Source: Akkermansiaceae bacterium | GTDB taxonomy: Bacteria > Verrucomicrobiota > Verrucomicrobiia > Verrucomicrobiales > Akkermansiaceae | DNA length: 64,000 nucleotides | NCBI GenBank assembly: GCA_015062045.1 | Contig: SUVJ01000002.1 | Location: forward strand, 1,300-65,299 | Reading direction: 5' to 3' | Part shown: piece after piece, positions 1-64,000 of the stretch | Position numbering within the stretch: position 1 is the stretch's first letter | How the letters are laid out: each line of letters starts with the position of its first letter | Made by a program: the position numbers and the translations under genes | The notes under the pieces: model-generated | The model's database searches: none | What the model saw: the letters and a program-made list of their open reading frames with translations, nothing else | Told to the model about the DNA's origin: nothing

Positions 1-2
1 AC

Positions 3-968
3 CCCTTCAAAGGCAACTTCGACATTGCCCGCCTGCGTGCCTTGATTGAGGAGGTAGGCCCGGAGCACGTGCCTTTTGTACGCATAGAGGCCGGTACCAA
101 CCTGATTGGCGGCCAACCGCTGAGCATGCAGAACATGCTGGATGTAGCCGCCGTATGTAAAGAGTACGGTGTAATGTCCGTATTGGATGCCTCCCTGCTG
201 CAAGATAACCTCTACTTCATCAAAACCCGTGAAGAGGCTGCCAAGGATATGAGCATTGCTCAGATTATCCGCAAGATAGCGGATGAGATGGATCTCATCT
301 ACTTCTCCAGCCGTAAGTTGGGCTTTGCACGTGGTGGTGCCATTATTTCCAACAATGAGGAGCTTATCCTCAAGATGAAAGCCTTTATTCCGCTGTACGA
401 GGGCTTCCTTACCTATGGCGGCATGGAGGTACGCGCCATGGAGGCCATGGCTGTAGGCTTGCTGGAGACGCTTGATGAAGAAATCATCAACCAAGGGCCC
501 ATTTTCATTGAATACCTGGTGAAGGAGCTCTCAGACTACGGAATCCCCATGGTGAAACCCGCCGGTGGTTTGGGCGCCCACATTAACGCCTCCGAGTTCT
601 TGCCCAACATTCCGCACGAGCAATACCCCGCCGGGGCTCTGGCCACGGCTCTGTACATTGCCGGTGGTATACGTGGCATGGAGCGCGGCTCCTTGTCCGA
701 GCAGCGCAACCCCGATGGTTCTGAGAACTATGCAGAGCTTGAGCTTGTGCGCCTGGCCTGCCCGCGCCGCGTGTTCACGCTCTCTCAAATCAAGTACTGT
801 GCAGACCGCGTTAAGTGGTTGTACGACAACCGCCACCTCATTGGCGGTCTCAAATGGGTAGAGGAACCTGCCGTGCTGCGCTTCTTCTTCGGTAAGCTGC
901 AGCCCCTCAGCGACTGGCAGGAGCAGCTTGCCGCTAAGTTCCGTGAGGACTTCGGCGACAGCCTGTAA
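3..968 (+). CDS. tnaA: Tryptophanase / tyrosine phenol-lyase family beta-eliminating lyase, 5'-truncated by window edge
   Basis: Frame open from position 3 (PFKGNFDI...). Motifs GTNLIGGQP, SSRKLG (PLP lysine region), FLTYGGM, GIRGMERG and VRLACPRR match the TnaA/Tpl family. TnaA versus Tpl not resolved. Confidence 0.8.
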   Translation, partial: PFKGNFDIARLRALIEEVGPEHVPFVRIEAGTNLIGGQPLSMQNMLDVAAVCKEYGVMSVLDASLLQDNLYFIKTREEAAKDMSIAQIIRKIADEMDLIYFSSRKLGFARGGAIISNNEELILKMKAFIPLYEGFLTYGGMEVRAMEAMAVGLLETLDEEIINQGPIFIEYLVKELSDYGIPMVKPAGGLGAHINASEFLPNIPHEQYPAGALATALYIAGGIRGMERGSLSEQRNPDGSENYAELELVRLACPRRVFTLSQIKYCADRVKWLYDNRHLIGGLKWVEEPAVLRFFFGKLQPLSDWQEQLAAKFREDFGDSL

Positions 969-1003
969 TCCTCCCCCACACTCATACAATTTATTTTTGA
1001 AAA

Positions 1004-1037
1004 GCCGCTGCCTGACTCTCAGGCAGCGGCAATTTTT
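1004..1037 (+). terminator. Intrinsic terminator of tnaA
   Basis: Perfect 12-bp stem GCCGCTGCCTGA-ctc-TCAGGCAGCGGC followed by AATTTTTT, 35 nt after the stop. Confidence 0.85.
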
Positions 1038-1251
1038 TGGGGGCGGCAATGCAAAAAAACATGGTAGAGCGCCCCCCCATGAAGCCCACTCCGGACAGAA
1101 AAACACAGGCGAGCCGAAGTCAAGATTGACGTAGACCGCATTCCCGAGAGCTCAAAACAAGTTCCTTGAATCCCGCTATGGAGAAAGCTCCCATCTGAGA
1201 TTCCCTTTCTCCCTCAAAACCAACGCGAGGACTCATTGCTCATCCCCATCC

Positions 1252-1417
1252 ACAGCATTATGAATGATGTAGCAAGCAAAAAATACCAAAAATCTTAAAA
1301 ATAATGCACTTTCGCTGATTTTGTTATGGTACGATTCATCAATGCTCCATGAAACTCACTACCTTTAACCGTTATAAAATCAAATATTTACGGCAGCTAC
1401 ATCATTCATAATGCTGT
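1252..1417. promoter_or_regulatory. Candidate invertible promoter (inverton): 22-bp perfect inverted repeats around a 122-bp AT-rich segment
   Basis: 1252-1273 ACAGCATTATGAATGATGTAGC is the exact reverse complement of 1396-1417 GCTACATCATTCATAATGCTGT. It lies directly upstream of a PEP-CTERM gene. Confidence 0.75.
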
Positions 1418-1430
1418 ATATTATGGTCAT

Positions 1431-1493
1431 CAGCTCGGGGCAGGTCTCTCAGCCTCCCAACGCGCGCGGGAACGAGTACCCCTGCACGAGCTG
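1431..1493 (+). other. Structured 5' leader hairpin of the PEP-CTERM gene
   Basis: CAGCTCG(1431-37)/CGAGCTG(1487-93), GCAGG(1440-44)/CCTGC(1481-85) and inner TCCC/GGGA pairings. Starts at the predicted TSS. Confidence 0.5.
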
Positions 1494-1526
1494 CACGAAA
1501 CTTCTTAATAATCAAATCTTACAATC

Positions 1527-2327
1527 ATGAAAAAAACAATTATAGCCCTTATGGCTCTGGCCGGTGTTGCAGCTGCGGACACACTGACATATGACCAGTA
1601 TAAAGAGGCTGGACTTCTGACGGGACTTCAAGCAGCGTGGGACTTCGATTCTGCTACTGCCGACGTGCTTACTTTTACTGTAAACAACTCTTTCTCTGCC
1701 GCTAACGGTGTCGGTTCTGTGGGCAGTTCGGATACACCTTGGGCGAACAAATCAGATGACATCGCAACCGCTTTTAATACTGACGAATTCACATTCAGCT
1801 TTGACTTGCTGTCGTATAACTCAAACACGTGGAAAAATGCGGTTTCGCTGTATAGCGGCGGCAATAATGATCAGATGCTGGCTGTGACTAGCGATAACAG
1901 CGGAATCCTTATATACGACTATGGCTTTGGCGGTAAAGCTAATGTTTCAACATCAGTAGCATCATTAGGAGCGCTGCCAGCGGATGGTTCCGGTATGAAC
2001 ATTACGCTGACTTTCAAAGGAAAGACGCTCACGACGTATCTCAATGGTAAGAGCGTTTCTACGTACACTTTGACTGGTAATGCACTGGAAAAGGGATTGA
2101 CGGGTTTTCAGTTTAACTGCGGGTTTGGAGGCGTACGTCCGGCTAATACTCCCGGCACTCAGACACTCGATAACCTTGCTATTTGGAATAAAGCTTTGAC
2201 TGCAGACCAAGTGTCTATGATTGCTTCGGGTGTCATTCCTCAGACTCCCGCTGTCCCCGAGCCCGCAACGGCTACGCTTTCCCTCCTTGCCCTCGCTGGT
2301 CTTGCTGCTCGTCGTCGCCGACGCTAA
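1527..2327 (+). CDS. PEP-CTERM surface protein with LamG/concanavalin-like domain
   Basis: Signal peptide MKKTIIALMALAGVAAA; LamG-like motifs (AAWDFD, TTYLNGK, LDNLAIWNKALTADQV); C-terminus VPEPATATLSLLALAGLAARRRRR. Confidence 0.9.
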   Translation: MKKTIIALMALAGVAAADTLTYDQYKEAGLLTGLQAAWDFDSATADVLTFTVNNSFSAANGVGSVGSSDTPWANKSDDIATAFNTDEFTFSFDLLSYNSNTWKNAVSLYSGGNNDQMLAVTSDNSGILIYDYGFGGKANVSTSVASLGALPADGSGMNITLTFKGKTLTTYLNGKSVSTYTLTGNALEKGLTGFQFNCGFGGVRPANTPGTQTLDNLAIWNKALTADQVSMIASGVIPQTPAVPEPATATLSLLALAGLAARRRRR

Positions 2328-2434
2328 AGCTATGGCGTGACAAGCCGTCGTCGGGCTTCTCGTTGATACGCCCAGACAGGCCGCAAGTAAGGAAGAGCAA
2401 TTTCAAGCGGGGTAACCAAGCCCCGCAACGCGCG

Positions 2435-2474
2435 CCCGCCCCAGGTTTTTGTACCGATGGGCGGGACTTTTTTT
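2435..2474 (+). terminator. Intrinsic terminator after the PEP-CTERM gene
   Basis: CCCGCCC(2435-41)/GGGCGGG(2459-65) stem followed by a T7 run. Confidence 0.6.
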
Positions 2475-2601
2475 CTTTGCATTTTTGACGAGAGCCCACA
2501 AGTATGGGCACTTACTTTTAGAGGCGTGGGTCTCTATGTTGACAGATAAATGAATTATTGCGGGTTAAATGCTATCTGTTTCAGCAGATTACGGGGAGGG
2601 A

Positions 2602-3042
2602 TTATTTGCGGCGTCTACGGGCGGTGAGAGCCACCAGGGCGAGCAAGCCGAGAGTGGCCGTAGCGGGCTCGGGGATTACTTGCAAATACACAGCCGAGCC
2701 GACTCGGACCACATTGGCTTGCAATCCTTCGTAACCGTCAATGGTGAAATAGACGGAAGGAGAAATCGTAATGCGCCCCTCAACCCCATCGAAGAGGAGG
2801 AAGCAGTGCAGCGGCTCCGCTGTACCCGGATTTCACCAATACGGAACTACGGGTGGCCGCTAGCTCCAACGTACCGCCGAACCCATCCGTAGAGGACAGG
2901 AGGAGTTGCCCGTCGCGTCTTTTACATCAGTCCCCGTATCCACGTCTATCTTAATCGGGTCTGCCACAAGTGTACCCGATACAGCATAACTGATAGCGGT
3001 AAGAGCCAATATAACACGCCGAACAAGTAATGAAAGCCTCAT
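2602..3042 (-). pseudogene. Disrupted PEP-CTERM gene
   Basis: Manual translation gives signal peptide MRLSLLVRRVILALTAISYAV at 3042 and, in the same frame, the tail LQVIPEPATATLGLLALVALTARRRRK* ending at 2602. In-frame stops at 2860-62 (TAG) and 2833-35 (TGA) lie between. Confidence 0.75.
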
Positions 3043-3171
3043 ACAAAAACAGTAGGATTAAGCAAGCAAAAAATTCAAACGCAACACAACACCTATAACA
3101 AAAAATGTCATCAAGGGATTTTACTGTCGGTTATCGAGCAACAGATGCTGCCAAGGTGTACTATAGACGGC

Positions 3172-3699
3172 ATGATTTTACGAGCACTGAGATATTATTT
3201 TTCTGACAGGAACGGTGGGCAGGATGCTGCCGGAGAGGTAGACACCACACCGATTGACGGGGTAAAGTGGGCGGCATACGCAGGGCGCTGGTATGAATGG
3301 GCAAGGTTTGAAACACCTTTCGAGTTCGAGCTTGATGAGGTGTACACAGATTATACCATGGATGCCGATGGAGCGCTGCGCATCACCAATTACGGAACGG
3401 ATACAAAGGGGCATCAAAAAAAAGCCACAGCAAAAGCCGGCATAGCAGGTGAAGGCAAGTTGAGCGTGAGCTTTATACCTTTTTTGCGTTTTTTGTCTAC
3501 ACCGTACCACGTGCTGTATGTGGATGAGAACTACAGCAGGGCGTTGGTATCCAACGAGAGCGGGAGCTGCTTATGGCTGCTGGGCAGAACCCCGTTGTAT
3601 ACAGCGATTGCTTACCGACAATTACTCAACGAAGCCGCATTAAGAGGCTTTAACACGCAGCATCTTCGCCAAACCGAGCATCGTCAACAGGCTCTGTAA
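3172..3699 (+). CDS. Lipocalin family protein (Blc-like)
   Basis: GRWYEWARF (GxWYE.AR motif), GKLSVSF, YHVLYVDENYSRALV, LWLLGRTP. Start ATG 3172 chosen over 3145. Confidence 0.85.
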   Translation: MILRALRYYFSDRNGGQDAAGEVDTTPIDGVKWAAYAGRWYEWARFETPFEFELDEVYTDYTMDADGALRITNYGTDTKGHQKKATAKAGIAGEGKLSVSFIPFLRFLSTPYHVLYVDENYSRALVSNESGSCLWLLGRTPLYTAIAYRQLLNEAALRGFNTQHLRQTEHRQQAL

Positions 3700-4220
3700 C
3701 GCATGGGCATGGCCAGGAAATCCTCCTCAAAGGAGGCAAGCAACGTCTCCCCCGCAGGTAGCGGATAGGAGAGCAGCTCCAGCCGCAAAGGGGGCTCCCC
3801 GCGATGATACGGCAACTGGTAATGCACCGCCGCCAAGCGGTGAAAACCGGCGCCCTCGTAAAAACGCAGGCGGCGTGCGGTGGCGGCATCTGTCACCGGT
3901 TCTATTTCTAAAATAATGGGTAATTCGTGCTGCTGCAATAATTTCAAAGCCGCCTTACCGAGCCCCTGCCCCCTGCGAGCGGGGGCAATGGCAAGATGCT
4001 CCACATACACGCATTGTGAGAGCACCCAATAAAACAGGATACCGACAAAGCCCTGAGAATCTCGCAAATGCAAGCAAACGAAATGCGGCTCATAAGCCAT
4101 GGCCGAGGCGTGGTTCGCCAAAGCTCGGCGCTCTTCATGCGGAAAAGCGCTTTCATAAAGTTGCCAAGATTCTTTAAAAATGGCAGATGCAGTATCCGTT
4201 AAACGCGTACTTGTAAGCAT
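3684..4220 (-). CDS. GNAT family N-acetyltransferase
   Basis: LYESAFPHEERR; YVEHLAIAPARRGQGLG acetyl-CoA motif; RRLRFYEGAGF. Confidence 0.85.
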   Translation of the reverse strand: MLTSTRLTDTASAIFKESWQLYESAFPHEERRALANHASAMAYEPHFVCLHLRDSQGFVGILFYWVLSQCVYVEHLAIAPARRGQGLGKAALKLLQQHELPIILEIEPVTDAATARRLRFYEGAGFHRLAAVHYQLPYHRGEPPLRLELLSYPLPAGETLLASFEEDFLAMPMRYRAC

Positions 4221-4304
4221 ACCCCATGCTAACACTCCGCAATAATTATGTCAACTGCGTGTTTTTTTATTGGACAACGGGCACAAGTGGTGTAGAATAC
4301 AGGC

Positions 4305-5033
4305 ATGAGCATTAAGTGGAAAGTCAAAAAGTTGCAGGAATGCGAATCCACCTTCACCGAGGCACGCAAATTACCGGCTTGGACAGTGGTGACCAGTGTA
4401 CGCCAACACAAAGGCAGAGGGCGATTCAACCGCACTTGGTTTGGTGAAGAAGGTGGCCTGTGGGCAAACTTTAACCTGCCCATAGACCCCGGCACCTCTC
4501 GCCCGTGGGGAATGATGCCCTTGGTTGCCGGTGTAGCCCTGCTTGACACTTTGGCAGCTTACCACATTAAAGGCTTGCGCCTGCGCTGGCCCAATGATTT
4601 GCTGGTGAACCGCAATAAGCTTGCCGGTATTCTGGTGGAGCGCCCCTCCCAAAGCATGGTTTCCGTTGGCATCGGCATCAATGTTTACAATAATCTTGTC
4701 AAATTGCAGGGTGCTACAACAGATGTACCCGTGCGTTTGGTAGACCTTATCCCCAATGCCTGCCCCTCCCTTGATGATTTGCGTGACCACTTGGCAGATG
4801 AATTGGCTAAGGTATTTACAGACTTTATTGACCACGGGCCCGAGCCCATTTTAACCCGTTTGGAGCAAGCTTGGGGCCCCTCCCTGCCCGTTGTTGCCAT
4901 TACGGATACGGAGCGCATTTGCGGGTTCTTCACCGGCATAGAATCCGACGGCTCCCCCATACTCCGCAAAGCAGATGGCACCCAACAAACCATACCGGCT
5001 ATTTCCATCAACAGACTCAAGGAGCTCATATAA
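4305..5033 (+). CDS. birA: Biotin--protein ligase without DNA-binding HTH
   Basis: QHKGRGRFNRTW (GRGR loop), LRWPNDLLV..KLAGILVE, VGIGINV. Confidence 0.85.
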   Translation: MSIKWKVKKLQECESTFTEARKLPAWTVVTSVRQHKGRGRFNRTWFGEEGGLWANFNLPIDPGTSRPWGMMPLVAGVALLDTLAAYHIKGLRLRWPNDLLVNRNKLAGILVERPSQSMVSVGIGINVYNNLVKLQGATTDVPVRLVDLIPNACPSLDDLRDHLADELAKVFTDFIDHGPEPILTRLEQAWGPSLPVVAITDTERICGFFTGIESDGSPILRKADGTQQTIPAISINRLKELI

Positions 5034-5054
5034 CATTATTACTCCCTTTTCACG

Positions 5055-5094
5055 GCAGTATGGCAGAAACAACAGCCATGCTGCTTTTTTTTAT
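5055..5094 (+). terminator. Intrinsic terminator after birA
   Basis: GCAGTATGGC...GCCATGCTGC stem followed by a T-run. Confidence 0.6.
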
Positions 5095-5179
5095 TGTTTG
5101 CACTTTGATAGTTGACTTTCTGAGCAAAGTCTGTATATTATGAGGTTGAGGGTCAGATAACCAGGCCCGTTCTAAAAAA

Positions 5180-5386
5180 GTGGACGACGATATTATTTGT
5201 ACGGAAAAGATTATAGCGGATCGCAAGACCTTCTTCATTGACCTGAAAAGCAATGCAAGAGGACGAGTGGTACGCATTACGGAGAAGGTAAGTTCCAACC
5301 GAGACCGCATCATGGTGCCGGCGGAGATATTGGATGACTTTATCGCCGCGCTGGAGGATATTCGCAAAGCGAATCAGGAGAATTAG
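5180..5386 (+). CDS. PUR (PurA/DUF3276-like) single-stranded nucleic-acid-binding protein
   Basis: 68 aa, GTG start; RKTFFIDLKSNARGRVVRITE..RIMVPAE resembles one PUR repeat. Confidence 0.75.
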   Translation: MDDDIICTEKIIADRKTFFIDLKSNARGRVVRITEKVSSNRDRIMVPAEILDDFIAALEDIRKANQEN

Positions 5387-5549
5387 CTCCGGCTGATTGT
5401 CTGCAAATAGCTTATCATGATTCACCGGGCAGATTACAGAAAAGCTGTCACAAATAATGCTGGACAAAACGATGCCGATGGTGTCTAATATTCGCGAGGC
5501 GATGTAACCTTTACACGCCGGTGAGTCAACTAGCTTATCTACAAAAGTC

Positions 5550-6848
5550 ATGAGGAGAATTAAAGTACTGAAATTGGGTTGGGAGTTCCCACCGCTGATT
5601 AATGGCGGGTTGGGTGTTGCGTGCATGGGCATCTCTAAGGCGTTGTCCAAGAAGGTGGATCTTTCAGTCATCGTTCCCAAGGCCAAGCTTGGCCAGAAAT
5701 ATGACGGATTTGAACTGACGGGTATCAACAACCTGAAATATGCAGAGATGGAGACCCACAGCGAGGGATACACCTACGAGAGCTTTACCGTGGTAGGCAA
5801 AGCCCCCGTTAATTTAGACCCCTACGCTTGTGAGGAAGGCACCCCCGGTAATATCACCTTTACCAAGGAGGGCAAACTGCTCTTCTCCAAGGTACATAAG
5901 GCAGATTTGGCATTGTTTACCGGCAAGGAAGACCTGTATGCCGGGGATTTGGCCCGCAAGGTAATAGAGTTCTCCAAAATATGTGCAGTAATGGCCCGCG
6001 GTTATGACTTTGACGTGGTGCACGCACACGACTGGATGACTTACCTGGCCGGTGTAGAGGTAAAGCGCGCCACGGGTAAACCGCTGGTGGTGCACCTGCA
6101 CGCCTCTCAATTTGACCGCGCCGGCGCAGATGCCCGTGGTTGGATATACGACATTGAAAAATACGGTATGGAACAGGCAGATGCCGTTATCCCCGTATCC
6201 AAATACACCGGTACGGTTGCTGCCGGGCACTACGGCATTGACCCTGCCAAGATTTTCCCCGTACACAATGGTGCGGACCCGGTGGAGGTGTTCCACACCA
6301 AGAAGAAGTTCCCGGAAAAGCTCGTGCTCTTCCTGGGGCGCCTTACCGCCCAGAAAGGGCCGGAGTTCTTCCTGCAAATTGCGGCTAAGGTATTGGAGCA
6401 AACGGACAACGTACGTTTCGTCATGGCCGGCACGGGTGAAAAGCTGCGCCAGCTTATCGAGACGGGGGCATTCCACGGCGTGGGTGACAAGTTCCACTTC
6501 ACCGGGTTCCTCAACAAACAGAAAGTAAATGAGTTGCTGAGCATGACGGATGTATACTGCATGCCGTCCGTGTCGGAGCCGTTCGGGCTTTCCGCCCTGG
6601 AGGCAGCCCAGTTCAACATACCTGCCGTTATCTCCAAGCAGAGTGGTGTGGCAGAGGTGATGAAAGGAGCGCTGAAGGCAGACTTCTGGGATGTTAACAT
6701 GATGGCCAAGCACATTGTGGACCTCATCACAGACGAGGAGCTTTATAAGCAAGTAGCGGAGCAAAGTGCTCAAGACATCAAGAACTCCAACTGGGACACC
6801 GCGGCAGACAAGATGCTGCGCGTGTATCACCACGTGCTCGGTTGGTAA
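5550..6848 (+). CDS. GT4 glycosyltransferase (glycogen-synthase-like)
   Basis: GWEFPPLINGGLG, HAHDWMT, MPSVSEPFGLSALEA. Confidence 0.9.
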   Translation: MRRIKVLKLGWEFPPLINGGLGVACMGISKALSKKVDLSVIVPKAKLGQKYDGFELTGINNLKYAEMETHSEGYTYESFTVVGKAPVNLDPYACEEGTPGNITFTKEGKLLFSKVHKADLALFTGKEDLYAGDLARKVIEFSKICAVMARGYDFDVVHAHDWMTYLAGVEVKRATGKPLVVHLHASQFDRAGADARGWIYDIEKYGMEQADAVIPVSKYTGTVAAGHYGIDPAKIFPVHNGADPVEVFHTKKKFPEKLVLFLGRLTAQKGPEFFLQIAAKVLEQTDNVRFVMAGTGEKLRQLIETGAFHGVGDKFHFTGFLNKQKVNELLSMTDVYCMPSVSEPFGLSALEAAQFNIPAVISKQSGVAEVMKGALKADFWDVNMMAKHIVDLITDEELYKQVAEQSAQDIKNSNWDTAADKMLRVYHHVLGW

Positions 6849-6871
6849 AAGTATTACCCCTTTAAAACAAC

Positions 6872-8056
6872 ATGAACATCTCCTTAACATTTCACGCGCA
6901 CCAGCCCAACAGACTGACGCCGTACGACTTCTTTAAGATTGGCGAACACGCCTTCTATGAGGACGACGAGCTCAACGGGCGCGTGCTCAGCCAGGTGGCA
7001 GAGCGTTGCTACCTGCCTGCCAACAGGCTCATGAAACAACTCATAGAGCTTTCTGACGGCAAGTTCAAGTTTGCACTGGCTATCTCCGGCGTGATTTTGG
7101 AGCAGGCCAAATACCACCGCCCGGACCTCATTGAATCCTTCAAAGAGTTAGCAGAAACCGGCTGCGTAGAGTTCTTGGCCATGCCGTACTACGCCTCGCT
7201 CTCCTCCCTGTACTCCACGGGTGAGTTTGCCGAACAGGTGAATGAGCACATGGACTTGATAGAAGAGCTGTTCGGCCAACGCCCCACTGTGCTGTGGAAC
7301 ACCGGCATGCTCTACTCCAACGCCATTGCTGCACAGGCCTACGATATGGGCTTTGAGGGTATCATGGCAGACGGCAACAGCCGCATGATGTCCAACCGCC
7401 ATACCAACGACCTGCAATGTGCCCCGCTCATTGCCAAAACCAAGACCATCATCCGCAACCGCCACCTCTCTAACGACTTGGCCAACCGCCGTGTTGACCC
7501 CAGCTGGAGCGAGTACCCGCTTTCTCCCTACACCTTTGCAGAATGGCTCGGGCAGCAAGAGGGGCAAGTGGTCAACATTTCTCTGGACTACGAGACCTTG
7601 GGCGAGCGACAGCCCGACACCACGGGTGTGTTTGAGTTCTGGCGCACCATGATTATGGCTACGTTGTTCAACGGTAACAGCTTCATGACACCGGGAGAAG
7701 TGGTGCGGGAGTTCCCCTCCACCGGCACCATTGATTGCCCCAACCCCGTGAGCTGCTCCACCTTTGGCACCACCACGCATTGGAACGGCAATGTCATGCA
7801 GCAAGAGGCCCTTAAAAAGATATATGACCTTGAGACCCCCGTGAAGGACAGCGAGGACCGCGATATGATTCACGTGTGGCGTAAGCTGCAAAGTGCAGAC
7901 CACTTCCATTACATGGAGAAGAGCAACGGGTTTACCCCCTACCCCTCTCCGTATGATGCCTACATCTACTACATGAACGCTTTGGCAGACCTGCAGGTGC
8001 GAGTCAAGCGTGAGGCAGAGATGATACACTTGGCACACAAGGCAACGATGGCCTGA
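6872..8056 (+). CDS. Glycoside hydrolase family 57 (alpha-amylase-like)
   Basis: FHAHQPNRL, AERCYLPAN, WNTGMLYSN, SLDYETLGE, LQSADHFHYM. Adjacent to the GT4 gene. Confidence 0.85.
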   Translation: MNISLTFHAHQPNRLTPYDFFKIGEHAFYEDDELNGRVLSQVAERCYLPANRLMKQLIELSDGKFKFALAISGVILEQAKYHRPDLIESFKELAETGCVEFLAMPYYASLSSLYSTGEFAEQVNEHMDLIEELFGQRPTVLWNTGMLYSNAIAAQAYDMGFEGIMADGNSRMMSNRHTNDLQCAPLIAKTKTIIRNRHLSNDLANRRVDPSWSEYPLSPYTFAEWLGQQEGQVVNISLDYETLGERQPDTTGVFEFWRTMIMATLFNGNSFMTPGEVVREFPSTGTIDCPNPVSCSTFGTTTHWNGNVMQQEALKKIYDLETPVKDSEDRDMIHVWRKLQSADHFHYMEKSNGFTPYPSPYDAYIYYMNALADLQVRVKREAEMIHLAHKATMA

Positions 8057-8077
8057 TAAGTCACCAAAGCAGAGCTT

Positions 8078-9184
8078 TTACTCTCCCGATGCGTCATGAC
8101 GCGCATCGGGAGATTTTTTTAACAAAGCGCGCAGCCCCAAAACAAAGAAGAACACAATAAATGTGCCCAAAAGAATCAGCACCGGAAGGGGCACATTCTC
8201 AAAATGATAGCCAACATGTATAGCCAATAATTTATACAAAAACAACAAGGCAAAGGAACCACATAAGACCGGCACAAAAACACAAGCTATCGGCAAGTGC
8301 ACACCGGCTCGCTTACCCCATTTAAATGTATGGAGAATAAAGCTCCATGAGTAAAATAAAACCACCACACACATGAGAATAATGAGGGGGCTCTCTATAT
8401 GCCAGGGCAGCAGTATAGAGGACACAACATAGCGGTGGGTATGCCATTGCGGAAAAGGATCCTTGCACAAGCCACAACCCGGTTCACGCATATCCAATTG
8501 AGTGCCGCGTTGCCTGCCGATTAAAATAAATTCTCCCTTCACAACATGGGGCAGCCCCTCAAAAAAGAGGGAAGAGAATCGGCTTGCAGCAGGCCCCGTG
8601 TCTGCCGTCTTTAACAACACGCGAGAGCCACACGTCTTTTCAACAAAAGGAGCCAAGGACTCGGGAACACGCTGCGGGGGTAATATGATTTTTTCAGGCG
8701 AGAAGACAGGTTCATATCGCCAGAAAGACGGGTCTGCGAGCAACTCATACCCCCCGGCACACACGCAGGGAGCAATGTTCACGAGATCTGACACGCCATG
8801 CAGATTGTTATAATGAACCTTTATTCTACCATGCTCATTTACCGGTAAAATTGAGCGAAACACCGCTATACCGGCATCTTGAATCCCGAAGTCTGCGTCA
8901 CCGGCCCCCTGCCCCCGAGGCACCTCAATTTTATCAACGTATACGGAAACGAGTTTACCCTCCAGAGCGGGGTTCACATGATGAGCATCCGCCTCATAAA
9001 CACGCTCACCGAAAATACAATACAAGTACTGGCTCAACCATATTGCACAGACAATAGTCGTGAAAAAAATAACGGGCAGCAAAAAAACACCCCCCATAAC
9101 GCGTAAGCGAGACACCCGCGCAGATGGAACAGGCGGTAAGTTTTGAGCATTATCAGATGTGCGCATAAATACATGTGACACCAC
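8078..9184 (-). CDS. Hypothetical membrane protein (possibly TMEM43-like)
   Basis: One N-terminal TM segment, a soluble domain starting HHVNPALEGKLVSV, and several C-terminal TM segments. Confidence 0.5.
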   Translation of the reverse strand: MVSHVFMRTSDNAQNLPPVPSARVSRLRVMGGVFLLPVIFFTTIVCAIWLSQYLYCIFGERVYEADAHHVNPALEGKLVSVYVDKIEVPRGQGAGDADFGIQDAGIAVFRSILPVNEHGRIKVHYNNLHGVSDLVNIAPCVCAGGYELLADPSFWRYEPVFSPEKIILPPQRVPESLAPFVEKTCGSRVLLKTADTGPAASRFSSLFFEGLPHVVKGEFILIGRQRGTQLDMREPGCGLCKDPFPQWHTHRYVVSSILLPWHIESPLIILMCVVVLFYSWSFILHTFKWGKRAGVHLPIACVFVPVLCGSFALLFLYKLLAIHVGYHFENVPLPVLILLGTFIVFFFVLGLRALLKKSPDARHDASGE

Positions 9185-9282
9185 GCACCGAAGACTCGTT
9201 CAAAAATAGGCAGATAAATGCAGCGACTATGACTTTAGCCTTGATTATGGGGGATAATCGGCTATAATATCGCGCAAGGATT

Positions 9283-11583
9283 ATGATTGAACAGTTACGC
9301 AAACGACTTCTGGATCGGGAGCATCCCGTACGCATCCATCTGATTGGTGTAGCCGGTGCCGGCATGAGTGGATTAGCACGCATGTTGCTTGAAATGGGGC
9401 ACCGAGTGAGCGGTTGTGACCGCGTAACGAGCACCGAGACCGAGAAACTGCAACAGGCAGGGCTCGTGTTCTCCTGCCCGCATAGTGCTGAATCCGTTCA
9501 GGATGCAGAAATTATCATCTACTCCAGTGCCATTCGGGAAGAAAACGTGGCGCTGGCTGCAGCTCGCAAAAACGGCAGCTTATGCCTGCGCCGTGCGGAG
9601 TGCCTGGCCGCCATTCTCAACAACAAAAAGGGCGTTGTGGTAGCAGGCACACACGGCAAGACCACCACCTCTGCCATGTCTGCCCACCTGCTGAGAGAAG
9701 GCCGCCTGCGCCCCTGCCACTACGTGGGTGCAGAAATCCCGGTATTGGGGGCCAATGCTCACTGGACGGAGGACAGTGAGTACCTGATAGCAGAGGGCGA
9801 TGAGAGTGACGGCACGCTGGTTAACTACCTGCCCGAGCACAGCATTATTCTCAATATTGAGGCAGAGCACTTAGACTTTTACCGCGACCTGGACCACATT
9901 AAGAGCGTATTCCACCGCCTTTGCCGCCAAACAAGAGGCAAGCTCATCTACTGCAAGAATGATGCAGGGGCACACGATGTTTGCTCTCAATACCCCAACA
10001 CCATTTCCTACGGCTGGCAAGATGCCGATTACACAGCAACGGATATGACGGTGAAGCGCGGACGCACGCTTTACACCATCAATTATAAAGGAGAGCCGCT
10101 GGGGCGTGTGGAACTGGGTATACCCGGCCGCCACAATGTACTTAACTCTCTGGCTGCCACTGCCTTGGCATTGGAGCTTGGCTGTGACTTTGCCAGTGTT
10201 ACACGTGGGCTGGTCAGCTTTGCCGGTGCGCGCCGCAGGTTTGAGACCAAGTACCTGTCTCGCCAATACCGCATTGTGGATGACTACGGCCACCACCCCA
10301 CGGAGATTGCCGCAACCCTGCAAACGGCACAAAGCCTTAAGCCGGACCGCCTGATTGTGCTCTTTCAACCCCACCGTTACACCCGCACTCAACTGCTGAG
10401 AAACGACTTCGGCAAGGTGTTGCAAAACCTTGATAAGCTGTACGTGGCAGATGTATACCCCGCCAGCGAACCGCCCATCCCCGGCATCAGCGGTCAAACA
10501 ATTGTGGATGCCGTGCAGGAGAATGGCCCGGTGGATGCCGTATTCTTGCCCAACCTGCCCTTGGCTCACCATGTGGTAGGCAACACGCTGCGCCCCGGTG
10601 ACATGTTCATTACCTTGGGTGCCGGTAACGTGCATGAGGCCGGTGCAAAGATTGCCGCAGACCTGCGTATTCTTGCAGAGATGCAACAAGAATGCGGCAC
10701 GGACATCAACTACCGACTCTATGAGCCCATGAGCAAACACACCACCATGGGTGTGGGTGGCGAGGCTCAATACTGGATTGAGCCGAACAGCTTTGAGAAA
10801 ATGCAGGCGGTGGTCAACTTCTTTAAAGACCGCAATATCCCCGTGCATATCATTGGCCGTGGGTCCAACGTCATTGTACGTGAGGGCGGTATACGCGGTG
10901 CCGTGATTCACCCCTGCTGTGGTGATTTCGACAAAATTGAAATGCGCGGACGCAACATTGTGGCGGGTGCAGGCGTTAAACTCAAAAAACTGGCTGCCTT
11001 TGCAGCGCAAAACGGCATTTCCGGGTTTGAGTGGATGGACGGCATACCCGGCTATGTGGGAGGCAGCTTGCGCATGAACGCCGGAGCCATGGGCGGTGAT
11101 ATGTGGAGTGTGTTCCGCTCTGCCGTTGCCCTCAATGAGGACGGCGACATTGTTGAGTTTGAAAAAGAAAGCATGAAAGGTGCTATCTACCGCCGTATCC
11201 CCGAGTTTGAGCACAACATGGTTATGCAAGCCACCTTCTGCGGCACGCCGGATGACCCGCAAGCCATCGGTGCCCGCATGGATGCCAGCCGTGCACACCG
11301 CAAGACAACGCAACCCCTGGCACCCAGTGCCGGTTGCACCTTTGTGAACCCGGCAGAGATACCCGCAGGCAAACTCATTGATGAGCTGGGGCTTAAAGGG
11401 TTCAGCATAGGCGGTGCACAGGTGTCTGAGGTACACGCCAACTTCATTGTCAACAAGGGTGGAGCCAAGGCCACGGATATTACCGAGCTTATTGACTACA
11501 TTCGCAACAAAGCCAAGACAGAACGCGGCATTACCCTGCGCGCGGAGGTGCAGGTAATTGGTGACCGCGAACCGCAATTCTGA
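9283..11583 (+). CDS. murC: Bifunctional MurC-MurB fusion
   Basis: N-terminal MurC motifs (GVAGAGMSG, AGTHGKTTT, EGDESDG, DDYGHHPTE); C-terminal MurB motifs (GRGSN, GGSLRMNAGA, PSAGCTF, VHANFIVN). Confidence 0.95.
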   Translation: MIEQLRKRLLDREHPVRIHLIGVAGAGMSGLARMLLEMGHRVSGCDRVTSTETEKLQQAGLVFSCPHSAESVQDAEIIIYSSAIREENVALAAARKNGSLCLRRAECLAAILNNKKGVVVAGTHGKTTTSAMSAHLLREGRLRPCHYVGAEIPVLGANAHWTEDSEYLIAEGDESDGTLVNYLPEHSIILNIEAEHLDFYRDLDHIKSVFHRLCRQTRGKLIYCKNDAGAHDVCSQYPNTISYGWQDADYTATDMTVKRGRTLYTINYKGEPLGRVELGIPGRHNVLNSLAATALALELGCDFASVTRGLVSFAGARRRFETKYLSRQYRIVDDYGHHPTEIAATLQTAQSLKPDRLIVLFQPHRYTRTQLLRNDFGKVLQNLDKLYVADVYPASEPPIPGISGQTIVDAVQENGPVDAVFLPNLPLAHHVVGNTLRPGDMFITLGAGNVHEAGAKIAADLRILAEMQQECGTDINYRLYEPMSKHTTMGVGGEAQYWIEPNSFEKMQAVVNFFKDRNIPVHIIGRGSNVIVREGGIRGAVIHPCCGDFDKIEMRGRNIVAGAGVKLKKLAAFAAQNGISGFEWMDGIPGYVGGSLRMNAGAMGGDMWSVFRSAVALNEDGDIVEFEKESMKGAIYRRIPEFEHNMVMQATFCGTPDDPQAIGARMDASRAHRKTTQPLAPSAGCTFVNPAEIPAGKLIDELGLKGFSIGGAQVSEVHANFIVNKGGAKATDITELIDYIRNKAKTERGITLRAEVQVIGDREPQF

Positions 11584-11602
11584 TTTTATACACACAGTAT
11601 TC

Positions 11603-12526
11603 ATGAAAACACTTACTAAAGATACCGCCATAGCCCTGTTGATGGGTGGTCCCGGTTCAGAACGCCAAGTTTCCCTGGTATCCGGCAATGCCGTGCTGGA
11701 GGCTCTCAAGCAAGAGGGATTCACCAACGTAACCCCCGTCATTGTGGAGAGCGAGCGTCCCGCCATACCCGAGGGCACAGAGCTGTGCTACAACATGATT
11801 CACGGCACCTATGGTGAAGACGGCGGCTTACAGTCCTATTTGGAGGAGCTGGGGATTCCCTACACAGGCGCGGGCTCTGTTACCAGCCGTAACTGCTTTG
11901 ATAAAATCCTTACCAAAAAAGCATTCTTTGCAGCGGGTGTACCCACCCCGGCGGATGAAATCATTAAAAGTGGCGAAATGCCGACTATTGGGGTACCCTG
12001 CGTTATCAAGCCTCCGTGTGAGGGGTCTTCCGTGGGCGTGAGCATCGTCAAAACGGAGGCAGAATTACCCGCCGCCGTGGCAGAAGCTGCCAAATACGGT
12101 ACTGATTTATTGGTAGAAGAATACATTTGCGGCAAGGAGCTGACGGTGGCTATTTTTAACGGTACCGCCCTGCCCGTTATCCACATTGCCCCCAAGCAAG
12201 GTTTCTATGACTTTGCCAACAAGTACCCGGCACTCTCCGGGGCGGTGGGGTCCGACTACATTTGCCCCGCAGACATTACCGAGGAAGAGACCAAAGCCGT
12301 GCAAGAAGCCGCTTTGGCCGCCTACAAAGCCCTTAATGTTGAGGTGTACGGGCGAGTGGACGTATTGCTGACAGAGGACGGTAAGCCCTATGTGCTGGAG
12401 ATTAACACCATACCGGGCATGACCGGGGCTTCCCTCTTCCCCAAAGCGGCGGCAGCCGTAGGCATCGGGTTCGGAGAACTTTGCACACGTATTGCAGAAA
12501 TCTCTCTTAACCAGCCCCGCGGCTGA
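11603..12526 (+). CDS. ddl: D-alanine--D-alanine ligase
   Basis: GGPGSERQVSL, HGTYGEDG, EGSSVG, LEINTIPGMT. Start ATG 11603. Confidence 0.95.
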   Translation: MKTLTKDTAIALLMGGPGSERQVSLVSGNAVLEALKQEGFTNVTPVIVESERPAIPEGTELCYNMIHGTYGEDGGLQSYLEELGIPYTGAGSVTSRNCFDKILTKKAFFAAGVPTPADEIIKSGEMPTIGVPCVIKPPCEGSSVGVSIVKTEAELPAAVAEAAKYGTDLLVEEYICGKELTVAIFNGTALPVIHIAPKQGFYDFANKYPALSGAVGSDYICPADITEEETKAVQEAALAAYKALNVEVYGRVDVLLTEDGKPYVLEINTIPGMTGASLFPKAAAAVGIGFGELCTRIAEISLNQPRG

Positions 12527-12540
12527 GTATAGCTTACACC

Positions 12541-13443
12541 ATGAAGAACGGCGGGAACAGATACCGAACCCACGACGACCGTGACACCGTAAGGCAGCTT
12601 GAAAAAAAGCTTTCCCTCTGGAAACGCCTTTTCAGTGTTATCACTTTTTTACGTGGCGCAGATAAGCTCCGTCGCTGGGTTATCATCGGTGGATGCGTTT
12701 TACTGGGACTCGCCATTCTTCGCTCTGTTATACTTTATACAACAGATTCTTACGACCCAAGCACCCGGCATGTTAACTACAGCTCTCGTTATGATATCAT
12801 CAGCAAAGAGCAAATTGTTGAAATGCTGGGAATCAGTGCAGAAACAGATTTTGCATCTCTACCGCTTGCCGAATTGCAGAATAAACTCAATAATCACCCG
12901 GCCATAAAAGAGGCGGCCATCTCGCTGGACTCCACGCAGTCGCTCCGCGTGGATATAACGGAGAGAGTGCCCCTGCTGTACGTGGAGATGGCAGACCGCG
13001 CAATAACAGGCAAAGCTACCCGCCTTTGCCTGAGCCCGGATTGCGAGCTGTTTACACACGACCCGGTGCTGCACCGCAAGTTCATTGACCTGCCGGTGTG
13101 GAAACTCAAGCCGAGCGATGTTAAAACTCTTGCCCCCGGGCAAACTTTGGATGCCGAGCTATGCAAACCTATTATTGAGTTGGCCAGAGCTGCTAATTCA
13201 TACAGCGATTTAACACAGCTACCGCATATTACCTACATTGAACGCCCGGCAGAAAATGCCGTTCAATGGAAGATGATTGTACATTTGGAGAACGGCACCA
13301 CGGCAGAAATGAGCACCCTGCATAACATATCTGCCCAGCTGGAGAGACTTGTAAAAGTGCTGGAACATGCCCGCAGTATGAACAAAAAACTAATCAGCAC
13401 CTCCGTTATCCCCGAGGAATATATCCCCGCCAAATATGAATAG
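12541..13443 (+). CDS. ftsQ: FtsQ-type POTRA domain cell division protein
   Basis: N-terminal TM segment, then LNNHPAIKEAAI..LRVDITERVP POTRA signature. Follows murC/murB-ddl. Confidence 0.7.
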   Translation: MKNGGNRYRTHDDRDTVRQLEKKLSLWKRLFSVITFLRGADKLRRWVIIGGCVLLGLAILRSVILYTTDSYDPSTRHVNYSSRYDIISKEQIVEMLGISAETDFASLPLAELQNKLNNHPAIKEAAISLDSTQSLRVDITERVPLLYVEMADRAITGKATRLCLSPDCELFTHDPVLHRKFIDLPVWKLKPSDVKTLAPGQTLDAELCKPIIELARAANSYSDLTQLPHITYIERPAENAVQWKMIVHLENGTTAEMSTLHNISAQLERLVKVLEHARSMNKKLISTSVIPEEYIPAKYE

Positions 13444-13496
13444 GCTGCCGTTAATTCAACATGACGGGTTTATAAACATTTATTATTCAATTTTGC

Positions 13497-13525
13497 TTGA
13501 CAAACCAGGGCTATGCGCATAGAAT
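13497..13525 (+). promoter_or_regulatory. Sigma70-type promoter of the nusA operon
   Basis: ttttgc-TTGACA-N17-TAGAAT. Confidence 0.8.
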
Positions 13526-13557
13526 ATGCGCGTCAAGTTCCGGTCTGTTCATAGATT

Positions 13558-13586
13558 GGGGCGGGTCTGAGACCCGCTCTTTTTTT
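13558..13586 (+). terminator. Leader terminator/attenuator upstream of nusA
   Basis: GGGGCGGGTC-tga-GACCCGCTCT then a T-run, between the promoter and the nusA ATG. Confidence 0.7.
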
Positions 13587-13629
13587 GTAGCAGACAGATA
13601 ATCAAAACAAAGCACACAAAACACACAAA

Positions 13630-14916
13630 ATGGCCGCCACAGATATCTCTGCACTGATTGATTTCTACGTTCGCGAAAAAGACCTGACCCGCGAGCGCGT
13701 CATTCATGCTCTTGAAGCTTCCTTCCTTACCGCCTATAACAAAATGGTACCGGGAGCTGACCGCATTAACAACATTCGTGCCGTTATCAATCCGCAAAAG
13801 AACTCGGTGAAGATTAAGGCAGAAATGGTTGTTACCCCTGACGAGGAAGTAACGGATCCCTACAACGAGGTGAAACTTTCCGTAGCAGAGCAGCTTTATG
13901 CCCGCAAAGGCAAGACCGTGGTTGCCGGTGAGACGATTACACTTAACATCACCCCGCAAGACTTCGGCCGCATTGCCGTGCAAACAGCGCGCCAAACCAT
14001 GCAGCAGCGCATTCGCAAGGCTGAGCAGGAGATGCTTGCAGAGGCTTTCCGCGACCGCGTAGGCGAGCTTGTTACCGGCACGGTACGCCGTTACGACAAG
14101 GGCGATGTGATTGTGGAAGTTGATAAGTTTGAAGGCATTGTCCCCTCTCGTCACCGCATACCCAAGGAGGATTATGCAGCAGGCGACAAGCTGAGGTTCT
14201 ATGTAGTTGAGGTAAAGGATGGGGCTCGCGGCCATGAGCTCATCCTCTCCCGCAGCCACCCCAACTTGGTGCGCAGACTTTTTGAGAGCGAGGTGCTTGA
14301 GATTTCCGAAGGAACCGTTGAAATTATCAACGTGGTGCGCGAGCCCGGATACCGCACAAAGCTGGTGGTACGCAGCGCGGATCCGAATGTGGATCCCATC
14401 GGGGCCTGTGTCGGCATGCGTGGAGCACGTGTTAAGAATGTGGTCAACGAGCTCAACCACGAGAAAGTTGACATTCTGGAATACACGGAGGATAAATCCG
14501 CCATGGTGCTGGAGTCCTTGGCCCCCATCGAACCCGTTAAGGTGGATGTAGACAAGCAAAACCGCATTGTGTCCGTATATGTGGCAGATGACAAGACCGC
14601 AGCCAAGGCAAAAGGCAGCCGCGGTAAGAACGTGCGCCTGACAGCACGCCTGATTTCCACCCAGGGCGACAAGTGGGATGTGCGAGTAGAGGCCTACGAC
14701 CGCATGTCTCAAACCAAGACTATTGTGAGCGAGGGTGCCAATGAGCTGGTGAGTGTGCTCGGCATTTCTGCTGAGTTGGCAGATGAGATGATAGCCAACG
14801 GCTTCACCACGGTACAGGGTATTGCCAGCTATGTACAGCCCGAAGACTTGGTAGATGCGCTCGGCATCAGCGAGGAGCAAGCCTTCTCCATTGTAGATAA
14901 AGCAAAGAATGCATAA
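13630..14916 (+). CDS. nusA: Transcription termination factor NusA
   Basis: FGRIAVQTARQ, S1 domain, LILSRSHP, REPGYRTK, GACVGMRGARV, GKNVRLTARL. Confidence 0.97.
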   Translation: MAATDISALIDFYVREKDLTRERVIHALEASFLTAYNKMVPGADRINNIRAVINPQKNSVKIKAEMVVTPDEEVTDPYNEVKLSVAEQLYARKGKTVVAGETITLNITPQDFGRIAVQTARQTMQQRIRKAEQEMLAEAFRDRVGELVTGTVRRYDKGDVIVEVDKFEGIVPSRHRIPKEDYAAGDKLRFYVVEVKDGARGHELILSRSHPNLVRRLFESEVLEISEGTVEIINVVREPGYRTKLVVRSADPNVDPIGACVGMRGARVKNVVNELNHEKVDILEYTEDKSAMVLESLAPIEPVKVDVDKQNRIVSVYVADDKTAAKAKGSRGKNVRLTARLISTQGDKWDVRVEAYDRMSQTKTIVSEGANELVSVLGISAELADEMIANGFTTVQGIASYVQPEDLVDALGISEEQAFSIVDKAKNA

Positions 14917-14959
14917 ATCGGGCATCTAATACCGATAAGAAACGACAATTTATTCACAC

Positions 14960-17059
14960 ATGGCTCAATCAGAACAAAAAAAGCCGCAGGTTCTGGACCT
15001 GCTCGGCAGCAATAAGAAAAAGAAGGGTGTGGCCCCTGCTGCCAAGCAGGAACAGGTCTCTGCCCCTGCTCCGGCTCAGCAAAAGAAATCAGCAGCTCCT
15101 AAAAAAGCAGCTTTAGACCTACTGCAACCCCAGCGAAAGCCCAAAAAGCAGCAGGAACCGGTACCGCAGCCCGCAGCAAAGCCCGTAACCAAACCGGCAG
15201 AACAGCCCAAGCCTGTGGCTAAGCCTGCCCCCGCCCCCAAGGCTAAGGAGACCCCTGCCCCCGCAGCAGCCGGCAGCACCATCAATGTGAAGGCTCCCGT
15301 ATCTGTTGCAGACCTTGCTACAACGATGGGCATTAAACCGTTTAAGCTCATTGCAGAGCTTCTGCCCATGGGGGTATTTGCCAACCCCTCCACCACATTG
15401 GACAGTGACCAAGTGGCAGCCCTTTGCGAGAAACACGGCTTTGTGTACGAGCGTGTGAAGCGTGAAAAAGGTGCCGGTGTTAAAGCCCCGGTAGAGGTGG
15501 TGAAAGAGCCCGAAGCCGTAGCCATTGAAAAAGAGCCCGAGGATGCCCTCAAGGTGCGCACCCCCATCATTACTGTGATGGGGCACGTGGACCACGGCAA
15601 AACCTCCCTGCTCGACTACATTCGCCGCACCAAGGTGGTATCCGGTGAGGCCGGTGGCATTACTCAGCACATCGGTGCCTACTCCGTAGACCACAACGGC
15701 AGCTTGCTTACATTCATTGACACCCCCGGCCACGCCATCTTTACCGAGATGCGCGCCCGTGGTGCCGACGTAACGGATATTGTGGTACTTGTTGTTGCCG
15801 CCAACGATGGTATTATGCCCCAAACCAAGGAGGCCATTATGCATGCCAAGGCAGCCGGCAAAACCATTATTGTGGCAGTCAACAAATGTGACCTGCCCAC
15901 GGCAGACCCTATTCGTGTGCGTACGCAGCTGATGGAAAACGACCTCATGCCCACGGATTTCGGTGGCGAGGTGGAGTGCGTGGATGTATCTGCCCACACC
16001 GGCGCAGGTATAGACGACCTGCTCGACCTACTCTGCTTGCAGGCAGAGGTGATGGAGCTCAAGGCTAACCCCCGTGGCAACTGCCGCGCTTCCATCATTG
16101 AGGCTCGTATCGAACAGGGTAAAGGCAGCTCTGCTACCGTTATCGTACAAAGTGGAACCCTCAAGGTAGGCATGCCGTTCATCTGCGGCCCGTATGCCGG
16201 TAAAGTTAAGACCCTTTTCAACGACCAAGGCAAAGCCATCAAGAAAGTAACCCCGGGTATGCCCGCAGAGGTATCCGGATTCTTGCAGACCCCCAACGTG
16301 GGTGACGAGATGGTGGAAATGGACAACGAACGCGCCGCCCGTAAGCTCTCCGAAGAGCGACAGGAAGAACTGCGCCAACAGCGTTTGGCTGCACCCAAGC
16401 GTTCCCGTATGGAGGATATTCTTGCCATGATGGGTGACGGCAACCAAAAAGCTGTACTCAAGCTCTACCTCAAGGGCGACGTGCAAGGCTCTGTGGAGGC
16501 CATCAAAAAAGCCATTCTCGACATCGAGAGCGAGAAGGTGGAGTGCCAATTCATCGGTGCCTCTGCCGGTCCCATCTCTGAGAGCGATATTCTGCTCGCT
16601 TCTTCCTCAGACGCCATTGTGCTCGGCTTCAATGTGAAGGTAGAGAGCAATGCAGTGAAGGCCGTGAAGCGTGAAGGCGTGCAGGTAAAGATATACTCCA
16701 TTGTATATGAGCTGATTGACCAGGTTAAGGATGCCATGCTCGGTCTGCTTGAGCCGGAGACGCGTGAGACAATTCTGGGTCATGCAGAAATCAGGCAGGT
16801 ATTTAAATTGAACAAAGGCAAAGCTGCGGGGTCTTATGTATCTGACGGCAAGATGCTGCGCACCGCCGAGGCTCGTGTACTGCGAGATGGTCAGGTGGTA
16901 TTCGATGGTCGCATGTCGACACTCCGCCGCTTCCAGGATGAAGTGGAGGAGGTCAAGAGTGGCCTTGAGTGCGGTATTCGACTTGCCGACTACAATGACT
17001 ACGAAGAGGGCGACATCATTGAATGCTACTCTCTGGAGAAGATTAAACAAACACTCTGA
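14960..17059 (+). CDS. infB: Translation initiation factor IF-2
   Basis: MGHVDHGKTSLLD, GGITQHIGAY, DTPGHAIF, GDVQGSVEA, ECGI. Confidence 0.98.
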   Translation: MAQSEQKKPQVLDLLGSNKKKKGVAPAAKQEQVSAPAPAQQKKSAAPKKAALDLLQPQRKPKKQQEPVPQPAAKPVTKPAEQPKPVAKPAPAPKAKETPAPAAAGSTINVKAPVSVADLATTMGIKPFKLIAELLPMGVFANPSTTLDSDQVAALCEKHGFVYERVKREKGAGVKAPVEVVKEPEAVAIEKEPEDALKVRTPIITVMGHVDHGKTSLLDYIRRTKVVSGEAGGITQHIGAYSVDHNGSLLTFIDTPGHAIFTEMRARGADVTDIVVLVVAANDGIMPQTKEAIMHAKAAGKTIIVAVNKCDLPTADPIRVRTQLMENDLMPTDFGGEVECVDVSAHTGAGIDDLLDLLCLQAEVMELKANPRGNCRASIIEARIEQGKGSSATVIVQSGTLKVGMPFICGPYAGKVKTLFNDQGKAIKKVTPGMPAEVSGFLQTPNVGDEMVEMDNERAARKLSEERQEELRQQRLAAPKRSRMEDILAMMGDGNQKAVLKLYLKGDVQGSVEAIKKAILDIESEKVECQFIGASAGPISESDILLASSSDAIVLGFNVKVESNAVKAVKREGVQVKIYSIVYELIDQVKDAMLGLLEPETRETILGHAEIRQVFKLNKGKAAGSYVSDGKMLRTAEARVLRDGQVVFDGRMSTLRRFQDEVEEVKSGLECGIRLADYNDYEEGDIIECYSLEKIKQTL

Positions 17060-17076
17060 TAAAACGACACTATACC

Positions 17077-17463
17077 ATGGCCTCACGACGACTTGACAAA
17101 GTAAACGAGCTGATGCGCCGCGAAATCGGCACTTTTGTACAAAAGGAGTTTGATTGGAACGGCACTATTGTTTCCATTCTTGATGTCGAAATTACGGAAG
17201 ACCTCAAGGAAGGGCGTGTTTGGGTTGGAGTTGTGGGGCGCATGGCACCGGCTCAGGTGATTGAAAAGCTCACCAAAAACCGTGGGCTTATCCAAAAAGC
17301 AGTAAGCAAGCGTGTTGTGTTACGCAACACGCCCAAGCTTACTTTTAAGCACGATAACTCGGCGCAACGCGGGGTTGCCATGGTAAACCTGCTTGATGAT
17401 ATTGAGCAAAATCTGCCTAAGGCTCCCCCCCTGCCCGAGGGTGAGTTTGATCCCGAAATCTGA
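17077..17463 (+). CDS. rbfA: Ribosome-binding factor A
   Basis: RLDKVNELMRREI, LRNTPKLTFKHDNS. Follows infB. Confidence 0.95.
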   Translation: MASRRLDKVNELMRREIGTFVQKEFDWNGTIVSILDVEITEDLKEGRVWVGVVGRMAPAQVIEKLTKNRGLIQKAVSKRVVLRNTPKLTFKHDNSAQRGVAMVNLLDDIEQNLPKAPPLPEGEFDPEI

Positions 17464-17490
17464 AGTTCTGGCTGCGCATCAACTAAATCA

Positions 17491-20400
17491 ATGAGCAAGA
17501 AACTGGCTATCAAACGCGTCGGCTCTTTTTTACCAACGCTCTGTTTGCTGGTGTTCTTGCTATTTTGTATTGCAGCCGCTTGGCTGTCTACGGTAGGGCT
17601 TCCGCGGTCTGTTATTGATAAAATTGAACAGGCTGTGGCAGCTGAGGGGGTACCCATCAAGATTGAAAAAATCACCCTCAACATATTCAGACGAGCCGGT
17701 GTGGTTGCAGAGAATATCAAGATTTATGCAGCACCGGAAGACACAACACCCATCGTCACGGCAGATTCCCTTTCTGCCTCCTTTGCCCCCCTTAAGCTAT
17801 TTGTCGGTGAAATAGAGCCCAAAACGCTTATTCTGGAAAACGGCAAGGTAGCACTCCCTATTTCCGACACTCAAGATTACCATGAACTGGCGGCAACAAA
17901 CATTAACATATCTGCCGCTTTTCATAAACAATTTGTTACAGTTAATGCCTCTGAGCTCAAGCTGCAGGGTATACCCATTTATCTGAAAGGTGCATTTAAT
18001 GTAGAGGAGCTGATGACCGGAGAATCTGCCGAAGAGGAGCAGGAGAAACTGGTTATACCGGCCATTATTAAAACCATACAAAGCATTGTAGACCGCACCT
18101 ACCATCAAATCGAAGAGCAGCATTGGGCACCCAACGAATACCCGGAGCTACATTTGAACATTGCAGCAGGCAAAGATATTAAACTTCAAGTTCAAGCAAA
18201 CGCGCCGAAGTACGATATTGATCAATTCTGCTTCAGAGATGCAAAGATTGATTTTGATTACGAGGGAGACCGATTTATCATCAATAATTTAGGTTTCAAT
18301 ACCATTAACCCGGACTCCCATGTTCAACTGAAGGGCGGCTATGAGCTGGAAACACGAAAACTCACACTAACGCTGGAAAGCGATGCTGCCCTGTTAGAAA
18401 TGGCAAAAGCTTTGTCAGAAGGTGAGACCTTGAAGTGGTTGAACAAGTTCAGCCACAAAGAGGAAAATTGCCCGCACATACAATTACAAATCAATGCAGA
18501 GTTCGGAGAGGATTTCAGTTTAAATACAGCCACTTTCAATGGTGAAATTGAACAAAAAGAACTCAACATCGGAGACTCGGAGATTGAGCATTTGTTCATT
18601 TCTTTCTTCTATAATGACGGCAATTTCAATGTAGATAACCTCACCCTGAAATTCCCGGACGGTAAGGTTAAATTTACAGCAGTTTCCAATAACGGCCAGG
18701 GCAACGCAGAAATTCAAGCGGATTTGTCCATCATCAGAACCGTTTCCCTGATTAACGAGTTTCTGACAGAGCCGCTTATCATCCCCATGGGCTTAAAGCT
18801 CGGGGACACCATGAAGCTGACAGCCAAGGCAGCCTTAGGCATGCCGGAGTTCAAGGCAGGGGATACTTATGCACAACACTTTATCCCCGAATTAAAAAAG
18901 CTTGATGTAAGATTGGAGCTTAAGAAATTAGCATTTCTCGGGTATGAGCTCAAAGCCCCGGTTATCAGCCTGTCTACCGGCAAAGAGCAAGGCGAAACAG
19001 CCAATTTATTGCTGAAAGCCAAGGAAATACTGGTGAACTTGCAAGCGGATGAAATTCTCTGTGATATCAGCGAAACTCAACAGCTTAAGACTGCGCATTC
19101 TGCATTAAATATACACTTGCAAAACTACGCAAGAGATCCGGAGAACGGGGAGATAGCGCTAGGTGCAGCAACGATTGAACTGGATGGCAAAGAATTAGAT
19201 TGGAACGGCCTTGTCTCTGAACAATTCAATTTGAAAGGAGATTTAAGCAATCTCTTACATAATGAATCCCAAAGCGGGCTTAAAGGAGGAGAATTGTTCC
19301 TGAATATCAAACAGTTGAAAAAAGAACAACTGGCTATAGGCAACCTTACACTTACCGCCAAGGCAGATGCCAAAGAGGGCTTCACCATGCCGAATGCTCT
19401 TGCAGATGTATCCGTGAACCTAGATATCAGCAGTATCACCTACGAGGATAAAGAAATGGGGAATCTGCAAGCGGTTCTGAACGTTCCCAATGATGAGGAA
19501 GGGAAACTGGACTTAAAATTCACGCCAAACGACTCTGCTGAGGCTAAACATGCAACCATCACAGCAGCCACCTCCATAGAGAACGGCGCTACTCTTAACA
19601 TACGCCAATTGGAGGCATATCTCCCCTGCTCCAATTTAGAACATGTAACGGAAGCACTCGGGATACAGATACAAGATATCGAAATGCCGCATGATGTCAC
19701 CTTGAGCGGAGACCTGAGTCTTAACCTTGACACGCAATCACTCAACCACGCCAACATTAAAGCCGATATACCGCACTTAGTGCGCACGCCGCACAATATC
19801 AAAGGATTCAAAGGCGAAAAGATAAAAGTTTCCGTTGAAGCGGATATTAAAGCACAAGGACGGGAAAACGGCAATGTGGCATACAGTGGAGATGTTAAAG
19901 TCAACCACGAAACCGGAGAATTAATTGCTAAAGTAGAGGGCAATACAGCCACGCACCTGCATGTTACCGGTGATAACACCATACGCCCCGATATTGTTGA
20001 TCAACTACTAGATTACAAAGATGCGCACGAAATCATCCGAGATTTCCGCTTTACACAGAATAGTAAAACGGCCATCAACAACATTGTGGTAGATGTCAAA
20101 TATGATAACGGCCTTGATGTTGCGGTAGATTGCGATATTACGCTGAATGATGTACAATACCAACTCTCGGCCATAGTTGAAGATGAAGAAGGCAACGAGG
20201 TGGGAGATAAAAAACTCGGTAAGCTTCCCTTTACCTCTGTAACCAAAGCCATTACTCATTTGCGTGCAGATTATCGTGAGGATATTGTACAAGACGGTAA
20301 AACGCTGCCCACTGTAATTGACATCACGATGTCGGATGTCACGTTGCAATACGATAATAAACCCTGGCTGCAACTACAGGATTTCTCCCCCCTGGGGCTC

Positions 20401-21600
20401 AGCAAGCAAGGACCGGGGGCAAAATCTCACAAGACCGCAACCCTTACCGGGGACAAGGTTGTTATAGATATAGAAAACGGAGCCGTACGCCTTACCAATG
20501 TGAAAGGTGACGTATATGCAGCCTATTCCTTGGGGATGTTCTACTCGGATTTGAGGGATTTTCTGAGTATTCTTATTACTCCGTACCCCACCACAATTAA
20601 CACACAATACTGCCAATTCCCCATCTATTCTGATAGTAAGGAGGAAATGAAGGGGCATATACATGTGGAAAGCCCCAAACTTGTCGGGCTGGATTTTCTT
20701 GGTACAAAAATACCGTTAACCCGGTTCACAGGATTCATTACACTGAAAGACGACTACGTGTACTTGGACCGCATGAATGCCCTGTGTTGGAACGGCACAG
20801 TAAATGCGGCTATTAAAATAGGTATTTCTGATAGTGCCCCCGCCTTTGATGGTCAAGTTACGGCGCAAAATATGGACCTCAAGAAGATAGCGAAGGCTTA
20901 TAAGACAGACATGGATTCTGCGCTTTGCGAGGCAAACATCAGATTCCGATCCAAAACCTCGGACTTGAACGATATCCAAGCATATGGCAATGCACGTATT
21001 GTCAATGGTAATCTACTTTCCCTGAGCATTTTCCAACCCATCGGGGCCTTTGTTTCAGACGTTACGGGCAACATACGCGAGCTTGACGAGTCCGTCAAAA
21101 AACACAAAACGAAAAATGTGCTGCAAAGGCTCTCCGGTGCAACGGGGTCTACCATTAATGCAATTGGCACACAACTGGACCGCACCGCTCAATACATACC
21201 CGGTTATAATCATGTCTTTGCTTATGACCTCCAAAATGCCTTTATTGACTTCGTGATAGATAAGGGACATTTCAAAACAACCAAACTTAAAGCCTTGGGT
21301 TATAACTTGAAGGTAACGGGAATACTGGATATCAATCTCAATAACATGAAGATATACGGCAACATGTGGCCTCAGGTGTCCAGCTTGCCCACGATATTGC
21401 TCTCCCCCATCACCTTCTTGTCTGATTTCATGCTGGATATCGTCATCTACGGCGAGGTGGATGATTTGCAATGGGAGTTCCGACTCGACCCCAGAATCAG
21501 TAACAACAGCCCCATGACTGCTAACTCCGGTAAAGACGCAGAGTGCCCGAATACCCCAAAAGGGAAAAAAGCAGCTACTAAGCCCCAAAAAAAGAAATAA
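17491..21600 (+). CDS. Large AsmA-like (YhdP/TamB-type) envelope protein
   Basis: 1369 aa, single N-terminal TM anchor, beta-rich body, C-terminal GNARIVNGNLLSLSIF...LKVTGILDI..IVIYGEVDD typical of the AsmA-like C-terminal region. Confidence 0.7.
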   Translation: MSKKLAIKRVGSFLPTLCLLVFLLFCIAAAWLSTVGLPRSVIDKIEQAVAAEGVPIKIEKITLNIFRRAGVVAENIKIYAAPEDTTPIVTADSLSASFAPLKLFVGEIEPKTLILENGKVALPISDTQDYHELAATNINISAAFHKQFVTVNASELKLQGIPIYLKGAFNVEELMTGESAEEEQEKLVIPAIIKTIQSIVDRTYHQIEEQHWAPNEYPELHLNIAAGKDIKLQVQANAPKYDIDQFCFRDAKIDFDYEGDRFIINNLGFNTINPDSHVQLKGGYELETRKLTLTLESDAALLEMAKALSEGETLKWLNKFSHKEENCPHIQLQINAEFGEDFSLNTATFNGEIEQKELNIGDSEIEHLFISFFYNDGNFNVDNLTLKFPDGKVKFTAVSNNGQGNAEIQADLSIIRTVSLINEFLTEPLIIPMGLKLGDTMKLTAKAALGMPEFKAGDTYAQHFIPELKKLDVRLELKKLAFLGYELKAPVISLSTGKEQGETANLLLKAKEILVNLQADEILCDISETQQLKTAHSALNIHLQNYARDPENGEIALGAATIELDGKELDWNGLVSEQFNLKGDLSNLLHNESQSGLKGGELFLNIKQLKKEQLAIGNLTLTAKADAKEGFTMPNALADVSVNLDISSITYEDKEMGNLQAVLNVPNDEEGKLDLKFTPNDSAEAKHATITAATSIENGATLNIRQLEAYLPCSNLEHVTEALGIQIQDIEMPHDVTLSGDLSLNLDTQSLNHANIKADIPHLVRTPHNIKGFKGEKIKVSVEADIKAQGRENGNVAYSGDVKVNHETGELIAKVEGNTATHLHVTGDNTIRPDIVDQLLDYKDAHEIIRDFRFTQNSKTAINNIVVDVKYDNGLDVAVDCDITLNDVQYQLSAIVEDEEGNEVGDKKLGKLPFTSVTKAITHLRADYREDIVQDGKTLPTVIDITMSDVTLQYDNKPWLQLQDFSPLGLSKQGPGAKSHKTATLTGDKVVIDIENGAVRLTNVKGDVYAAYSLGMFYSDLRDFLSILITPYPTTINTQYCQFPIYSDSKEEMKGHIHVESPKLVGLDFLGTKIPLTRFTGFITLKDDYVYLDRMNALCWNGTVNAAIKIGISDSAPAFDGQVTAQNMDLKKIAKAYKTDMDSALCEANIRFRSKTSDLNDIQAYGNARIVNGNLLSLSIFQPIGAFVSDVTGNIRELDESVKKHKTKNVLQRLSGATGSTINAIGTQLDRTAQYIPGYNHVFAYDLQNAFIDFVIDKGHFKTTKLKALGYNLKVTGILDINLNNMKIYGNMWPQVSSLPTILLSPITFLSDFMLDIVIYGEVDDLQWEFRLDPRISNNSPMTANSGKDAECPNTPKGKKAATKPQKKK

Positions 21601-21608
21601 GTTCCGCC

Positions 21609-22838
21609 TTATTTAATAAGCCCGTATTCCAAAATAACGGCAGCCTCTGACTCCACTGCAGATTGAGCTTGAGAGAGCAGCTCCTTCTTCATATCATAGA
21701 TGGTACGGTCTCTGGTAATAAGCTCCTCTGCAGAAGAAACAGGCTGTTTTTGCAGGTAATCAATGCGTTTTTGCATGTAAGAGCGCCAATTATTGTATTC
21801 TTTAACGCTTTCCTTAAGTGTTGCGAGTTTATTTTTATGCTCAATAATACCGGCTGTTACTTCACGTTTGGCTTTTTCGTATTGATCTTTGCTGCGCTTG
21901 TAATTATTCCAGGTAGACAAGCGAGTATCAAGAGAGTAACTGAGGCTCAGATTTAAGCGTGTATCCTCCCCACTCAGGAAGGTACCCTGATAAGTACCAC
22001 CGGATGATGAAAAGAGAGACGGACTGTATAACGATGTATTAATTGTCGGCAAATATTGCAACGCTATAGAATACTGATTAAGGCGAGCTTGCTCTAAACG
22101 CAAAGCATAAGAGCAGACAACCAAATCATCTAATTTGTTCATGCGAGACTCATAAGTGTGCCATGATATGCGAGGCGCGGATGACGGTAAAATAACCCAT
22201 CTGGCCGAAAAGTCTCCCAATATCTCACTCATTTTTTGCCAATGAGTAGCGTCTTCGGTTATATGCGTTTTATGAGCCAAAAGTTTATCCTGTTCTGTCA
22301 GATCCGGGTTAGTGGTAGCCAAATCTCTTATTTCCAGCTCAAGTTCACGTCGGCGAACCAACGCATAGAGCTGAGATTCCAGCTCTCTCTCCTTGCCTTC
22401 CTTTGCTTTAACGGCGGCAAAGGTTCTGGCTTTTGCCGCATAAACACGGTACGGAACCTGCGTAAGCGTAGGGATGGAGAATGTAACATTAACGTTTGTG
22501 CTGAGATCGTTAGCGGATATATTGTTAGAAAGCTGATTGATGCTCTTGGTAAAATAACCATAGTAAGACACCCCCGGAATCATATCCGTGTATATGCTTA
22601 AACTCTCACGCTCTGCCTCATCAATAGCATTTTGCGCATCTGCAAGGGTTGCATTACAGCGTTTCACCATAGCAACCGCTTGCTCCCAAGAAATAACACG
22701 CATGGGTAATTTATCCCACGATTGAGCATCCGCAAATTGCTTGTGTATGTTTGCAGAGACAGAATCTAACCGCTGCTCTAAACTGCAATTGCTTAATAAC
22801 GCTAAGGTCAGCAAAGTTATGGTAAAAGGCGTGCGCAT
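21609..22838 (-). CDS. TolC-like outer membrane efflux lipoprotein
   Basis: Lipobox LLSNC; two helical halves ending MIPGVS and YLPTIN followed by beta segments. Confidence 0.6.
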   Translation of the reverse strand: MRTPFTITLLTLALLSNCSLEQRLDSVSANIHKQFADAQSWDKLPMRVISWEQAVAMVKRCNATLADAQNAIDEAERESLSIYTDMIPGVSYYGYFTKSINQLSNNISANDLSTNVNVTFSIPTLTQVPYRVYAAKARTFAAVKAKEGKERELESQLYALVRRRELELEIRDLATTNPDLTEQDKLLAHKTHITEDATHWQKMSEILGDFSARWVILPSSAPRISWHTYESRMNKLDDLVVCSYALRLEQARLNQYSIALQYLPTINTSLYSPSLFSSSGGTYQGTFLSGEDTRLNLSLSYSLDTRLSTWNNYKRSKDQYEKAKREVTAGIIEHKNKLATLKESVKEYNNWRSYMQKRIDYLQKQPVSSAEELITRDRTIYDMKKELLSQAQSAVESEAAVILEYGLIK

Positions 22839-22883
22839 CCGCAGATGAGTTTATCAAATTACGTGCTCTAAATCAAGCTCCCT

Positions 22884-24152
22884 TTAAACATATTTTTTCA
22901 TTTTACGGAAAATGAAAAGAGCAACCACCGCAGAAGACACAGCCAACAGAGCACACTGAGCTTGGGGGGATAGCCCGGCTTCTTTCATAGCTAATTGTAC
23001 CACTACGGACATTATGCCCAAGAAACAATCCACCAAATTACCGGCAGCAATCACATCCCCTCGTTTATCATTGTCTGCTCTATCTTGCAGCAATGCATTG
23101 AGCGGCACCAAATAACCGGCAGCCATAAAACCGGTAAAGGAGAGAGAAAGGAAGAATAATGTTGTACCATAAGGCACAAATGCCAGTAATATGCAGCCGA
23201 TGGTCATGCCGATTCCGCCGGCATTGGCAACCCATGCACGGATTTTCTTGGCACAGACAACAGAAGCCAAAACACCACCCAAAATGGAGCCGCCGCTTAT
23301 CCAAGCCATCAGTAAGGCGGAGTCCTTCTGCTGCCCCAACACCTCCATGAAATCGGCAGAGGAATGCACGGGGTGAGCCTCCGATGCCATTTGGAGCGCA
23401 ATAAGCATCATAGTGCCGGCAATGAACCAGAAGTAGCCGATGCCTACCTCACTATTACGCAGCACAGGATTACGCCACAGCATTTTGAGTTGGGTAAAAT
23501 GCTCCCAAAACAAGCTCCACGTAAAGGGACGAGAACTTTGGGCTTTAAAACGGGGAATCGTTAAGCTGAGAATAAATACAAGCAGAGCCCCACCTGTGGC
23601 ACATGCACACGGCCAAGCGGCAGCCTCATAGCCCGCAGTAGAGCCCCACTTGCACAAGAGAATATAAACAACGGAAAGAGCCCCGATTTGCCCGATAAGA
23701 AGAGCCAACATGGAGCTTATCTCTAATATACCACTGGCAAAACCTATGTTTTCTGACCCTACGATATCTTTCACCAGGCCCTTTTTTGCGGGGCTGAAAA
23801 ACATGGCCTGCACACAAAAAATGGTAAAAAAAGATATGGCCACCCATAAGTTATGCATGAACAAACCGGCGGTCATACCGGCAAGAACAATCACCTGCAA
23901 TAATACCATAGCCTGAAGCAAGCGCGTTTTACAATAGCGATCCGCAAGCCAACCACCCAGGGGAGAAAATAAAACAAACGGTAATACAATCAATACGGAA
24001 AGCGGGTACTGCAACTCTTTTGCCATCCATATACCCAATGCAATCAACAAAAATTGAACCCCCTTCTCATTCAGTGAGTTCATGGATTGTATAACGGTTA
24101 GGCTCCAAAAGGAGCGCCAGGGTGTTTGTTTTGATTCAGGTGAATTGTTCAT
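22884..24152 (-). CDS. MFS transporter, LplT/Aas-N-terminal-like
   Basis: LPFVLFSPLGGWLADRYCK, QAMFFSPAKKGLV, VPLNALLQ..IAAGNL; about 12 TM segments. Confidence 0.8.
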   Translation of the reverse strand: MNNSPESKQTPWRSFWSLTVIQSMNSLNEKGVQFLLIALGIWMAKELQYPLSVLIVLPFVLFSPLGGWLADRYCKTRLLQAMVLLQVIVLAGMTAGLFMHNLWVAISFFTIFCVQAMFFSPAKKGLVKDIVGSENIGFASGILEISSMLALLIGQIGALSVVYILLCKWGSTAGYEAAAWPCACATGGALLVFILSLTIPRFKAQSSRPFTWSLFWEHFTQLKMLWRNPVLRNSEVGIGYFWFIAGTMMLIALQMASEAHPVHSSADFMEVLGQQKDSALLMAWISGGSILGGVLASVVCAKKIRAWVANAGGIGMTIGCILLAFVPYGTTLFFLSLSFTGFMAAGYLVPLNALLQDRADNDKRGDVIAAGNLVDCFLGIMSVVVQLAMKEAGLSPQAQCALLAVSSAVVALFIFRKMKKYV

Positions 24153-24175
24153 GTAGCTATTATATGTGGAAAAAC

Positions 24176-24199
24176 GGCCGCACCACTCAGGGTGCGGCC
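24176..24199 (-). terminator. Hairpin terminator after the Sel1 gene
   Basis: GGCCGCACC/GGTGCGGCC stem, followed by GTTTT on the minus strand. Confidence 0.5.
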
Positions 24200-24220
24200 A
24201 TTAAGATGTGTGTTATTGTA

Positions 24221-24847
24221 TTACCAGTTATTATCTTGCATAAAGAGCGCAGCATTGCGGTGGCCCTGCTCTGCCGCTTTACCAACCCAGAACTTAGCTT
24301 GCTCCATATTTTGCGGTACACCTAAGCCCATGTAATAACACTTGCCGAGGTTGTACTGCCCATTGGCATCCTCATTATGAGCCGCCATGGCAAAATACTC
24401 TGCAGCCATCTCTCTGTTTTGTTCAACGCCCTGCCCGTTCAGGTAATGTAAGCCTAAGTTATTGTATGCAACCGGGCTACCCTGAGCAGCGGCTTTTCTG
24501 TACCAATGAACAGCCGTTTGCATGTTTACGGGTACACCGGCACCGCTGTAATAGCAACCGGCCAGGTTATTCTGTGCATCTGCATTGCCGGAGCGGGCTG
24601 AAAGGGTATACCAATGTACGGCCTCTGCGGTATCTTTTTTGACACCATAGCCAAAATCATAGCATTTACCCAACATCAGCTGAGCATCCGGGTTACCTCG
24701 CTCCGCAGCTTTGCGATACAACGGCACTGCACCTGTATAATCTTTTGCATCATACATGGTTTGAGCTCGGTCACATATAGCCTGCGGGGTTTCGCAAGAA
24801 ACCAGCACGCCTAAAAGCAACGCAGGAATAATCAGCTGATGTTTCAT
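24221..24847 (-). CDS. Sel1-repeat lipoprotein
   Basis: Lipobox LVSC; repeated AQxxLGxxYxxGxGV..A..WY.KAA.QG. Confidence 0.9.
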   Translation of the reverse strand: MKHQLIIPALLLGVLVSCETPQAICDRAQTMYDAKDYTGAVPLYRKAAERGNPDAQLMLGKCYDFGYGVKKDTAEAVHWYTLSARSGNADAQNNLAGCYYSGAGVPVNMQTAVHWYRKAAAQGSPVAYNNLGLHYLNGQGVEQNREMAAEYFAMAAHNEDANGQYNLGKCYYMGLGVPQNMEQAKFWVGKAAEQGHRNAALFMQDNNW

Positions 24848-24863
24848 GGTATAAATCTATAAT

Positions 24864-25796
24864 TTACTCACGTGCAAGCAAATAACGCTCCGCCTCTATG
24901 GCGGCCCAGCACCCCATACCGGCAGCTGATACGGCTTGGCGGTACACGGGGTCTGCAACGTCACCGGCAGCAAATAAGCCGGGGGTCTTGGTGGCTGTGC
25001 CACCGTTGACTCGTTTGATGAATCCGGCCTCATCCACATCCACCAAATCACCCACAAACTTGCTGTTGGGCTTATGGCCAATTGCCATAAACACACACTT
25101 GACCTCAAGCGGGCGCTGCTCACCGGTAACAGTATCCTGAAGCGTTACGGCACAAAGTTCTCCAGCGTCATCCTTGCTGTATGCAGCAATCGTACTATTC
25201 CATACGGGCTCAATCTTGGGGTTAGAGAGCACGCGCTGCTGCATGGCCTTGCTGGCGCGCAGTTGGTCTCTGCGGTGAATAAGGTACACCTTGGAGGCAA
25301 AACGAGTCAGGAAGGATGCCTCCTCGCAAGCACTGTCGCCACCGCCTACTACGCACACGGGTACATCGCGGTAAAAGGCGCCATCACACGTGGCGCAAGC
25401 TGTAAGGCCATGGCCTATAAGCTCTTTTTCGCCTTCAATGCCCGGATAACGCGCAGTTGCACCTGTTGCTATAATCACGGCCTCAGCCTTATAGGCTCCA
25501 CCAGATGTTGTTACGACAAACAAGTCGCTGCATGCTTCCTTTGTCACGGAAAGCACATTTTCATACGCATAACGAGCCCCGAACTTCTCTGCCTGCTGGC
25601 TCATGTTGAACATGAGATCCGGCCCCATGATTCCCTCCGGAAAACCGGGGAAGTTCTCAATCTCCGTTGTTGTCGTGAGCTGACCGCCAAGCTGTTCTCC
25701 GGTAAATACCAAAGGTGACAAATCTGCACGTGCTGCATAGATAGCAGCCGTGTAGCCGGCAGGTCCCGTTCCTATAATAATTAATTTCTCGTCCAT
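24864..25796 (-). CDS. trxB: Thioredoxin reductase
   Basis: GTGPAGYTAAIY, CATCDG, GGGDSACEE, FAAGDV. Confidence 0.97.
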   Translation of the reverse strand: MDEKLIIIGTGPAGYTAAIYAARADLSPLVFTGEQLGGQLTTTTEIENFPGFPEGIMGPDLMFNMSQQAEKFGARYAYENVLSVTKEACSDLFVVTTSGGAYKAEAVIIATGATARYPGIEGEKELIGHGLTACATCDGAFYRDVPVCVVGGGDSACEEASFLTRFASKVYLIHRRDQLRASKAMQQRVLSNPKIEPVWNSTIAAYSKDDAGELCAVTLQDTVTGEQRPLEVKCVFMAIGHKPNSKFVGDLVDVDEAGFIKRVNGGTATKTPGLFAAGDVADPVYRQAVSAAGMGCWAAIEAERYLLARE

Positions 25797-25890
25797 TGCC
25801 GTTATATTACATGATATTTTTGCTCACCGCAAGAAGAATATGCGTCTTATCTTAGAATTTTTCTAAAATAAGACGCAAGTAAAGGTAAAA

Positions 25891-26496
25891 TCAGTGCTTC
25901 CCGCACTTGCATTCATGGTTTTCACCATGTTTGTGCTTCCCGCAGCATTCATGGTTTTCACCATGACCACCGCAGCATTCATGGTCATCTCCATGGCCGC
26001 CACAGCAACACTCGTGCTCATCATCGTGATGATGCCCCTCACAATCGGAATCGCAATCCTCGCAATTACCGTGGCAACCACCACCACAGGAGCAAGCACT
26101 CATTTGCTGCTGCATGCTTTCTGCCACCTCTTCATCCGTAGGAGCCTCCCCCTTTTCAATGGCAAGGCAAAGGTATTGATTAACGGTAGAAAGGAGCTGG
26201 TCGAGCTCCTGACGAGCCTCAAGGAAACCGCGGCAGGTGTCGTTCTCCACAACATTTTGACGCAAAGCGTCAAACTTGGCAATTTCTTCCTCTGAGGGGG
26301 GCATGCCGGCCATGTGCTTATTACGCAGCTCCTCTCCATACTCGTTGACTTTACGGAACAAATCCGTAGCCTCGGGGTTTTGGTAGAAAAGGCGAATACG
26401 GGCATTGGCAGAAACCACTTTCTGACACTGAGCAAAAGCTGATGCGAGCTCGGAGGTCAGTTTAGCCAGCTCGGGGGTAAGAGAAGTATTAGACAT
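25891..26496 (-). CDS. YlbF/RicAFT-like regulator with His/Cys-rich repeat tail
   Basis: Helical YlbF-like body (FLEARQELDQLLSTVNQYL); tail contains repeated HECCGGHGENH units. Confidence 0.7.
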   Translation of the reverse strand: MSNTSLTPELAKLTSELASAFAQCQKVVSANARIRLFYQNPEATDLFRKVNEYGEELRNKHMAGMPPSEEEIAKFDALRQNVVENDTCRGFLEARQELDQLLSTVNQYLCLAIEKGEAPTDEEVAESMQQQMSACSCGGGCHGNCEDCDSDCEGHHHDDEHECCCGGHGDDHECCGGHGENHECCGKHKHGENHECKCGKH

Positions 26497-26676
26497 AACG
26501 CTGTAAGCGTAGCATTAACTGCGTTAAAAAGCAATGCCGTATTAAGTCAGTATACTGCAATAGAGAGCCCTGTACTACAAAAAATGCCATACTGAACTAA
26601 TTTATCCTTTACTTACCGGTAGCTTTAGCGTACACTGACGCGCGACACGGTAAACCGCCGTGTGATTTGTACAAAA

Positions 26677-27960
26677 ATGAAGATCGTTCTTGCATACTCC
26701 GGTGGCCTTGACACATCCGTACTTCTGGTGTGGCTCAAGGAGAAGTACAATGCTGAAATTATTGCCTACTGTGCCGATGTAGGCCAGGCAGAGGAACTTG
26801 ACGGCCTTGAAGAGAAAGCACTTGCCACAGGTGCTTCCAAATGCATCATCGGCGACCTTAAGGCAGATTTTGCTGCCAACTACATTTTCCCCATGTTCCA
26901 AGCCAACGCCGTGTACGAGGGCCGCTACCTGTTGGGCACCTCCATTGCACGCCCCTGTATCTCCAAAGCCATGGTAGATGTTGCCATTGCAGAGGGTGCA
27001 GATGCCATTGCTCACGGTGCCACCGGCAAGGGTAACGACCAGGTGCGTTTCGAGCTTTCCATCAACGCACTGGCCCCGCAGCTCAAGGTAATTGCCCCGT
27101 GGCGTATGAAGGAGTGGCGAGACCAGTTCCCCGGCCGCTCTGAGCTGATCCAATATGCAGAGTCCCACGGCATTCCCATCCGCCAGAGCATGAAGAAGCC
27201 CTACTCCATGGACCGCAACCTGTTGCACATCTCCTACGAGGCCGGTATTCTTGAGGATACTTGGTATGATGCCACCAAGGAGGAAGACCGCGGCATGTAC
27301 CTGCTCTCCACCGCTCCGGAGGACGCACCCGATAAGCCCCAATACCTGCAATGCCTCTTTGATAAAGGCAACATCATTGGTCTGCAAACGGAAGGGCTTG
27401 AGGAAATCATGGCCACCGTCGGCACCAAGGCCATCGGTGAGAAAGACGGCTACACCCTGCTCGACCCGCTGGGTGTCATGCTCGTGCTCAACTTCTTGGG
27501 TGGTAAGCACGGTATCGGTCGTGTCGATATCATCGAAAACCGCTTTGTCGGCATGAAGAGCCGCGGCATCTACGAGACCCCCGGTGGCACCATTCTGCTG
27601 GCTGCTCATCGCGACATTGAGACCATCACCATGGACCGTGAGGCTCAAAAAGTGCGTGACTCCCTCATCCCCGACTATGCCTCCATGGTATACAACGGCT
27701 TCTGGTTTGCCCCCGAGCGTGAGGCGATTCAAGCCCTTGTTACCAAGACTCAGGAAACCGTCAACGGTGAGGTTCGCCTTAAACTCTACAAAGGCAACGT
27801 CATGTACGCCGGCCGCAAGAGCCCGAATTCCCTCTACAGCTACGAAATTGCTACCATGGAGGGCGACTACACCGATGAGGACTACAACCAGGACGACGCC
27901 TCCGGCTTCATCCACCTCAACGGCCTGCGCCTCAAGCAATTCGCAAGGGTTAATCATTAA
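26677..27960 (+). CDS. argG: Argininosuccinate synthase
   Basis: [49 protein letters not shown]. Confidence 0.98.
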
Positions 27961-27975
27961 TTCACATTCCATTCA

Positions 27976-28010
27976 GGCACTCCGAGCCAATCGGAGTGCC
28001 CTTTTATTTT
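27976..28010 (+). terminator. Terminator after argG
   Basis: GGCACTCCGA-gccaa-TCGGAGTGCC followed by CTTTTATTTT. Confidence 0.75.
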
Positions 28011-28011
28011 T

Positions 28012-29142
28012 ATGAGCAGAAAAAAAATTGCAATATTAGGCTCCTTTCCGGCTTGGTTGATTGATGAAACAATCCCAAAAGGCAAAGGCCACTTTGCAGT
28101 TTGGTTAGTCTCATTATATCAAGCTCTGTCTGAGTTATCAAATACCTATGAAATCCACTGGATTACATTTTGTAGGGGCATCAAAAAAACTAAAAGATTT
28201 ACTTCACAACAGCAGCATTTCCATATATTCCCGGAAACAAGCCTCACCTTGGGACAGTATACCCACTATATAAGAGAACGCTTTCTCATCAAAAGAGAAA
28301 TAAAAAAAATAGCTCCGGATATCGTACACGCATGGGGAACTGAAACTTTTTACGGACTAGCCGGCAAGGACTATAAGAATAAAAACATCTTGTCCATGCA
28401 AGGAGTGCTTACGGCATGTGTTCAAAGAGCAATAATGCCAAAATTCCAAATCAGACAAAGCAAATATGAAAAAAGTACATTAAATTCGTATTGTCTTGTT
28501 ACGGCAGAATCCCCTTGGGCTCTAGATAGATGCAAAGAAATTTCAAATAAGCCACAATATGAATTATTTGATTATTCTGCTAATGACCTATTTTTTCATA
28601 TTGAAAGAGAACCTTCTTCAACACCTTCATGTTTGTTGGCCGGAACTGATACACTGCTTAAAGATGTAGCAAGTGCTATTCAAGCATTTTCTCAGCCAGA
28701 ATTATCTCACATTACATTATACTTGGCAGGAATTCCTCATAATCGCTATCCGAATCTTCCTTCAAATATTATCCCTCTTGGAAGAATCAGCCGAGAAAAA
28801 ATAGCAGAATATCTGAAAACAACTTGGTGTTTAGTACATCCAAGTGTCGCAGATAGTTGTCCTAATATAGTTAAAGAAGCTAGGGTTATAGGCGTTCCCT
28901 GCATTGTTACTCACGAATGTGGCGCAAAGCAATACATATGCAATCAAAAGTCAGGATTTGTGGTTCCTATAAAATCTCCCGATAAAATTGCAGAAGCCGT
29001 GCTCAAAATTACAAACTCTCAAAAAACAACTCTGAACATGGGTGCATACGATCTCGAGCGCTGTAGAACAGCATTATCAGCCTCAACCATGCTTGATAAT
29101 CTGATTAAATTATATAACAGCATCCTGAATACAACGCCCTAA
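28012..29142 (+). CDS. GT4 glycosyltransferase, AT-rich
   Basis: DIVHAWGTE, LVHPSVADSCPNIVKEA, SGFVVP. Composition differs sharply from argG. Confidence 0.85.
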   Translation: MSRKKIAILGSFPAWLIDETIPKGKGHFAVWLVSLYQALSELSNTYEIHWITFCRGIKKTKRFTSQQQHFHIFPETSLTLGQYTHYIRERFLIKREIKKIAPDIVHAWGTETFYGLAGKDYKNKNILSMQGVLTACVQRAIMPKFQIRQSKYEKSTLNSYCLVTAESPWALDRCKEISNKPQYELFDYSANDLFFHIEREPSSTPSCLLAGTDTLLKDVASAIQAFSQPELSHITLYLAGIPHNRYPNLPSNIIPLGRISREKIAEYLKTTWCLVHPSVADSCPNIVKEARVIGVPCIVTHECGAKQYICNQKSGFVVPIKSPDKIAEAVLKITNSQKTTLNMGAYDLERCRTALSASTMLDNLIKLYNSILNTTP

Positions 29143-29187
29143 CATTGTTATCGCAGATTCCTGAAATCAACACTATGAAAAATTTAT

Positions 29188-30779
29188 TCATTTTTTGAAC
29201 CATAAAGGGATATCCTTGACATGAGGAAATGTTCTATACCACCACCATGCACCACTACCTCCATCTTGTTGATAAATTCCCATTGGATTATGGATTAAAA
29301 CCCTTTCACCTTTTAAATTTCCCTTTATAGATAAAAAGTATTTGTTCTGAATCAGAGTTCCCACAATCAAACAAAAAACACCGCAAATCAGCATCAGAAC
29401 TTTAAAACGATACTTAAAAAATATCCACAACGCGCTTCCTATGATTACGGATGCTAATGCTCCGGTCATGTGAATGAAACAAATAGAAGCAAAGACAAGA
29501 TACAATATATACCAAATTGAATGTGATTTAGGAGCACTCAGAAAAGCTTTTGAAAAAAAGATAGCTATATAGTATGAGGTAACGACAGTGCCTTTCATTG
29601 CAACATCATAATGATATACAAACCCTGTGGCTAGGATGACTACATGAGTCCCCAGTACGACCCATAATAGGTTATTACGATAGGATTTGCGTATTAATAA
29701 ACTCGCTATTCCTACATTAAAAATTAAATAGAAACAAAAAAAAGCTGTGGATTTAAGAGAAAGAAATCGTTCCGGATGAAATTGAGATATATTGCTACTT
29801 AAAGCATAATATGATATTATAAAGAAGCAAAGAATATATGAGTATACATTTTGCGGTTGAACTATCATTTTAAACAGGTTACACCAATTGTGTTTGCTGA
29901 TAAAATCCATTGGGGAATAAAAATTTATTTTAAAATATAAATATGTCATGATAGGGAAAGAGCTATTGATGACATAGGAGAATACATAAGTGCAAGAGTA
30001 CCCAACAGGGGTGTATAAATCTTTCTGATATTATCATGTAATAACATTCCACATATCAAAGATATGGGAACAAAGACATGACAAATATTTTTCATTGAGT
30101 AACTTACAGTTTCCGTAATATAATTGTAATCACCTGCTACATGATCATTCAAAGCAAATGCTTCTGAAAAGGTCTTTCCTATACTCCAAGGGGCTAATAG
30201 AGCGCAAGGTATTAGCTCTAGCCCGTTCCATGACATAATAATAACGGCGATACCAAACGATACAACACCTAAGAATCGGTATACATATATGATGGCTAAA
30301 GTAATACCGAGACAAAACCAGACAAAATTTGCCCATAATGCTGCGGTCCATCCGAAAAGTTTTCCCACTAAGGCTGCAGGTAACCAGCTCTGAAAATAAT
30401 AGAGAAAATAACGACCGTCGGAAAGTTTTGGCGGCCACGAGTTATATACCAAATCGTAGAAAATATCATTACGCACAAAGAAATCGACATGTTGTTTCCA
30501 ATTCCACGTTATTCCAGTTAAGAAAATATAGATAAAAAATATAGTTATTGATGGAATAAACTCCTTACAACTTCTTTTGAAGAAGGGAAAGATTTTAGTG
30601 TTATTGGAATGGAAGAAAAGTTTTACCAAAATAATCGCGAGAACGAGTATTATGGGAGCTGAAACCCATATATTGAACCAACCAAATATGAATAAAATGC
30701 ATGGAATAAGCAAATAAAGAAAAGCAAATGCATCCAATGTTGTTGTGTTTACATTCTCTATATTTTTTACGATATTCAT
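29188..30779 (-). pseudogene. Frameshifted multi-pass membrane protein (two ORFs, 29946-30779 and 29188-29949)
   Basis: Adding one T to ctTTCCC (minus strand, 29954-59) joins ...YSPMSSIAL-FPI-MTYLYFK... into one 530-aa ORF with continuous TM pattern. Confidence 0.6.
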
Positions 30780-31208
30780 GTTTCTGCTAATTTTGTAAAA
30801 TATATACGTACCTATTTTTACTTTATGTGGTAATTTATACTAAAGTAGCACCAAACTTTCGACATAACACTTTGGAAATCAATTTACCCCCTTTTCTTGT
30901 GTATACTAACATGCGTAACTCTTATATCATTCTGCACCCTTGATGTCAATCCATTTTCTAGCTAATTGTGGTAAACTTACATGTATCCTCCCAATTTTAA
31001 AAGAGGCTATGAATCTATAGTATCTTTTTAGGATCAGTGTAATAATAATCCTTGAATCTGACAATATGATACGAGGCACACCAATATTCGGTCTGAAACT
31101 ACTGGTGTAGGAGAGCAATCCCAACTGATAATGCCCCCTGTAATCAGTCACGAAACACATCAGAAACTCTTTAATTTATACCTTAAATTCTAAACGATGC
31201 TTATAATT

Positions 31209-32207
31209 TTATCTAAGTATACATGCTCCGTAGGAAAGGCCAACACCAAAACCAGCCAACATAATTTTCATGCCCGGTGTTATCAAATTGGCTTGGATAG
31301 CATCCTTTAAAGCTATAAGGACTGTAGAAGATACAGTATTCCCTGTATGTTCTATACTATTATAGAATCGAGTTTCAGGTATTTTGCATACTTTACGAAT
31401 AGAATCAAGCATGAACTTATTAGCCTGATGGAAAACAAAATAATCAACCTCTTCCTTTGATAAAGAATTAACTAATAAGGTTTCTGAAACTAAATGAGGT
31501 ACTGTTGATAATGTAAAATTAAATATAGCATTACCATTCATGTACAAATAATCGTCCCAACGAGTGTAGCCATTCTCATCCATCTCCGAAAAGCCTGTGC
31601 TTTGTTTGCAGCGAGCAGCTCCCGAACGAAGAATTAAATTTTCCGCACCGGAACCATCAGTTCCGAGGACAAACTCACCAATTTCAAACAAACCGTCATA
31701 CGATATCAGGCAAGCTGCCGCACCATCTCCAAAAATCGATTGATTACTTTTGTCGGAAGGATGCAAATATTTTGTATATGTCTCAGCCGTCAAAAGTAAA
31801 ACATTTCGTGCTACTCGAGAAGTAATCATCCCTTTTGCAATGGCCAATCCGTATACAGCACCAGAACAGCCTAAGTTAAAATCAAATGCACCGCAAGTTG
31901 TTTTAAGGCCTAATCTATTTTGTAAAACACATGAGGTGGAAGGGAGAAAATAATCGGGACTCTGAGTACAGAACAAGATAAAATCAATATCTTCAGGGTT
32001 AATGTTGTACTCGAAAAACAGTTTACGAGCGGCCTTTTCAGCCATATCTCCAGCCGTCTCATCCGAGGCGGATATGTGACGAGAATTTACACCCACCTTT
32101 TCTGATACTTTCGCAGCATTCCATTCCGGGAACTTACTTACCAACGCATCATTAGTCTGAATTCTTTTCGGTAAGTAATATGAAATTGCTTTTATAAAAG
32201 TTTTCAT
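31209..32207 (-). CDS. 3-oxoacyl-ACP synthase III (FabH-like)
   Basis: FNLGCSG (Cys), FGDGAAA, FHQANKFML (His), GNTVSST (Asn), GFGVGLSYG. Confidence 0.92.
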   Translation of the reverse strand: MKTFIKAISYYLPKRIQTNDALVSKFPEWNAAKVSEKVGVNSRHISASDETAGDMAEKAARKLFFEYNINPEDIDFILFCTQSPDYFLPSTSCVLQNRLGLKTTCGAFDFNLGCSGAVYGLAIAKGMITSRVARNVLLLTAETYTKYLHPSDKSNQSIFGDGAAACLISYDGLFEIGEFVLGTDGSGAENLILRSGAARCKQSTGFSEMDENGYTRWDDYLYMNGNAIFNFTLSTVPHLVSETLLVNSLSKEEVDYFVFHQANKFMLDSIRKVCKIPETRFYNSIEHTGNTVSSTVLIALKDAIQANLITPGMKIMLAGFGVGLSYGACILR

Positions 32208-32215
32208 CTATCGTA

Positions 32216-32974
32216 CTAATGTTGAATAATGTTTTCTCCTCCTGTAATTTCAATAAAACTTCCCGTCATCCATAATGATGCATCAGATAACATATATACT
32301 ACCAAATGTGCTACATCTTCGGGAGTACCAAAACGCTTTAAAGGATATTTTGACTGTGCAATGAGCATATCATCATGAGTTATCCCCTCTTGAAAAATAA
32401 GTTCACTCCATACCATTGCTGGGCATACACAATTGACTCTCACTTGTCGAGACGCAAGTTCGAGGGCTAAACACCTGGCATACGAATTAATCGCCCCTTT
32501 AGAAGCACTATATACCGCGTTTCCTATACTCGGAGACTTAGCTGCACGTGATGAAATAAAGACTATTGATGCAGCCCTTTTTATTTTCTTCATCTGCATA
32601 AGCTTACTTTGCAGCAAGACCGTCATCTTAAAGTTAGAATTAATTACAGTGTCTATGTCTATTTCATCTATTAATTTACAAACTTTTCGATGTCCAATAC
32701 CGGCACAATGAACAACGCCATCTAGGGGCGGTAGTAATGCTATCATCTGATTAACTTCGTCAGAATTAGCCAAATCAGCAGCTACAATTTGATGATTACC
32801 TTCAGGAAGAAGAGAATAAGTTTCTCGTAATCTCTCCGTGTTTCTTCCGTTCAATATAACGGTTGCTCCCATTTTAGCACAAACCACAGCTATCCCTTTG
32901 CCTATTCCTGAGGAAGAGCCTGTAACTAAAATTGTTTTTTGGGAGAGAGAAAACGGTGAATAATCAGATTTCAT
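32216..32974 (-). CDS. SDR oxidoreductase (FabG-like)
   Basis: TGSSSGIG, VHCAG, YSASK, VNCVCP. Confidence 0.92.
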   Translation of the reverse strand: MKSDYSPFSLSQKTILVTGSSSGIGKGIAVVCAKMGATVILNGRNTERLRETYSLLPEGNHQIVAADLANSDEVNQMIALLPPLDGVVHCAGIGHRKVCKLIDEIDIDTVINSNFKMTVLLQSKLMQMKKIKRAASIVFISSRAAKSPSIGNAVYSASKGAINSYARCLALELASRQVRVNCVCPAMVWSELIFQEGITHDDMLIAQSKYPLKRFGTPEDVAHLVVYMLSDASLWMTGSFIEITGGENIIQH

Positions 32975-33205
32975 TTATTTTGAACAAATAATTTTATACA
33001 AGTCCTCAAATGTCCTCGCTTTTTGGATATCAGCACCACTCAATGTTTGATTAAATTCTATTTTTACATATGCGACTAACGTCATAGCTACAAGAGATGA
33101 CCATTCTTCAAGCTCATGGTAACAGGTATCGGCTTTAATTTCTGAAGGATCTGTATCTTCAAACTGATCAGCAACACCTTTAATAAACTCATCCAAGGTA
33201 ATCAT
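32975..33205 (-). CDS. Acyl carrier protein
   Basis: 76 aa, acidic; EEWSSL phosphopantetheine serine motif; TFEDLY. Confidence 0.88.
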   Translation of the reverse strand: MITLDEFIKGVADQFEDTDPSEIKADTCYHELEEWSSLVAMTLVAYVKIEFNQTLSGADIQKARTFEDLYKIICSK

Positions 33206-33358
33206 ATATTACTTTAATTGTATTATTGTTTGTCTGGAAATACCTAAAGCGATAAACGGAAACTACACCTTAATTATCGCAACACGGTTATATTAGCACA
33301 GTTGCGCTTCGAATATCAAGTTTTTTCCCTTATACAGTCAGATAATGATAAATATAGT

Positions 33359-33988
33359 TTAGGAAGATAATTTTTTTGACGTACTTTGTTTACGCACTCC
33401 GCCGAGCATTTTGGGAAGAGGTTTTATAACCATGGGATTTCCTATAGCCATGTGACCGGAGGGAATACTTTTATCAACAACACATCCTGCTGCAACCACA
33501 CAATTGTCACCAATAGTAACACCGGTCATAACGATACAACGTGTTCCTATATAACATTTTCTTCCAATTTGAATTGATAGAGAAGGGCCTATACCCTTCC
33601 CGCGCCAACCAGTTTCGGGGGAATACTCATGTCCCATTACATCCATAATCAAAGTGTTGGGTCCAACAATCGTATATTCTCCAATAGAAACCTTATTGTC
33701 AGTTATAATTGAACAGCCACTGACTCCGGAATGATTTTCTAAGTGTATAACGGCTTCCGGATTCAAAGTCTTGAAAAAAATAGGCTTTTCTACCAGAGGA
33801 TTATAACGTACATTTGAAATCAGAGTAACATCCTCTCCTAAAATAATGGAGCCTCCTTTTCTGATAGATATTACAGGAGTTCCTAATATTCTACACCCAG
33901 CACCTACAGAAACTCCTCGAAGACGCAAAAATATACATCTTATATATGACAAACTATTCAGTATACCTAATTTAATTTTATTAATCAT
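33359..33988 (-). CDS. Hexapeptide-repeat (LbH) O-acyltransferase
   Basis: IGRKCYIGTRCIVMTGVTIGDNCVVAAGCVV..GNP. Confidence 0.9.
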   Translation of the reverse strand: MINKIKLGILNSLSYIRCIFLRLRGVSVGAGCRILGTPVISIRKGGSIILGEDVTLISNVRYNPLVEKPIFFKTLNPEAVIHLENHSGVSGCSIITDNKVSIGEYTIVGPNTLIMDVMGHEYSPETGWRGKGIGPSLSIQIGRKCYIGTRCIVMTGVTIGDNCVVAAGCVVDKSIPSGHMAIGNPMVIKPLPKMLGGVRKQSTSKKLSS

Positions 33989-34018
33989 ATACTTCTAGAA
34001 ATTATAAACAGAATATTA

Positions 34019-35128
34019 TCATATAAAGTACTTACCCAGCACCTCCTGCAACACCTCTAAGCAGCGAGCATTCTCTCGCTCATTACCCACGGTAATGCGA
34101 ATGTATTCGGGGAGGCCGTAGCCATCCATGTGGCGCAGGATGACACCCTTGGCGAGGCAGGCGTTAAAGACCTCCCTACCGCGTCCTGTTTTAACGAGAA
34201 TAAAGTTACCGTAGGAGGGGATGTACTCTATACCCCATTGCTCGAAAGCGGAGTAAAATTGCTTTTTACCCTCTGCAACCATGCGCACTGAGGCCTCCAG
34301 ATGCTCCTTATCATCCAAAGCAGCCACAGTGGCAGCCTGCGCCATCAGGTTCATGTTAAAGGGAGTACGTGCTTTATTGAGCAAATCTGCAATCTCGGGC
34401 GTGGTGATACCATAACCGGCGCGTAAACCGGCCAAGCCGTATGCCTTGGAGAAGGTGCGCAACAAAATCACATTTTTACCCTGCTTAACATACTTAAGTG
34501 TATCCGGCTTTTGCTCAGCAAAGTCAATGTAGGCCTCATCAAAAGCAACAATCACATGTTCAGGCACTTGAGCCATAAAGGCATCCATCTCTTCCTGAAA
34601 CACCATGGTACCCACCGGGTTCGTGGGATTAGTAATAAAGATGAGGCGCGTTTGCGAGGTAATGGCTTTGAGCATTGCCATCAGGTCATGGCTCCAATCC
34701 GCCTTGTTCTCCACCTCCACATACTTTGCACCAAACAGCTTACTCATAATGGGGTACATGGAGAAACTGTGCTTGGCAGCCATCAGCTCAATCCCCTCAT
34801 GCAAACAGGCATGGCACAGCAACTCAATAATTTCACTGCTACCGCTACCTACTACCGTTTGATTAAACGCCACCCCGAAGATGCCGGCCAACTTACTTCT
34901 CAGGGCGAAAGAGGCACCATCCGGGTAAATATGAGCCCCCATGGCAGCCTGTTGCATGGCTTGCACCGCCTTGGGAGACGGCCCAAGGGAGTTCTCATTG
35001 GATGCCAATTTAACAATATCAGACGCATTCAGCCCTAATTCTCGGGCTGTCTCTTCAATAGGTTTGCCGGGTTGATATGCTACAAGATCCAGCACGTACT
35101 GATTGGCGTATTGTGTAATGGTGCTCAT
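34019..35128 (-). CDS. hisC: Histidinol-phosphate aminotransferase
   Basis: YQPGKP, KLASNEN, NPTNPVG, DEAY, RTFSKAYGLAGLRAGY. Start ATG 35128. Confidence 0.95.
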   Translation of the reverse strand: MSTITQYANQYVLDLVAYQPGKPIEETARELGLNASDIVKLASNENSLGPSPKAVQAMQQAAMGAHIYPDGASFALRSKLAGIFGVAFNQTVVGSGSSEIIELLCHACLHEGIELMAAKHSFSMYPIMSKLFGAKYVEVENKADWSHDLMAMLKAITSQTRLIFITNPTNPVGTMVFQEEMDAFMAQVPEHVIVAFDEAYIDFAEQKPDTLKYVKQGKNVILLRTFSKAYGLAGLRAGYGITTPEIADLLNKARTPFNMNLMAQAATVAALDDKEHLEASVRMVAEGKKQFYSAFEQWGIEYIPSYGNFILVKTGRGREVFNACLAKGVILRHMDGYGLPEYIRITVGNERENARCLEVLQEVLGKYFI

Positions 35129-35212
35129 AAAAACAGGCGTATTATAGTATATGCAAAAGGCATAATCAAGCCTGTAATCCGGCCATAACGCCGTATTGAC
35201 ACGCTTTTTTGC

Positions 35213-35241
35213 TTGCAAACGCTCATAAAATTTCATATAAA
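35213..35241 (+). promoter_or_regulatory. Sigma70-type promoter
   Basis: tttttgc-TTGCAA-N17-TATAAA upstream of ATG 35266. Confidence 0.65.
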
Positions 35242-35265
35242 AACCTAAAGCAATGCTTTATTGGT

Positions 35266-36069
35266 ATGAACAAGCTTCTGCCACACGTATATTTGAGCAC
35301 AGTCGGCCTACTGATTACAGCAGGTCTCGCTTTTGCGCAAACAGAGGTATCGGTTCAACTGCACTCCTGTCGTTCTGAGTTCAGGCCTCATGATTCTACG
35401 GATAAACCCGGCTTCGGCGTTAAATTCGAACTCACACCGGCTGCTGATGTCACCATGATTGAGACAGAGCACCTGGGCTCCACCATCACCCTAACAGACG
35501 ACAAAGGCTGCAAATACACCCCCTCTACAGCACGCCTCTATACAGAGGACGGCAAAACCTACGCCAAGTTCACCTATAAAAAGCGCCCCGGCGGCAGCAA
35601 AATCAAACTCAGCGGGGAGCTGGATATTTCTCTGGCAAAAAATGTTGCCAAACACTCCAACATTAAGGCGGATGCCCTCGCCCCCTCCTCCGTCCAAATC
35701 AACGACAGCACCTTTAACATTACCCCGGCTGCAACCAACGCAGATAAAAGCAACAAAGAAGATGAACGCCTGCGCCGTGCAGAAATATCCCTGCAATACC
35801 CCGCCAACATCACCATTATGCAGATTGCCCGACAATGGGGGCCGGAATCCGCAGAAGCCTTTGTGCAGGAGATAGACTTCAGCACAACCGTTTCTCAAGA
35901 TGACACCACCAAAACCACCACCTTTGTGCTGGTAGATGCTCTACCCGCCCCGCTGCTGGAAATCTCCACCTGCACAGAGACAAAGGCCATCAAACTTCCG
36001 GTGAATTTTGATGTAACCCTCAGCGGGGTCACTATACCGCCCGCAGCACAAGAAAACGTATCACAATAG
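35266..36069 (+). CDS. Hypothetical secreted protein
   Basis: Signal peptide ending GLAFA; beta-rich; high-GC codon usage. Confidence 0.7.
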   Translation: MNKLLPHVYLSTVGLLITAGLAFAQTEVSVQLHSCRSEFRPHDSTDKPGFGVKFELTPAADVTMIETEHLGSTITLTDDKGCKYTPSTARLYTEDGKTYAKFTYKKRPGGSKIKLSGELDISLAKNVAKHSNIKADALAPSSVQINDSTFNITPAATNADKSNKEDERLRRAEISLQYPANITIMQIARQWGPESAEAFVQEIDFSTTVSQDDTTKTTTFVLVDALPAPLLEISTCTETKAIKLPVNFDVTLSGVTIPPAAQENVSQ

Positions 36070-36073
36070 ACTC

Positions 36074-36829
36074 ATGTTACGCAACATTCTGTACAGTCTA
36101 CTGCTTACTCCCGCAGCATTACACGCAGCAGATACACCGCCCACCATCAAAATATCCCCACAAAGCATAGAATGCCTGTACAATGTTACGGAGCAACCGG
36201 GGACCGCCCCCGCCGTGCGCTGCACGGTTCGACTGCACGTTACACCCTCCAAAGGAGCCACACTGTGGACCCACGAGGAAGCCCCCATGCCGGACCTGGA
36301 AGCCACGGATGGCGCAGGTAACAAAATGACGGGTAAGTTCCGTGATTGGGAGTTATGCTTCGATTCTAAAGACGCTCACTGCCACATTATGGTATATGAC
36401 TTCACCCAACTGCCGGCCGGGGACACCCTCAACTTCGACACCACGCTCGAGCTCCCCGTAACCCCCGGCGTGCAGAAGCATGAAGCTCCCACCTTCAGCA
36501 CCACACAAAAAACCACTTGCACCATTGCCGGACACCAAGTAGAAATTGAACCACTGGAGCGATCCGCAGCCGCCCCGGATGAACTCATCCTGCGTGTCAC
36601 CTATACAGATGCGGAAAAAGTGCCTGAAATCATCATCTGCGACGACGAAGGCTACCATCTCAAAAGCAACCTGATTGATGCAGAATACCACGCAGACTCC
36701 GCAAAGGTAACAGCCGTATATGTGCAAAAATACACTAAAAAAGAAGGCAAAATCGCCCTACGCACCTACCAACCCCGCGTCAATGTTAAATCCTCCGTTA
36801 AATTCAATATGTACATCGGAAGAAATTAA
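36074..36829 (+). CDS. Hypothetical secreted protein, probable paralogue of the upstream gene
   Basis: Signal peptide ending ALHA; parallel layout to the previous ORF. Confidence 0.7.
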   Translation: MLRNILYSLLLTPAALHAADTPPTIKISPQSIECLYNVTEQPGTAPAVRCTVRLHVTPSKGATLWTHEEAPMPDLEATDGAGNKMTGKFRDWELCFDSKDAHCHIMVYDFTQLPAGDTLNFDTTLELPVTPGVQKHEAPTFSTTQKTTCTIAGHQVEIEPLERSAAAPDELILRVTYTDAEKVPEIIICDDEGYHLKSNLIDAEYHADSAKVTAVYVQKYTKKEGKIALRTYQPRVNVKSSVKFNMYIGRN

Positions 36830-36924
36830 CAATCTCCACCAATTTTATCGGATTTAGCTTGACAAAATCCCCCAAATAGATAGACTTTCAATCGAACAGA
36901 TTAATTTCAAAAATATAAAACATT

Positions 36925-38052
36925 ATGGAACCGTACAGCATGAAAAACCCGTATCCTGCTACTGTGCAGGGTGTTCGCCCCGTCACCAAACCCGGCAGTG
37001 CAAAGGAGACTATCCATATAGACTACAACCTCGGAGACTCCGGACTCACCTATGTTACGGGTGATGCCTTGGGTGTATTCCCCTGCAACGACCCCGTCTT
37101 GGTGGATGCCCTCATCGACGCCCTCGGCTTGGATGCCGCAGAGTCCGTCCCCATGCCGGATGGCACCACCGCCCCCCTGAGAGAGGCCCTCATCAACGCA
37201 TACGATATCACCTCCCTCAAAAAAGGCAACCTCACCAAGTGGAACGCCGTGGCCAACAGCGAAAAACTAACCGCTATTCTTGCAGATAAGGATGCCCTTA
37301 AAGACTACTGCTGGGGGCGAGACCTGCTCGATGTAGCACAAGATGCCGACACCACAGCCAAGTTTGAAAACGCAGCCGCTTTTGTTGCTATTCTCGGCAA
37401 ACTTACCCCGCGTCTGTACTCCATTGCCAGCAGCCCGGATGCCGTACCCGGCCAAGTTTCCCTTTGCGTGGGTGCCGTTCGTTACACCGCTCAGGAGCGC
37501 CAACGCGGTGGCGTATGCTCCACCTACATGGCAGATCGCCTCAAGGCCGGTGACAAAGTGAAGGTATTTGTTCACAGCAACAAAAACTTCCGCCTGCCCG
37601 AGGACGGCAACACCCCCATCATCATGGTGGGCCCCGGCACCGGCATTGCGCCGTTCCGTGCCTTCTGGCAGCAGCGCATGGCAGACAACGCTCCCGGCGC
37701 AAACTGGCTCTTCTTCGGCAACCCCTACAAGGCTACAGATGGCTGCTATGAGGACGAAATCGCCCCGCTTGTAGAAAGCGGCAAACTCCGTCTCTCCGTT
37801 GCATGGAGCCGCGACCAAGCTCACAAGATCTACGTGCAAAACCTCATGGAAGAAGCCAGCGCAGAGATTTGGCAATGGTTGGAAAACGGCGCCGCCGTCT
37901 ACATGTGCGGAGATGCCAACCGCATGGCTAAAGATGTGGAGAAAGCCCTGCTCTCCATCATCTCCACCCACGGCAACCGCACGGAGGAAGAGGCTGCCGA
38001 ATACCTTAAGGATATGAAAGCAGCCAAACGTTACCAGAAAGACGTTTACTAA
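36925..38052 (+). CDS. CysJ-like FAD/NADPH oxidoreductase lacking the flavodoxin domain
   Basis: PRLYSIASS, GVCSTY, MVGPGTGIAPFRAF, LFFG, AWSRDQ, MCGDANRMAKDV, RYQKDVY. Confidence 0.85.
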   Translation: MEPYSMKNPYPATVQGVRPVTKPGSAKETIHIDYNLGDSGLTYVTGDALGVFPCNDPVLVDALIDALGLDAAESVPMPDGTTAPLREALINAYDITSLKKGNLTKWNAVANSEKLTAILADKDALKDYCWGRDLLDVAQDADTTAKFENAAAFVAILGKLTPRLYSIASSPDAVPGQVSLCVGAVRYTAQERQRGGVCSTYMADRLKAGDKVKVFVHSNKNFRLPEDGNTPIIMVGPGTGIAPFRAFWQQRMADNAPGANWLFFGNPYKATDGCYEDEIAPLVESGKLRLSVAWSRDQAHKIYVQNLMEEASAEIWQWLENGAAVYMCGDANRMAKDVEKALLSIISTHGNRTEEEAAEYLKDMKAAKRYQKDVY

Positions 38053-38131
38053 TACCCTCCTGCATTTTCTCCCCCGTCGCCCGCTGCTTGCCCCCAAAGC
38101 AGCGGGCTTATTTATGATTTATTCAGAACAC

Positions 38132-38165
38132 AAAAAGCCTCGCCGGAAATACCGACGAGGCTTTT
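38132..38165. terminator. Bidirectional terminator between convergent genes
   Basis: AAAAAGCCTCG...CGAGGCTTTTT. A second hairpin GCCCGCTGCTT/AAGCAGCGGGC lies near 38080-38108. Confidence 0.75.
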
Positions 38166-38191
38166 TGTGTTCAGTAATGAGGTAAGATAAA

Positions 38192-39283
38192 TCAGTATTT
38201 TTCCACCACTTTCATCATGGCATCCATTTGAGCCTCGATGGATTCAACGAGGGCAATCTGGGTGCGGCAGCGGTCCAAGTTGTGCTCAGGGCGCTTGATC
38301 TTGAAGTAGGTGTCACCCTCCAGATAGTCAGTAAGGAAACGCATACCGCACTCCATGGTAAGCAGCTTACCGGAGAACGGAAGCAGCTCTTTCTCCAGCG
38401 GGGTAAGGAAGGTTGCAGCCTCGCAGTAACCCTTGGCAAGAGCCTCAAAGTACTCCATGCGCATGGTAACAAGGGAGGTATTCTTCTCATCCTCTGCAGC
38501 GGGGGATGTGGAGGTGCGAATCATGTCACCAAAGTCATACAGGGAGGAGCCCGGCATGGTGGTATCCAAGTCAATCACGCAAATGCCCTCGCCCGTTACG
38601 TCATCAAGCATCACGTTGTTGAGCTTGGTGTCGTTGTGGGTAACACGCAGGGGCAGCTCGCCACTGGCAAGGTAGTTTACAACCTTGTGGCAATCTGCCT
38701 CGCGAGAGAGGAACCAATCAATCTCCTTTTGCACGCCGGCAGCACGCCCGCAAGCATCTGCAGCCAAAGCGGCTTGGAAGTTCTTGAAGCGCTTGGTGGT
38801 GTTATGGAAATCGGGGATGGTTTCAAAGAGCGGAGCGCCGGGAAGATTGGCACCCAGTTTCTGGAAGTTACCAAAGGCACGAGCCACCTCAATGCACTGG
38901 CCCGGGTTCTCAATCATGTCGTAGGTGCGGGCTCGGTCAATGAAGGGGTATACACGCCATACATTGCCGTCTGCATCCTGAGCGTAAGGCTTGCCATCCT
39001 TAGCGTTTACGATGGTGAGGGTGCGGCGGTAGGCCTCTTTGCAGCCCTCCTCCAACAGCACGCGCAGAGCTTCATCCGTAACACGCTTCACGTTTTCCAT
39101 GAGCGGGATGGGTTGCTTGAATACGTTGCTGTTAATGCGCTGTAAGATGTAGCTTACACGCAGACCTGCCTGGTCTACGATAACACGGAAAGTGTCATTA
39201 ATATGACCGGAGCCGTAAGGAGCCCCGCAGACAAAGTCGCCACGGAGGTCAAACAGGCCGGATATGGATTTGATATCGTACAT
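38192..39283 (-). CDS. Aminoglycoside-phosphotransferase-fold sugar kinase (N-acetylhexosamine 1-kinase-like)
   Basis: GSGHINDT, ILQRIN, ETIPDFHNT, THNDTKLNN, VIDLDT, RFLTDYLEGDTYF. Confidence 0.85.
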   Translation of the reverse strand: MYDIKSISGLFDLRGDFVCGAPYGSGHINDTFRVIVDQAGLRVSYILQRINSNVFKQPIPLMENVKRVTDEALRVLLEEGCKEAYRRTLTIVNAKDGKPYAQDADGNVWRVYPFIDRARTYDMIENPGQCIEVARAFGNFQKLGANLPGAPLFETIPDFHNTTKRFKNFQAALAADACGRAAGVQKEIDWFLSREADCHKVVNYLASGELPLRVTHNDTKLNNVMLDDVTGEGICVIDLDTTMPGSSLYDFGDMIRTSTSPAAEDEKNTSLVTMRMEYFEALAKGYCEAATFLTPLEKELLPFSGKLLTMECGMRFLTDYLEGDTYFKIKRPEHNLDRCRTQIALVESIEAQMDAMMKVVEKY

Positions 39284-39296
39284 AATCTCCCAAAAA

Positions 39297-40205
39297 TTAA
39301 CCGAGTTTGGCGGGATACACACCATCCTCTACCAGCTTGGCAATGCTCTCTACCACAGCGGGTTTATCGCTCGGGTAGGTAACACCCAACCAGTTAGCGG
39401 TAGTCTTGATAACGCTGCAATCCGCCTTGCCGTTGTGAATCAGTTCATCCACAACAGTGGGTATGTAGCACTCGCTCTTCAGCTCTGCACCGTGCTCAGC
39501 CATGAAGTGAGTGAAGTGCGCCTGAATGCGGGAAATGAAGCTGGCGGGGAATACCCAGAAGTTCATGGAAACAAGCTCCTCGGGGTCAACGGGCTTACGC
39601 TCACCGGAGAGGCTATCGCCACGGCAAACGCCGTCTTCCTCCATCTTAATCTTGGTGTACTCTTCCACGCTGTCCAAGTAGCCATCCTTAATACCACAGA
39701 TACCGCGGTTTACATCACCGTGGTCGCTGAGGGTGTTCTTGAGGGGATAGCCAATCATGCCGTAGTGCTCCTTGCAGGGGCAGCCCTGCTCAGCGGTCAG
39801 GAACTCGGCAGCCTTCACAAAAGCATCTGCACCGTAGAAGTCATCGGCATTCACCACGCCGAACGGCTCCTTAACAACATTGCGGGCGGCAAGCAAAGCG
39901 TGTGCCGTTCCCCAGGGTTTTACACGACCCTCCGGCACGCTGTACCCCTCGGGCAGGTCATCCAAGCACTGGAATGCGTAGTCTACCTCAATCTTGTCGG
40001 CAAAGCGAGCACCGACCTGGCTCTTAAAGGCCTCCTCAAAATCCTTGCGGATGATGAACACCACCTTACCGAAACCGGCACGAATGGCATCATACACGGA
40101 GTAATCAAGAATAACTTCACCATTGGGCCCCATGGGGTCCAGCTGCTTAAGGCCACCGTAACGGCTGCCCATACCTGCTGCGAGAACAAGAAGTGTAGGT
40201 TTCAT
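39297..40205 (-). CDS. Sugar-phosphate nucleotidyltransferase
   Basis: LAAGMGSRYGGLKQ, KPWGTAHA, NADDFYG, SMNFW. Confidence 0.88.
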   Translation of the reverse strand: MKPTLLVLAAGMGSRYGGLKQLDPMGPNGEVILDYSVYDAIRAGFGKVVFIIRKDFEEAFKSQVGARFADKIEVDYAFQCLDDLPEGYSVPEGRVKPWGTAHALLAARNVVKEPFGVVNADDFYGADAFVKAAEFLTAEQGCPCKEHYGMIGYPLKNTLSDHGDVNRGICGIKDGYLDSVEEYTKIKMEEDGVCRGDSLSGERKPVDPEELVSMNFWVFPASFISRIQAHFTHFMAEHGAELKSECYIPTVVDELIHNGKADCSVIKTTANWLGVTYPSDKPAVVESIAKLVEDGVYPAKLG

Positions 40206-40236
40206 AATAAAAGTGTAGTACTATCGGTACGCACTT

Positions 40237-40265
40237 ATTCTACCTGTTCCTGTAGAACATTGCAA
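40237..40265 (-). promoter_or_regulatory. Sigma70-type promoter
   Basis: Minus strand tttttgc-TTGCAA-N17-TAGAAT. Confidence 0.7.
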
Positions 40266-40267
40266 GC

Positions 40268-40311
40268 AAAAAGCGCACGAAACAGGGTGATTTTCACCGT
40301 TTCGTGCGCTT
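40268..40311 (-). terminator. Terminator, probably the native metH terminator
   Basis: AAGCGCACGAAAC/GTTTCGTGCGCTT stem plus a GGTGA/TCACC extension; U-tract on the minus strand; 20 nt downstream of the displaced metH stop. Confidence 0.75.
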
Positions 40312-40330
40312 AATCATCACGCCGTCAGCG

Positions 40331-40468
40331 TTAAACCGTCAACTTATGCCCGGAGCGGGATGCATAATCGGCGCGTTGGTCATCGCCGATGGGGCCTACG
40401 GCAAAGTAGCGAGCCTCGGGGTGATTGAAGACAAGCGCACAGATGGCAGAGGTGGGTTGCATCATGCA
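40331..40468 (-). repeat. Displaced duplicate of the metH 3' end (att junction)
   Basis: Encodes [45 protein letters not shown]. 13 mismatches in 132 nt and no indels versus 44802-44933. Confidence 0.92.
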
Positions 40469-40473
40469 GGACT

Positions 40474-42159
40474 TCATTTAGCTCCAGCAACTTTCAACAA
40501 TTTAACTATCTCAACATGTCCTTTCTCTTTTGCTACGGACAAGGGAGTCTCCTCTCCTGTACTTTTATTAACATCGATTTCAGGAACCTCTAATAATGCC
40601 TTAACAACTTCAATATGCCCATTCTCGGCGGCCCATTTCAAAGGTGTCCCATTTTGACCAATATATATACCACTAATACCTTTATTAACGTCTATTTCAG
40701 GTACAGTTAATAACAATTTAACTATCTCAAGATATCCTCTCTGAGCTGCAGCCTCCAAAGGTGTTATACTGTTTTGCATTCCGTATCTCAATTTGTCCCC
40801 TTCATTCACGTCTATGCCTGGTACATTGAGCAAAACTTCTACAGTTGCGACATCATTACTAATTACAGCTTTTTGCAATAAGTTCTTAGATTTAACCCCT
40901 GCATTTAATAGAGCCTGTACAATTTGTGAGTGTCCGTGCCACGCAGCGTAATCCAGAGAATTCCATTTTCCATCGTATTTACCTGATATCGCTCCATTAT
41001 TTGAAGAACCGGCAGCAATAAAAGCCATAATACACTCTAACGGTAAATGTTTTTTGCAATCCCCTTTATCATGCCACAAAAAATATATACTTAGAACAAA
41101 ATCATAATCTTTTATTTTTTTCTGGCCATCTTTACACAATTTGTAATTATATAAAAACTGTTCAGATTCCTTTCTATACGAATCATCAATATAGTTTTCA
41201 TACGGATTAATTTTGAATGCAGCTTCACTTTGCGCAAAGTTGATTCTCTCGCGTACCACCCCAGCAGCATACGGATCTATAATCTCATAGCGCAAAAGAA
41301 GTTGAACAGCCTCATCAGTTGAGATAATCTCTATGCATCCTGCATCTTTCAACAGCGCTCTCATTTCTGAAGAAGAGGCAAGCTTTAATAATTCTCCCCC
41401 CTTAGCCGGGTTTGTAGAGACCGAACTTGCTTCAAAAAACTTCCTTGCCAAATTGACATTATTCTGACGAACAGCCAATTCTAATACTTCGTCGGGAGCA
41501 CCTAACGTAGCACCGGCATTCTCCAACAACGCAATAGCCTCATCATTGTTATCTCTTGTTGCCAAATACAAAGGAGTAACACCCTCACAATTTTTAACAT
41601 TTGGCATTGCATTAGTCTGTATCAATAATTTTGCTATTCGTAAATTATTTCTACTTATTGCGTAGTGCAATACAGTATTTCCGTTTGAGTCTTTTTCATC
41701 AATATTAACGTTTTTAGTTAATAAAAATTTTACCATCTCTGTTCTAGCATTTTCAACGGCAAAAAACAAAGCGTTCTTACCTTTATCATTTTCAGCGCCA
41801 AGGTTACCTCCTTTTTTTAATAGATTTTCAACAATTTCAGTATTTCCTTCAGCAGACGCCGCCATGATTGCCGTATTACCGTGCATATCTTTTGCGTTAG
41901 CATCAGCTCCGGCTGCCAACAATAAATTAACTCTTTTAATACTACCCTTGCTGGCAGATGTAAGCAATTGCTCATCATACTGCAAAACAGATATACCTAA
42001 TTCAGCTAACTCCTTTTTTGCTAATCGCTTCTCCTTTTCTTCTTCGGAAAGAGAAGCAAATTCTTCCATTGCTAGTCTCTTTTCTTCTTGAGATTCACAA
42101 GAAATCAAAAAGAAGCAACTCGAGATAACACAAAATTGACGAACAAAGTTTTTATTCAT
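40474..42159 (-). CDS. Ankyrin-repeat lipoprotein
   Basis: Lipobox LISC; two ankyrin blocks (GNTAIMAA, GNTVLHYA, GVTPLYLA; TPLEAAAQRGYLEIVKLLL, TPLKWAAENGH). Confidence 0.9.
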   Translation of the reverse strand: MNKNFVRQFCVISSCFFLISCESQEEKRLAMEEFASLSEEEKEKRLAKKELAELGISVLQYDEQLLTSASKGSIKRVNLLLAAGADANAKDMHGNTAIMAASAEGNTEIVENLLKKGGNLGAENDKGKNALFFAVENARTEMVKFLLTKNVNIDEKDSNGNTVLHYAISRNNLRIAKLLIQTNAMPNVKNCEGVTPLYLATRDNNDEAIALLENAGATLGAPDEVLELAVRQNNVNLARKFFEASSVSTNPAKGGELLKLASSSEMRALLKDAGCIEIISTDEAVQLLLRYEIIDPYAAGVVRERINFAQSEAAFKINPYENYIDDSYRKESEQFLYNYKLCKDGQKKIKDYDFVLSIYFLWHDKGDCKKHLPLECIMAFIAAGSSNNGAISGKYDGKWNSLDYAAWHGHSQIVQALLNAGVKSKNLLQKAVISNDVATVEVLLNVPGIDVNEGDKLRYGMQNSITPLEAAAQRGYLEIVKLLLTVPEIDVNKGISGIYIGQNGTPLKWAAENGHIEVVKALLEVPEIDVNKSTGEETPLSVAKEKGHVEIVKLLKVAGAK

Positions 42160-42190
42160 ATTCTTATATTAAAGTTATCTATTTACTCTT

Positions 42191-43528
42191 TTATTTTTTA
42201 ACGGCATTCTTCAACAAGTTGGCACATTCTCCCCTTGCCACATCAAGAGGTTTTTCCCCATCACTATTTACTCTATTTACAGAAACGCCGGGAACAGACA
42301 GAAGTGTTTTGACACACTCAACATGACCATTTTGGGCAGCGAGGAATAGAGCAGTGTTTCCATCATAAGAAGAGATATTAACATCAATACCCGATTGCGC
42401 GACCAATAATTGGATGCATTCATTCCTTCCATTTGCAGCCGCACATAACAGAGGCATCCCTGCATTTACATTTATAGAAGGAGATGACAATAATTCACGA
42501 ACACACTCCGTATGACCATTTGAAACAGCTAAACTTAAAGCGGTATTATTCATATTACTTTTATTAACACTAACTCTCGAATCAGCAAGCAGTATACGAA
42601 CACACTCGGCATGGCCACGAGCCGCAGCGCAGCACAAGGGAGGATACGCAGCAACTTGAGGAGCAGAAGAGGCAATAAAGTTACTCATAGTATCTGAAAG
42701 ATTTACATCCACCCCTGGAGCAGCCAAAAGTAGACGAACAATTTCCGCATGACCTCTAGCAGCAGCAATATTCAAAGCAAAATGTCTATTCACATCAATT
42801 TTTAATGATGATTCTAACAACAATTTTACTGATTCGGTATCACCATTATTAACGGCAGTGCTTAAAATTGAATCATCACATTGATTTCTGTTAACCTCTG
42901 CATCGAGCAAAAGGCGAAGCAAACTATGATTTTTTTCTTTTACAGCATAAGTTAATTCTCTACCATAAGCTGATGGAGGGATGCCTCTATTAGCAAGTTC
43001 GGTTCGGGCTTTTCCTTTAGCTGATAGCAATTGAGCTTTTCTTTCAGCAGCAAGACGTTCTTGCTTCGCTTTTTCCTCTTTCTTTAGTCTTTCTTGTTTT
43101 TCTCTTTCAGCAGTAATCTCTGCACCTAACTCAGCCATAGGTGCTAACTTTTCAAGTTGATTTTCCTTTTCAGAAATTTTCTCATATAATTCATCTATGA
43201 GATTTTGTTTTTCTGTTATTTCTCCATTTTTGGATTCTACAATGGCGCGTTGATTGGAAACTTCAATATTCAATTCATCACACTTACCGAGAAGGATAGA
43301 ATTATCTTGTATTTTTTCTGCAATTTGCTGTTTCAGAGATTCTATTTGTAATGTTTGTAATTTCTCAGCTTCCGTAAAACAAGAATGCTGTATTAATAGA
43401 GCTGAGGAAAAAATTGCCAATGGGACAACACATGCACTGGCCCATATAACGATTCTTTTTTTAGAGCGCTTAAGGGGTGATATAGCCGCATTGCGTTGAA
43501 TATTATTTTCAGATTTATTATCAGTCAT
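42191..43528 (-). CDS. Membrane-anchored coiled-coil plus ankyrin-repeat protein
   Basis: TM segment IVIWASACVVPLAIFSSALLI; E/K/Q-rich coiled coil; ankyrin repeats (ALNIAAARGH, PPLCCAAARGH, TALFLAAQNGH). Confidence 0.9.
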   Translation of the reverse strand: MTDNKSENNIQRNAAISPLKRSKKRIVIWASACVVPLAIFSSALLIQHSCFTEAEKLQTLQIESLKQQIAEKIQDNSILLGKCDELNIEVSNQRAIVESKNGEITEKQNLIDELYEKISEKENQLEKLAPMAELGAEITAEREKQERLKKEEKAKQERLAAERKAQLLSAKGKARTELANRGIPPSAYGRELTYAVKEKNHSLLRLLLDAEVNRNQCDDSILSTAVNNGDTESVKLLLESSLKIDVNRHFALNIAAARGHAEIVRLLLAAPGVDVNLSDTMSNFIASSAPQVAAYPPLCCAAARGHAECVRILLADSRVSVNKSNMNNTALSLAVSNGHTECVRELLSSPSINVNAGMPLLCAAANGRNECIQLLVAQSGIDVNISSYDGNTALFLAAQNGHVECVKTLLSVPGVSVNRVNSDGEKPLDVARGECANLLKNAVKK

Positions 43529-43724
43529 AATAATTAATTTTTTAGATTTTAAATAAAACTACGATTAATACAAAATCTATATACGCTTTCATAAGCCGTA
43601 TTACACCCTACCAAAACACATGGATATTAGCGAGTTGAAATTGTAGTCATGTTTTCATGAAAAGAGCCTGCGGTTGAGTAAAAGATTTTGAAATCATTGC
43701 TATTTTCTGCTTGACTTACGGATT

Positions 43725-44723
43725 ATGAATACGCACAAACATACCGATGTAACAAAAAAGGAACAGGCTGCTATAGAAATACTCAACAGCACGGGGATAG
43801 ATATAATTGAGGCAGCACTGATTGCAAAAACAGCATTAGCAGCAGGTAGAGGACAAATTCAACGAACGATGAAATGTATACACACGGGAGAGGAAGAATT
43901 AAAACGACAGGAAAATACAGTTACATTTAAGAAAGCAGTTGAGGCAGCTCTTGCAGCCAGAAAAGACTGTCGAAACAGAACCAAACAAGATTTTCGATAT
44001 ATAACAACGAGATTTTTAAAACGCTGCAAGAACCTAGCGGAAAGAAAGATGCGCAGCTTGAAAAGCGAAGAGTGCGCTCGCTATTTGGAAGAAGCCTTTG
44101 ATACCCCCTGTCAGAAGGTAAAAGCAAGAAGAATATTAAGTGGAGTATTCAGCACAGCAATCAAGCGTGGCTGGTGTGATGAAAATCCAATAAAAAACGT
44201 AGATATTCCCAAATTACGAGAAAAAACAATAGAAATATTATCAACAAGTGAAATCGAGCAATTGTTACACAGCGCAAAAGAATATCATAATGGCAAATGC
44301 TTAGCAGCTGTCGGAATGATGATGTATGCAGGAATTCGACCTAATGAAGTATCTAGATTAAACTGGGAAGATATTGATTTAGAGAATAAAAGCATCTGCA
44401 TATTACCACAACACAGTAAAACCGGTGGTGCAAGAATGGTTACCATTTACCCATCTTTAGAAAAATTACTCAGCAGTTGCAAAGCAGTCGGTCAAATATG
44501 TCCGACACAATGGTTAAAACACTGGAGAAACCTTAGAAAACAAGCTGGGTTTCAGCATTGGCAACCGGATGTATTACGACACACCTATGCCAGTTATCAT
44601 CTGAAACACTTCCGTAACTACGCAGAATTACAATATGAAACAGGACATCGGGATAGCAACCTACTCCGCACTCGTTATGTGAACCTGAAAGGCGTACATA
44701 ACGAGGCCGATTTCTGGAGGTGA
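43725..44723 (+). CDS. Tyrosine recombinase/integrase
   Basis: YAGIRPNE (Arg), HSKTG (Lys), DVLRHTYAS, ETGH, LLRTRY (Tyr). Confidence 0.92.
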   Translation: MNTHKHTDVTKKEQAAIEILNSTGIDIIEAALIAKTALAAGRGQIQRTMKCIHTGEEELKRQENTVTFKKAVEAALAARKDCRNRTKQDFRYITTRFLKRCKNLAERKMRSLKSEECARYLEEAFDTPCQKVKARRILSGVFSTAIKRGWCDENPIKNVDIPKLREKTIEILSTSEIEQLLHSAKEYHNGKCLAAVGMMMYAGIRPNEVSRLNWEDIDLENKSICILPQHSKTGGARMVTIYPSLEKLLSSCKAVGQICPTQWLKHWRNLRKQAGFQHWQPDVLRHTYASYHLKHFRNYAELQYETGHRDSNLLRTRYVNLKGVHNEADFWR

Positions 44724-44795
44724 AATCATACACTCTTGAACCTTAAGACATGTACTTCGTTATGCCATTTTACATCATGACTCGAATTTACTTAT

Positions 44796-47700
44796 TTAGC
44801 ATGTCAACTTATGCCCGGAGCGGGATTCATAATCGGCGCGTTGGTCCTCTCCAATGGGGCCAACGGCAAAGTAACGAGCCTCGGGGTGATTGAAGATAAG
44901 CGCACAGATGGCGGAAGACGGCTGCATCATGCACGTTTCTGTAAGCGTGGTACCGGTAAGTGCGGTTGCATTCAGCAAGGAGAACACCGTGCGTTTCTCT
45001 TGATGGTCCGGCTGGGAGGGGTAGCCGCATGCCGGGCGAACCATGGCAGAGCCGGCAACGGGCCAAACTTGTTCTGCACAATCCTGAGTGCACTCAGCTA
45101 AGGCCTCTGCGAGCATATTGGCCACGGCTGCGATTAACAGCGCGTTGTAGGGGTCGTTAGCGGCATTGAGCTCTGCGCTCCACTCATCTGCACCGGTGAT
45201 AGCCATTTGCATGGCACCCACATAACCATTTTGCTCAGCCACAAAATCAGCCAAAGCCACGCGAGGTTTATCGGAGATTTTCTGCTGACGAAGGCTGTGC
45301 AACACCGTACCGCCCTGCACCTCAATATCATCCCCACAGCGAGCGGCCGGCCATATACCGAAACATGATCGGGCTTGGATGCGGTTCTCTGCTAAGGCTC
45401 GTTTCAGAATAGCCTCTGCATCAGCACGCAATTTAGTGGCCTCCTGCTTTTTCTCCTCCGTACGTGCAGCATGCATACCGAAGGTACGCAGGGTAATGCT
45501 CCAGTCCGCCTTATCAAGCAACTGCTGCCATGTAAGGGGGAAATCCGGTTGCGGGTGGAGGCAAAAACACCCGGCAGGCACACCTACGGTGAACACACCC
45601 GTGCGCTGCGGGAGCGGTTGAGCAGCGGGCGCATGCAAAGCGCGGGTGCGGGCCTCCTCCAAACTGTACAGCGGAATTTCTTTTTGTTCAAAGCCTGCGC
45701 ATAAACGAGCCTGCTCTGCTTTATATTCTGCAATAAATGCCCCCTTAGCACTACCGATGAGAGCCGTTGCAACGGGTACTATTGTGGAGGCATCTGCCGT
45801 TTGTACAACAACACCGTCCGGATAATGGGGTGCTAATTTAAGAGCCGTATGCAGCGGGCTTGTGGTGGCCCCCCCCACCAACAGCGGGGTATTCATACCC
45901 GCTGCTTGCATGGCGGCGGCCACGGCAGCCATTTCATCCAAAGACGGCGTAATCAGCCCCGAGAGAGCCACCAAATCCGCCTTTTCACGCAGGGCGCATT
46001 CTATGATTTGCTCCTTAGGCACCATTACCCCCAAATCTACCACACGGAAACCGTTGCAGGAAAGCACCACACTTACAATATTTTTACCGATGTCATGCAC
46101 ATCTCCCTTAACCGTTGCCAACACTACGGTGGCAGCCGTTTTTTGTCCGGTCTGAGCAGACTCCAACAAGGGAGTGAGCACTGCCACACTTTGCTTCATC
46201 ACGCGAGCACTCTTTACTACCTGAGGCAAGAACATTTTACCGCTACCAAACAGCTCGCCCACCTGTTTCATGCCATCCATAAGGGGGCCTTCAATCACTT
46301 GCAAGGGGGAGCCGCATACGCCCAATGCTTCCTGCGTGTCGGCCTCAATATGCTCAGTAATACCATTTACCAAAGCATGAGCCAAACGCTCTTGCACGGT
46401 AAGAGAACGCCAATCTGCCATTTTCTTGGCAACCGGCGCAGGGGCACCTGCCCCCGCTGCTTTTAGCGCGGCCTTGGCTTCCGCAAGCTCCTGAGCATAG
46501 GCAATCAGACACTCGGTAGCATCCTCCGCGCTGTTGAGCAATACCTCTTCCACCAACTTACGGCGGTGAGCAGGTATGGTATCATAATTTGTCATTAAGG
46601 CAGCATTGACAATGCATAAATCTAAGCCCCCCAAGGCAGCGTGGTGCAAGAATGCACTGTGCATGGCTTCTCTTACCGGGTTGTTACCACGGAACGAGAA
46701 GGATACATTGGAGATACCACCCGAGATATGACAAAGCGGATGACAACGAGTAATCTCTGCCGCAGCACGGAAGAAATGCAGCGCATGGTTAGCGTGCTCG
46801 GCAATGCCGGTACCTACGGTTAACACGTTGGGGTCAAAAATGATATCCTCTGCCGGGAACCCCACCTGTTGCGTCAGCAGCTCATACGCACGGTGAGCAA
46901 TAGACACACGGTCATCATAAGCACAGGCCTGGCCGTTTTCATCAAAGCCCATCACCACCACGGCTGCACCGTAACGGCGTATGATACGAGCTTGGCGCAA
47001 AAACTCTGCCTCGCCGTTCTTTAAAGAAATAGAGTTGACAATACCTTTACCCTGTACACATTGCAGGCCGGCTTCAATCACCTCCCACTTAGAGGAGTCA
47101 ATCATGCAGGGCACACGTGCAATATCCGGCTCTGCCGCTACCAGGTTCAGGAACCGAGTCATGGCAGCGGGGCCTTCAATCATGCCGTCGTCAAAGCAAA
47201 AATCCAACACGCGCGCCCCCTTTTGTACCTGAGCACGGGCAATTTCGAGTGCTTCTTCATAGTTACCCTCCCGAATCAGGCGAGCAAACTTGGGGGAGCC
47301 GGCCACGTTGCACCGCTCGCCTATGAACATGATACCCTCCCGCCGGTGGTGACGGCACGGCTCCAACCCGGAGAGATACAGCGTGCCATCCGTCTCGCGG
47401 GTGGGGATAACACGTGGGGCATACCCCTGCACCGCCTCTCGTATAGCTGCAATGTACTCGGGGGTGGTACCACAGCATCCGCCCACAAAGTTCAGCAAGC
47501 CTTGCTCCGCATAGTCTTTAAGGATTCCGGCCATGTGGTCGGCAGAGTGGGCATAGCCGCTCGGGCTGAGGGGATCCGGCAACCCGGCATTAGGGTACAT
47601 GCTGATGGCGCAATCTGCCAACTCGCTGAGTTCCTGAGCAAAAGGCAACATCAAATCCGCTCCCAGGGCGCAGTTGATACCAATGGAAAGGGGCTTGGCA

Positions 47701-48485
47701 TGCCGCACAGAATGCCAAAACGCCTCCACCGTTTGCCCGCTGAGGGTACGCCCGGCGCGGTCCGTAATGGTAAAACTAATCATTACGGGGGGTAACTCAC
47801 GTTCATCCCTCAGCTCTGAGATGGCATACAGACACGCCTTGGCATTGAGCGTATCGAAAATGGTTTCGAGCAACAGAATATCCACCCCGCCATCTGCCAA
47901 AGCCACCACCTGCTCGCGGTAGGCGCGGCGCAACTGGTCAAAATTAACGGCACGGAACCCGGGGTCATTCACATCCGGAGAGAGGGAGGCCGTTACAGCC
48001 ATGGGACCAATGGAACCCGCTACCAAACGGGGGCGCGCATCCACGGCTTCTGCAGCATCCGCCGCCTCGCGGGCAATACGGCATGCGGCTAAGTTCATTT
48101 CCCTCACCAAAGCAGCCAAGGGTGCATCTGCCAACACTCTTTCATAATAAGCTTGGTCATGCTTGGCGGCCCCTGCACGGTGAAAGAACTCATGCTGCCC
48201 AATGCAGGTGGCAGAAAAAGTGCAAGTGCTGATGATATCCGACCCGGCATCGAGATATTGACGGCACATATCTCTGATAATATCCGGGCGGGTAAGCACA
48301 AGCACATCATTATTATTTTTAAGATCTTGAGGATAAAGCGTACGGTCTGTAAATCGCTCGCCTCGGTAGTCGCTCTCCTGCAGGCAATGCTTTTGAATCA
48401 TGGTACCCTGTGCGCCATCCAGCATCAGGATACGCTGTTTCATCTCGCTCTCAAGGTACTCTCTACGTGTTTGTGCCGTGCTCAT
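44796..48485 (-). CDS. metH: Cobalamin-dependent methionine synthase
   Basis: [53 protein letters not shown]. Confidence 0.98.
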
Positions 48486-48505
48486 ATTCTGCTTTTCTCC
48501 TTCAG

Positions 48506-48534
48506 AAAAAAGGCGGCTTCACCCGGAAGCCGCC
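48506..48534 (-). terminator. Terminator between nuoA and metH
   Basis: Minus strand GGCGGCTTC-cgggt-GAAGCCGCC-TTTTTT, ending about 20 nt before the metH ATG. Confidence 0.75.
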
Positions 48535-48573
48535 ATAAAAATCTTAACTCATATCGAAGCGACACCCGCAGGA

Positions 48574-48966
48574 TTAATCGCGGGGTTTCGGGTTACGGTG
48601 CCACACAATAACACCCTTGCCCAAGGCATAAAGATATGCCACCATCAATACACCGATAAAGGCGGTCATGGCGCCGAAAGCTGCACCGTTGTTCACGACA
48701 AAATCCTTGAAACCCAGTGCCCACGGATACAGGAAAATCACCTCCAAGTCAAACACCAGGAACAAAATGGCAACCATATAGTATTTAATGGAGAAGAAAG
48801 CCGGTGCACCATCACCCTCGGGCACGTTACCACATTCATACGGAACGTCTTGAGCAGGGCGCAAACGTGCTCGACGTCCGAAAATCACACTGAGCACAAT
48901 GATCATACCGGCGAAACCGAACCCGGCGACCAACTGAATCAAAGCTGAAAAGTATTCCTGTAACAT
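48574..48966 (-). CDS. nuoA: NADH-quinone oxidoreductase subunit A
   Basis: PYECG, YYMVAILFLVFDLEVIFLYPWA; three TM segments. Confidence 0.95.
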   Translation of the reverse strand: MLQEYFSALIQLVAGFGFAGMIIVLSVIFGRRARLRPAQDVPYECGNVPEGDGAPAFFSIKYYMVAILFLVFDLEVIFLYPWALGFKDFVVNNGAAFGAMTAFIGVLMVAYLYALGKGVIVWHRNPKPRD

Positions 48967-48982
48967 GGCTGTAACGGAGCAT

Positions 48983-49011
48983 CTTATAGCACTAATTTAT
49001 GGTTTTGTCAA
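48983..49011 (-). promoter_or_regulatory. Sigma70-type promoter of nuoA
   Basis: Minus strand ttttgc-TTGACA-N17-TATAAG. Confidence 0.8.
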
Positions 49012-49164
49012 GCAAAATCCCCCTGCCTACCAACAAAAAGCTCGTGTAACCCAAAGTCTTTCCCCCCGAAAATCAAAAACCTAATGAGCTCAGCGGAAAT
49101 CGATGAAATAGCCTAATCATTTTAATATGAGCTCTCAAAAGATATATTGCAAATAAATCTCACA

Positions 49165-50325
49165 CTACACAGAGGCTGCAAGATTTTCGAGCGTCTGAGC
49201 AACGATAGAGGCTATCACGTAGTCACGGTACCATTTCTTTTCGGCGGGGATGATATGCCATGGCACAGGTGAGGCCGTGGCTTGTAATACAGATTGAGCC
49301 GTTTGAAGATACTCTGTATAATCATCGGCAACTTTAGCACGTTGCTCCGCTGTAATATGCAAGAAAAACTTCAGCACGGTAATGGCATCATCTGTCATTA
49401 ACTGCTCATACGTAGCAATATTATCCAGTTGAGTATCAGACAGAGTCGCAAACATGGAATAGGCGGACTCCGAAACGATAAGCGTTTCATCATCCGGCGG
49501 CACACAATGAGTCAACGCAGGCAGAACATGACGCCCCCCCCGTGTTATGGTTGCCATATCCTGCGGTTTTTCTACACGTGTTAACAGCGGGTCGAACAAG
49601 GAGCTGATGCGCCGTAAACAATTTGTGCGGCGTTTGGCTTGACAATTATCTGCATCAAATAACAAAATTAGCACTTTTTTGCCTGTAAGCCGTTGCTGGG
49701 CAGCGCATATACGTGCCTGCAAGTCTGCCATTTGTGATAAAGCTTCATCCTTACCACCGGCATAAAAAGCGCGGTCGGCAGGGGAGAAATCGGACAAGCT
49801 GCTATCCGTAGTAAAGCGGTAACGCGTTAAAGTATTCAAACTGAGTATATGAGCATCGCAGTCTTTCATATCCGACGGAAAAAACGCTTTGAGAACCTCC
49901 GCTACCACGGGGCGTTTAAAAGAAACAAAAAGTTCAGGTGTTAAAGTTTGAGCAGGCACCCACTCCAACACGCCGAACTCTGAGCCGGAGGGCTCCGGCA
50001 CAGGTGGGCACACCCCCTCACAACGAATCAAATAATACGTTTGCTCCTGCCCGGCCCATTTCTCTCTCTTACGATTTTTGCGGCGGTAATCATAGCTTAA
50101 TCCGGCCAAACGCGCCACAATCTTCAGGCCTGCAAGCGGCAAGCCCGTTTCCTCCGTAATCTCTCGCCAAAGAGCAGCCTCAAACGTTTCCTTCTTTTTG
50201 ACACCGCCCTGCGGAAAATGAATAAAGCGTGAGCTTTGCTTTTTTTTACCGACCAGCACATTCCCCCCGGCATCCATAATAACGGCTGCCACGTTTCTGC
50301 GATAATTGGGGGAGGCGGGGTTCAT
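49165..50325 (-). CDS. NUDIX hydrolase (RppH-like) fused to a degenerate PPK2-like domain
   Basis: YRRNVAAV, FPQGG..ETFEAALWREITEETGL (NUDIX box); C-terminal LKFFLHIT and PWHIIPAEKKWYRDYVIASIV resemble PPK2. Confidence 0.75.
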   Translation of the reverse strand: MNPASPNYRRNVAAVIMDAGGNVLVGKKKQSSRFIHFPQGGVKKKETFEAALWREITEETGLPLAGLKIVARLAGLSYDYRRKNRKREKWAGQEQTYYLIRCEGVCPPVPEPSGSEFGVLEWVPAQTLTPELFVSFKRPVVAEVLKAFFPSDMKDCDAHILSLNTLTRYRFTTDSSLSDFSPADRAFYAGGKDEALSQMADLQARICAAQQRLTGKKVLILLFDADNCQAKRRTNCLRRISSLFDPLLTRVEKPQDMATITRGGRHVLPALTHCVPPDDETLIVSESAYSMFATLSDTQLDNIATYEQLMTDDAITVLKFFLHITAEQRAKVADDYTEYLQTAQSVLQATASPVPWHIIPAEKKWYRDYVIASIVAQTLENLAASV

Positions 50326-51062
50326 GAGCAGGTGGGGCGGCGCCGTCCGTGCGTCTCATCATTCCACTCTGCCGTGCAATATTTGGTGCGGCAAAGTTCT
50401 TGCACATCATCAGCAAAGCCGGGGTATGGCTCATCCCCCACCACTATATCCACATGGGGGGCTAAAGCCCGAGCAAGCAATTGAGGCCAACCCTCCGCAG
50501 GCTCACACTCCTGAATTAAGCCTTGGTGTAATACGGCACCACGATATCTGCGCTGCCCTGCACCGGCCAATTTGTTACCGGCGGCATCCACAATATCACT
50601 GGCAACCGGGCTTGCCCAACAGGCACGCCCGCCATCCGGCGCATCCTCTACAAGCAAGGTGCATTCAACCCCACACGCCTTGAGGGCCTCTGCCAACGCC
50701 CCGTGAATCCACTTGTACAAACGGTCTGCGGGGGGGTACATCACCCCCTCCTGAGCCGGTAATGTTACCGTGTAGGTGTAGCCCTTGCGGTGGTCCACTA
50801 TACCACCACCCGTCCAACGGCGTATATACTCAATATCATCCCCGGGGAAAATGGAAGCAGCTACGGGGGTAGAATCAAAGTAGCCGAAGCTGACGGCAGG
50901 TTTTGCCCAACCATATATGCGCAGCCAAGCCTCGGGGCGCCGGCTGAGCAGTTCATCCGCCGCCATGTTTTCATACCCGCTGCGGGGGATGGGGTCACAC
51001 CAAAGCCTGATGGATTGCGGCAGCACCCCATCAGGCTTATCTTGTTGCATTTCAAAACTCAT
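50322..51062 (-). CDS. Lipoate-protein ligase family protein (LplA/LipM-like)
   Basis: NMAADE, LRIYGW..SFGY, RRWTGGGIVDH, KLAGAGQRR..LHQG. Confidence 0.85.
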   Translation of the reverse strand: MSFEMQQDKPDGVLPQSIRLWCDPIPRSGYENMAADELLSRRPEAWLRIYGWAKPAVSFGYFDSTPVAASIFPGDDIEYIRRWTGGGIVDHRKGYTYTVTLPAQEGVMYPPADRLYKWIHGALAEALKACGVECTLLVEDAPDGGRACWASPVASDIVDAAGNKLAGAGQRRYRGAVLHQGLIQECEPAEGWPQLLARALAPHVDIVVGDEPYPGFADDVQELCRTKYCTAEWNDETHGRRRPTCS

Positions 51063-51071
51063 GGCTCAGCA

Positions 51072-52109
51072 TCAGTACGGCTGAGGCAGGGAAACTGCCG
51101 TAGAGAATTGGCGTGTATAACGGGCAAAGAAATCCACAGGCTTGGGCGGGCGAGCCTTGCCTTGGCGCATGCGCTCTACCAAGGCTGCACCTTCCTCCGT
51201 CAATACGGTTACGGAAATATGGGCAGACACCAAGCGAGCATTCGGATAAGCCTTGCCGCCCACAATGACGGAGTCACCCGTTACGGACACCTCTTGGCCG
51301 CGACCATTAGAGGAAATAACCGTCACCGTTTCGCTCATCTTCTGTGCCCCCTTGCGGCCGGACTCCATGTACTCGATATTGACAGAGAGGTTCATCTCCA
51401 CCACGTTATCGCAGATGATGTCCTGCTCTTCATCCAGAGACTCACTGCGGAAAGCTTGGTACAAGTCGGTCTGACACAACAGGGAGTCGTAAGTACGGCG
51501 TTGGGACACCACGTGACGATACAGAGCAAACACGGGGTAAACGCCCTGCTCTTTGTCGGATGCCTCCTTGTTCTGAATATGGTCTTTATACTCCAGACGG
51601 TATCCCACGGCATTCACATCGCCCAAGTAGGGATCACCCTCACGGTCTGTGGCACTGGCCAAATCCAAGCGGTAGCCGGCACGGGAGGACTCATCGCTGG
51701 AAACTGCCGGGTTGCGGTCCGGGGAGCAAGTAAAGAACACAAAGCGAGCGGAATCCGGCACGTAGGAAAGTTTCTCGGGCTTACCCTTGCGGTTTTTCTT
51801 GGCACGACGCCCCTTTTGTTTAATCTCATCTGCGGCATCGTTCTCCGTGTCTTTACGGGCATTGAACCACTCATAATCATTGGCACCGGGCTTCATTTGG
51901 AAGGACTCCAAGTCCTTTGCCATGGTTTGCAGAGCAATGCGTGCGGTAGATGTTGTATTAACGTCATCATTCACGTTTTTCCAGAGGGAGATACCCTGCA
52001 TGGTCAACTGCATGATAACAGACACCAAAATGGCCGTAATAGCCATGGCGGTGAGCAACTCTATCAAGGTGAAACCACCGCGTTGATATTTGACTTTAAA
52101 AGATTTCAT
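51072..52109 (-). CDS. Prepilin-type N-terminal cleavage/methylation protein
   Basis: G/FTLIELLTAM class III signal followed by a TM helix. Confidence 0.85.
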   Translation of the reverse strand: MKSFKVKYQRGGFTLIELLTAMAITAILVSVIMQLTMQGISLWKNVNDDVNTTSTARIALQTMAKDLESFQMKPGANDYEWFNARKDTENDAADEIKQKGRRAKKNRKGKPEKLSYVPDSARFVFFTCSPDRNPAVSSDESSRAGYRLDLASATDREGDPYLGDVNAVGYRLEYKDHIQNKEASDKEQGVYPVFALYRHVVSQRRTYDSLLCQTDLYQAFRSESLDEEQDIICDNVVEMNLSVNIEYMESGRKGAQKMSETVTVISSNGRGQEVSVTGDSVIVGGKAYPNARLVSAHISVTVLTEEGAALVERMRQGKARPPKPVDFFARYTRQFSTAVSLPQPY

Positions 52110-52135
52110 ACTAAGAGATGATAAAAATGACTATA

Positions 52136-52879
52136 TCAGGAGGAAAGGCCGAATGACATGGTGGCAGAGAAAATGGGGCGTCCCATCTTCTTCCAGTTCT
52201 TATTTTTAACGATATTGGGGTTAGGCGTATTGAGCATGTAGAAATCTGCTCTGTAGAAAATGCATGCACCACCGGCCTCTCGCTGAGCGCAGTTCTTGAT
52301 GTAGTCCTCAGGAGACCCTGCACCGCTCACAACACCGGGTTTAGAGTTTTCCTTCCATTCTCCATTCTTGAACTCAAGGTGGGTCATGCTCACCAAATAA
52401 ACGGGCCCCACAGCATCTCGAATATGCTTGCGGTGTACTTTATCGTCTATCGGGCAGGCAATGGTCACAAGGTTAGAGGTTTCGCCGGGTACGCTCTCCT
52501 TGGCGGGAATAGCGGGGCGCGTGCCATCCGGCCCGGGGGCCTTGGTCAAATCCTCACGATAGGAGAAGATGACAATGGCGGAATCGGGCTCGCGCGTTTT
52601 ACGCAACCAATAAAAGCCCTTGTCAAAGCCGTTCACATACTTACCGTCAGAGGATTTATCGGTAGCACGCTCGTCTGCACGTATCGTCTTCATTTCTGCC
52701 TTAAGCACACCCACCAAGCGGTCGGCATCCTGCTGGGCTAAAGACTTGTGAACCAAGCCACGAGCCGGAACAAACACCACCAAGAAAATAGACACCAACG
52801 TAGCAACCAAAGCCAAGGCCAACAGGGTTTCCATAAGGGTGAACCCACCGTGGCTCCATCGTTTCATTCTTCTTTTCAT
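52136..52879 (-). CDS. Prepilin-type N-terminal cleavage/methylation protein
   Basis: G/FTLMETLLAL class III signal. Confidence 0.85.
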   Translation of the reverse strand: MKRRMKRWSHGGFTLMETLLALALVATLVSIFLVVFVPARGLVHKSLAQQDADRLVGVLKAEMKTIRADERATDKSSDGKYVNGFDKGFYWLRKTREPDSAIVIFSYREDLTKAPGPDGTRPAIPAKESVPGETSNLVTIACPIDDKVHRKHIRDAVGPVYLVSMTHLEFKNGEWKENSKPGVVSGAGSPEDYIKNCAQREAGGACIFYRADFYMLNTPNPNIVKNKNWKKMGRPIFSATMSFGLSS

Positions 52880-52910
52880 ACCTTAACTATAAAAATCGTT
52901 TTGAGCGCAA

Positions 52911-53762
52911 TTACTTCTTCTTTTTAGCGTCGTCCTTATCTTTATCCTTCTTGTCCTTTTTGTTGTTCTTTTTCCCTTTGCGAGACTTGGACTTAGCTTT
53001 TTTCTCAGCCACAAACACCTCCGGGTCGTATACCTGTTCCAGTGTCTTCATAACACTGAAATTACCGGAGGGCCACAACACAATGCCGCGAGCTTCGGCG
53101 GGGTGTCCATCCTTATCCAGTTTGGAGGGGATAATGCCATCCACATTGCCGTTGCGGTCGCTGCGGTGTCCGCCAATCAACACCAAACGGCGGGCACGGC
53201 TGGGTTCTCCCGGCTTGGTATCGGGGGTTACAAAACGGCCCTTTTCATCAAACTCAATGTAGTATACCGTGGCCAAGCCATGGCCGGAGAGGCGAGCCTC
53301 CGTATCCTGCTCCAGCGGGGTATCACGGGCATTATCCATCCACTGCAGCTCTCGGCTATAGGTGGGGCAGAAATAGACACCGGCCGGCAGGAAAGTACCG
53401 GATGAAGTGGAGACCCATTCGCCCCGACGCACAACATCCGTGCCATCGTAGTTGCGGTTTTCATTTTTGTCTCGCACATACATCTGCACAGTTACGTAAC
53501 GCAAGTGAATAGAATCTCTTGAGGTATCATCCTCATCGCAGGCAATGACCACACGAGCGCAGGTATCATTACCGATAGCCGTTGCACGAGCCTCCTGAAT
53601 CATATTCTGCATAATCTGCACACCGGAGGTCACATTGCGCTCCTTACCGGGATTCTGCAACACATTAGCAGCCAATGACAACATTACACCAATAATGGCA
53701 ATCACCACCAACAATTCCACCAAGGTAAAGCCCCCGGTTGCTTTTTTTCTGAAACTTTTCAT
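52911..53762 (-). CDS. Prepilin-type (FimT/GspH-like) protein
   Basis: G/FTLVELLVVIAII; MIQEARATAI; IEFDEKG; lysine-rich tail. Confidence 0.85.
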   Translation of the reverse strand: MKSFRKKATGGFTLVELLVVIAIIGVMLSLAANVLQNPGKERNVTSGVQIMQNMIQEARATAIGNDTCARVVIACDEDDTSRDSIHLRYVTVQMYVRDKNENRNYDGTDVVRRGEWVSTSSGTFLPAGVYFCPTYSRELQWMDNARDTPLEQDTEARLSGHGLATVYYIEFDEKGRFVTPDTKPGEPSRARRLVLIGGHRSDRNGNVDGIIPSKLDKDGHPAEARGIVLWPSGNFSVMKTLEQVYDPEVFVAEKKAKSKSRKGKKNNKKDKKDKDKDDAKKKK

Positions 53763-53916
53763 AAACGGAGAAAGAAGTCAGTACACTAAAATCCGTCACT
53801 ACAATTACCACATTTACCGTGCAGATTCAATCCTTTTTTTTATTTTTGCTGATTAATATCATTTTTTTTCGTTTTGTGATTGACCTTTTTGTTAAAATAA
53901 TGTAAACAGGCGCGTC

Positions 53917-54780
53917 ATGTCGATATGGGAAGCAATTATTCTGGGAATCGTGGAGGGGCTCACCGAGTACTTACCGGTCAGCTCAACGGGGCACCTCATC
54001 ATCACACGCTATTTATTGCAGCTGAGCGATGGAGATGCCCAGAAAGCCTTTGAGATATGCATACAAGGCGGAGCGATTCTTGCCGTATTAGGCATTTATT
54101 TTCAACGCGTCAAAGCCATATTTACAGACACGGCAACATGGTTGCGCACCCGCAAGGATACCAATGCCCCCCAAGAACTACCGGTCGGCATGCGTTTGGC
54201 TCTCAACATGGTTATCGGTTTTTTACCCGCAGCGGTCATCGGGGTCATGCTCAGCCAATACATTAAGGAGTATCTTTTCAATGCCCCGGTCGTCACCACC
54301 ATGTGGGCATTAGGCGGCCTTGTCATCCTTTTATATGTGCGAGCTCGCAAAAAGAGCGGCAAGGGGTTCCGGGGTAAAAGCCTGGAGGAGCTCAGTTACA
54401 GCGGGGCGCTCAAGGTAGGGTTCATGCAATGCATTGCCATGTGCCCGGGTGTAAGCCGCAGCCTCATGACCATGCTGGGCGGGTTGTGCGCAGGGCTGAG
54501 CGTATCTGCCGCGGTAGAGTTCAGTTTCCTGCTGGGTCTCATTACCTTGGGCGCAGCCACAGTGCATGATTCCTACGAGTATGGGCACGCCATGATAACC
54601 GACATCGGCTGGGGCCCCATCATTGCCGGCACCCTCACCGCGTGGGTGAGCTCCATTATAGCCGTAAAATGGATGGTCGGCTACCTCAACAAACACAGCC
54701 TTGCCATATTCGGCTGGTACCGCATTGCAGCAGCATGCGTCATGCTGGGGCTTATCCTGTTTGCAGGCTTGGCATTCTGA
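53917..54780 (+). CDS. uppP: Undecaprenyl-diphosphate phosphatase
   Basis: LGIVEGLTEYLPVSSTGHL, PGVSRS, AVEFSFLL. Confidence 0.95.
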   Translation: MSIWEAIILGIVEGLTEYLPVSSTGHLIITRYLLQLSDGDAQKAFEICIQGGAILAVLGIYFQRVKAIFTDTATWLRTRKDTNAPQELPVGMRLALNMVIGFLPAAVIGVMLSQYIKEYLFNAPVVTTMWALGGLVILLYVRARKKSGKGFRGKSLEELSYSGALKVGFMQCIAMCPGVSRSLMTMLGGLCAGLSVSAAVEFSFLLGLITLGAATVHDSYEYGHAMITDIGWGPIIAGTLTAWVSSIIAVKWMVGYLNKHSLAIFGWYRIAAACVMLGLILFAGLAF

Positions 54781-54874
54781 TTAAGCCCCATAGACTGCTC
54801 CGCCCCACAAAACTCGCAACATGCCGAAGTTTTGGCTTTTCATTCTACCCGAGTTTGTGTAGAATATAAAGAGC

Positions 54875-56170
54875 ATGCGATACATCCTCAAGCCTCTCAA
54901 TGCCATAACAGATTCCTGCCTTGCGTGGTTTACGCCGGGCTGGCGACGCAAGGGACACGAAGCCCGTGCTGCCCTTACCCGTTACTACAATTACAATAAA
55001 CCCACACTTACAGAGGAAAGAGCGCAGCAAATTACCACCCTCATTAAGGAGATTAAGGAGGCTCTTTTATATTGGAGAAAGCAAGAGGTTATCACCCTCA
55101 CTAAAAAAATTAAGAGCTTAGGAGAGGGGCTGGAGGGCTTTACCCGTGAAACAGCACTTGAAATTATCGAGTCGTTCTTTGTTATCATGGTGATATTCTT
55201 GGGCATCAGAACATATTACCTGCAACCCTTCCGTATTCCCACAGGGTCCATGCAACCCACGCTCAACGGCATTACCATTCATGATGTTGCAGAGTCAGAC
55301 ATTCCCCCTGCCCCCCAACGCTGGTGGGAGGCCATCACCCACGGCAGCGAGTATGTCAACATCAAGATTGACTCTCCCAAGTCCATTCGCAGCCTGCGTA
55401 CAGAGCAATACCTGCTGCTCTTTACCCGCACCGTCATCACCTTCAGCGACGGCACTACGGAGACCGTACCCTGCGCAGAGGGCGCATTGCGTGAATACTT
55501 TTTGCAAAAGGGCATCATGACCCCCACCTATCAGTTCCGCGACATGAAACCCGGGGAAACGCTGATATGCGCGCGCCTCGATGCCGGTGATATGGTAATC
55601 GTCAACCGCATGGCCTACCACTTCCGCAAGCCGGAGCGTGGTGAAACCTTTGTGTTTGACACCCGTGGCATCAACACCAATGTGCCTCAAGCCATGCCGG
55701 ACCAAAGCAACGCCAGCCACTTCATCAAACGCCTTTGCGGTTTGCCCGGAGACACGGTGGAAATTAAGCAACCGCAGCTCATCGTCAACGGTGAGCCGGC
55801 CCAAGAGCCCACCATTCAGCGCGTTGCCGCCTGCCAAGCACCGTATAATGCCACCGGCTATAATCGCGCGGCAGAACCCGTGGTCAACATTTTGCCCGGC
55901 ACCTCTTTTGAGGACAGACAAGCCATTCACGAGAGATTAGCACGCGCCTACGCCGAGTATGAGCAGCTGTGCATCTCTCAAGCTAAGCCGGTATTAGCGT
56001 TAAAGAACAGTGCAGAGGATCCCAACTCCCGCGAATACGCAGCCTTGGGGGACAACACCGTCAATTCTAAAGACACCCGCTACTGGGGCCCCGTACGCCA
56101 ATTTAATGTGCTGGGGCCTGCCGTTATGACCCTTTGGCCCTTCTCCTCTCACTGGGGCTCCATTGAATAA
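54875..56170 (+). CDS. lepB: Signal peptidase I
   Basis: PFRIPTGSMQPTL (Ser), FIKRLCGLPGD (Lys), GDNTVNSKDTRYWG. Confidence 0.93.
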   Translation: MRYILKPLNAITDSCLAWFTPGWRRKGHEARAALTRYYNYNKPTLTEERAQQITTLIKEIKEALLYWRKQEVITLTKKIKSLGEGLEGFTRETALEIIESFFVIMVIFLGIRTYYLQPFRIPTGSMQPTLNGITIHDVAESDIPPAPQRWWEAITHGSEYVNIKIDSPKSIRSLRTEQYLLLFTRTVITFSDGTTETVPCAEGALREYFLQKGIMTPTYQFRDMKPGETLICARLDAGDMVIVNRMAYHFRKPERGETFVFDTRGINTNVPQAMPDQSNASHFIKRLCGLPGDTVEIKQPQLIVNGEPAQEPTIQRVAACQAPYNATGYNRAAEPVVNILPGTSFEDRQAIHERLARAYAEYEQLCISQAKPVLALKNSAEDPNSREYAALGDNTVNSKDTRYWGPVRQFNVLGPAVMTLWPFSSHWGSIE

Positions 56171-56189
56171 CCCTTAACATACTCTTTCC

Positions 56190-57092
56190 ATGTCAGAAGC
56201 CAATACCATCACAAAAAATGCCAAATCTAACCTGGCATTTACCCTGCTGGACTTACCCCCCGAAAAGCGCATGCACATGGCGCAATTTTACGCATTTTGT
56301 CGCATTGTAGACGACATTGTGGATGAACCGGGTATGACCGAGCAAGAACGACACACCGCCCTGAACAGGTGGGCAGACATCGTAAAAGGCACCATAGAGC
56401 CCCAACCCGGCATTGAAACGGAAGTAAGCCAACTGGTTACCACCCTGCAACTCAACATTGCCCCCATGCTCGAGCTTATTGAGGGCTGCCGTGGCGACAT
56501 TGTCCCCCGCCAACCCGAAACACGAGAGGGCATGCTGGCATACGCCTACAAGGTGGCGAGTTGCGTGGGTATTACCAGTGCCACGGTGATGGGGGCCTCC
56601 CCCAAAGCTCATGATTACGCCGTTGCCTTGGGCTATGCGTTGCAGCTGGTCAACATTTTACGAGATGTTGCAGAGGATTGCCGCAAATACGGTAGATTCT
56701 ACCTGCCGAAGCAGGATATGGAGCTCTTCGGCGTAACCCATGAGGACATCCGTAACCAAAACTATAATTACCGCGTGCGCCAGCTTTTGGCATACGAGGC
56801 GGCTCTGGCAGAAAAATTCTTCGGCGAGGCAGAAGAGCTCTACCAGCAACTGCCGGTGGAGGACCGCAATGCCCTAATCCCCGCCCAAGCCATGAGCCTT
56901 ATCTACCATAACATTCTGACCAAAATGGCAGATGACGAATACCGCGTATTCGAGCGTCGGTACAGCGTCAACAACTTCCGTAAACTCTGGTTCCTGCTCA
57001 GAGCCAGACTCGGCACGGTGGAGTTCCCCTCCTTCCCGAGTATTTCTGATTGGAATTTCTTCAAAAACAAAGAGAATGGTGAGGGAAAATGA
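56190..57092 (+). CDS. Squalene/phytoene synthase family protein (HpnD/CrtB-like)
   Basis: FCRIVDDIVD, VASCVG, ALQLVNILRDVAED..GRFYLP. Confidence 0.88.
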   Translation: MSEANTITKNAKSNLAFTLLDLPPEKRMHMAQFYAFCRIVDDIVDEPGMTEQERHTALNRWADIVKGTIEPQPGIETEVSQLVTTLQLNIAPMLELIEGCRGDIVPRQPETREGMLAYAYKVASCVGITSATVMGASPKAHDYAVALGYALQLVNILRDVAEDCRKYGRFYLPKQDMELFGVTHEDIRNQNYNYRVRQLLAYEAALAEKFFGEAEELYQQLPVEDRNALIPAQAMSLIYHNILTKMADDEYRVFERRYSVNNFRKLWFLLRARLGTVEFPSFPSISDWNFFKNKENGEGK

Positions 57093-57143
57093 ATCGGAAT
57101 GCATTTTTTCAAGTCTGTAGTAACTGATATGCAAGATGCAGAC

Positions 57144-57172
57144 TTGACAAACCGTTTTTTTTAAGGCACAAT
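57144..57172 (+). promoter_or_regulatory. Sigma70-type promoter
   Basis: TTGACA-N17-CACAAT upstream of ATG 57223. Confidence 0.6.
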
Positions 57173-57222
57173 GACCCCACGCATGACTCATGCAGGTCTG
57201 CCGTAAACGAATAGAATCGCTT

Positions 57223-58590
57223 ATGAAGCCTCAACTGATCCACATCGCTCTGACTGCAACCGCCGTAGCAATCTTATCATCTTGCGATGATAACGCAGCA
57301 TCTCAGCAAAATGCCACGGCAACGGCAACGGATACAACGGCAACCACCCCGGATGAAATTCAAACAACGGAGGATGAACCGACTTTGCCGGAAATTACCC
57401 CCGAAGAGATAACCGCAGCTTTTGCTCCCAGAATCTCCGGCATGAAGTACCTGCTGCAAGAGGGCATGGAAATTGAGAGCACCCCCAAAGCCAATGGCGA
57501 CTTGCAGGTAAAAGCCAAGGTAACGCTTAAAATCACGGAAGATTTGTACAGCCGCAGCGAGGCTCCTGCAGAGTTCAGCGAGGCCCGCAAGGTTGTCTTT
57601 GCCCTGCACCAATCCGTAGAAAAACCGGACTCTGTTTACCTGATGGATATGGGGGCAGAAACCGCCCTGCTGACGGATGAGGATCGCAAGGTCAAACCGC
57701 TGCCGGAGAACCTGCAACAAATTTATAACGAGTTAGTCAATTTATCTGAGAGCTCCTGCTTCAAACCGGCTCGCAATGCCAATGACACCTTTGTACTGGA
57801 GCTTACCATGGATGCCCATTGGAGCGAAGGTCGCTGGAATGTGTCCAACATCGTGGAGACGGAGGACCTGCTCTCCCCGCTTTCTTTCCTTTCCCCCGCC
57901 TCTTCGCTGGAGAAAGGCGCCCCCATCCTCACGCAAGAGTTTATTGCCGCTCGTATGGAGGAAATTGCCGCCAAGGCAGATGCATTCAAAACCGCAGCCG
58001 AGGAATACCGCAATACCCGTGAAAACGATGTGCGTAACATGCTGACACAGCGCCAAGCACATCAGCAGGAGGAAGCGCTCAAAGCTGCCGAGGCAGAACA
58101 AAAAGCTGCTGCGGATGCCGCAGCTAAGCAAGAATGGAGCAACATCTGTGTTCAGCATTTCTCCCCCGGTCGCAAGTTCAGTGGAGAATGGACTCGTGAT
58201 GCCAAGTTCGGCGAGCTCACCATACAAGTGGACGGTGCCACCCTGCATGAAAACGCCATTCAATTCTATGGCCACATGTACGACACCAAGCTGCCGCAAG
58301 CCAGTATCGCCATTACCGGCAGATGCAGCACCGTTAAGGAGGAGGATGGCAGCTCCAAAGTCAACGTAACCCTCTACAGCGGCGCGTACGACCCCGATGA
58401 ACCCACCGCAGAGGTATACGATGCCGCAGATGGCCGCCTGATTCTTAATTTCGACAAGAATGGTAACCTGCATGGTATCATGACCTGCGCCTCATGGGTG
58501 GACCATCCGCATAAGAACTTCAACCTGCACTTCAAAGCCCTGCCCGCCCCGGCTAAAGCCCCGGCAGATGCAGAAACAAAAAAGCAGTAA
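57223..58590 (+). CDS. Hypothetical lipoprotein with central coiled coil
   Basis: Lipobox LSSC; A/E-rich helix (EEALKAAEAEQKAAADAAAKQE). Confidence 0.75.
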   Translation: MKPQLIHIALTATAVAILSSCDDNAASQQNATATATDTTATTPDEIQTTEDEPTLPEITPEEITAAFAPRISGMKYLLQEGMEIESTPKANGDLQVKAKVTLKITEDLYSRSEAPAEFSEARKVVFALHQSVEKPDSVYLMDMGAETALLTDEDRKVKPLPENLQQIYNELVNLSESSCFKPARNANDTFVLELTMDAHWSEGRWNVSNIVETEDLLSPLSFLSPASSLEKGAPILTQEFIAARMEEIAAKADAFKTAAEEYRNTRENDVRNMLTQRQAHQQEEALKAAEAEQKAAADAAAKQEWSNICVQHFSPGRKFSGEWTRDAKFGELTIQVDGATLHENAIQFYGHMYDTKLPQASIAITGRCSTVKEEDGSSKVNVTLYSGAYDPDEPTAEVYDAADGRLILNFDKNGNLHGIMTCASWVDHPHKNFNLHFKALPAPAKAPADAETKKQ

Positions 58591-58616
58591 CCTACCTTTT
58601 CCCATATATTCATAGC

Positions 58617-58652
58617 AAAAAGCCACACAGATTTCCCGGTGTGGCTTTTTTT
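58617..58652 (+). terminator. Terminator after the lipoprotein gene
   Basis: AAAAAGCCACAC...GTGTGGCTTTTTTT. Confidence 0.85.
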
Positions 58653-58730
58653 GAAAGCTCAACAAAACTATTTATCTTGCATCCTGCGAATCTCCGGAGT
58701 CCCCTATAAATTGGTAGTTGAGTGGTAACA

Positions 58731-58934
58731 TACGAAATCCGAAATCCGAAATACGAAGTCAATTTAGTTCGGCTCACAGCTACGGGAAATCTCCCTTGCT
58801 GTTCGCAAAATAAGCATTGCTATCTCAACGCTTACTGCCGTAATTACACCAGTAACTTATGCAAGGCTTTGCAACATTGCGCCGCAGGCGCCTAACTCTG
58901 AAAATTCGTATTTCGTATATCGTAATTCGTATTT
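58731..58934. repeat. Structured element bounded by inverted heptamer arrays
   Basis: 4 x TMCGAAR (58731-58758) and 4 x WWTCGTA (58904-58931) in inverted orientation, with internal hairpins. Confidence 0.65.
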
Positions 58935-58966
58935 ACAAATTGTTAGTTGCGGGGGCGAATACTATC

Positions 58967-59038
58967 GGAGTGTTGGACTTTAGTCCAACATATTATCAGG
59001 TATACCACCGTGAAAGTGGGACTTAAGTCCCACCCTAC
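58967..59038. repeat. Inverted REP doublet (REPIN-like)
   Basis: GGAG-TGTTGGACTTTAGTCCAACA on the plus strand and GTAG-GGTGGGACTTAAGTCCCAC on the minus strand. Confidence 0.7.
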
Positions 59039-59571
59039 GATATAAACAAAATTCCATTTGGCGAGTTTTTAGAGATTCCCAAATTGAGCATTCAGTGCGT
59101 TTGGAACAATAGCTTTTCAATTGTATCCGGGGGGTGATTCAACAATGCCAGCCGCCTGTATAAGATATATGGTTTAATGTGCAACCTCATAGCCATATCT
59201 TTTACACCGGCAAAGCAGCCACTGCTCCGGCTTCATAGCATTGGCCATGCAAATAGCGCTCATGGTAGGCCGCTCTCCACAAGGTCGCCCAACAGGTTCC
59301 ACCGGTCTCAACTCAGGCATATCAAGCTGCACCGTGGTCTTATCTCCCTGCAATGCGGGAAATGACCATGCCTCCCCCAGAGGAGAGATATTCATGTGCA
59401 ACTCCAACATATAGCTGTAAAGAAAAGAAAATTGATTTTGAGATTAAAAACAACATAGACTTTAGTAAGCCTCATCAATCTCAACTTGATGAAGAAACAA
59501 GAAAATTGATAAATGATGGAAAGCAATAATTTAGTTTGCTAATCATTTTCCAGACGCAACAACTATGCTAA

Positions 59572-60561
59572 TCATTGTTGTTGCGTCTTTATTTTACAAC
59601 GTTGTATAGTTTGCCAAAGTATCCACAAAGTAGAAGGTGCACGATTTTCAATATTCGCCTCGTGTTCATCTATAGAACGCCACACAGGGTATACTTCCCC
59701 ATTTGGGAAATCTGGTCTATTTTTGATATAATCCTCAAATCCCCCTATCTCTGAACCATGATTGAGCAGAAATGTTATCTCGCCCGGAGAACACAAGGCA
59801 TCATCTATTGCCTTGGATACAAGGTAATCTAACGAAAATCTCCCAGTCATATCTACAGCATAGCCATATTGGTGTAGTAGTTCGTATACTACTATAACAG
59901 GGGCCACGGGAGGAATCCTATCTGGATCATCAAAAAAAAGAAGAGGGTCTGGCACATAATGCGTTGCTAGTCTCCCGTTTACATCTTGCAAGTTTCCGTC
60001 AGCACCTAATTCCAACAAGTAGTAGATTGCAGCACCATCTAATATTTTACAGGCAATCATGAGCGGAGATATTCCTTTCGTATCACATATATTTATATCC
60101 CCTCCTTTTGTAACTAAATATTCAGCTACATGCCTTTCCATATGCGGAATACCTAAATGAAAAATCGTTTCTCCTTCATTATTTCTATGATTTACATTTC
60201 CACCTAACTCTATAAACTTATCAATGAGAGGGTAAACAGCTTTATCCCCAATAGTAAAGCGACAAATATCCAAATACTCACCACAATGCTGAATACAAGC
60301 CATCAAAACAGTATTTCCTCTACTGTCGACAATATTAGCACCATAACTATCGAGCAAGTATACATACTCAGCAATAGTTTCAAGCGGAATTCCTTGTTGA
60401 AACAAGTCATACAGCTTTACAGAGTCTATAAGTTCATTATTAACATTAACAGCACAAGTAGATTTATTGTTTTTCATTGCCAGTGCTGTATCTGTATTTA
60501 GAGCATGCACAGTTCCAAAGAATACGAACAATAAAAAAGTTATTATGCGGTATATGTACAT
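59572..60561 (-). CDS. Secreted ankyrin-repeat protein, AT-rich
   Basis: Signal peptide ending GTVHA; GNTVLMAC, GETIFHL, GISPLMIAC..YLLELGAD. Confidence 0.85.
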   Translation of the reverse strand: MYIYRIITFLLFVFFGTVHALNTDTALAMKNNKSTCAVNVNNELIDSVKLYDLFQQGIPLETIAEYVYLLDSYGANIVDSRGNTVLMACIQHCGEYLDICRFTIGDKAVYPLIDKFIELGGNVNHRNNEGETIFHLGIPHMERHVAEYLVTKGGDINICDTKGISPLMIACKILDGAAIYYLLELGADGNLQDVNGRLATHYVPDPLLFFDDPDRIPPVAPVIVVYELLHQYGYAVDMTGRFSLDYLVSKAIDDALCSPGEITFLLNHGSEIGGFEDYIKNRPDFPNGEVYPVWRSIDEHEANIENRAPSTLWILWQTIQRCKIKTQQQ

Positions 60562-61029
60562 GTTTCTTGTGTGATAATGAATAAGAACCTAATTTTTATC
60601 TCTGGCAATACGCTCAAGGAATACCTCAAGTCAAAGCTAGGAGCTGTCGTAAGACTATAATTTTTCGGATTGGTTGTCAAGACATTTATTTACGTTACAT
60701 CACTTTTCATCACGTTTTTGCTTTCTTTAGAATACCTTGGCCTTCTCCCCCGGCGTTTGGTAGGAATCTCGAAGAAGTTGTTGCCTCCGATTTGGTAGCC
60801 GGTGACTTTCCAACTGATATGGGTGAGGGTGGGGTAAATCTCATCTTTCCACTTGTAGACGCTGTCTAGTACGTCTACCCAGGGTGACAAGTTCATCGGA
60901 TAGCAACCCATTTCTCGATAAAATCGTCATAAATTTACCTCAAGATGAATGTGGGTACGTAATGTTAACACATTTACAGGACTATTGAACCTTCACCGGC
61001 ACGTCACACAAGTTAATTATCCCCCATTA

Positions 61030-61499
61030 TCATGGGGTCACGCTTCTAAGCTCATGAAGTTTTTTATGAAATGTCGGAAATCTTTCAGGGTGAATCAGTT
61101 TATAAAAAATACCCTTTTCAAGGCTTGGTGACAAAAATACATCTCTAACACTATCCGTGACGTAAATTCTAGCTTCACAACCATGAGCATCTTCAATACT
61201 TATAGAGCTTCCATAAGTTTTTAAATACAAGATATCATCCGGCCAATCTGCATATACAACATAACATTTGTTTTCCACAATATACTTCAACTCTAACACT
61301 AAGAGTTTTTTTTCATTTTCTGTGAAAGATTCAGACGCCCAAACGATTTTTGTTATATTTTCAACATCGATAGACTTAACTAAACTCTCTATCCTTTCTT
61401 CGGATTTAGCATCATCTCCATCTTTTGCAAAACAAGTAAAAGAAACACCCCAAACAAAAAAAAAATCACATTGATAAATACGAAGGACATCCTTTTCAT
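61030..61499 (-). pseudogene. Secreted protein gene out of frame at a T10 tract (possibly phase-variable)
   Basis: A10 at 61456-65 (T10 on the coding strand). T11 or T8 joins MKRMSFVFINVIFF to VWGVSFTCFAKDGDD... and the 61030-61299 ORF. Confidence 0.65.
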
Positions 61500-61672
61500 A
61501 GAAAACTCTTTGGAATAATTAAAAATAGGATTCTTTGCAAAAATTATTTACAAGATAACATTATACACTCTGCTTCAATATATAAACTTACAATAAGGTC
61601 GTTCAATTAGTCACTTACGTTATACTCTCGCGGCATGATTGCTAATTATGCCCACGCGTAGTAAACTATATC

Positions 61673-62218
61673 TTAATCCATATTAGAGTTTTCTCTATAT
61701 TTAAAGCTTAATATCACATGCACAATTTCATCAAGATGAGAAGCTAGGTGGGAAGACCTAAAAATTAGAGTATTTGCAGACCAGCATTCATCTTCGTCTT
61801 TTTGAAAATAGATTACAGAAATATTATTATGTATCGTGTCTATGAATAAAGCCGTCATGTGGTTATCTGAACATAGAAGTAAATCCGGATTAGGCTTACC
61901 AAGTTCCAGCAGGCTTTCTAACCCTTTTCGTGCGTCATATCCTGGGCCATTATAATCTGTATATACAATCACAAAGTCGGAGTTTGGATCCCTCCAGGCC
62001 TTACGGCGGTGCCAAATTTCTCTGGCTAATTTATCTTTTTTCGAGTATGTAATTCGGGTCAATCTGGTTGGGATTTCAAAATAATGCCAAACAAAGTTTA
62101 CACGTGTATATGAATCATGTTTATTTTCGTCCTGTTCGATTTTGTTATACTTGCCTTCCGCACAAACAATTTGTGAGGTAAATAATAGAATAAAAGTAAT
62201 TATTTTAAAAACATTCAT
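61673..62218 (-). CDS. Hypothetical secreted protein, AT-rich
   Basis: Signal peptide MNVFKIITFILLFTSQIVCA. Confidence 0.7.
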   Translation of the reverse strand: MNVFKIITFILLFTSQIVCAEGKYNKIEQDENKHDSYTRVNFVWHYFEIPTRLTRITYSKKDKLAREIWHRRKAWRDPNSDFVIVYTDYNGPGYDARKGLESLLELGKPNPDLLLCSDNHMTALFIDTIHNNISVIYFQKDEDECWSANTLIFRSSHLASHLDEIVHVILSFKYRENSNMD

Positions 62219-62270
62219 AGTAATCGCAGTACGGTGAAAGGTGCTTTGCAGTTGTAGGCGCGGCAAAAAG

Positions 62271-62867
62271 CTAGAGAGCCCACAGGGAATAACCGGTAGG
62301 TAGAATCAACCAGTTAACGGGGGTGGCAATGAAAGAGAGCGGCACATCTGCCAGCTCTGCTGCCCAGCGCAGGGGCTGCAGAGCTGTGTTAAGAGCACTG
62401 CGTTGCTCCGGCAGGTGAGCACATACAATAGCTTGCTTATGATAGTTCGGCAGGTGAATGACGGAGCGTTTTGCGAGAGAGAGGTCAAGCTGTGCAGCAG
62501 CTACAAAGCTTTTGACGGTATAGGGGGCATCTCCCTCTATCTCAGCATAAAAGGTTTGCGGTTTTTGCTCGAGAAACAAGGGGCGATAAAAACGAGCAAA
62601 CGCCTCCTTAGGGCAACCGCCTACCATATAGCAGTGAAACCACTTGGCACGGGCCGGCAGGTAGTAAACATCCACCTCCAGATATCGTTTACCATCTGCC
62701 GTTTGCCATACGGTTGCATGTTGATGCCGCTTACCGATGCGTGCAAGCTCTGCACACACGGGCAGCTCTCTCCCCACATTATCTACCGCGCCCCCCAAGT
62801 CTACAAAGGTGCAAGAGCCACAGGCCAAAAGCCCCATTGCGGCAATAATGTTGTGGAAACCTTTCAT
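62271..62867 (-). CDS. Hypothetical lipoprotein
   Basis: MKGFHNIIAAMGLLAC lipobox-like sequence; high-GC codon usage; follows hisIE. Confidence 0.65.
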   Translation of the reverse strand: MKGFHNIIAAMGLLACGSCTFVDLGGAVDNVGRELPVCAELARIGKRHQHATVWQTADGKRYLEVDVYYLPARAKWFHCYMVGGCPKEAFARFYRPLFLEQKPQTFYAEIEGDAPYTVKSFVAAAQLDLSLAKRSVIHLPNYHKQAIVCAHLPEQRSALNTALQPLRWAAELADVPLSFIATPVNWLILPTGYSLWAL

Positions 62868-62888
62868 GCTCAATAACCAATTATCAAA

Positions 62889-63509
62889 TCAATGTTTTTT
62901 CCAACCCGGTTTATGGCGTTCTGCAAGCTCCTCCACCACTTGTTCAATGCGCAAGCCTTTAGAGGTAAGCAGCACAATAAGGTGGTAGAGCATATCGGAG
63001 GCCTCGTAGAGCAGGCGTACGTTCGTGCCGTTGCAAGCCTCAATGCAGGCCTCAAGAGCTTCCTCACCCACCTTTTGAGCCATGCGGTTGACACCATCCT
63101 TAAACAAGGAGGTCGTGTAAGAGCCCTCGGGCATTTCCTCATGGCGCTTGTTGATGAAATCCTGCAACTCCGTCAAAAACATCAAGACATTGGGCTTATT
63201 CTCCTCTGCCCAGCAAGTATCTGTACCGGTATGGCAAACGGGGCCATGAGGGGTAGCCAGAATCAACAGGGTATCATGATCGCAATCTGCTTTAATGCTC
63301 ACTACATCCAGGTAATTGCCGCTGGTTTCGCCCTTGGTCCACAAGCATTGGCGGCTGCGGCTGAAAAAGCAAACCTTACCGGACTCCACCGTGCGGGCGT
63401 AAGACTCCTCATTCATATAGCCCAGCATCAGCACCTTGCCGGTGGCGGCATCTTGTATAATAGCAGGCACCAACCCGCCGCATTTTTCAAAATCAATCTT
63501 CATGGTCAT
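62889..63509 (-). CDS. hisIE: Bifunctional phosphoribosyl-AMP cyclohydrolase / phosphoribosyl-ATP pyrophosphatase
   Basis: FFSRSRQCLWTKGETSGN, DCDHDTLL, GPVCHTG, KVGEEA, EASDMLYHLIV. Confidence 0.97.
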   Translation of the reverse strand: MTMKIDFEKCGGLVPAIIQDAATGKVLMLGYMNEESYARTVESGKVCFFSRSRQCLWTKGETSGNYLDVVSIKADCDHDTLLILATPHGPVCHTGTDTCWAEENKPNVLMFLTELQDFINKRHEEMPEGSYTTSLFKDGVNRMAQKVGEEALEACIEACNGTNVRLLYEASDMLYHLIVLLTSKGLRIEQVVEELAERHKPGWKKH

Positions 63510-63523
63510 TCGTTATGTAACAG

Positions 63524-64000
63524 TTACAGAATCATCTTTTCAATGGGCAACACCAAAATACCTTGAGCCCCGGCCTCCTTGAGGCGGCCGATAATATCCC
63601 AAAAGCACTGCTCATCCAACACGGTATGAATACTGCACCAGCCCTCCTGAGCCAAGGGCATTATCGTGGGGCTCTTCACACCGGGCAACACAGCCACAAT
63701 TTGTTCCACACATTCCTTGGGTGCATTCATGAGCACGTAGCGCTTATCTGCGGCGGTCATCACAGCATCCATACGGAACATCAGTTGCTCCAAGAGGGCT
63801 TTTTTCTCCGCGCACAGGTTCTTGTTAGCAATGAGCACGGCCTCACTCTCCAGTACCACTTCAACCTCTTTCAGGTTGTTGCTCACCAATGTTGCACCAC
63901 TGCTTACAATATCAAAAATAGCATCAGCCAGCCCAATGCCGGTGGCAATCTCCACAGAGCCGGTAATAACATGAATATGAGCCTTTACCCCCTGCTCTTT
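63524..64000 (-). CDS. hisG: ATP phosphoribosyltransferase (long form), 5'-truncated by window edge
   Basis: GSVEIATGIGLADAIFDIVSSGATL..N.L, LPGVKSPTIMPL, GAQGILVLPIEK. Confidence 0.97.
   Translation of the reverse strand, partial: KEQGVKAHIHVITGSVEIATGIGLADAIFDIVSSGATLVSNNLKEVEVVLESEAVLIANKNLCAEKKALLEQLMFRMDAVMTAADKRYVLMNAPKECVEQIVAVLPGVKSPTIMPLAQEGWCSIHTVLDEQCFWDIIGRLKEAGAQGILVLPIEKMIL

Follow-up and report, generated by a model that had tools for sequence, protein, structure and literature searches.

A probable split-promoter inverton, assembled in the OFF orientation, at a LamG/PEP-CTERM surface protein gene of an uncultured gut Akkermansia

We analyzed a 64,000-nucleotide stretch of Akkermansiaceae DNA (the window). 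It probably carries a split-promoter inverton of an uncultured gut Akkermansia that controls a LamG/PEP-CTERM surface protein gene and was assembled in the OFF state. A first-pass annotation had proposed such a switch here. Its observation is confirmed, and its interpretation is largely supported in structure. In the mechanism that we propose, the −10 box TATATT (1417 to 1422) and a structured leader would stay fixed beside the gene. A T-tract would ride at one end of a 122-nt invertible segment together with the TT of the −35 box, and a 19-nt recombination site with its GCT extension would supply both the remaining −35 bases and the spacer of 17 nt. Inversion would put ttttttgcTTGCTA 17 nt from TATATT and thereby assemble a sigma-70-type promoter. 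Reversion would leave CAGCTA at that position, with the half promoter aimed at TGGATG and at no gene.

The switch is bounded by the sequence ACAGCATTATGAATGATGTAGC at 1252 to 1273 and its exact reverse complement at 1396 to 1417. Both a direct reading of the sequence and a repeat search found all 22 of 22 positions complementary, and the coordinates given for a perfect 22-bp repeat in the first-pass annotation are correct. The two arms are separated by 122 nt, and the whole switch spans 166 bp. This is the layout of an inverton, a short DNA segment held between inverted repeats (here 122 nt within 1252 to 1417). With up to three mismatches allowed, the 22-mer occurs at just these two places in the 64 kb, and the number expected from 100 shuffles is 0.00. 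The left site contains a 19-nt near-palindromic core, ACAGCATT-ATG-AATGATGT (1252 to 1270), followed by a 3-nt inner extension, AGC. This core has one mismatch to the family consensus ACAGCATT-NNN-AATGCTGT. The centre of the right site, CAT, is the reverse complement of the ATG centre of the left site. The features of the locus are listed in Table 1.

Table 1. Features of the switch and its surroundings, in window coordinates
Feature	Position	Strand	Description
Intrinsic terminator of the upstream beta-eliminating lyase gene	1004..1030	+	12-bp stem, then T-run
Left recombination site	1252..1273		22-nt inverted repeat, perfect; family-consensus core
Half promoter	1270..1283	-	T-tract/TTTTTTGC at 1276-1283 and -35 box TTGCTA at 1270-1275
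Invertible segment, 122 nt	1274..1395		Half promoter at left end; no promoter box beside the site at right end
Right recombination site	1396..1417		GCT extension and core ACATCATT-CAT-AATGCTGT
Fixed -10 box TATATT	1417..1422	+	Not part of the invertible DNA; first T shared with the right site, as its final base
Conserved 5' leader, about 104-110 nt	1423..1526	+	Stem-loop at about 1431-1493
Putative regulated gene	1527..2327	+	266-aa secreted protein with LamG-like (Laminin_G_3) domain and PEP-CTERM sorting tail

The half promoter at the left end of the segment presently points left at TGGATG, where there is neither a −10 box nor a gene. On the gene side, TATATT starts on the last base of the right repeat, and the hexamer 17 nt upstream of it is CAGCTA (1394 to 1399). 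Both of these readings had been made before, and the sequence bears them out. Manual reverse complementation of 1274 to 1395 yields the flipped form ttttttgc-TTGCTA-catcattcataatgctg(17)-TATATT, which is the junction that had been predicted and can also be written ttttttgcTTGCTA-catcattcataatgctg-TATATT. The promoter activity of this flipped form is predicted from its geometry and from the family statistics given below.

A promoter scan of 900 to 2700 found no sigma-70-like promoter in the present orientation and so detected none that would compete with the proposed switch. The first-pass annotation had pointed to TATAAAAT at 1373 to 1380, inside the segment, as an alternative promoter. We rejected it: it was without a −35 partner in the scan, and it sits at the segment end that lacks the half promoter, a part in which the family copies compared by eye look dissimilar. 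The annotation had also compared the flipped junction with four promoters elsewhere in the window. Three of them are real matches to TTTGCTTGnnA-N17-TAnnnW, at 13492(+), 35208(+) and 40270(−), and none was expected by chance. The one near 48983 ends in TATAAG and is weaker. The extended −35 element TTTTGC-TTGnnA with a 17-nt spacer in these three ordinary promoters may be lineage-specific.

To place the window locus in a family, we searched for the pattern TTTTGCTTGCTACA-N12-CTGT in one genome per species (GTDB; 185,579 species genomes). There were 23 matches, 16 of them in Akkermansia or Akkermansiaceae MAGs, and a partner site lies 97 to 383 nt upstream of the match in 16/16 of the Akkermansia loci. 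Relatives of the repeat, for which the first-pass annotation had suggested a search, therefore exist: 16 Akkermansia loci by the promoter-plus-site pattern and more by the site alone. The common recombination site is a 19-nt near-palindrome, ACAGCATT-NNN-AATGCTGT, made of two 8-nt inverted arms and a 3-nt centre. When all fetched DNA was searched with the core alone, the sites always occurred in pairs or triplets, and shuffled sequence gave 0 per 64 kb. The central triplets are reverse-complementary within every inverted pair and different between loci (ATG, CTG, GCG, GTG, CGG, TTC, TTG, GTT, GAC, CTA and GGC). Elsewhere in the window (58730 to 58932), the intergenic DNA after the gene at 57190 to 58590 contains another inverted repeat (28 nt, 86%), composed of CGAAAT-like units with a separation of 147 nt. 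It is not a member of the ACAGCATT-NNN-AATGCTGT family.

The promoter elements hold a constant position relative to the site. The sequence TTTTGCTTGCTA adjoins one site in every family member. The last base of TTGCTA, or of a near variant (TTGCAC, TTGCGT or TTGATA), falls on the first base of the core, and the box is preceded by a T-rich stretch. The search pattern included the −35 box, so part of its conservation in the 16 loci reflects the search itself. However, the −10 box was absent from the pattern and therefore provides an independent test. Because the −35 box abuts the site and the normal spacer is 17 nt, the −10 box must lie just outside the site. Reading from the last T of the core through the next 5 nt, we found TAnnnT in 24 of 44 family flanks and in 18 of the 21 flanks with PEP-CTERM genes, where about 8% is expected (p about 1e-15). 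Copies found without the −35 box in the search have the same geometry (the first switch of L026, and L028, L031, L034 and L038). The family geometry thus upholds the structural proposal of the first-pass annotation, in which the repeat is the spacer, the −10 box is fixed and the segment supplies only the TT and the T-tract.

Several relatives carry the complete promoter. The ON state of locus L018 was scored by the promoter scan as TTGCTA-17-TATATT followed by the leader, and these are the two hexamers predicted for the window. The ON copy of L034 has TTGCAC-17-TATGAT and the leader. A paralogue in the Logan contigs of the same metagenomes is in the ON arrangement, TTTTTTGCTTGCTA-cagcctttggaatactg-TATATTATCGTCATC. 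It has a different repeat core, and its promoter reads TTGCTA-cagcctttggaatactg-TATATT. In L037 (2373 to 2401), a PEP-CTERM paralogue has a fixed promoter, TTGAAT-17-TATAAT, and the shared leader, with no recombination sites; not all genes of the family are therefore phase-variable. The −10 box of L037 stands in the same register to the leader as TATATT does in the window. This is good evidence that TATATT at 1417 to 1422 is the real −10 box of leader-containing transcripts.

The segment might instead invert without splitting a promoter, and act through a complete internal promoter, through some other element, or through a leader-based switch such as termination. Other signals could reside in the inner end beside the −35 box, which is AT-rich and shows conservation across about 40 nt among paralogues, and the leader is structured. 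However, every member has its −35 box directly against the site, so that a −10 box at normal spacing can only fall outside the segment. It is precisely at this outside position that the gene-side flanks are enriched in TAnnnT. The register of the fixed L037 promoter and the lack of any complete gene-directed promoter in the scan of the present orientation argue in the same direction. We consider such a non-split arrangement unlikely and favor the split promoter.

It is far less probable still that the repeat arose by chance, or that it represents a hairpin, a terminator or small-transposon ends and plays no part in regulation. The palindromic site and the T-rich sequence next to it did score as terminator-like in L018. 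However, the repeat had zero occurrences in the shuffles, the family architecture is conserved at PEP-CTERM genes, and the rearranged junctions described below are exact at the repeat borders. A transposon is also at odds with the absence of a transposase and with copies that have different flanks and locus-specific centres.

The window copy had been read as OFF. CAGCTA occupies its −35 position, the scan found no promoter, and the four orthologous assemblies are likewise OFF. All five full assemblies of the locus (the window, L001 to L003 and L027) are therefore in this state. Three of those beyond the window are independent and identical to it, and one comes from a strain that is about 96% identical across the locus. 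Two JGI contigs also contain the locus. A metagenome contig collection searched with the 24-mer of the −35 box and repeat, and with the family pattern, gave no match; this collection evidently does not contain these organisms.

The evidence for inversion is at the level of contigs, from Logan assemblies rather than raw reads, built with k = 31. Because this length exceeds the 22-nt repeat, words that span a junction must come from real molecules. Inverted junctions, which the first-pass annotation had proposed to seek in reads, were found in Logan contigs from three gut metagenomes (X10, X12 and X17), exact at the repeat borders. The X10 contig (record 1; 232 nt) runs from the left flank (1226 to 1251) into the reverse complement of 1417 down to 1226. 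It thus comprises the left flank, the repeat and the inverted segment, and it has 0 mismatches to the window over 192 nt. This contig has the left flank at both ends and could in principle represent a structural variant in place of a mixture of orientations. The X12 contig (record 10; 151 nt) joins 1234 to 1271 to the reverse complement of 1378 to 1284 and comes from a variant strain; X12 also holds contigs in the reference orientation. In X17, from sheep gut, the main form is OFF at 69-90x. One minor junction, at 8.1x, joins the right end of the segment through the repeat to the reverse complement of the left flank, and another, at 8.9x, joins TTTTGCTT through the repeat to the leader. Records 6 and 7 of X17 carry the inverted junctions, and the two ON junctions have equal minor depth.

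The ON contigs of X12 and X17 carry SNPs of a different, co-resident related strain. Therefore, these two samples show precise inversion among close relatives, not within one clone. Two further observations come from related switches. The orthologous switches L012 and L021, in MAGs of two species, lie in opposite orientations, and their flanks are collinear at 86% identity. In X20, a promoter cassette like that of L028 is joined to a leader, and the L028 assembly itself is OFF. At contig level, both orientations occur in natural populations, with their junctions at the repeats.

A fossil switch would also leave orientation differences between strains, old and fixed, if the locus came from an active family and has since ceased to flip in this strain. 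The five of five assemblies in the OFF state fit this view, as do the strain-marking SNPs in X12 and X17. Six near-identical runs (X1 to X6), at 9-13x depth, likewise had no inverted junction, but absence at about 10x says little because Logan contigs drop minor variants. Against a fossil, the repeat still matches at 22/22 positions, the half promoter and the −10 box are intact, and the junction contig of X10 shows no difference from the window in 192 nt. On balance, a fossil seems improbable to us, and a working switch remains the preferred reading.

Some other joints in these samples were set aside. The joint on the opposite strand between 1280 and 1396 in X13 belongs to an ON-state paralogue, not to the window locus. 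Joints that skip sequence in X8, X9, X11, X12 and X15 come from paralogues or alleles with a different inner segment. In X5 to X7, position 1252 (site and half promoter) is joined to 1521 on the opposite strand in a contig whose depth is about 3x that of this strain. The joint would place a PEP-CTERM start codon 6 nt from the site and leave out the leader, and the contig may come from a more abundant strain with a rearranged paralogue.

The 266-aa protein encoded downstream of the switch matched PF13385 at 4e-11 and PF07589 at 8e-5 in Pfam. It has 494 homologues, and those that are named are Akkermansia sp. PEP-CTERM proteins. Homologue names, together with the descriptions of the runs, identify the organism as an uncultured Akkermansia of animal gut samples. 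The gene begins 104 nt downstream of the −10 box, and transcription is predicted to start near 1429, about 7 nt downstream of 1422. The leader is covered at an assembler depth 25-60x that of the flanking DNA, which implies many copies of it in the metagenomes; it is common to many PEP-CTERM genes. Its stem-loop starts at the predicted 5' end of the transcript. Both the fold and the covariation support this structure, and compensatory changes occur in 12 of 15 stem pairs (alignment A1, 10 copies). An Rfam search of the switch and leader returned no real match. The upstream beta-eliminating lyase gene ends at 968, and the terminator that follows it is predicted to insulate the switch from read-through. 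Convergent to the regulated gene, the minus strand of 2569 to 3042 carries fragments of a decayed PEP-CTERM gene. The tail region of the decayed gene and the tail of the gene at 1527 to 2327 form a 67-nt, 72% inverted repeat (2254 to 2320 and 2609 to 2675).

The first-pass annotation had noted that no recombinase is adjacent to the switch. Pfam scans of about 34 window ORFs agree: they found no recombinase within 40 kb of the switch and one tyrosine recombinase, at 43725 to 44723, 42 kb away. This gene lies in a 4.4-kb insertion at the 3' end of metH (40338 to 44933) that looks like a small integrative island. The island is bounded by 131-nt direct repeats that are 91% identical (40338 to 40468 and 44803 to 44933), and it also holds two ankyrin-repeat genes on the minus strand (40474 to 42159 and 42191 to 43528). 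The recombinase belongs to a family of >1000 homologues, and the homologues with a named source are from Akkermansia sp. Three close homologues (five loci) lie in similar small islands beside housekeeping genes. A role for it as the switch invertase is unsupported, given the direct repeats, the ankyrin genes and the island-type homologues. Its own context and its close homologues in small islands make it more likely that it is the integrase of the island. Recombinase homologues with a switch within 5 kb were found in L010 and L034/L035 only. The one in L010 is 36% identical and lies 1.6 kb from the switch, and we treat it as a lead only.

We suggest that the switch is acted on in trans by a tyrosine recombinase encoded elsewhere in the genome. 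With an odd-length centre and a 7-bp overlap, a tyrosine recombinase would be a better fit than a serine invertase of the Hin type. One shared recombinase would bind the 8-nt arms, which are conserved, and strand exchange would require a match in the centre, taken as a 7-bp overlap TT-NNN-AA. Such matching would fix the reaction as inversion, and it would block recombination between different switches.

Published work had already placed invertible promoters in this genus. A. muciniphila invertons are described as enriched beside PEP-CTERM genes (Jiang et al. 2019, Science 363:181, as cited in PMC11892184) and as "re-discovered" as group 138 (PMC11892184). PMC13343947 quotes their repeat motif as CGGATT..AATCCG, describes an experimentally verified cps1 switch in A. 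muciniphila, and mentions the invertible cps promoters of Bacteroides. One published A. muciniphila example has 17-nt repeats around about 157 nt. Those invertons resemble ours in genus, in similar size, in their many dispersed copies, in their association with PEP-CTERM genes, in the occurrence of both orientations in gut samples and in having no adjacent invertase linked to them. In our family, 21 flanks carry PEP-CTERM genes, and the window gene has PF07589.

However, the quoted repeat, CGGATT..AATCCG, differs from the ACAGCATT-NNN-AATGCTGT site found here. Neither the window nor any of the loci fetched contained paired CGGATT..AATCCG sites, and no match to our family pattern in the GTDB species genomes was titled A. 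muciniphila. Together, these results point to a second site family in other Akkermansia species. The statement of the first-pass annotation that such promoters had been reported upstream of PEP-CTERM genes in Akkermansia therefore stands as to publication, but the A. muciniphila invertons concerned have a different site. One switch of our family, represented by the orthologues L012 (329 to 471) and L021 (733 to 873), would control an Acyl_transf_3 (PF01757) membrane acyltransferase gene rather than a PEP-CTERM gene. This recalls the acyltransferase that ends the A. muciniphila cps1 locus. A search for the cps1 switch through the acyltransferase adjacent to L021 found distant acyltransferases only. 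The literature searched contained no description of a promoter split across a recombination site, although the motif of Jiang et al. (2019) may imply such a geometry. Invertible promoters at Akkermansia PEP-CTERM genes are thus already published, and the site family and the promoter architecture are what is distinct here.

Other invertible systems share parts of this design. The polysaccharide promoters of Bacteroides fragilis undergo dispersed inversions by a global serine invertase, Mpi, and the complete promoter lies inside the invertible DNA. The present family is similar in its dispersed short invertible promoters for surface structures, in its single repeat consensus and in a recombinase that would likewise be encoded elsewhere. 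However, only the −35 half moves here, and the odd 3-nt centre would fit a tyrosine recombinase better. In E. coli fimS, which is inverted by FimB and FimE, the whole promoter lies inside 314 bp between 9-bp repeats, with the recombinase genes adjacent. Both fimS and our switch are short invertible ON/OFF elements for a surface structure, and a tyrosine recombinase is likely here as well. In contrast to fimS, the −10 box of our switch is outside the segment, there is no adjacent recombinase, and the repeats are not 9-bp repeats. The serine invertases Hin and Gin have an adjacent invertase gene, sites of about 26 bp, a 2-bp crossover and an enhancer within the segment, whereas the window has no recombinase within 40 kb of the switch and an odd 3-nt centre between 8-nt arms.

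The closest mechanistic analogy is provided by the hybrid promoters of insertion sequences, in which an outward −35 box in the end of the element joins a resident −10 box; an example is IS1 at afa (PMC9820224). In both cases, a mobile −35 box meets a fixed −10 box across a terminal repeat. However, the hybrid promoters arise by transposition, usually one-way and accidental, whereas the change here would be reversible and site-specific, in an arrangement conserved across a gene family.

Some members of the family are flanked by genes on both sides. L006, L010, L018 and L019 have a −10 box, the leader and a gene on either side of the switch, so that these switches would toggle between two genes. 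L028 (1059 to 1368) and L023 (1671 to 2000) are three-site switches, with two sites in one orientation and one in the opposite orientation. Both have divergent PEP-CTERM genes on the two sides and a single good −35 cassette. This layout suggests a multi-state "promoter shuttle." L028 bears a 91%-identical orthologue of the window gene, and its cassette could be delivered to either divergent PEP-CTERM gene by successive inversions.

Taken together, these properties allow a joint reading, which we advance tentatively as plausible but short of probable. The site would double as the spacer, the −35 half alone would be mobile, the centres would insulate the switches from one another, and a shared cassette would impose mutually exclusive expression. 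With the site serving as the spacer, the recombinase and RNA polymerase would compete for the same DNA. With a 3-nt centre specific to each locus, dozens of switches could use one enzyme and still not recombine with each other. In L006, L010, L018, L019, L023 and L028, a single −35 cassette would be passed between alternative PEP-CTERM genes.

Among gut symbionts, Akkermansia has received intensive study, and the PEP-CTERM proteins that it encodes are, to our knowledge, a large family of surface proteins of unknown function. The present analysis adds a second family of recombination sites, in Akkermansia other than A. muciniphila, that would escape searches with the published repeat motif. Because the −10 box stays with the gene, searches for whole promoters within invertible segments would also miss or mis-score these switches. 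The site consensus offers a simple handle for cataloguing the switches in metagenomes and for identifying the recombinase. Together, the triplets at the centres and the layouts with two or three sites offer a concrete model of how one enzyme could run many independent switches without scrambling the genome, and they hint at how alternative surface proteins could share out expression.

Follow-up and report, generated by a model that had tools for sequence, protein, structure and literature searches.

A 4,465-bp integrative island probably inserted by Campbell-type recombination at the 3' end of metH in uncultured herbivore-gut Akkermansia

Introduction

In E. coli, the e14 element and phage 21 use a tyrosine integrase that targets the 3' end of icd, and icd stays functional. 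Both carry a homologous icd end with mostly synonymous differences, and this copy replaces about 50 codons because the crossover takes place at the upstream edge of homology. Ankyrin genes, too, can be mobile cargo, as in the 'Ankyphages', phages of symbionts that carry them. Another well-described group is SGI1 and related integrative mobilizable islands, which occupy the 3' end of trmE, together with islands that encode a dusA-specific integrase (PMC8409611, PMC4482086).

Here we analyze a window, by which we mean the whole stretch of 64,000 nucleotides studied, from an uncultured herbivore-gut Akkermansia. It most probably holds a 4,465-bp integrative island that arose by Campbell-type insertion, an attP on the element having recombined with the 3' end of metH. 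As with e14 and icd, the 3' end of a housekeeping gene is targeted, the element brings its own copy of the gene end, and the gene is functional after insertion. Unlike icd, the element accounts for no more than 15 codons, of which just the last alters the protein, and the greater part of its copy, being on the wrong side of the crossover, never becomes joined to the gene. The SGI1 and dusA islands share with the metH island a tyrosine integrase, no conjugation machinery of their own, a housekeeping-gene site and variable cargo, and the integrase families share a conserved targeting geometry. SGI1-type islands are 20-40 kb long with mobilization and regulatory genes, whereas the metH island has three genes and no known helper element, and dusA islands target the 5' end, in contrast to the 3' end used here. 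Ankyphages resemble the metH island in that exported-type ankyrin-repeat proteins are mobile-element cargo in a host-associated bacterium, but the island has no virion or other phage genes. Literature searches for Akkermansia ankyrin islands or for metH as an attB found none, the term 'metH' mostly matching 'method' and 'meth'.

Results

The window contains the 3' end of metH twice, as a direct repeat at 40338-40468 and 44803-44933 that spans 131 nt with 12 mismatches, no indels and a spacing of 4465. This duplication had been reported in a first-pass annotation of the DNA and is confirmed. With the last codon counted, 13 of 45 codons differ between the copies, eight synonymously and five not (S/T, I/V, E/D, E/A and C/V), so that the mostly synonymous divergence and the C/V last residue described earlier also hold. 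Homology starts abruptly, as had been noted, at an 11-mer of the TGCAT-C-ATGCA type, the near-palindrome TGCATCATGCA (40458-40468 and 44923-44933). GC content, about 55% outside, drops to 31-42% precisely between the repeats, and the enclosed segment has 36% GC in a 55%-GC genome. The only genes between the repeats are a 332-aa PF00589 integrase and two ankyrin-repeat ORFs, and the integrase gene ends 80 nt from the proximal copy. Flanking direct repeats with an integrase adjoining one of them are the arrangement of a Campbell-type island. An assembly or binning artefact might be suspected, given that the organism is metagenome-derived and repeats can misjoin contigs, and a local tandem duplication of the metH end, independent of the integrase, would also leave a repeat. 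However, 23 independent metagenome contigs, obtained from independent samples with independent assemblers, show the same arrangement, as do Logan unitigs of several runs, which excludes misassembly. Single 4815-nt Logan unitigs cross both repeats with zero differences, and the GC break coincides exactly with the repeat edges. Taken as a whole, an artefact or a local tandem duplication is extremely improbable.

The integrase gene, int (43725..44723, plus strand, 38% GC), encodes a tyrosine recombinase of 332 aa that matches PF00589 (E = 6e-15; 55.8 bits against a cut-off of 27.1, residues 172-321) and the PHROG_1 integrase (E = 1.5e-32). The reading frame is intact. R205, K232, R285, H286, H308 and Y318 occupy invariant columns in an alignment of 25 family members, and from their motif positions we take them to be the R-K-(H)-R-H-Y catalytic residues. 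Xer-like scores are far below family cut-offs, indicating only generic kinship with the integrases of SGI1 and dusA islands. Across a 196-nt divergent intergenic region (43529..43724) without an Xis-like ORF lie the two cargo genes, both on the minus strand. Cargo gene 1 (42191..43528) encodes a 445-aa ankyrin-repeat protein (Ank_2 and Ank matches, E = 1e-42). By eye, its translation begins with a hydrophobic, TM-like stretch followed by a charged repetitive region, which we read as a putative coiled coil, and the ankyrin repeats are C-terminal. Cargo gene 2 (40474..42159) encodes a 561-aa ankyrin-repeat protein (Ank_2, E = 4e-54) with a lipoprotein-type N-terminus, …FFLISC|ESQ, the lipobox being read from the translation. 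The distal repeat copy itself makes a 48-aa ORF, MKSCMMQPTS…KLTV by translation (40331..40477, minus strand), whose ATG overlaps the TGA of the 561-aa ankyrin gene (ATGA). Public assemblies annotate this region as a 44-aa gene of PF02965.

No ORF of at least 20 aa resembling Xis or another recombination directionality factor was found in 43480-43780 or elsewhere in the island. Many simple integrases function without Xis. Pfam, PHROG and NCBIfam searches matched the integrase and the ankyrin proteins only and detected no virion, conjugation or mobilization genes (relaxase, oriT, T4SS), so the island does not qualify as a prophage, ICE or IME. The earlier account of its content, an integrase and two ankyrin genes, therefore stands, with no phage, transfer or defence family matches beyond generic ankyrin ones. 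PADLOC returned ankyrin-repeat-level matches (PDC-M72A, 'Ankyrin' and MzaA) with no partner genes, which does not make an anti-phage defence island. Defence, phage and T4SS-effector readings of the ankyrin proteins were likewise rejected, the matches being repeat-level only and far below family cut-offs. A search for RNA sequencing runs with the island found none.

Five contigs of close relatives (L010 and L164-L167) carry an unoccupied site. In each, metH leads straight into NTP-transferase and APH genes, with a gap of about 125 nt between metH and the NTP-transferase gene and collinear flanks, and a sister species (L091) has the same uninterrupted arrangement. These empty attB sites bear out the proposal that metH is the attachment site of an integrative element. 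L010 has 97% nt identity in metH and an identical NTP-transferase protein; L164-L167 have about 90% nt identity in metH and 96% downstream. The metH tail of L164-L167 ends in ...GACGGTTTAA, directly followed by the native terminator, and the protein tail terminates in KLTV. A site-by-site table shows that all empty sites have the proximal letter at diagnostic positions 12, 15, 16, 37, 81, 87 and 107 of the tail. Their sole agreement with the distal copy is at positions 132-135, where L164-L167 have the distal letters. In addition, the proximal repeat is 100% identical to L010 over its first 83 nt.

Two sites bracket the crossover: the last at which the proximal copy is native and the distal copy differs (position 87, or 44847), and the first at which the distal copy is native and the proximal copy differs (position 132, or 44802). 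Because the proximal copy is native to position 87, at the sites where the empty sites agree, and the distal copy is native at 132-135, this comparison places the crossover within the 44-nt block GACCAACGCGCCGATTATGAATCCCGCTCCGGGCATAAGTTGAC (44803..44846, minus strand; distal counterpart 40338-40381), bracketed to that length only, and not at the TGCATCATGCA edge. The lone mismatch in the block (44827 / 40362) varies by sample, the distal copy of L002 and L008 having the proximal letter. By the same comparison, the proximal repeat (44803..44933, minus strand, attL side) is native metH from the TGCATGATGCA edge to the crossover, and the distal repeat (40338..40468, minus strand, attR side) is chimeric, joining an element-borne mimic of the metH tail to the native end of metH. 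A crossover inside a 43-nt node of the X11 assembly graph was considered and ruled out, as the DNA of L164-L167 brackets it further downstream. The simple model does not account for L010, whose last 17 codons differ and whose 3' UTR is AT-rich.

Protein sequences give a similar picture. In the 90% cluster of MetH, 14 of the 14 listed full-length members encode GEDQ and YES/YET, the proximal type, and 12 of these 14 have PSS...ALIF, the exceptions being P0136 (ALVF) and P0137 (PAS). Their ends are KLTV, KLTM or KLTC. An empty site ending in QPTSAICALVF...KLTV had been predicted; KLTV and the distal terminator are indeed native, but the tail is otherwise of the proximal type and not PTS/ALVF. 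Relatives that lack the insert and end in KLTC would have spoken against the earlier reading, and we looked for them: KLTC is absent from every empty site examined. Scanning metagenome contigs for MetH C-termini yielded one close relative (L091), the rest being distant metH of about 44% identity, and a 45-aa distal-tail query retrieved three small ORFs and no full-length MetH.

The element-borne mimic, of the PTS/ALVF/GDD type, covers 87 nt (40382..40468, minus strand), differs from all empty sites at positions 12, 15, 16, 37, 81 and 87, and lies 5' of the crossover, unjoined to metH. Run X20 appears to have the same element in another host background, with about 99% identity in int and about 91% in ank; the host metH there has 20 differences in 121 nt. 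Over 44803-44917 (115 nt) the X20 repeat is exact, at a node depth twice that of the arms, and it carries the window's distal-type letters at 44847, 44850, 44853, 44862, 44874 and 44897. At positions 37-87, mimic letters thus occur in both X20 repeat copies, in a graph with two arms in and two out that cannot be phased. Composed of unitigs with an unphased repeat node, the X20 graph could equally represent attB plus free attP. In X11 there is one metH-side unitig, of the proximal type, at a depth of 57, compared with 28 for the int side and 15.5 for the ank side; this suggests co-existing empty alleles, with the depths taken qualitatively only because their bookkeeping does not balance. No circular attP junction or excision joint was seen in eight runs of assembled unitigs, which drop rare variants.

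These data bear on a second explanation, in which the crossover took place at the TGCATCATGCA edge. All 44 codons of the proximal tail would then belong to the element and repair metH, and the distal copy would in its entirety be the native tail, displaced. Such a layout is classical for elements at gene 3' ends and agrees with the abrupt start of homology at the near-palindrome. A second element type, with restriction-modification cargo (L160-L162), also has a metH fragment starting from the same codon position. However, the explanation needs three coincidences: that a proximal tail brought in by the element should be 100% identical over 83 nt to the native tail of L010, that a native distal tail should depart from all empty sites at six diagnostic positions, and that this distal type should turn up again in the two repeat copies of what appears to be the same element in another host. 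We consider it very unlikely. The first-pass annotation had placed the crossover at this edge, which the empty sites contradict, as they match the proximal copy at diagnostic positions through 107. It had further held that the whole proximal tail is element-borne and repairs metH, and that selection kept this tail functional. Neither claim survives, because the element contributes only the last codon, the stop and the 3' UTR, and the empty sites show that metH keeps its own tail. On the far side of a crossover inside the 44-nt block, the metH-tail mimic repairs nothing, and the X20 repeat (unitigs with an unphased node) suggests that it travels with the element.

The metH gene (44796..48485, minus strand) is intact and encodes a cobalamin-dependent methionine synthase of 1229 aa with five Pfam domains over the whole protein. 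Comparison with empty sites shows that its last codon (TGC), stop codon and 3' UTR are element-derived, and the island thus changes MetH by one residue, Val1229 to Cys. Gene-end restoration of the icd/e14 type does not apply, since up to position 107 of 131 the proximal copy has native letters at the sites where the empty sites agree. Insertion has cost metH its own terminator and left it convergent with int. The 72-nt, AT-rich spacer between the two stop codons (44724..44795) shows no terminator-like hairpin by folding of both strands. The native metH terminator, a GC-rich hairpin with a U-run (40266..40311, minus strand; -31.6 kcal/mol, z = -3.6), has shifted 4.5 kb and now lies behind the ankyrin operon, which corroborates the strong terminator noted earlier after the distal copy. 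Its sequence is identical behind metH in the empty sites L164-L166 and has one substitution in L167.

The integrase family has more than 500 copies in Akkermansia MAGs, with at least eight in one genome. Its geometry is constant: int converges with a housekeeping gene or tRNA-Ser, and its stop and the 3' end of that gene are 8-110 nt apart. A comparison of the right flank of int with the 10 kb to its left revealed flanking direct repeats of 28-115 nt at 10 of the best 80 loci; the remaining 70 may have short cores or islands longer than the flank searched. Among these best 80 of more than 500 loci none is at metH, the targets being 3' ends of other housekeeping genes. The expected association of integrase and metH therefore holds in part, since near-identical copies are always at metH but homologues of 55-67% identity, among the best 80, never are. 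Targeting of tRNA genes does not describe the family, a tRNA (Ser-GCT) standing beside int in only 2 of 80 loci. GC content did not delimit the 80 related islands, whose integrases match their hosts in GC richness. The sister islands L074, L042, L044, L034/L036, L061, L086 and L168 (int identity 55-67%) resemble the metH island in having int convergent with a housekeeping gene 3' end and a small cargo that encodes secreted or surface proteins, among them a homologue of the ankyrin lipoprotein. In L074 the flanking direct repeat spans 53 nt, the last 17 codons of a malic-enzyme gene. They differ in their targets (malic enzyme, RuvX, TpiA, TatD, UvrD-like helicases, RimO/MiaB-like, tRNA-Ser and aldehyde dehydrogenase), in their host-like GC of 52-67% as against 36-38% in the metH island, and, for some, in giant PEP-CTERM proteins or an FtsK/SpoIIIE translocase. 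Since int with ankyrin cargo recurs at other target genes (L074, L042 and L044), the idea of a unique ankyrin-only element is not tenable.

Discussion

Circular DNA could also have entered metH by RecA-dependent homologous recombination through the 131-nt homology, with the integrase uninvolved and the island possibly now an immobile remnant. The crossover does lie in the longest near-perfect stretch (44 nt, one mismatch), which homologous recombination favours, and no Xis gene, circle or transfer genes were found. On the other hand, the int frame is intact with conserved catalytic residues, and more than 500 homologues share the tail-to-tail geometry at many genes, several of them with flanking repeats of 28-53 nt, a length at which homologous recombination is inefficient. 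The same element also appears to be present in a second host background (X20, unphased). We find the RecA route unlikely and favor integrase-mediated insertion, in which the attP of a circular element would recombine with the metH 3' end inside the 44-nt block and the 332-aa recombinase would catalyze the exchange. The 87-nt mimic may have been captured by the element from the metH of an earlier host, and gene conversion with the resident copy, rather than selection for function, may have kept it metH-like. Capture and conversion could also account for the surplus of synonymous differences, since the comparison is then one of two functional orthologues. A duplicated gene tail with mostly synonymous differences is no proof of gene repair or of selection on the element copy. 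The ankyrin lipoprotein and the membrane-anchored ankyrin protein would be the envelope-exposed, selected payload, and the island, having no transfer genes, presumably depends on outside help to move between cells.

It is doubtful, but conceivable, that the mimic is a working part of the element, or that the integrase family is a docking system for secreted proteins. The mimic might be an extended homology arm, refreshed by gene conversion, that gives access to diverged Akkermansia metH alleles, or might encode a 48-aa peptide whose translation is coupled (ATGA) to that of the ankyrin lipoprotein gene. Because the metH terminator is lost on insertion, metH transcription may also run antisense into int, which, if true, would make the stability of the island depend on the cell's methionine and B12 status. 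The more than 500 integrases would, on the docking idea, represent lineage-specific docking of secreted-protein cassettes (ankyrin, PEP-CTERM) at housekeeping gene ends in herbivore-gut Akkermansia.

Our results document metH as an integration site in Akkermansia for at least two kinds of element. They also point to an extensive and apparently undescribed radiation in herbivore-gut Akkermansia: small integrase islands, several of them in a genome, that dock at the 3' ends of different housekeeping genes with exported ankyrin or PEP-CTERM proteins as cargo. In a genus of probiotic interest, such islands are candidate sources of differences between strains in surface and host-interaction proteins, and their integrases, each with a defined attB, could become genetic tools. 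Among the sister islands, the L074 homologue of cargo gene 2 begins much as cargo gene 2 does, with …LTSCES.

An integrase island bracketed by a duplicated metH terminus

The last 44-45 codons of metH occur twice in the window, on the minus strand, as a direct repeat of 131 nt (40338-40468 and 44803-44933) with no indels, 12 mismatches and a spacing of 4465 nt. Eight codon differences between the copies are synonymous and five non-synonymous (S/T, I/V, E/D, E/A and the final C/V), and homology sets in abruptly at TGCATCATGCA. MetH itself is intact, with 1229 aa and all five of its Pfam domains, and ends in the proximal copy, 44803-44933. GC is about 55% outside and drops to 31-42% exactly between the repeats. 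This interval holds int, encoding a 332-aa tyrosine recombinase (PF00589; 43725-44723, + strand), and two ankyrin-repeat ORFs of 445 aa (42191-43528, - strand) and 561 aa (40474-42159, - strand); ORF and profile searches between the repeats turned up neither a Xis-like ORF nor any gene of phage, transfer or defence type. The arrangement, as described in the first-pass annotation, is real: it recurs in 23 contigs from independent samples, and Logan unitigs of 4815 nt cross both repeats with 0 differences. The stretch is present in runs from faecal and gut metagenomes, of which one is bovine.

The 561-aa protein begins with a lipoprotein-type signal (...LISC|ES). In the 445-aa protein the ankyrin repeats are preceded by a hydrophobic segment at the N-terminus and a charged region that reads as coiled coil. 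Our best guess is that the cargo consists of two envelope-exposed ankyrin proteins. Identities as a Legionella Ank effector, MzaA or a PADLOC system were rejected, the matches being at repeat level only and far below cut-offs.

Empty sites and the predicted crossover

Empty sites, in which metH runs straight into an NTP-transferase gene, are present in contigs L010, L164-L167 and L091 of other genomes, upholding the proposal that metH is the attB of a real integrative island, whose activity is putative. L010, found via the neighboring NTP-transferase protein, has metH DNA 97% identical to the window's. Looking up the window MetH in its 90% cluster gave 14 full-length members, all of which encode GEDQ and YES/YET, the proximal type; 12/14 encode PSS...ALIF (P0136 has ALVF and P0137 PAS). 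Nine of the 14 end in V, two in M and three in C. L164-L167, contigs of two members ending KLTV, have the order nuoA, metH, NTP-transferase, APH, and their DNA from GACCAACGCGCC through ...TTGACGGTTTAA, together with the whole GC-rich terminator, equals the window's distal copy and downstream flank, bar one coding site. L091 comes from a sister species; its site is empty too, and its metH encodes PSS/ALIF. The MAGs behind the cluster members and the integrase homologues bear the label 'Akkermansia sp.' and come from goat, buffalo, sheep, yak, cattle and rabbit.

We tabulated site by site every position where the window's two copies differ, counted from the upstream homology edge (87 is 44847), against the empty sites. 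At positions 12, 15, 16, 37, 81, 87 and 107 all empty sites have the proximal letter, and at 132-135 (ACA TGC vs ACG GTT) L164-L167 have the distal letters. Native alleles vary among themselves at 18, 21 and 60; positions 72 and 84 are non-discriminating, as the empty sites disagree mutually or match neither copy. On this comparison the proximal copy reads as native metH to at least position 87, and probably to 107. The distal copy reads as foreign over the positions to 87, probably 107, and native at its very end. Because the empty sites match the proximal copy upstream and the distal copy at 132-135, the crossover is placed within the 44-nt block 44803-44846 / 40338-40381. This block has one mismatch, which is variable among samples; the distal copies of contigs L002 and L008 carry the proximal letter.

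With the crossover in the last 44 nt, what the element contributes is limited to the final codon (Val to Cys), the stop codon and the 3' UTR. The earlier idea that the element repairs metH with its own tail thus fails, the proximal tail being native, and selection keeping the element-borne tail functional is not needed to explain the data. Natural MetH C-termini are not conserved (KLTV, KLTM, RLPV, LPQ, QLTL, RPVPSAL), so the Val to Cys swap is unlikely to matter to the enzyme. We regard this revised anatomy as likely. In type it is an unremarkable small island, with an integrase, at a housekeeping gene's 3' end; its one unusual trait is that most of its att homology lies 5' of the crossover.

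The L010 allele (L010:885-1000) is also present in run X18. Its first 83 nt are identical to the proximal copy. After that its last 17 codons (…YETRSGHKLTM) show 12 differences, and in place of the GC-rich terminator there are about 60 nt of unrelated, AT-rich 3' UTR. An earlier element may have left this divergent tail and UTR as a scar. Comparing window 44796-49000 and 38192-40333 with L164, L167 and L091, identity to relatives steps up at the att site, which looks like a recombination breakpoint. metH and nuoA are 87-93% identical to L164, and the terminator, NTP-transferase and APH 95-99%; L091 MetH has 85% protein identity to the window's, and its neighbors 96-99%. After APH the empty-site strains carry a restriction-modification-like pair (L164:11902-15648, L167:11944-15690), consisting of a ResIII/RE_endonuc protein of 1027 aa and an N6_N4 methyltransferase. 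At the corresponding position of the window stands a FAD/NAD-binding reductase gene (36925-38052). This place is another variable spot near the island.

The element-borne metH tail and evidence from other runs

An island in run X20 has int about 99% and ank about 91% identical, and the metH that it adjoins departs from the window's at 20/121 nt. The island's repeat is exact over 44803-44917, with a node depth twice that of its four arms, and has the window's distal-type letters at 44847, 44850, 44853, 44862, 44874 and 44897. Since these letters recur with the element, the distal-type stretch appears to go with the element rather than with the window's host. Both repeat copies are identical in the X20 host, and the element-borne metH tail (40382-40468) has therefore probably been kept metH-like by gene conversion, or captured from an X20-like host. 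The synonymous bias would then come from comparing two functional orthologues rather than from selection acting on the element's copy.

In run X11 the metH side is represented by one unitig of proximal type, at a depth of 57, compared with 28 on the int side and 15.5 on the ank side. This suggests that island-free alleles co-exist there; the depths balance too poorly to say more. Neither a circle nor a precise excision joint turned up among the assembled contigs of the runs examined. In runs X1-X3, compared over window 44808-44997, a second Akkermansia strain co-occurs at a depth of about 19; for 2 kb after its metH tail, …SGHLPQ*, the sequence does not resemble the window.

Another, larger element carries at its end a metH fragment (L160:8064-8258, L161:5277-5471, L162:1597-1791), beginning at the codon (…ATCATGCAGCC) where the window's distal copy also begins; metH is therefore used by at least two kinds of element. 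Among the cargo of this second element are a ResIII helicase and an N6/N4 DNA methyltransferase; its integrase is not seen on contigs L160-L162, which begin inside the element.

Consequences of insertion, partly predicted

After the distal copy lies a hairpin of -31.6 kcal/mol with a U-run (z = -3.6), and no comparable hairpin lies between the metH and int stop codons. Insertion has moved the native metH terminator 4.5 kb, to behind the ankyrin operon, and leaves metH without a recognisable terminator, convergent with int across 72 nt. Read-through from metH could produce RNA antisense to int. The distal copy forms a 48-aa ORF, MKSCMMQPTS…KLTV (40331-40477, - strand), for which public assemblies have a 44-aa PF02965 gene. 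The ATG of this ORF and the TGA of the 561-aa ankyrin gene overlap (ATGA), a layout typical of translational coupling.

The integrase family

A database search returned 1062 int homologues, the best besides near-identical copies having 67% identity, and a scan of GTDB genomes confirmed 511 loci; at least eight come from MAG JAZLDM. This large Akkermansia family is apparently undescribed in the literature. Among the best 80 of the 511 loci, 79 are labelled Akkermansia, Akkermansiaceae or Verrucomicrobiales. The remaining one, L016 (JAZUMW010000134.1), is a 3.3-kb contig binned as 'Faecousia sp.' (Firmicutes), probably a binning error. GC of these 80 homologues (L011-L090) is host-like at 52-67%, and that of the window int is 38%; by composition the island is foreign even inside its own integrase family.

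The expected association of integrase homologues with metH did not emerge: only one of the best 80 loci (L050) has metH within 10 kb, and its 53-nt repeat lies elsewhere. In 23 of these 80 a convergent ORF of at least 140 aa ends within 120 nt of the int stop, and in two further loci tRNA-Ser(GCT) occupies that place. Ten neighboring ORFs, nine from the 23-locus set plus the L074 target found via its repeat, were run against Pfam. All ten are housekeeping genes: RimO/MiaB-like, beta-CASP RNase, two UvrD-like helicases, acetyl-CoA transferase, HisA-like, TpiA, TatD, RuvX and malic enzyme. The int of P0003 (67%, one of the two closest non-identical homologues) lies tail-to-tail with an aldehyde-dehydrogenase gene (L168:1450-9014); its neighbors include four unannotated genes and one for an FtsK/SpoIIIE-family protein of 872 aa. 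A DNA-translocation function may thus be carried by some family members. That of P0007, a close homologue, faces a small unannotated ORF, not metH.

The repeat search picked up flanking repeats, 28-115 nt long, at 10 of the best 80 loci. L074 comes nearest to the window's island: there a 53-nt repeat, which duplicates the last 17 codons of a malic-enzyme gene, encloses int, a gene for a homologous ankyrin lipoprotein and one further gene. Other family members carry cargo proteins of 1100-2300 aa with PEP-CTERM-like C-terminal signals. Islands with a single giant ORF (1065-2304 aa) lie at L034:6239-9802, L036:6419-9802, L061:3055-6252 and L086:2977-9891 with direct repeats of 28-115 nt, and these ORFs end in …PEP(A/T)T(A/T)TLSLLAL…RRRRK, a PEP-CTERM-like sorting signal.
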